This document shows, in pieces, positions 1-20,000 of a stretch of DNA of 20,000 nt. The stretch lies in the IMG/VR virus record IMGVR_UViG_3300031992_000075; one strand, written 5' to 3'. A program made the position numbers and the translations under genes. The first letter of the stretch is position 1. Each line of letters opens with the position of its first letter. Under the pieces are notes generated by a model. The model was not told where the DNA came from, searched no databases, and saw nothing but the letters and a program-made list of their open reading frames with translations. Origin of the DNA: an uncultured virus (IMG/VR IMGVR_UViG_3300031992_000075). Its lineage: Duplodnaviria; Heunggongvirae; Uroviricota; Caudoviricetes.

Positions 1-3000
1 CATTTCGGCAAAGAGATTACCCATTTCTGGGTTGGCATCCAGTTCTACCGCAAGTTCATATTCCTCTTTTAGCTTGCCAAGTTCATTGTTAAGGCCATCG
101 GTTATCTTTTTATAATCAATCTTTGTAATTTCCACATTAAGGTTGGCAATGGCTTTTTCAAGCGCTTCTACACCCTTTGTGCTTGCACCTGCACCATTTA
201 TCTGCTCCTTGTAGAAATCACGAATGTTTTGCAGCGGCATGTTGGCCAGTTGTTCGGATGAAAGCGTTTTAAATCCGTACTTTTGTAGAATCACGTTGTT
301 TCGGATAATGCTCTTTCCATATTCATCCGTGGCCAGTGTCAATGCCGTTTGTGCATCAACACCCATTTTTTGATAATCCTTGAACCTTTTCTGTATGTCA
401 GTGATGTATTGTATTTCCTTGGCTAGTGCATCACCAAGCAGGTCTTTTTGTTGCTTGTTGCCAGATTTCTTTTCTTTTTCATAGGGTTGGTTAAATAAAT
501 CCAATATAGTTTCGGCTTGTTGGATTTTTATATTGTTATCCCTTATTTGCCTTTTAGAATATTCCGAATCGTCTCTTTCATAATTTTTGTTTTCTTCCCT
601 TGCAGACTTAATGGCCTTTTGTAGCTTATCAACGTAAGATGGAAGCAAATCATTATCACTTGGCAATAAATCGTTCGCGGTAAAGTTTACAATTCCTTTT
701 TCCTTAATACGATTTTGTACCTCTTCTTGAAAATCAGTAAGCTGTTTTACATTAAATTCTACACCAATGCGTACTTTAAGCTGACTAGCATCATTTACCA
801 TTGCCGCTATTGTGTCATAATAGTAAGGCATGGTGGATTTGAAATAGGCTAAGTTGTCTAATACGGCTTTATTTTGAAGACTAGTAAGATTTTCATTGCT
901 TTTAACCCATTCACTTGTTATGTCCGAAAAAGCAGATGAATAATTATTTCTTAGTCGTTCAATAAACATGTTCCATAAAGATTCATTATCATTAACAGCA
1001 CCTTTAGTTAAGAAGCTGATACGCTGGTCTAATGTGACGTCAAACAAAGCTGCAAGTTCACCTTTAATTTCTGGGTTTTTTGCTTTTATTTGTGCCTTTA
1101 CCCGTTCTAGAATTTCCTTTATTTGTAATGGGTCTTTAATGTTGTAAGCATCAAGAAAGTTTTTAATGCTTTGCGCTGTTACCTCTATTTCATCCCTGTA
1201 TTCTTTAAATCCAATTCCAAGGTCGGCATTAACCATGCCTTCTTTTGTGAACATTGACATTTTTCCACCAATGCCACCTAATTCTTCTTTAAAATCTTTA
1301 AGGTCACTGACAAGTCCTTCGCCAAAAGCACCCCAAAGCCAAGAATCCGAAGTTATCTTGATTGTGTCATCGCGCAAATCTTGTAATGCTGCTTGCGATT
1401 TTTGTATCTGTTCAACATAATTAAAACCAACACGAACACGTTCGTTGATGTCATCTATTTGCAATAGTTTGGCAATAAGACTACTGCTTGACATTGCTGA
1501 TTGTTCTATTTGTTCACGAATTGTTTCCCAAGCTTTCTCTCCTTGTTCTGCAGACAACTGGTTTTCTCTTGCAAGTTTAAGCGTCGCTTTGTTTCCTCTA
1601 TTGCTAAGAAATTCCAAGTTTGACCTTGATGCTTCGTCTGCTCCTTTTTTTATTTCTTCGTTTAATTCTGCTACAGCTTTTTTGGCTTGATTTGCTTGTC
1701 CTACTAAATCAAATACAACAGCACCTATTGCAAAAAGCCAATTAAATGGATTAAAGGCGAGTGATTTTAATGTTGAAAACAAACCTCTCATTAATGTCCT
1801 TAATCTTACCACTTGTTTGCTAGTGCTAACAAGGTTTTTGTTTAAAGCGTTCCCTGCTGAAATAGATGCAATTTGAACAACTTTTAACACACCAAAAGAT
1901 AAGACAAGTGACTTAATAATTCTGTCAAGCGTCGACCAATTTTGTAGCAAAAGTTTAAGACCCTTGATTGGTGCAACAAGTAGCCCTTGATTGCTTTTAC
2001 CTACTTCATTAAGCATATTGTTCCATGCTAAAGTAAGGTTGGCCATTTGCACACGCAGTGTTTCAGCCTGCCTAGCTTGGAATTGGAAGAATTTTCCACC
2101 CTCATCGGTCATGCTGTTTAACACGGCCATTACATCGGAATAGGACACCATCTTCTTGCTCATCCTATCATACACCTCTCCAGTTGTAACAATTCTTCCC
2201 TCTAGGTCGCTGTATCTATCTGCCAAGGCCGATACGATAGGCAAGCCAGCATTGGCAAAGTCACGGGCATCACGGGCGGTAAGTACGGTTTGTGCGCGTA
2301 TCTGTCCTAAGTTGTATGTCAAACGCTCCATTGGAACACCCAAGGCAGCTGAAATATCAGCCAATCTTCGTGTTGTATCAACAACTTCTTTGGCCGCAAA
2401 ATTATAAGCAGTAAGTTGCTTTGCTGCACCTGCAAGTTCCATCAGCGTGAATGGTGATTCAATTGCCATTTGGTTTAATTGTTGGAACATCAAAGAACCA
2501 CGTTCAAAAGAATTAACAAGAATGCCTAATGAACGTTCAAGCAATTCGTATTGGCCACGAATCTCGTATATCTGCTTTGTGAAAGATGTAATAGCACCTA
2601 AAGTAAGGGCATAAACAACACGATTACGGATATAGCCAAAGGATTGAGCCAAATAATTGTTAGCATGCGTCTGTTGAATGCTTTGACCCATTAACTTTGC
2701 CTGTTGTTCTTTCAGTTCTCTATATGCTTTGCTTAGAGCATTTACTTGTTCTGTGTTTTTAGGGTCTATTTGTACACGTTTTAATTCACGTAGTTTTCTT
2801 GCCACGGCTTCAATACTAGACTCGTCCATACCCAAAACGTCTTTCAACGTTTTTGGGGATTTTTCTTTTAAGCGAGCAATGGCTCTTTCGGTTCGTGCAA
2901 TAGCAGAATTGACTTTTTCAACTTTCTCGCCAGCAGTTATACCTTGCACGTTCAAGAAATGAGCAAGGTCTTTAAGTCGGTTAAGTTTTCTTTCGGCTTC

Positions 3001-3522
3001 GGCAAGATTGCCAGTATCAATTTTCATTGCTTCGCCATACTTTCGATTAAACATTAAATCGAATTTCTTGGCACTATCACGGGTAACGCTATCAAGCAAG
3101 TCTTTTTGTCGTGCTATTTTGTCATTTTGAGATTGCAATGCAGCATCGGTAAGCTCCATTTCTTTACGCTTACGTTGTTCTGCTTTGATACTTTCTTCCA
3201 AAGCCCCTACGGTATTCGGCGCATAGGCACTACCACCAGCTCCGCCACCAGTAGTACCACCCCTACCAGTTGCCGCAGATTCAGCAGCCACCATAGCATC
3301 AAAAGACTTAGACATCTTTCGCCATGCCTCTTGCATCAAGTCTACGCCAACCTTTTGAGATATGGCGAAGTCTTTCATTGCAAGCTTCATCTTATCCAAC
3401 CCTTGCGTGAATGATTCAGCCATAGTGTCAGTTTTTTTACCAACAAACTTAACCAAATCCTCTATAGTTTTTCTTAACTCTGTGTCTTTAAGACTACCAA
3501 CAATGATAACATCATCTGCCAT
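1..3522 (-). CDS. Tail tape measure protein (3' end truncated at window edge, at least 1174 codons)
   Basis: Translated by hand from ATG at 3522 (MADDVIIVGSLKDTELRK...) and open to position 1. Contains a tape-measure N-terminal domain motif (SPFTLMELAGAAKQLTAYNFAAKEVVDTTRRLADISAALGVPMERLTYNLGQIRAQ...DARDFANAGLPI), helical coiled-coil stretches and hydrophobic segments (~1700-1920). Lies directly after the chaperone pair. Confidence 0.95.
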   Translation of the reverse strand, partial: MADDVIIVGSLKDTELRKTIEDLVKFVGKKTDTMAESFTQGLDKMKLAMKDFAISQKVGVDLMQEAWRKMSKSFDAMVAAESAATGRGGTTGGGAGGSAYAPNTVGALEESIKAEQRKRKEMELTDAALQSQNDKIARQKDLLDSVTRDSAKKFDLMFNRKYGEAMKIDTGNLAEAERKLNRLKDLAHFLNVQGITAGEKVEKVNSAIARTERAIARLKEKSPKTLKDVLGMDESSIEAVARKLRELKRVQIDPKNTEQVNALSKAYRELKEQQAKLMGQSIQQTHANNYLAQSFGYIRNRVVYALTLGAITSFTKQIYEIRGQYELLERSLGILVNSFERGSLMFQQLNQMAIESPFTLMELAGAAKQLTAYNFAAKEVVDTTRRLADISAALGVPMERLTYNLGQIRAQTVLTARDARDFANAGLPIVSALADRYSDLEGRIVTTGEVYDRMSKKMVSYSDVMAVLNSMTDEGGKFFQFQARQAETLRVQMANLTLAWNNMLNEVGKSNQGLLVAPIKGLKLLLQNWSTLDRIIKSLVLSFGVLKVVQIASISAGNALNKNLVSTSKQVVRLRTLMRGLFSTLKSLAFNPFNWLFAIGAVVFDLVGQANQAKKAVAELNEEIKKGADEASRSNLEFLSNRGNKATLKLARENQLSAEQGEKAWETIREQIEQSAMSSSSLIAKLLQIDDINERVRVGFNYVEQIQKSQAALQDLRDDTIKITSDSWLWGAFGEGLVSDLKDFKEELGGIGGKMSMFTKEGMVNADLGIGFKEYRDEIEVTAQSIKNFLDAYNIKDPLQIKEILERVKAQIKAKNPEIKGELAALFDVTLDQRISFLTKGAVNDNESLWNMFIERLRNNYSSAFSDITSEWVKSNENLTSLQNKAVLDNLAYFKSTMPYYYDTIAAMVNDASQLKVRIGVEFNVKQLTDFQEEVQNRIKEKGIVNFTANDLLPSDNDLLPSYVDKLQKAIKSAREENKNYERDDSEYSKRQIRDNNIKIQQAETILDLFNQPYEKEKKSGNKQQKDLLGDALAKEIQYITDIQKRFKDYQKMGVDAQTALTLATDEYGKSIIRNNVILQKYGFKTLSSEQLANMPLQNIRDFYKEQINGAGASTKGVEALEKAIANLNVEITKIDYKKITDGLNNELGKLKEEYELAVELDANPEMGNLFAEM

Positions 3523-3555
3523 ATCTTTTTGTAGTGTATTTATATGTTGAACAAC

Positions 3556-3939
3556 TTATTTCTTTTGCTTCTTTTTCTTTTCCTGACGAACAGGTATTTC
3601 TATTTCCTCACCCATTTTTAGATTTTTGTTTGCGCCTAATCCAGACATAAACGATTCCAACTTTTGATTAGCCTCATAAGCCTCTTTGTAACCATTCCAA
3701 ACTTTCTTGTCTACGCCTTTTAGGTATTTCGTATGCGTGTTATCTACAGCTAAAAACTGAATTTGGGCAATGGATAATCTATATAGATAATCATCTAGGT
3801 TGTACTGGGTGAAAACCTTTAGGAAGTCGCTTGCGTCTGCAATGATTGTGCTTCCGTAAATAGTGATGCTGTCTCCTCCGATTTCTTCTTCCGCATCAGC
3901 AGAGAATCGGAAAGCGTACTCACCGATTTTTTGAGTAAA
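3556..3939 (-). CDS. Tail assembly chaperone gpT-like segment, probably expressed as a G-T fusion by -1 frameshift (~283 aa fusion)
   Basis: Open -1 frame overlapping the upstream chaperone ORF, with no convincing start of its own. Entered at the T9 slippery run and ends just before the tape measure start. Sequence ...GGDSITIYGSTIIADASDFLKVFTQYNLDDYLYRLSIAQIQFLAVD... Confidence 0.8.
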   Translation of the reverse strand, partial: FTQKIGEYAFRFSADAEEEIGGDSITIYGSTIIADASDFLKVFTQYNLDDYLYRLSIAQIQFLAVDNTHTKYLKGVDKKVWNGYKEAYEANQKLESFMSGLGANKNLKMGEEIEIPVRQEKKKKQKK

Positions 3940-4406
3940 AAAAAACCAGACAGGTCTATGGACTTGATAGCACCAAGGATAATAGCTGCCCATTGGTTTG
4001 TGTCAAAGGTGCTATTCATAACCTTTGCTTTCATAATGGAAATCATCTTGTCATTCCGTGACATAACACTATCCACATCATCGTATGTGTGTATGTCATC
4101 TGGTGTGAACCTATGGTTGCATAAGACAATGGCCATTATTTCACACATCGCATCCAAATCGGTACACAAGGCCATTAAAATCTTATTGTCCGTGTCCAAG
4201 GATTCATCCATCTTGCGCATTTCCATGACAAGCCTACAGATTCGGTATAAAGCATAATAACGCATGTTCTTAACAGCGTATTCTTTGTTGCCTATCTTTA
4301 CCAGTGATGGGGAATCGCTAATGATGTCAAGAATATCTCGCTTTACATCTACCGAAAAATCCTCTAGTTCGTTACTTATCTTATCTTTGGTGTCTTTTTT
4401 TGCCAT
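3819..4406 (-). CDS. Tail assembly chaperone gpG-like (195 aa from MAKKDTKD; alternative ATG at 4412)
   Basis: Sits between the major tail protein and tape measure genes; helical; internal slippery site GGT TTT TTT TTA. The TTG start at 4436 in the ORF track falls inside the terminator U-tract and is unlikely. Confidence 0.82.
   Translation of the reverse strand: MAKKDTKDKISNELEDFSVDVKRDILDIISDSPSLVKIGNKEYAVKNMRYYALYRICRLVMEMRKMDESLDTDNKILMALCTDLDAMCEIMAIVLCNHRFTPDDIHTYDDVDSVMSRNDKMISIMKAKVMNSTFDTNQWAAIILGAIKSIDLSGFFLLKKSVSTLSDSLLMRKKKSEETASLFTEAQSLQTQATS
3905..3945 (-). other. Programmed -1 ribosomal frameshift signal: slippery heptamer plus 3' stem-loop
   Basis: On the - strand: T TTT TTA (3942-3936) within a T9 run (3945-3937), spacer CTCAAAA (7 nt), then hairpin AATCGG-TGAG-TACG-CTTT-CCGATT (3928-3905). 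Confidence 0.8.
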
Positions 4407-4434
4407 AGCCATCCATAACATTTGATTTGTGAAC

Positions 4435-4474
4435 AAAAAGGGCGTTTACAGGGCTTACCCCTATAAAACGCCCC
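4435..4474 (-). terminator. Rho-independent terminator downstream of the major tail protein gene
   Basis: - strand GGGCGTTT-T-ATAGGG-GTAAG-CCCTGT-AAACGCCC followed by TTTTTGTT: GC-rich stem with a U-tract, ~45 nt after the stop codon at 4519. Confidence 0.85.
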
Positions 4475-4518
4475 TACGTTCAACTATTATGACAGAATCC
4501 TTGTAAGTGTTCTATCTT

Positions 4519-5031
4519 TTACTCGCCCATGTCGCCCACAATCTTGTACATGTGGTCGTGCTGCTGGGAATCGGTGTAAACCAGTGCGGTAATAGTCACG
4601 CTGTAGTTAAGAGCGCCATCAGCATCCTTTTTCAAAGTACCAATGGTAAGACCCTTGTAGATAACCAGTGAGCCAAAGCCACGTCCAAAATCCAGCTTCC
4701 ATTCCTTTTCGGAAGTGTGAGCCGCAGCAGCGCCCTCGTACACCTCCGCCGTAGTGCTTGTTCCTGCGGTGTAAGTACCACCGAAGATGGGAGAAAGTTC
4801 GGACAGGTCATAGTTGGCCAGTTCAAACGTCATCGTAACTGGGTTGCCTTGGTAGAAGATGTCAAACGGGGCATCATAGAATTCGGCTTCAATCTCTGTT
4901 GAATCGGGTTCGTCCTGTGCAATGGTAAGACCACGCAGAACGCCCATAAACCTAGTGTATTCAACATTGTCAGCTGAACCAACGGCACGATAGCCCAAAC
5001 CAATAGGCTTCAAAGTTGTTTTCTTTGCCAT
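4519..5031 (-). CDS. Major tail (tube) protein, 170 aa
   Basis: Beta-rich tube-like sequence (GLTIAQDEPDSTEIEAEFYDAP, VTMTFELAN, YSVTITAL); between the tail terminator and chaperone genes; GC-richer codon usage like the capsid gene; followed by a terminator. Confidence 0.85.
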   Translation of the reverse strand: MAKKTTLKPIGLGYRAVGSADNVEYTRFMGVLRGLTIAQDEPDSTEIEAEFYDAPFDIFYQGNPVTMTFELANYDLSELSPIFGGTYTAGTSTTAEVYEGAAAAHTSEKEWKLDFGRGFGSLVIYKGLTIGTLKKDADGALNYSVTITALVYTDSQQHDHMYKIVGDMGE

Positions 5032-5038
5032 AACTTAT

Positions 5039-5046
5039 TCCTTTCT
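5039..5046 (-). promoter_or_regulatory. Shine-Dalgarno-like AGAAAGGA, 7 nt upstream of the major tail protein ATG
   Basis: - strand AATTAAAAGAAAGGAATAAGTT-ATG. Confidence 0.65.
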
Positions 5047-5077
5047 TTTAATTGTTTATTTTTTTTACTATATACTT

Positions 5078-5524
5078 TTATTGTTCCAGTTCGCCATCCA
5101 TAATCACCAAAAATGATTTAATGTAGACGTGATATTGGTTTCCTTGTTGTGTGGTTTCTACCGTGTCTATAGAAAGAACATCGTCACCACTGATATAATA
5201 CGCTTGGCTAGTTTCATTGTGTATTGCATTGTTCACAACTTCATTTATGGACGTCTCAAAAGCCTTGTACAAGGTTTTGTTCAGTCGCCCTTTTGTTCTT
5301 TGTGGCACAAATGCGGTAATGGTGCATCGAACAGAGCCAAAAGCATCAAAGTCAAACTCCGAATTATTGTTCATGTTGCCAACATTTAACACCACGAATC
5401 CATCCTTTGTGTCGGAATCGGTTGTTTCCGTAGGCTCACCCATTCGGTAAACATTCTTGGTTACAACATCATACACAAGGTTGTAAAGATAGTCGTATAT
5501 GTCAATTCTTGACTCGTTGAACAT
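5078..5524 (-). CDS. Putative tail terminator/completion protein, 148 aa
   Basis: Size, acidic alpha/beta pattern and position immediately upstream of the major tail protein gene. Confidence 0.65.
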   Translation of the reverse strand: MFNESRIDIYDYLYNLVYDVVTKNVYRMGEPTETTDSDTKDGFVVLNVGNMNNNSEFDFDAFGSVRCTITAFVPQRTKGRLNKTLYKAFETSINEVVNNAIHNETSQAYYISGDDVLSIDTVETTQQGNQYHVYIKSFLVIMDGELEQ

Positions 5525-5549
5525 CGTCGTTGTTTCTTTTGTTTTCTTT

Positions 5550-6071
5550 TTAATACTTCGGCTGGTTTACATGGAATGTAACATGACACAATGGTGTAAG
5601 CGTGCGTTTGATTTCATCATAACGTTGTGACATCACATTGAACTGATACCTCTTTCCATGAAACGTAAATCCACCCTCTAGGTATGCGCCATAAGGTGCA
5701 ACTGCTGCAAACACTATTTCCCATCCTTTTGTTTCGGCGGGTTGGTATTCGTTGACAAACTTTTGTGCTAACGCACGTCCATTTACATCAACACTAATAT
5801 CGGGGCTATATTCGTGTAACACAGAATTAACACTTGCAGATTTTTTTCCATAATAGCCAGAACCTTTTTTCTTTCCATTACAGAATACTACCCATACATA
5901 GGAATCAATCAAGTTGTAAGTCCTGTTAGAAAACTCCCCAGTTGTAGCAATTCTAACAATTTCCTGCTTGGCATATTCAACAAGCCTCTTTGTTTGTTCA
6001 TCGGCAACGTAGTTATACATTTGCCGTTCAAGAGCCTTTTTGTTAAATTGCACACGCGTCCTTGTTGCCAT
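5550..6071 (-). CDS. Putative neck/tail completion protein (HK97 gp10-like), 173 aa
   Basis: Motifs NRTYNLIDSY and AVAPYGAYLEGG resemble the gp10-like 'TGNLR.S' and 'YA.YVE.G' patterns; expected position in the neck module. Confidence 0.7.
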   Translation of the reverse strand: MATRTRVQFNKKALERQMYNYVADEQTKRLVEYAKQEIVRIATTGEFSNRTYNLIDSYVWVVFCNGKKKGSGYYGKKSASVNSVLHEYSPDISVDVNGRALAQKFVNEYQPAETKGWEIVFAAVAPYGAYLEGGFTFHGKRYQFNVMSQRYDEIKRTLTPLCHVTFHVNQPKY

Positions 6072-6075
6072 ATCA

Positions 6076-6411
6076 CTACCAAGCTTTTCGTGTCGAATGA
6101 ATGCTTATGCCACCGATTTGTGATGGTTCTGCATTGTCAACAACAAATTCCAACATTTCACCATATCGTGTGAGAACAATTGAATCACCTTTGCGCGGAA
6201 CTATATATTCATCGTTTTCATCCTTTGTTAGAGGAATGGAAATAATGTAGTCGGCTGTCTGTAATGTCCTGCCCTCATTGTCCGTTACAAGGTGTTCATC
6301 CATAACACCATCATAGACAACAATTTCAGTATCATCATTGTCACCCGTTCCATCTATAATGCGCTTAATAACGCCTATATATGGATATTCTAATATTTCA
6401 TTCCTTATCAT
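6076..6411 (-). CDS. Putative head closure (stopper) protein, 111 aa
   Basis: ATG at 6411 (MIRNEILEYPY) overlaps the end of the upstream gene; small beta-rich protein (PRKGDSIVL) following the adaptor. Confidence 0.65.
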   Translation of the reverse strand: MIRNEILEYPYIGVIKRIIDGTGDNDDTEIVVYDGVMDEHLVTDNEGRTLQTADYIISIPLTKDENDEYIVPRKGDSIVLTRYGEMLEFVVDNAEPSQIGGISIHSTRKAW

Positions 6412-6802
6412 TTGCAGGTAGTGAATCAACGTCCTCGATGGGAATAAACTTTATCTTTCGCCTAGCGTTTTCAAGAATACCAGCACGTTCATCTTCATAT
6501 AGTGTGTATATTCGAATAGCGTACTTAATCTTTTCATCTTGGTAAAAGTCCTGCTCTTGGCCTATCGTTTTTTGATAGCCATTGTGTGACTGTGATAACG
6601 ATGCGGTATTTGAAGGACTAAGCAACACGGCGGTAAATATGATGTCAGCCGTCATAAGTTCTTTTTGTCGCTTTGTAACAACTGCCTCATTGTACGCGTC
6701 ATCCGTAGGGTTGCAACCACGGTCAAGTGCTATCTTGACAAGATTGCTCTCGTCAAATCTCGAATACGTGGTTGATGCTTTAAGCCATTCTAAAACCGTC
6801 AT
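6398..6802 (-). CDS. Putative head-tail adaptor/connector protein, 134 aa
   Basis: First gene after the major capsid gene; helical N-terminus (IALDRG), beta hairpin (SLSQSHNGYQKTIG) and C-terminal helix, as in SPP1 gp15/HK97 gp6-type adaptors. Confidence 0.7.
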   Translation of the reverse strand: MTVLEWLKASTTYSRFDESNLVKIALDRGCNPTDDAYNEAVVTKRQKELMTADIIFTAVLLSPSNTASLSQSHNGYQKTIGQEQDFYQDEKIKYAIRIYTLYEDERAGILENARRKIKFIPIEDVDSLPANDKE

Positions 6803-6856
6803 CGCTATCTCAATCTTTTACTTGTTTCGCATTCCTAAAACCAATCAAAATAGATA

Positions 6857-8134
6857 TTAGTCAGCCGTGGTGGTGTCAACACAAACGTGATACTGCGATT
6901 CATCCAGCACCGTTGCATAACGACCAAGAACGTCCGTGTGGTAAGATTTCAGCATGCCATTAGGCACAACCTTGTTGATGACATTGAGGAATCCTTGAAC
7001 CTTGGCCAAAGAGAACTGAATGCCATTGTTAACCTCACCACTTTGCATAAGTTCCACATCAGCCACCTTTGCATGCACGAGAACACCAGCAAAGCCAAGA
7101 GGACGAAGAACGGCCACACCAGCTTTCCATCCCTTAACGGTGGTGTAAGTGGTGATTCCCTGCACGGTCTGTTGCTCACGCACAATACGAATGGGCGAAA
7201 TCTTGGAAATGGGCGAACGGCTATAAGCCATCAGCTGCTCGTAGGTGATGGAATTAACCGAAGTCTGCGACTGGCCATTTTGTACGATAATCACCTTGTC
7301 GGGAGCATAAAGGGCAATATAACGATTGACCTCTGCAATGAAAGCTGCATTCTTCAACAGAACGTTAACCACCATATCCCAAGGCAAATCCCACTCAAAC
7401 GGAGTTCCATCGGGAATGTAGTTGGCCATCTTGAAGTCCTGCTCAATCTTGCGCATTTGCTCGGGAATGTCAGCCGTAGCATCAGTCCAAACCTTTGCAC
7501 CTGCGGTCTTGTAGTTTGCAAGTGGAATGTAGGCCGATTGGTTAGCAACAACACCACTAAAGCCCTGTGTAGTGGTAGTACCACCAGCAACATTGGTGAC
7601 ATTAATAGTGTTTCCATATTCGCCACCACGGGAAAGCGTTTGTGCAGCCATGTGCGACACACGCAGGTTGTGGGTCTTTATCAAGTCAGCAACGCCACGA
7701 ACAAAGCCAATGACGAGGTTTTGGTCAGCACCAAGTTCGCGCAGACGTGCTTGGAGTTCCAACTTTGACATAGAAGTCTCGAACAATCCTTTACCGTACT
7801 GGTAGATAGAACCAGTCTTCTCGGTTGAACCCTCGGCTTCAAGCTGCATGGTTTCCGAAAGCGGAGCCATTGCGTCAGCCATAGGAACACTACGCTTAAT
7901 GGTTTGACGAACAGTCCATGCGGGATTCTTCTTCAAATCATTGCGGTCAATGTCATATTCATTACCCTCTACGCGGAAATGCTCTTGCCAGAAGAAAGCG
8001 TTCTCTTCGATTTCGATGGTGTTATCAATCAGTGACTGCAAAAAGCCAACATTAGCACCATCCATAAAGCCACGCTGATACAGCTTCTCAATGGCCTCAT
8101 CGGGTGTAAAGTGAAATTTCAGTGCATTTGCCAT
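6857..8134 (-). CDS. Major capsid protein (HK97 fold, probably lambda gpE-like), 425 aa
   Basis: Size and position after scaffold and decoration genes; biased, GC-richer codon usage; motifs PMADAMAPLSET, MAAQTLSRG and KVWTDATADIPEQM typical of gpE-like capsids. Confidence 0.88.
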   Translation of the reverse strand: MANALKFHFTPDEAIEKLYQRGFMDGANVGFLQSLIDNTIEIEENAFFWQEHFRVEGNEYDIDRNDLKKNPAWTVRQTIKRSVPMADAMAPLSETMQLEAEGSTEKTGSIYQYGKGLFETSMSKLELQARLRELGADQNLVIGFVRGVADLIKTHNLRVSHMAAQTLSRGGEYGNTINVTNVAGGTTTTQGFSGVVANQSAYIPLANYKTAGAKVWTDATADIPEQMRKIEQDFKMANYIPDGTPFEWDLPWDMVVNVLLKNAAFIAEVNRYIALYAPDKVIIVQNGQSQTSVNSITYEQLMAYSRSPISKISPIRIVREQQTVQGITTYTTVKGWKAGVAVLRPLGFAGVLVHAKVADVELMQSGEVNNGIQFSLAKVQGFLNVINKVVPNGMLKSYHTDVLGRYATVLDESQYHVCVDTTTAD

Positions 8135-8142
8135 ATCTTGTT

Positions 8143-8150
8143 TCCTTTCT
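8143..8150 (-). promoter_or_regulatory. Shine-Dalgarno-like AGAAAGGA, 8 nt upstream of the major capsid ATG
   Basis: - strand AATTAAAGAAAGGAAACAAGAT-ATG. Confidence 0.65.
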
Positions 8151-8169
8151 TTAATTTAGTGTTTGTGAA

Positions 8170-8841
8170 TTAAATCCAGAAAATGCCATCAATAAGCGAC
8201 TTGTTGTAGGCAAGCACATAAGCGGGCAGGGGCTGCATCTTAGCAATCCAAGCTTGCTTGTTGTACACGCCAGAAACGCTATAGTTCGCATTTTGGAATC
8301 CATATCCCTCGGTGGGAAGCATGTCGCGGTCAGCCTCATTGAACACATTGGGCTTGGGGCAAAGTACGGTTGCGCTTGCTGATGCGGCAGTGCCAGAAGC
8401 CTCAACAAGAATAGTTCCAACGGTAAGTGCGCCAAGGGCGGTGTCAATAGTGACGGTGAACTCTTCGTTAGTCTCGCTATATGTCACGGCGGTAATTTTT
8501 GCCGACTGACCAGTAGTAGCTGCGGTTTGGGGTGCTACCATAATCAGCTGACCAACCTCAGGGGCATCCGAATAGCCATCACCCTTGATGTAAATGGTAG
8601 TTGCAGCGGCAGCACTAGTCTTAGAGATTGCGAACGAACGGAAGATAAGCATGGGTTGACCAGGAGTGTACTGCAAAAGCTGTGCAGCCCAAAGGTGGCC
8701 AAATCCCTTGTTCGGGTTGGCAATAGTGCCACCAAGAAGGATGTTGTTACGGCTTTCGCCATTACCATCCTTTACCCAAACCCATTTGCCGCCACGAACC
8801 TTTCGTGCGGTTTCAAAAAAGTATTGGAGATTCGTTACCAT
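8170..8841 (-). CDS. Putative head decoration (cement) protein, 223 aa
   Basis: Occupies the lambda gpD position between scaffold and capsid genes; Ala/Thr-rich central beta domain (TTIYIKGDG...TVTIDTALGALTVGTILVEA). Confidence 0.65.
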   Translation of the reverse strand: MVTNLQYFFETARKVRGGKWVWVKDGNGESRNNILLGGTIANPNKGFGHLWAAQLLQYTPGQPMLIFRSFAISKTSAAAATTIYIKGDGYSDAPEVGQLIMVAPQTAATTGQSAKITAVTYSETNEEFTVTIDTALGALTVGTILVEASGTAASASATVLCPKPNVFNEADRDMLPTEGYGFQNANYSVSGVYNKQAWIAKMQPLPAYVLAYNKSLIDGIFWI

Positions 8842-8859
8842 AGATGATTTTGTTGTTTT

Positions 8860-9489
8860 TTATTGAACTTTTATTTTACCTAAAGACATTATAAGTTCCT
8901 CGTCACGTTGTTGTTGCTGACGTGGTGCAAGCGGCTTAATATCGCCAATAGAATCTCGAAAGATGTCTTGGAATTGGCTTGTAAGCTTTTTTGCCTGTTC
9001 CTTGTCCTCTTTTTCCAACTCGACTTCATAGTTTGCCGCAAATTTCTCGAACGACGCATGCAAGTCTTGACGAATGTCCTTTTTTGCCAATTCGACAATG
9101 TTCTTAAACTTGGACTTTTTGCTTTCCTCGTTAACGAACTTCTCGTAAGCCTCCAGCTTGTCTTGTACCTCTTTCGGTATTTCGACTTTTGTTTCCTTTG
9201 GCTTGGCAACTTTCTTTTCCAGTTCGGCGATTCGGGTTTTGTACGAGTTTTCTTTCTCCTCAAAAGCCGTTGCCTTTGCTGTTGCAAGTTCCGAGGCACT
9301 ACTAAATGCTGTGTTAAGTGCAAATTTCAAACTTTTTTGCACGGCTTCATCCTCAATGTCACCATCTGGGTCTGCCTTTTGAAAGTGGTCTGCGAATTTG
9401 TCCTTAAAAACATCGGTTAGTGTTTCGGTCGTGTAACTTTTCTCGTTACAATAGTCGTTTACTTTCTGTAAAACTTCTTCTTTTGTCAT
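8860..9489 (-). CDS. Putative capsid scaffolding protein, 209 aa
   Basis: Highly charged K/E-rich coiled-coil protein upstream of the decoration and capsid genes; no protease motif seen. Confidence 0.7.
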   Translation of the reverse strand: MTKEEVLQKVNDYCNEKSYTTETLTDVFKDKFADHFQKADPDGDIEDEAVQKSLKFALNTAFSSASELATAKATAFEEKENSYKTRIAELEKKVAKPKETKVEIPKEVQDKLEAYEKFVNEESKKSKFKNIVELAKKDIRQDLHASFEKFAANYEVELEKEDKEQAKKLTSQFQDIFRDSIGDIKPLAPRQQQQRDEELIMSLGKIKVQ

Positions 9490-9527
9490 AGTTTTCTACT
9501 ATATTTTAATAAAAACAAATTGCTTTG

Positions 9528-9537
9528 TGCAAAGATA
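9528..9537 (-). promoter_or_regulatory. Bacteroidota-type -7 promoter box (TATCTTTGCA) for the leftward head/tail operon
   Basis: Matches TAnnTTTG, ~40 nt upstream of the scaffold ATG in AT-rich intergenic DNA; no clean -33 TTTG at canonical spacing. Confidence 0.7.
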
Positions 9538-9646
9538 GGATTATTTAAATAAATAAAAAAAACGCATTTGTTGCAATAGTGTTGGTTTTTCGTAAAATAC
9601 AACAAGATTTATAAGAGCTTGTGCTAAATGCCTTATAAACAATGTG

Positions 9647-9656
9647 TAACTTTGCA
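9647..9656 (+). promoter_or_regulatory. Bacteroidota-type -7 promoter box (TAACTTTGCA) for the rightward terminase/portal/lysis operon
   Basis: Matches TAnnTTTG, ~40 nt upstream of the terminase ATG at 9697; no clean -33 TTTG at canonical spacing. Confidence 0.7.
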
Positions 9657-9696
9657 AAAAGAAATTTCTTATAGTTGTTTATATAAATGTTCGTGT

Positions 9697-11472
9697 ATGG
9701 CAAGGAAGCGAAACGACATAGTGCTAGCCCCTTTGGAGGATGGAAACCAACGATTAGCTATCCGTTCCAATGCCGACATAGTATGTTTTACTGGCGGTAC
9801 TGGCGGCGGTAAATCCGTTGCCCTTTATTATGCGCCAATAGAACACCTTGCCATGAATGACAATGCCAAGATTGTGTGTTTTATGCGTAACATTTCCGAT
9901 TTCTGGGGTGCTGGAAAAGTTAATGATACGCTAAAAAAAATGTACCCATTAATTGACAGAACGCTAAAAAAACAACCACACGACCCAATTGGTGAAATTA
10001 TTCGTAACAATCAAGACATGGGTATGAAGTTGTACAACGGAAGTGAGATAAAATTCCAGCAACTTGATAATGAGAATCCTATTGTCATTGATAAAATAGT
10101 AAAAGGATTGCAAGCAAAAATCCTTATTTTTGACGAATGCAACAAATTTTTGTGGCGCACCATATCATCTTTTTTTCCACGTTTGCGTAGTGATTCCAAT
10201 GGTAAAGCACAAGTATTTCTTGCTCAAAACCCAGAGCGTGAATGCTTTATGCGAAAGATGTGTGGAAAAGGAGCGCATGGTGGCGGTTGGATAAATGATG
10301 ATGGCACAGTAGATAGGTCAATGGATGGTGTGGTAATGTATTTTTACATGCCAAATGGTGACTATGAAAAGGCTATATGGGGCAGAACCAAAAAAGAAGT
10401 CTATGAAAAAGGAAAGGATTTGATTGATGTCTTGTTGGCACAAGACACGGATATGACGTATGAGGATTTCATTCTTTCAATGGTATTCTTTACGTTTGAT
10501 GTGCGTGACAATAAGAAAATGCTTTCCAAAAACAAAGGCTATCGTGGATTGGCCGCAAATGCAGCTACCGCAGCATCAGCATATTCAGTAAACTGGAATT
10601 ATTCACTGACGGATGAAGAAGATAATTATGATGATGTCATAAGTGCTGAACTTTCTACACTAGATGTAGAACGTATGTTTCGCAACAATCCAATTCCAGA
10701 TGGCAGCACTATTCTCAAACGAAGGATGACAATGGATATGGCTACCACTGGTTTTGATAACTTGATTTTTAAGTATTGGGAATTGTGGTCGCACTACGGT
10801 TGGGTTTGTCGTGACATTAAATATTCTCTATCTAACTTGAACCGTGAGGCCGTTATTATGGCTATCCAATTTCGTGACAAGCATAATCTTCAAGAAAAAG
10901 AAATGATTATTGATGTTCAAGGATTTGGATTTCTCAAAGAATGCTTCCCACATGCCATTTTGTTTAGCGGTTCGACATCACCATCCAATCGCGGTAAAAA
11001 TCAGTTTAGGACAATGAAAGACGAAAGTGGTCATGTAACAATGGAAATGATACAATCTGGACTGATACACTACGACCCATCTTTGGCCAATGCACGATAT
11101 AACCATAAAAACATGAAACGTGAGGGTGGAACAACAATCTTAAAACACATGTTGTTTGAAAGCCGAATATTTCAGTTTAACAAAACACCGAATGGGCGAA
11201 TAACAATGATGGAAAAGGAAAAGATGCACACTATCCTAAAGGGAATGTCACCAGACCTTTTTGATAACGTTATATTGCTTTGTGGGGGTAGTATTTATGA
11301 TTGCTATCGAATGCTGAAAGAAGATGCTGGGATTATGCGAAAAAAGATACAGTCGGATGATATGTTGGCATTGCTTAATGTTAACACCGAACCATTTGAA
11401 GATGAAAGAATACATCGTGTGAAGAAGATAAGAAATGCGAATGAAATATTAAACATACTTAGCGCAATATAA
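9697..11472 (+). CDS. terL: Terminase large subunit, 591 aa
   Basis: Walker A GGTGGGKS, Walker B LIFDE, coupling motif LAQNP, RNase H-like nuclease motifs MTMDMATTGFD and SPDLFD. Start placed at 9697 (MARKRNDIVLAP) because the 9628 ATG lies upstream of the promoter box. Confidence 0.95.
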   Translation: MARKRNDIVLAPLEDGNQRLAIRSNADIVCFTGGTGGGKSVALYYAPIEHLAMNDNAKIVCFMRNISDFWGAGKVNDTLKKMYPLIDRTLKKQPHDPIGEIIRNNQDMGMKLYNGSEIKFQQLDNENPIVIDKIVKGLQAKILIFDECNKFLWRTISSFFPRLRSDSNGKAQVFLAQNPERECFMRKMCGKGAHGGGWINDDGTVDRSMDGVVMYFYMPNGDYEKAIWGRTKKEVYEKGKDLIDVLLAQDTDMTYEDFILSMVFFTFDVRDNKKMLSKNKGYRGLAANAATAASAYSVNWNYSLTDEEDNYDDVISAELSTLDVERMFRNNPIPDGSTILKRRMTMDMATTGFDNLIFKYWELWSHYGWVCRDIKYSLSNLNREAVIMAIQFRDKHNLQEKEMIIDVQGFGFLKECFPHAILFSGSTSPSNRGKNQFRTMKDESGHVTMEMIQSGLIHYDPSLANARYNHKNMKREGGTTILKHMLFESRIFQFNKTPNGRITMMEKEKMHTILKGMSPDLFDNVILLCGGSIYDCYRMLKEDAGIMRKKIQSDDMLALLNVNTEPFEDERIHRVKKIRNANEILNILSAI

Positions 11473-11490
11473 ACAAAAGAGAAACACATT

Positions 11491-12999
11491 ATGATTAGAG
11501 AGCATGACATAAATTGGTATCTCAGCGAACCCACACGCTTAATGCAGATGAAGCCTTTTACAAGGGGTGGTATTATGCGTCCTCACGGATACGAGTGTCA
11601 GTCGGTCTTGAATAACACCATGATAGACACAGGGTTTGCTAACTTGGAACTAAAGCCAATATCACAGGATAGATATATAACGGAATATAGGCCAGACCTG
11701 CATCATATCCTGCTAAATGAATCCATCCCACACATCAAAGTTCGCATTGATGGTATGCCTTTGAACTTTGGTATGATGGATATGACACAAACGGCATCGT
11801 TCCAAAAACTTATACATTCGGCACATGTACGTTCTTTGACATCTAACCCACTTGAATTTACTTTAGGCAAAAATGATGCGAAGAATGGAGGCATCGAACC
11901 TTTTGAGGACGTAAAAGATGAATGGGAACAGCGAAACCTTGACTATTCACTTTCACAAGCCATTAATATATGCAAGCAACTTGGCAATTGCGGACTTTTG
12001 TTCAGCTTTGACAAAGACATGGGAAAGGTAGTCGTAACGACATATAGTTACGAGGATGGCTACCAGATAATCCCAAACTATGACGAATATGGATATGAGA
12101 TTTCCCGTTCTTTGGTGTACCAGCTAGAGAACAAAATTGTCATTGACACATTTGATGCAAAAAATCATTACAGATGCACACAAGTGGAAAACGGATGGAA
12201 CATTAAAAATGAATTGCATGGCTTTAGCCGTTGCCCATTGCTTCACAAGCGTGGAAAAGTTGCTTGGGAATATGCTGAATCAAGCATTGAAATGTGGGAA
12301 TTGTTATCAAACATTGCCAACATAGCTTTGAAACGCTTTGGAACATTTGCATTGGTGTTTACTGGTGATATGGACATGGAATCATTCAAGCGTGATAGTT
12401 CAACGTTGATTATCAACCTATCAAGTGATGTTCAAAATGGAAAGCAGTCCGCTGATGTATTGAAATTCCCAGAGCCAACAACGATGAATGAATATCTAAA
12501 GGCTTTGGAGGAAAAAATATCACTTTTTTCATCAACATCATTCATTACACCAAAGGACATAACAACAACCAATAGTGGTGGCAATGGTATAGCCTTGGCT
12601 ATGTCTAATGACTACGCATTGGCAACACAAACGGCAAAAGACTGGAAAAAATTTGTCAACGATATGGTTTACCTGCACCAAGAGGGAATGGATATTGAAA
12701 ACAATGGCACGAGCAAATATGCAAAATTGAAAATTTCAACAGAAATTGTTCCTTGGTCGCTTGAAACCAACAATACAAAAATCACTAACCTTTCAATGGA
12801 GGCTAAGTGGCTTTCTATGAAGACAATTATTGAAAAGTCACCCGATGCAGCACCAGACGAAATAGAACGTATTATAGAGGAACGTGGCGCACTGATTCCC
12901 CAAGACGGAATGGATGCAAATGCCGCAAAAGCCAAAAACATAAGCGAGAATCGTAGCGACGAAATCGTGGATAACAGAGTAGAAACTGGATTGTCGTAA
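11491..12999 (+). CDS. Portal protein (probably SPP1 gp6-like), 502 aa
   Basis: Directly follows terL; typical size; motifs HGFSRCPL, SGGNGIALAM and LSMKTIIEKSP resemble SPP1-type portals. Confidence 0.85.
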   Translation: MIREHDINWYLSEPTRLMQMKPFTRGGIMRPHGYECQSVLNNTMIDTGFANLELKPISQDRYITEYRPDLHHILLNESIPHIKVRIDGMPLNFGMMDMTQTASFQKLIHSAHVRSLTSNPLEFTLGKNDAKNGGIEPFEDVKDEWEQRNLDYSLSQAINICKQLGNCGLLFSFDKDMGKVVVTTYSYEDGYQIIPNYDEYGYEISRSLVYQLENKIVIDTFDAKNHYRCTQVENGWNIKNELHGFSRCPLLHKRGKVAWEYAESSIEMWELLSNIANIALKRFGTFALVFTGDMDMESFKRDSSTLIINLSSDVQNGKQSADVLKFPEPTTMNEYLKALEEKISLFSSTSFITPKDITTTNSGGNGIALAMSNDYALATQTAKDWKKFVNDMVYLHQEGMDIENNGTSKYAKLKISTEIVPWSLETNNTKITNLSMEAKWLSMKTIIEKSPDAAPDEIERIIEERGALIPQDGMDANAAKAKNISENRSDEIVDNRVETGLS

Positions 13000-13005
13000 C
13001 ACAAA

Positions 13006-13374
13006 ATGGAAATCTATAGCATAATAAATACCGTAATAACAATAGTCCTTGGTGGTGGATGGTTTTTGCATTGGCGTGCAAGCAGAAAAAAAGCTAATGG
13101 TGAAGCAACCGTTGCCGAAGCAGAAGGATGGATAAAACAACAAGAGGCTTATCACAATTCTATAGAGGAATGGCGAAATACCTGTGAATTTATACGCAAA
13201 GATAGGGATGAATTAAGGCGTGAAAACGAGGAACTAAGAAAAGAAAATCGTGAGTTAAGAAAGCGCATTGGCGAACTTGAAGACAAGATACAAGACATGC
13301 AAAAGGATATTGCCCGCAATGGACGTAGAATCGAAGCACTGATAAACAAAAAGAAAAAGGAAAAAACCACATAA
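13006..13374 (+). CDS. Putative holin-like membrane protein (one N-terminal TM helix plus coiled coil), 122 aa
   Basis: Hydrophobic IYSIINTVITIVLGGGWFL followed by basic RASRKK and a heptad coiled coil; immediately upstream of the endolysin. Confidence 0.6.
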   Translation: MEIYSIINTVITIVLGGGWFLHWRASRKKANGEATVAEAEGWIKQQEAYHNSIEEWRNTCEFIRKDRDELRRENEELRKENRELRKRIGELEDKIQDMQKDIARNGRRIEALINKKKKEKTT

Positions 13375-13388
13375 AAAATAATTGAACT

Positions 13389-14003
13389 ATGGTAACGATA
13401 AAAAAAGGTAGCACAGGTGATGATGTAAAAACCTTACAATCCTCTTTGCACTTAGTCACAGATGGTATCTTTGGCCGAATAACAGAGGAGGCGGTAAAAG
13501 ATTTCCAAAAGAAGAATGGCTTAAAAGCGGATGGTGTGGTTGGAGATTTGACATGGGCAAAAATCCTTGGTGATAGCAGGCTGAAAACATCAAAGCGTTA
13601 TATCAATGAAATTATTGTTCATTGTAGCGCAACACGAGAGGGTCGTGATTATACGGTGGCAGACATCACACGTTGGCATAAGCAGCGTGGCTTTAATACC
13701 ATTGGCTATCATTATGTTATTTATCGTGATGGGTCGTTAAATCTTGGTCGTGATGTTAACCTTGTGGGCGCACATTGCACCAACCATAATGCACATTCCA
13801 TTGGCGTGTGCTACATTGGTGGTTGCAAGCTGGATGGAATATCACCAAAGGACACTAGGACGGAAGCGCAAAAAACCGCATTGGTTAACCTATTAAAAGA
13901 ACTGCGTAGAAAATACCCATACGCAAGAATACATGGGCATAGGGATTTCGCTAACAAGGCTTGCCCGTCATTTGATGCCACAAACGAATACAAAAACATC
14001 TAA
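13389..14003 (+). CDS. Endolysin: N-terminal peptidoglycan-binding domain plus Zn-dependent N-acetylmuramoyl-L-alanine amidase (T7 lysozyme/Amidase_2-like), 204 aa
   Basis: PG_binding_1 pattern (KKGSTGDDVKTLQ, DGIFGRITEEAVKDFQKKNGLKADGVVG); amidase motifs IIVHCSAT, IGYHYVI, GAHC, SIGVCYIGG and HGHRDFANKACPSF. Confidence 0.95.
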   Translation: MVTIKKGSTGDDVKTLQSSLHLVTDGIFGRITEEAVKDFQKKNGLKADGVVGDLTWAKILGDSRLKTSKRYINEIIVHCSATREGRDYTVADITRWHKQRGFNTIGYHYVIYRDGSLNLGRDVNLVGAHCTNHNAHSIGVCYIGGCKLDGISPKDTRTEAQKTALVNLLKELRRKYPYARIHGHRDFANKACPSFDATNEYKNI

Positions 14004-14008
14004 GGTTT

Positions 14009-14623
14009 ATGGAACAAACAACTGGCGAAAAACTCAGCTATGCCGAAATGTGGCGGCAACAACAATTGATGAATAATGGCTGTGGCACACCTTTTGTTTA
14101 TTTGCTATTAGCCTTGTTTATTATGTGCTTTATGTCATGTGCGACAAAGAAAGAGGTCATCAAAGACGAAAAGGAAAAGACCGAGGTTAATGTTGATTCA
14201 GCAAAGACCGAAATTGTCAAACAAGACTCTACTGATGTGACCCACAAGACGGACGTAAAGGAAACGGAAAAAGTAGAAACAAAAACCAAGGTCGAAAAGT
14301 CCGATTCCACCGTTATGACGGTTGATGCTCAAGGAAATGTAATCAAGCAAGAAACGTGGCACAAAGAAAAGGAAACCGTGTCACGTAACCGCGAATATGA
14401 AAAACAATTGCTTGATTCAATCGCACATTTTCACCTTGCACGTGACTCGCTGAGACAATACATAGCAAAGTGCGATTCTTTGACCGAAATGATAAACCAC
14501 CAAGAGGCTAAGGTCGTTGAAAAAACAAAAATTCCTAAAATCTATAAAATTTCTTTGATTATTTCAATCCTTTGTATTATCTTTGCATTTGTAAAACTAA
14601 TAAGATGGCTGAAAACATTTTAG
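14009..14623 (+). CDS. Putative unimolecular spanin (lipoprotein with C-terminal TM helix), 204 aa
   Basis: Hydrophobic stretch ending in a lipobox-like FMS-C (Cys44), T/K/E/D-rich periplasmic region, C-terminal TM ISLIISILCIIFAFV and basic tail; follows the endolysin. True start may be ATG 14069. Confidence 0.75.
   Translation: MEQTTGEKLSYAEMWRQQQLMNNGCGTPFVYLLLALFIMCFMSCATKKEVIKDEKEKTEVNVDSAKTEIVKQDSTDVTHKTDVKETEKVETKTKVEKSDSTVMTVDAQGNVIKQETWHKEKETVSRNREYEKQLLDSIAHFHLARDSLRQYIAKCDSLTEMINHQEAKVVEKTKIPKIYKISLIISILCIIFAFVKLIRWLKTF
14554..14587 (+). promoter_or_regulatory. Internal Bacteroidota consensus promoter (TTTG-N20-TATCTTTG) upstream of the tail tip gene
   Basis: TTTG at 14554-14557, 20-nt spacer, TATCTTTGCA at 14578-14587; next ATG at 14605. 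Confidence 0.55.
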
Positions 14624-17600
14624 GACGAAATTATACGTTTCCAATCTTTAATGCGGATGGTACTGCATTTCACGGATTAGAGATAAAAAAATCTACCGTT
14701 GAAAGCATCGTTATGTCTCTTGGTGACAAGATAACGGGTGATGTTTATTACAGAGACAACACCCTTTCGGTAACGATGCAGGAATACATCGTTTACAATG
14801 ATGTGAAGTACTCATTGGTATCGCCACCAACAATAGTTCGTGAGGGCATGGTCGCTGACAATGGCGAACTTGCTGGTATGACAAAATATTCATTCACGTT
14901 CTATCACCCAATGTATATGTTGGGTAATTTTGTTTTTGCCGACATTGCCGTACCAGGAAGTGATGAATCAAAGTATCTTTCGCAAAACAAGACATTTGCA
15001 TGGATTGGAACATTTGTTGAGTTCATTGCCAAGCTGAATGCAAACCTAAAGACAACAGAATGGGTAGTTGACATTGCACCTAGTGTTTCACAAGAAACAA
15101 GGAACAAGATGTGTGATGAACCACTTTCGTTCGACAAGCAATATATCAGTGATGCGCTAAAGACTTGCTACGAAACGTGGAAAGTGCCGTTTGTGATAAC
15201 AACTATTACTGATAACGAGAATGATAAGAAATTCCTTATTACATTTGGGCTACCATCACAAGAAATATACGAGATAGATGAACACGGACAAAGGACAAAC
15301 GTGCCTTTCGTGTTCAAGTTCGGAAAAGGTGTCGGATTAAAGAATAATTCTAGAACACCAAAGAACAACAAAATTGTAACCCGAATTGTTGGCTATGGTA
15401 GTGAAAGAAACGTTCCTTTTGGCTATCCGCAAATTGTGTGGGTTGGTAGTCAGTCGTGGTCATACACCATTGGCAACAATCCCAACATGCCAAATAGCTA
15501 TCCAATCTATGATGGTATTGTTGGCGGTCAAAGAGTTCGTTTGATTAAGCATCCATTCACTAGGTCAACGCTTATGCCGTCGGTGTATTCCGATGCGGTA
15601 AACAAAAAAGTAAATCCTTATGCAACGGGTTATGACCCAGACATCGAAATAAAGGATTATTATGACGCAGATATAACATATCCAAACCCAATAGTCTTAG
15701 AAGCACCTTCGGTAGAAATACACCAGTTTGAGGACATATACCCAAGACTTGGGCAACAAGCAATTGTTAGCGCAGAGCCTTTTGACACGGTAAAACAAGA
15801 TGGTTCAACACAAACAACCTATGTGGCTGCTTTTCTAGGTTCTCTTTTGGTTCGTATCACAACCGTCAAGAATGAAAAGGAAAAGGAGGCACTACGAAAT
15901 CTTTACAATGCCATTGAACGTGTCTGCGTGTCATACCATGATGAAAATACAGGTGGTTCATACACGTTCAAGTGTGATGTGACAAGTGATGATGACTATT
16001 ACTACATCAAATACACTTCGGACAACGTAAACTATGACGTTGTTGCGCTAAAGGAAGGCCACACGCCAGCAACAGAGTGGAATGACAAGATGAATGATGA
16101 TGGCGAATATATACAAAGCTATTTCAAGATAAAATTGCCACGTTTGTCATTCGACTTGTATGCTAGTGCTGCAATAACAAAGGAAATGACCATAAACATG
16201 CGCACAGGTGCATGTAAGGGATGCTCTTTCCCCGTTCAAGTTGATTGGGAAGATTATGTGGCCAATTTCTATGATAGCAACGGCAACTTCGCACCAAATG
16301 GTTCTCAGCGTGATTTGGAAAAATACCCAAAGTCTAACCAACAACAGATTACGGTCATTGTTCAAAAAGAGACTGACACATTTGGCACGCTAATGCCAAA
16401 CATCTACCAACAGCCACATAGCGGTGATGAATTTGTTGTTCTTGGAATATCGCTACCAACATCATACATAAGCGAAGCAGAATCGGAATTGGATGATGCC
16501 ATGATGGAATACATGTTGGAGAACAACGTGCATTACTATGACTATCCGCTGAAATTTGATGAACACTTCCTTGCTACACACACAGGCATACTTGAACAAA
16601 TGCAGAACAACAATATTGTTCACTTTCAGTATGCTGGTGTACAGGTGAACCTATACATTAAGCAAATCACAATAAAGTTCGGTGAAAAAGTACTACCACA
16701 ATACGACATTACGCTAACTGATGATATTGAGATTGTCCTTAACCAAATAGGGCAAGTTACGGATGATGTCAGCCGCTTGCGTGTTCAGTTGTCGGAACTT
16801 CAAAAGTACTATTCCGAAAGTGTAGTATCGGAAATCAATAACAAGCTTTCCCGTGTTCAAGATGATGTCAGCCAAGGTAGGATAACTTTCCAACAAGGAT
16901 TGGATGCCATTGGTTCTGTGATATTCCATGATGAACTAAGAAGCCCACAATTTGAAACTGGCCTATATGATGGACGTGGTTGGCGCATTGACCAACTTGG
17001 AAATGCAGAGTTTGAATCAGCCCGTGTCCGTTCTTATTTGGAGGTTGTGGAATTGCTTATCAATAGGCTGCAAGCACAAGAGGGTGATACGTTATACACG
17101 GATAATGACCAAGTTGATAAGGTAGATAGAATTGTTGATGAAACCGATGGTAGTGTCTCTTATATTCTTTCGCTGAAAGAAAAATACGATGGCTATGTTA
17201 CTGGGCAGATGTATGGTAACGTACTAAAGGGAATAATCAACACGCTAGCCGCCAAACAAGCAGGCATAAGTGATGAAAGTGGCACGTCGGTAGAAGCGGA
17301 TGGTTCTAACAAATACTACACATCATGGTCACGCGTAATAGCCACACACAACACGGATAACACACTTGGTGTAAACCAAATTCGTGTTGTTCTATATGGT
17401 GATGACTTCGTTCCTGCTGGTCGCAACTTTGAACCTTGCGAATTGATGACCATTGCACGATGGGGATGCGTGGATTACTCCAATCCCGAAGACCCAGATT
17501 ACGAGGAAATCAAGGCATCTATCATTCGCCGCCAGCGCGTGTTTATGATTAGCACTACCGAGGGGCGTGTTGTCAAGTATAATGGTGTTGATGCTCCAAT

Positions 17601-18363
17601 ACTGAAAAACGGCAATTATGGCGTAACAATCGGCGAACTGCCAGAATTTGTTAAGAACTACCCAGATGTAAGGGCAATATTGAACCAAGTTGGTGAGCAT
17701 ACTGATTGGCTTTATGCACAAGGTGTTGTCGTTGGCAACTATGTGAAGATAGACAAAACGGGCTTGCCAGTGCCAGTTGTTGTGTTCTGCGGTGATTGGA
17801 TTGATGGTTCTGCAATTCCATCACCATCACCAAGAAATGGTGTGTATTACTACAATGAATACAATGACATTTCACAACAATACGAGATACACGAAGTTCG
17901 TCATAATGGAGGCCGTTGGCAATGCCTACAACATCAGCCCGTAACAATTGGTGGTGTACAAACATACTTTGAACCAAAATGGAATAGTCCTTATTGGCAA
18001 TTGGTTGATGGCAATGACAACTTAACAATTGAATTTGTTTCGGACAAAGGCTATTCTTTCCGTCGTGGTTATGTTGATACAACCATAACACCACATTTGT
18101 TTTATGGAAATGTTGACATCACGGCTGATGTGGCCGTAGAATATTGGACGTGGACGCGTGAAAGTGAAAGCGGAAAGACGCAAGCGGATGAAACATGGGA
18201 TGCACAACACACAGGATTGGTGACAGGTGTTAAAACACTGAGGCTTACTAACAATGATATGCCGCAAGGATGGTCATCACAAAACAAGGCCATATTCACT
18301 TGTACGGTAGTGGTTAACGATGGAAAGACAACGCGAATTGTAGATAATCAAATAATAAGCTAA
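14605..18363 (+). CDS. Large tail tip protein (Tal/baseplate-hub-like N-terminus fused to fibre-like, carbohydrate-binding-like and Ig-like modules), 1252 aa
   Basis: ATG 14605 (MAENILGRNY). Hub-like motifs FKFGKGVGLK and IVTRIVGYGSERN; coiled coil (~16730-16850); fibre-like segment GWRIDQLGNAEFESARVRSYLEV; Trp-rich VRHNGGRWQCL...EPKWNSPYWQLV; C-terminal Ig-like WTWTRES...FTCTV. Confidence 0.75.
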   Translation: MAENILGRNYTFPIFNADGTAFHGLEIKKSTVESIVMSLGDKITGDVYYRDNTLSVTMQEYIVYNDVKYSLVSPPTIVREGMVADNGELAGMTKYSFTFYHPMYMLGNFVFADIAVPGSDESKYLSQNKTFAWIGTFVEFIAKLNANLKTTEWVVDIAPSVSQETRNKMCDEPLSFDKQYISDALKTCYETWKVPFVITTITDNENDKKFLITFGLPSQEIYEIDEHGQRTNVPFVFKFGKGVGLKNNSRTPKNNKIVTRIVGYGSERNVPFGYPQIVWVGSQSWSYTIGNNPNMPNSYPIYDGIVGGQRVRLIKHPFTRSTLMPSVYSDAVNKKVNPYATGYDPDIEIKDYYDADITYPNPIVLEAPSVEIHQFEDIYPRLGQQAIVSAEPFDTVKQDGSTQTTYVAAFLGSLLVRITTVKNEKEKEALRNLYNAIERVCVSYHDENTGGSYTFKCDVTSDDDYYYIKYTSDNVNYDVVALKEGHTPATEWNDKMNDDGEYIQSYFKIKLPRLSFDLYASAAITKEMTINMRTGACKGCSFPVQVDWEDYVANFYDSNGNFAPNGSQRDLEKYPKSNQQQITVIVQKETDTFGTLMPNIYQQPHSGDEFVVLGISLPTSYISEAESELDDAMMEYMLENNVHYYDYPLKFDEHFLATHTGILEQMQNNNIVHFQYAGVQVNLYIKQITIKFGEKVLPQYDITLTDDIEIVLNQIGQVTDDVSRLRVQLSELQKYYSESVVSEINNKLSRVQDDVSQGRITFQQGLDAIGSVIFHDELRSPQFETGLYDGRGWRIDQLGNAEFESARVRSYLEVVELLINRLQAQEGDTLYTDNDQVDKVDRIVDETDGSVSYILSLKEKYDGYVTGQMYGNVLKGIINTLAAKQAGISDESGTSVEADGSNKYYTSWSRVIATHNTDNTLGVNQIRVVLYGDDFVPAGRNFEPCELMTIARWGCVDYSNPEDPDYEEIKASIIRRQRVFMISTTEGRVVKYNGVDAPILKNGNYGVTIGELPEFVKNYPDVRAILNQVGEHTDWLYAQGVVVGNYVKIDKTGLPVPVVVFCGDWIDGSAIPSPSPRNGVYYYNEYNDISQQYEIHEVRHNGGRWQCLQHQPVTIGGVQTYFEPKWNSPYWQLVDGNDNLTIEFVSDKGYSFRRGYVDTTITPHLFYGNVDITADVAVEYWTWTRESESGKTQADETWDAQHTGLVTGVKTLRLTNNDMPQGWSSQNKAIFTCTVVVNDGKTTRIVDNQIIS

Positions 18364-18374
18364 AAATAAAAGGT

Positions 18375-19622
18375 ATGGGAAGAAGATTAAACACATCAAG
18401 ACCAACGGTCATACAGACAATGTTACCAGCATTGTCGGATATGTTTACCGTTCAGCCAAATGACACATTAGAGCAATGGTATTATGTTAATACTGGTGAA
18501 TACAGCCCAGACAGAACACAATTTCCACTACAATTAACACCGACAATAGTATCAGTTGACACAGAGGCAGAGGTGGAATATCACCCCACATTTGCAAATG
18601 TTGTGTGGTACTATTTTGACCCCACAAACAATACGGACTATTCTTCGGACGAGTTTTGGCCTGGACTTCATTGGGTGAGAATTACTGCTGTATCACCGTC
18701 TATAGATGGTGAATTAAATGATTATTTTTGTCCAACCGATAGCAACCCAAATTTCAAACTATATGTTCAAAAAAACATTGCACCTCCATCAGTTGGTAGT
18801 AGTGATGCTGGCCAAAACATCTGTTGTGTTGCAACATACGTTGACCCCCGTGACAGTGGTGTGACAAACCTAGTTCGTGAAACCGTATTGCTCACATCAA
18901 GCAAGCATGCAATAAACACATCATTAAAAATAAATCTGCTTGCACCCACAAAAACCATTTACAATGTTTTGACTTCTGCAAGTTCTTTGTTCTCTTTCCA
19001 AGCGCAAATCTTGAATAGCAAGAATGAAGATGTAACAAGTAGCTATTACATTGAATGGTATGGAAAAGAGAACAATGCTACCACAGAAAGCCTTATTAAT
19101 AGCTTGCATTGCTATAGAAAGGCCACACAACAAGCATCAAAGGGGCAAGGCACTGACACAATAACCTTGGATGCAATGTACACCGAGAACATTACCATTG
19201 TATGCAAAGTTAAGGAGACATCTACATCACCGATACTACCAGCAGTAGCATATTGTTCTTTGGTGTGGGAATTTCCACGTATTGACCCGCATACGATATG
19301 CAACAATGGTAGTGTTGTCAATGCTGCACAACGCAACATGACATTCACAAACATTGTCAATTACAAGGGTGGCGTTCTCACTGATGCACAAAAGGCCGAA
19401 CACTTGTTGTTTAACTATAAACGTCGTGTGTCTACGGCATCATCATACACCGATATGGGGTGGGGTCAAAGCCTAACCGTTCCAAGCAACGACTTAAAAC
19501 AGACATCATCTTATTCAACACCAGTGCATGCAGAGGTGTATATGCTTGGGGCTTATGATGTTGTAACGGATGATGGTTCGCCTGTTACGGATGACAACGA
19601 ATTGGTATTTGATAGATTATAA
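18375..19622 (+). CDS. Putative tail/structural protein with tandem beta-sandwich (Ig-like) domains, 415 aa
   Basis: Beta-rich S/T-rich sequence with repeated W...C spacing (VVWY...ICCVA; IEWY...IVCKV); follows the tail tip gene. Confidence 0.55.
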   Translation: MGRRLNTSRPTVIQTMLPALSDMFTVQPNDTLEQWYYVNTGEYSPDRTQFPLQLTPTIVSVDTEAEVEYHPTFANVVWYYFDPTNNTDYSSDEFWPGLHWVRITAVSPSIDGELNDYFCPTDSNPNFKLYVQKNIAPPSVGSSDAGQNICCVATYVDPRDSGVTNLVRETVLLTSSKHAINTSLKINLLAPTKTIYNVLTSASSLFSFQAQILNSKNEDVTSSYYIEWYGKENNATTESLINSLHCYRKATQQASKGQGTDTITLDAMYTENITIVCKVKETSTSPILPAVAYCSLVWEFPRIDPHTICNNGSVVNAAQRNMTFTNIVNYKGGVLTDAQKAEHLLFNYKRRVSTASSYTDMGWGQSLTVPSNDLKQTSSYSTPVHAEVYMLGAYDVVTDDGSPVTDDNELVFDRL

Positions 19623-19640
19623 ACAAAAAAACAAAAAACT

Positions 19641-20000
19641 ATGTTAGAAACAGCAATTTATCTCGTCACAAAAGAAATCGCCTTACGCTGTGGGCTTATA
19701 GATAGCCGTTACCGTGTTGCTGATGGACGATTTGTGTTGAACAATCGTGACCTTGCGCGTGTGCGTTTTACGCCAGACGAATACATCAATGGTTTGGCTG
19801 GCGTGGAAAAAATAACACATGACGAGGCAAAAACTCTTATTCGTCAAAACAAGTATCGTTTAGGCTATGATGTAAAAGAGGAAGAAAACGCAAATGAAAT
19901 CACAACCACTGATGAGGTTGCAACCACCGAACAAGAACAGGTGGAGCAAGAGAACGATAAGAACAATGAAGTTAACGAAACAATAGAAATAGAGGAGGAA
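19641..20000 (+). CDS. Hypothetical phage protein, truncated at window edge (at least 120 aa) with acidic C-terminal region
   Basis: ATG at 19641 after an A-rich leader; open to the window end (MLETAIYLVTKEIALRCGLIDSRYRVADGRFVLNNRDL...EEENANEITTTDEVATTEQEQVEQE...). Not in the ORF track. Confidence 0.75.
   Translation, partial: MLETAIYLVTKEIALRCGLIDSRYRVADGRFVLNNRDLARVRFTPDEYINGLAGVEKITHDEAKTLIRQNKYRLGYDVKEEENANEITTTDEVATTEQEQVEQENDKNNEVNETIEIEEE

Follow-up and report, generated by a model that had tools for sequence, protein, structure and literature searches.

The window, the whole 20-kb stretch of DNA analyzed here, carries a block of late genes on its minus strand. The major capsid protein gene (6857..8134, minus strand; 425 aa) was identified by gene order and by 55% full-length identity to the protein annotated as the major capsid protein in Bacteroides phage C3_41T2LP. 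Its product matched nothing in Pfam or PHROG, a profile search against PDB sequences returned only a chance-level match (E value, 0.12), and its structure model was poor (pLDDT 54), with weak Foldseek matches, examined as a check for the HK97 fold, that were nearly all phage capsid proteins (best E value, 2.5e-3). The tail tube (major tail) protein gene (4519..5031, minus strand; 170 aa) was assigned from its fold model (pLDDT 74), whose top Foldseek matches were siphophage tail-tube chains (Bxb1, a TTP polymer, lambda gpV, and YSD1; best E value, 3e-4; TM-scores, 0.4 to 0.6), and from its position immediately upstream of two chaperone-position open reading frames (ORFs) and the tape measure gene. 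Four small genes in the head-tail connector position lie between capsid and tube (5078..6802, minus strand), and two more genes of the same strand block lie upstream of the capsid gene (8860-9489 and 8170-8841, minus strand); all six are without a Shine-Dalgarno (SD) site in the window. Directly after the tube gene, a hairpin followed by a U run (4436..4477, minus strand) resembles a terminator and presumably acts as one; the 111-nt stretch around it folds at −38.9 kcal/mol (z = −5.0). Contigs from RNA libraries (two runs of one sample) had depths of 12 to 33 over 4167-9460 and of at most 6 on the listed pieces elsewhere, and these depths were not counted as evidence, because the runs had been selected with this very stretch and because contigs allow neither a ranking of genes nor the mapping of RNA ends.

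An extended SD-like motif, AGAAAGGA, stands 8 nt before the capsid ATG at 8134 (8143..8150, minus strand) and 7 nt before the tail-tube ATG at 5031 (5039..5046, minus strand), as an earlier, sequence-only reading of the window had noted and as we confirmed by reading both minus-strand leaders. On both strands of the window, the exact 8-mer occurs twice, just in these two leaders, and with one mismatch it has 29 matches (15.8 expected). Pairing with the anti-SD was scored at −20 to −3 of each start against the 16S tail CCUCCUUUCU, which was taken from published sequences (PMC7797042 and PMC3155529) and may differ from the host’s own 16S. The tail given in the sequence-only reading is consistent with the Flavobacterium johnsoniae oligonucleotides ACCUCCUUUCU and AGAAAGGAGGU of Jha et al. 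(PMC7797042), and the 16S genes of all Bacteroidetes are reported to contain ACCUCCUU (PMC3155529).

The capsid and tail-tube genes scored −10.3 kcal/mol, and the other 16 of the 18 called starts scored −3.2 or weaker. In the window, 10 of 881 non-start ATGs reached −8, and of the 55 ATG, GTG, or TTG positions pairing at −7 or better, only those of capsid and tube are gene starts. SD-type pairing was found at 7 to 17% of starts versus 1 to 4% of non-start ATGs. The complementarity does not stop at the CCUCC core and reaches the very 3′ end of the tail: against the 8-nt anti-SD ACCUCCUU of Jha et al. (16S nucleotides 1534 to 1541), both motifs reach only −4.9 kcal/mol, versus −10.3 with the full tail, so that their strength depends on pairing by the last three tail nucleotides (UCU) as well. 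In the predicted fold, the capsid leader is unpaired, as is the tail-tube leader from about −40 to +3. Both ORFs start ATGGCAAA with identical first codons, and the two leaders coincide over a longer stretch (ATTAAA..GAAAGGAA). Their description as near copies is accurate for this window and does not carry over to relatives, where the flanks differ freely; the likeness therefore reflects constraints common to both leaders (an A/T-rich leader, the motif, and a Met-Ala-Lys/Asn start) and not a duplicated cassette.

Conservation was assessed in relatives of 54 to 100% capsid identity, counting distinct leaders and taking −7 or better as SD. The signal was kept before both genes in most leaders (49 of 56 for capsid and 37 of 55 for tube), compared with means of 3.0 (maximum, 7) and 0.7 (maximum, 3), respectively, in 200 composition-preserving shuffles. 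The gap to the ATG was 6 to 10 nt in every one of these 49 and 37 SD-positive leaders (7 and 8 nt in the window), and the blocks were 6- to 10-nt complements of the tail. Those of the capsid leaders were AGAAAGGA (17 leaders), AGAAAGGAGG (8), AAAGGAGG (6), AAGGAGG (4), AGAAAGGAG (4), and others, all substrings of one 10-mer; the matched block thus slides along AGAAAGGAGG, which indicates rRNA pairing. The longest pairing in relatives involves all ten tested nucleotides (AGAAAGGAGG against CCUCCUUUCU). Of the 37 SD-positive tube leaders, 33 have the rare G, a potential partner of C1543, in the form AGAAAGG or AGAAAGGA. In the cultured relative C3_41T2LP, GAAAGGAG stands seven nucleotides before the capsid ATG. 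On a capsid tree (Biopython neighbor joining with Fitch counts, without support values), 63 of 71 distinct proteins carried the signal, deepest branches included, and parsimony required 6 presence/absence changes. The signal is dispensable in some lineages, since 7 of 56 capsid and 18 of 55 tube leaders are without it.

Within the late module, the signal marks the capsid and tail-tube genes specifically. Among distinct leaders at the same loci in relatives, SD preceded the tape measure gene in 0 of 22, the chaperone-position genes in 0 of 29 and 2 of 24, the portal gene in 1 of 44, the four connector-position genes in 1 of 33, 4 of 52, 1 of 61, and 4 of 65, and the gene at 8170, which precedes the capsid gene, in 0 of 66. 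Neighboring late genes thus mostly had SD in 0 to 8% of leaders, the one exception being the gene at 8860 (18 of 53; 34%). Of the 49 orthologue groups present in at least three of six genomes, just two were SD led throughout, namely, the capsid gene (6/6) and a 110-aa late gene (4/4); the 110-aa protein had no Pfam match, and the PHROG and Atlas clusters that it matched are all unnamed.

When the pairing check was extended beyond the window to five full relatives, 87 of 617 genes (about 14%) were SD led. The claim that the phage’s other genes lack SD sites therefore describes the window and not the genomes of its relatives; these genome-wide counts come from relatives at 89% capsid identity or less, the record nearest to the window being a 5.3-kb fragment (G001) with an estimated completeness of 7%. 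An 8-nt measure gave SD in 65 of 632 real windows (about 10%) versus 16 of 632 mock windows. Besides a DNA polymerase and methyltransferases, many small ORFs that lie outside the structural module are SD led in the relatives. The clade’s SD sites are thus not confined to late genes, and many lie in replication or early-looking regions, which argues against a switch confined to late infection. An origin of the SD-led genes as imports was rejected, as SD frequency was 11 to 19% whatever the gene’s spread among the five genomes; these genes also did not stand out in GC content or length.

The host is most likely a member of the Bacteroidales. C3_41T2LP infects Bacteroides uniformis, and the clade’s non-SD leaders, with A peaks at −14 to −12, −6, and −3, match the A pattern reported for Bacteroidia leaders (PMC9976891). 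One contig with a 90% identical capsid gene sits in a genome bin labeled uncultured Roseburia; a Roseburia host was rejected, and the label is probably a mis-binning, because few genes are SD led (∼14%) and the rest have the Bacteroidia A pattern. A rule that Bacteroides phage capsid genes are SD led was likewise rejected, as the capsid genes of B40-8 (MP1, −0.4) and crAss001 (gp32, +0.1) are without SD; the tail gene MP2 of B40-8 also has none. The suggestion of a phage-borne bS21 was not borne out: no bS21, bS18, or bS6 gene was found in any of five near-complete relatives or among the window’s ORFs, and PF01165 (bS21) had no match in those five or in G001 (∼7% complete). No convincing SD-decoy or tail-mimic RNA emerged when the 10-mer was sought with at most one mismatch and without a start codon behind it.

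In our judgment, the motifs are probably true extended SD elements that recruit ribosomes to high-copy virion genes, so that translation sets stoichiometry. The complementarity, the spacing, and the gene specificity are retained to about 54% capsid identity, and we infer that the pairing raises initiation. The motifs would pair with the last eight nucleotides of the host’s 16S tail and, standing in unstructured leaders of internal cistrons of a putative long late operon, could recruit ribosomes directly. The cistrons so led would encode products needed in hundreds of copies per virion, while the low-copy head-tail neighbors, apparently in the same strand block, would rely on ordinary A-rich, SD-less Bacteroidota starts only; the stoichiometry of capsid and tube would then be fixed by translation and not by transcription.

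The host’s mature ribosomes would presumably hide the anti-SD. Bacteroidia ribosomes are reported to be blind to SD in vivo and in vitro (PMC9976891; PMC7797042), which makes an enhancer of a simple, constitutive kind an unlikely expectation. Reporter work in the rumen species Prevotella bryantii (Bacteroidales) also counts against the explanation, since adding, removing, or extending an SD reportedly left output unchanged (PMC3155529). The weak score of the window’s motif when only 16S nucleotides 1534 to 1541 pair, the leaders of relatives without the signal, the SD-less capsid genes of B40-8 and crAss001, and the Roseburia-labeled bin weigh against it as well. Strong SDs are nonetheless reported as kept in the class Bacteroidia on rpsR (66%) and rplI (82.5%) versus 1.7% of all genes (PMC7797042), and mRNAs with an extended SD are reported to be translated better by ribosomes without bS21 (PMC9976891). 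A free anti-SD could come from a ribosome subpopulation without bS21 or bS18, as for rpsU in Flavobacterium; from a long duplex that seeds on the tail’s 3′ end and pulls the tail out of its pocket; or from a candidate phage factor.

A special case of this explanation, and the bolder idea of the sequence-only reading, is that infection itself retunes ribosomes: the sites would be inert on normal ribosomes and become active once infection frees the anti-SD, for example by loss, degradation, or displacement of bS21/bS18 or by a build-up of immature 30S subunits. We regard this as possible but doubtful. The absence of an SD effect in uninfected P. bryantii, set beside a signal clearly under selection in the clade, speaks for it, as do the higher reporter translation from extended SDs upon bS21 depletion in F. 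johnsoniae (PMC9976891) and the roughly 10% of SD-led genes in the clade (8-nt measure) versus 1.7% in the class Bacteroidia (PMC7797042), two figures whose methods are not identical. The lack of bS21, bS18, and bS6 homologues in the five near-complete relatives and among the window’s ORFs, the reach of SD-led genes beyond the late genes, and searches that returned no candidate effector, tail mimic, or decoy RNA count against it. With similarly limited confidence, Bacteroidales phages could have a private translation channel, in which extended SDs are silent on masked ribosomes and read by those with free tails, and which this clade would use to raise capsid and tube synthesis over that of their operon neighbors; the free-tailed ribosomes may be a standing bS21/bS18-poor subpopulation or one enlarged by an infection factor that is not a ribosomal protein.

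Other readings do without initiation by rRNA pairing or without function altogether. That the purine-rich block is a protein site, bound by a phage or host translational activator, a repressor, or S1, would account for the long identical stretch and first codons in the window, and in Bacteroidetes, S1 has been proposed to land on unstructured A/G-rich leaders (PMC3155529). A single sequence would be expected at a protein site, however, whereas in the relatives the flanks vary and register and length change only along the 16S complement (AGAAAGGA, AAAGGAGG, AGGAGG, and GGAGG), with the rare G for C1543 present in most SD-positive tube leaders. The activator offered as an alternative in the sequence-only reading is disfavored because the block follows, slides along, and extends along the rRNA complement, and we consider a protein site improbable. 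The STAB-SD elements of Bacillus, at which an SD-parked 30S protects RNA from decay, suggest another role, in which a parked 30S shields capsid and tube RNA as a stabilizer or processing mark and output rises through half-life. The element does stand in gaps between genes inside what appears to be a long operon, and directly behind the tube gene the unit ends in the strong hairpin, so that differences in stability between RNA segments could count; this role also requires anti-SD pairing, though, and the conserved 6- to 10-nt spacing to the ATG would be needless for a pure stabilizer, which makes it quite unlikely. A neutral relic of an SD-using ancestor or host, or a chance product of A/G-rich leader composition, might fit the SD-like leaders on about 14% of the relatives’ genes regardless of spread, and the repeated loss of the signal at the capsid gene on the tree. 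It is strongly disfavored, and in our view very improbable, given the excess over shuffled leaders at both genes, the low frequencies at most neighbors in the same module, persistence to about 54% protein identity while flanks diverge, and the unremarkable GC content and length of the SD-led genes.

Bacteroidota are the textbook case of an anti-SD that is present but unused. To our knowledge, the one use accepted for it in the phylum to date lies in the feedback regulation of the proteins by which it is hidden. Conserved long SDs on the two most abundant virion proteins are independent, natural evidence, spanning several register changes and the gains and losses on the capsid tree, and they suggest that high-output translation of a few chosen genes can draw on the hidden anti-SD. 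C3_41T2LP on B. uniformis offers a bench system for when and how the anti-SD is freed, and there is a practical side, as gene callers and expression designs for gut Bacteroidales presume SD-less starts. In full-text literature searches, we found no report of gene-specific SD on Bacteroidota phage capsid or tail genes.

The closest parallels are the rpsU (bS21) and rpsR (bS18) leaders of Bacteroidia, which are described as strong complements of the 16S tail that are rare and longer than usual (PMC7797042; PMC9976891). In both cases, the sites lead a few chosen genes against an otherwise SD-less background, in a lineage that sequesters its anti-SD (presumably so for the phage’s host), and pairing extends to the extreme 3′ end. 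The phage genes, in contrast, encode capsid and tail-tube proteins and not proteins that occlude the anti-SD, so no autoregulatory loop arises here, and the presumed purpose is high output versus feedback in rpsU and rpsR. Gene-specific SDs over a background of ∼1.7% are also reported for Bacteroidia ribosomal protein genes (rplI, rplF, rplE, rpsR, and others; PMC7797042), although the phage clade has many more SD sites than the host genomes (about 10% of genes by the 8-nt measure). Like the bS21-encoding Bacteroidetes phages (Chen et al. 2022; PMC9723584), for which a link between anti-SD and late translation was proposed, this clade presumably has SD-blind hosts; unlike them, it comprises siphophages of roughly 75 to 88 kb from gut or rumen with no bS21, bS18, or bS6 gene, and it has SD-led genes outside the late set too, in contrast to the bS21-linked scheme. 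SD-using hosts have an SD on nearly every gene, whereas most genes here have none and the host class is reportedly SD-blind. The arrangement nonetheless resembles SD-graded phage structural operons, in which protein ratios follow from how strong each ribosome-binding site is on a shared late mRNA.

The window (GC content, 40.6%), a tailed-phage fragment, held only two exact copies of the 8-mer AGAAAGGA when both strands were searched. One (8143-8150, minus strand) lay 8 nt from the ATG of a 425-amino-acid (aa) open reading frame (ORF; 6857-8134, minus strand), the other (5039-5046, minus strand) 7 nt from the ATG of a 170-aa ORF (4519-5031, minus strand), here called the capsid and tail-tube genes. 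The intergenic gaps that contain the motifs are short (35 and 46 nt) and lie within one block of eleven same-strand ORFs; both leaders were unpaired in the predicted fold. Positions -20 to -3 of each called start were scored (ViennaRNA duplexfold) against the 16S tail CCUCCUUUCU, a literature-derived Bacteroidetes 16S end that may differ from the host's own. Chryseobacterium-type hosts have a different anti-SD core, UCUCA. Capsid and tube scored -10.3 kcal/mol (2/18 window starts), with the remaining 16 starts at -3.2 or weaker; a score of -8 was reached by 10 of 881 non-start ATGs. ATG, GTG, or TTG sites at -7 or better numbered 55, and the only gene starts among them were capsid and tube. 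The sequence-only reading, which had reported Shine-Dalgarno (SD)-like motifs before these two genes, was thus correct for the window. Against the 8-nt anti-SD ACCUCCUU (version of Jha et al.), both motifs scored just -4.9, so their strength depends on pairing with the tail's three terminal nucleotides.

Over its entire length, the 425-aa protein shared 55% identity with the protein annotated as major capsid in C3_41T2LP, a Bacteroides phage of 74 kb that was isolated on Bacteroides uniformis; the AlphaFold model of the 425-aa protein was poor (pLDDT 54), and its Foldseek matches were weak (best E value, 2.5e-3), nearly all of them to phage capsid proteins. The 170-aa protein gave a better model (pLDDT 74), which matched solved siphophage tail-tube proteins, and its gene lies directly ahead of two ORFs in the chaperone position, which are followed by the tape measure gene. 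These overlapping ORFs (3556-3993 and 3819-4436, minus strand), which separate tube from tape measure, are placed where a frameshifted tail assembly chaperone pair would be expected. The tube gene is directly followed by a strong terminator-like hairpin and its U run (4436-4477, minus strand; z = -5.0). In two RNA-library runs from one sample, contig depth was 12 to 33 over 4167-9460, and listed pieces elsewhere had a depth of 6 or less. Hairpin and contig depths hint at a head-to-tube transcription unit, though the contigs themselves cannot show a unit or rank genes.

Relatives were collected in two IMG/VR scans (34 loci in the first; 80 in the second, which detected 156 relatives), identical 30-nt leaders were collapsed before counting, and SD was called at -7 or better. 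SD was kept in 49 of 56 distinct capsid leaders and 37 of 55 distinct tube leaders, versus 3.0 (maximum, 7) and 0.7 (maximum, 3), respectively, in composition-preserving shuffles of the same leaders, so the signal is conserved at both genes. What is conserved is a sliding piece of AGAAAGGAGG, with no single fixed sequence and with variable flanks: capsid leaders carried AGAAAGGA (17), AGAAAGGAGG (8), AAAGGAGG (6), AAGGAGG (4), AGAAAGGAG (4), and others, and tube leaders AGAAAGGA (24), AGAAAGG (9), GGAGG (2), and others. The gap between block and ATG was always 6 to 10 nt in SD-positive capsid and tube leaders. The 10-mer AGAAAGGAGG complements the 16S tail exactly and equals nucleotides 1 to 10 of the "SD" oligonucleotide AGAAAGGAGGU, described as used against Flavobacterium johnsoniae 30S subunits (Jha et al., PMC7797042). 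Neighboring genes, counted by the same procedure at the same loci, gave 0/22 distinct leaders for tape measure, 0/29 and 2/24 for the chaperone-position genes, 1/33, 4/52, 1/61, and 4/65 for four connector-position genes, 0/66 for the gene before the capsid gene, 1/44 for portal, 18/53 for the first gene of the block, and 5/17 for a holin-like gene.

On a neighbor-joining tree without support values, the signal was present on 63 of 71 distinct capsid proteins, including all deepest branches; parsimony on the capsid tree required 6 changes between presence and absence and, with four motif classes, 13 changes of class. Presence of capsid SD and tube SD was associated (34/14/2/6; Fisher P = 0.02, phylogeny ignored). 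Relative contigs L006 and L034 (and again L058 and L096) carried a single G-to-A change (AGAAAAGA) that abolishes the capsid SD in an otherwise almost identical leader; the site spans roughly positions -16 to -9 relative to the capsid ATG, which is at 6001 in both L006 and L034. These are natural mutants, and their genomes retained the tube SD. Relative L004 had two tandem tail-tube paralogues (4735-5214 and 5237-6025), each with its own GGAGG-type SD (-9.3 and -11.0).

Genome-wide use was assessed with the annotated coding sequences of C3_41T2LP (117 genes) and with longest-ORF calls on C3_41T2LP and four near-complete IMG/VR relatives, the IMG/VR calls being simple (first ATG of longest ORFs). 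With a cutoff of -8, each genome had 9 to 23 SD-led genes (7 to 17%), meaning genes whose leaders pair with the 16S tail, versus 1 to 4% of non-start ATGs; the 8-nt measure gave 65/632 real versus 16/632 mock windows. At the -7 cutoff, 87 of 617 genes in the five full relatives were SD-led, and the proposal that the phage's other genes lack SD sites holds only for the window. For genomes of the class Bacteroidia, SD is given on 1.7% of genes (Jha et al., PMC7797042; methods not identical to ours). A GGAG/GAGG core was present in 67 of the 87, the GC content of SD-led genes was normal, and SD frequency was 11 to 19% however widely a gene was shared. The 62 SD-led genes other than capsid and tube that were scanned against PHROGs were mostly without a named function and many lay in non-structural regions; those named included a DNA methyltransferase, a MazG-like pyrophosphatase, and an endolysin, and the DNA polymerase of C3_41T2LP was also SD-led. 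Out of 49 orthologue groups, each found in three or more of 6 genomes, capsid (6/6) and a 110-aa tail-fiber-region protein (4/4) were the only ones always SD-led, with tube SD-led in 4 of 6 orthologues; conservation is what distinguishes the capsid gene among SD-led genes. The ~110-aa late gene (phrog_31654, no known function; L039, 14413-14745, minus strand; L043, 15598-15936, minus strand; L049, 14256-14591, plus strand; L053, 17749-18090, plus strand, all relatives) is outside the window, downstream of large tail-fiber-type genes, and has a GGAGG-type leader in all four genomes with the gene. Its product may be another abundant virion component.

From relatives and leader patterns, we infer a Bacteroidales-type host. 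The only cultured relative (C3_41T2LP) infects B. uniformis, and 545 SD-less leaders (window and five full relatives pooled) had A peaks at -14 to -12 (0.55 to 0.65), -6 (0.52), and -3 (0.55), which argues for a Bacteroidia host because they match the A pattern (-3, -6, -12, and -13) described for Bacteroidia leaders (McNutt et al. 2023, PMC9976891). Across the SD-less leaders of the window and L035 to L056 combined, T was commonest at -1 (58%) and G was rare throughout (8 to 22%). Between 17 and 29% of occurrences of TAnnTTTG, which we take to be the Bacteroides -7 promoter motif, fell in the intergenic 7 to 10% of the five full genomes. SD on just ~14% of genes in the clade also counts for a Bacteroidales-type host; Bacillota phages generally have SD before nearly every gene. 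Counterevidence came from an 11.9-kb contig (L037) binned in a genome labeled uncultured Roseburia; its capsid gene is 90% identical to that of the window and its leader is the same. Roseburia was rejected as host, and the contig is probably a mis-binned phage contig.

Two other Bacteroides phages were compared. B40-8 had 4 of 46 annotated genes SD-led, not including capsid MP1 (-0.4) and tail MP2 (+2.0), and its strongest SD (40245) belongs to the gene immediately upstream of MP1. The initial 50 kb of crAss001 contains 45 genes, of which 6 were SD-led; capsid gp32 (+0.1) was not one of them, and AGAAAGGA preceded gp43 (tail tubular) and gp46 (sites 37052 and 44508). An SD-led capsid as a general rule of Bacteroides phages was rejected, B40-8 MP1 and crAss001 gp32 being without SD. 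From these counts, an SD-led minority of genes therefore appears common in Bacteroides phages, with the choice of genes lineage-specific. Full-text literature searches turned up no paper describing SD as a gene-specific feature of capsid or tail genes in Bacteroidota phages.

What the capsid and tube leaders carry, then, is a sequence complementary to the 16S tail that is gene-specific and under selection, placed at SD distance within leaders predicted to be open. The shuffle and neighboring-gene controls argue against chance or a relic, and the sliding of the block along the rRNA complement argues against a protein-binding site. SD-led genes in replication regions count against a switch acting only late in infection. 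A phage-encoded ribosomal protein, such as the bS21 suggested for checking by the sequence-only reading, is disfavored because searches for bS21, bS18, and bS6 (PF01165, PF01084, and PF01250) each gave 0/5 near-complete relatives, while the search controls gave matches.

Pairing with the 16S tail would raise initiation at the capsid and tube genes, whose products are needed in hundreds of copies and which apparently lie in a single transcription unit together with genes whose products are required in about a dozen copies. The host is a difficulty for such an SD mechanism, because Bacteroidia ribosomes reportedly hide the tail in a bS21/bS18/bS6 pocket and leave SD unrecognized (PMC9976891); in Prevotella bryantii, reporter output is described as unchanged by ordinary or extended SD (PMC3155529). 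Genomes of Bacteroidia-class hosts are reported to retain strong SD on rpsR, rplI, rplF, and rplE (PMC7797042). The tail might be reached through a standing ribosome subpopulation with a free tail, through a long duplex seeded at the tail's 3' end that displaces it, or through an infection-induced change that frees it. F. johnsoniae ribosomes without bS21 are reported to read extended SD better (PMC9976891), and the phage sites resemble the "extended" SDs of that F. johnsoniae work.
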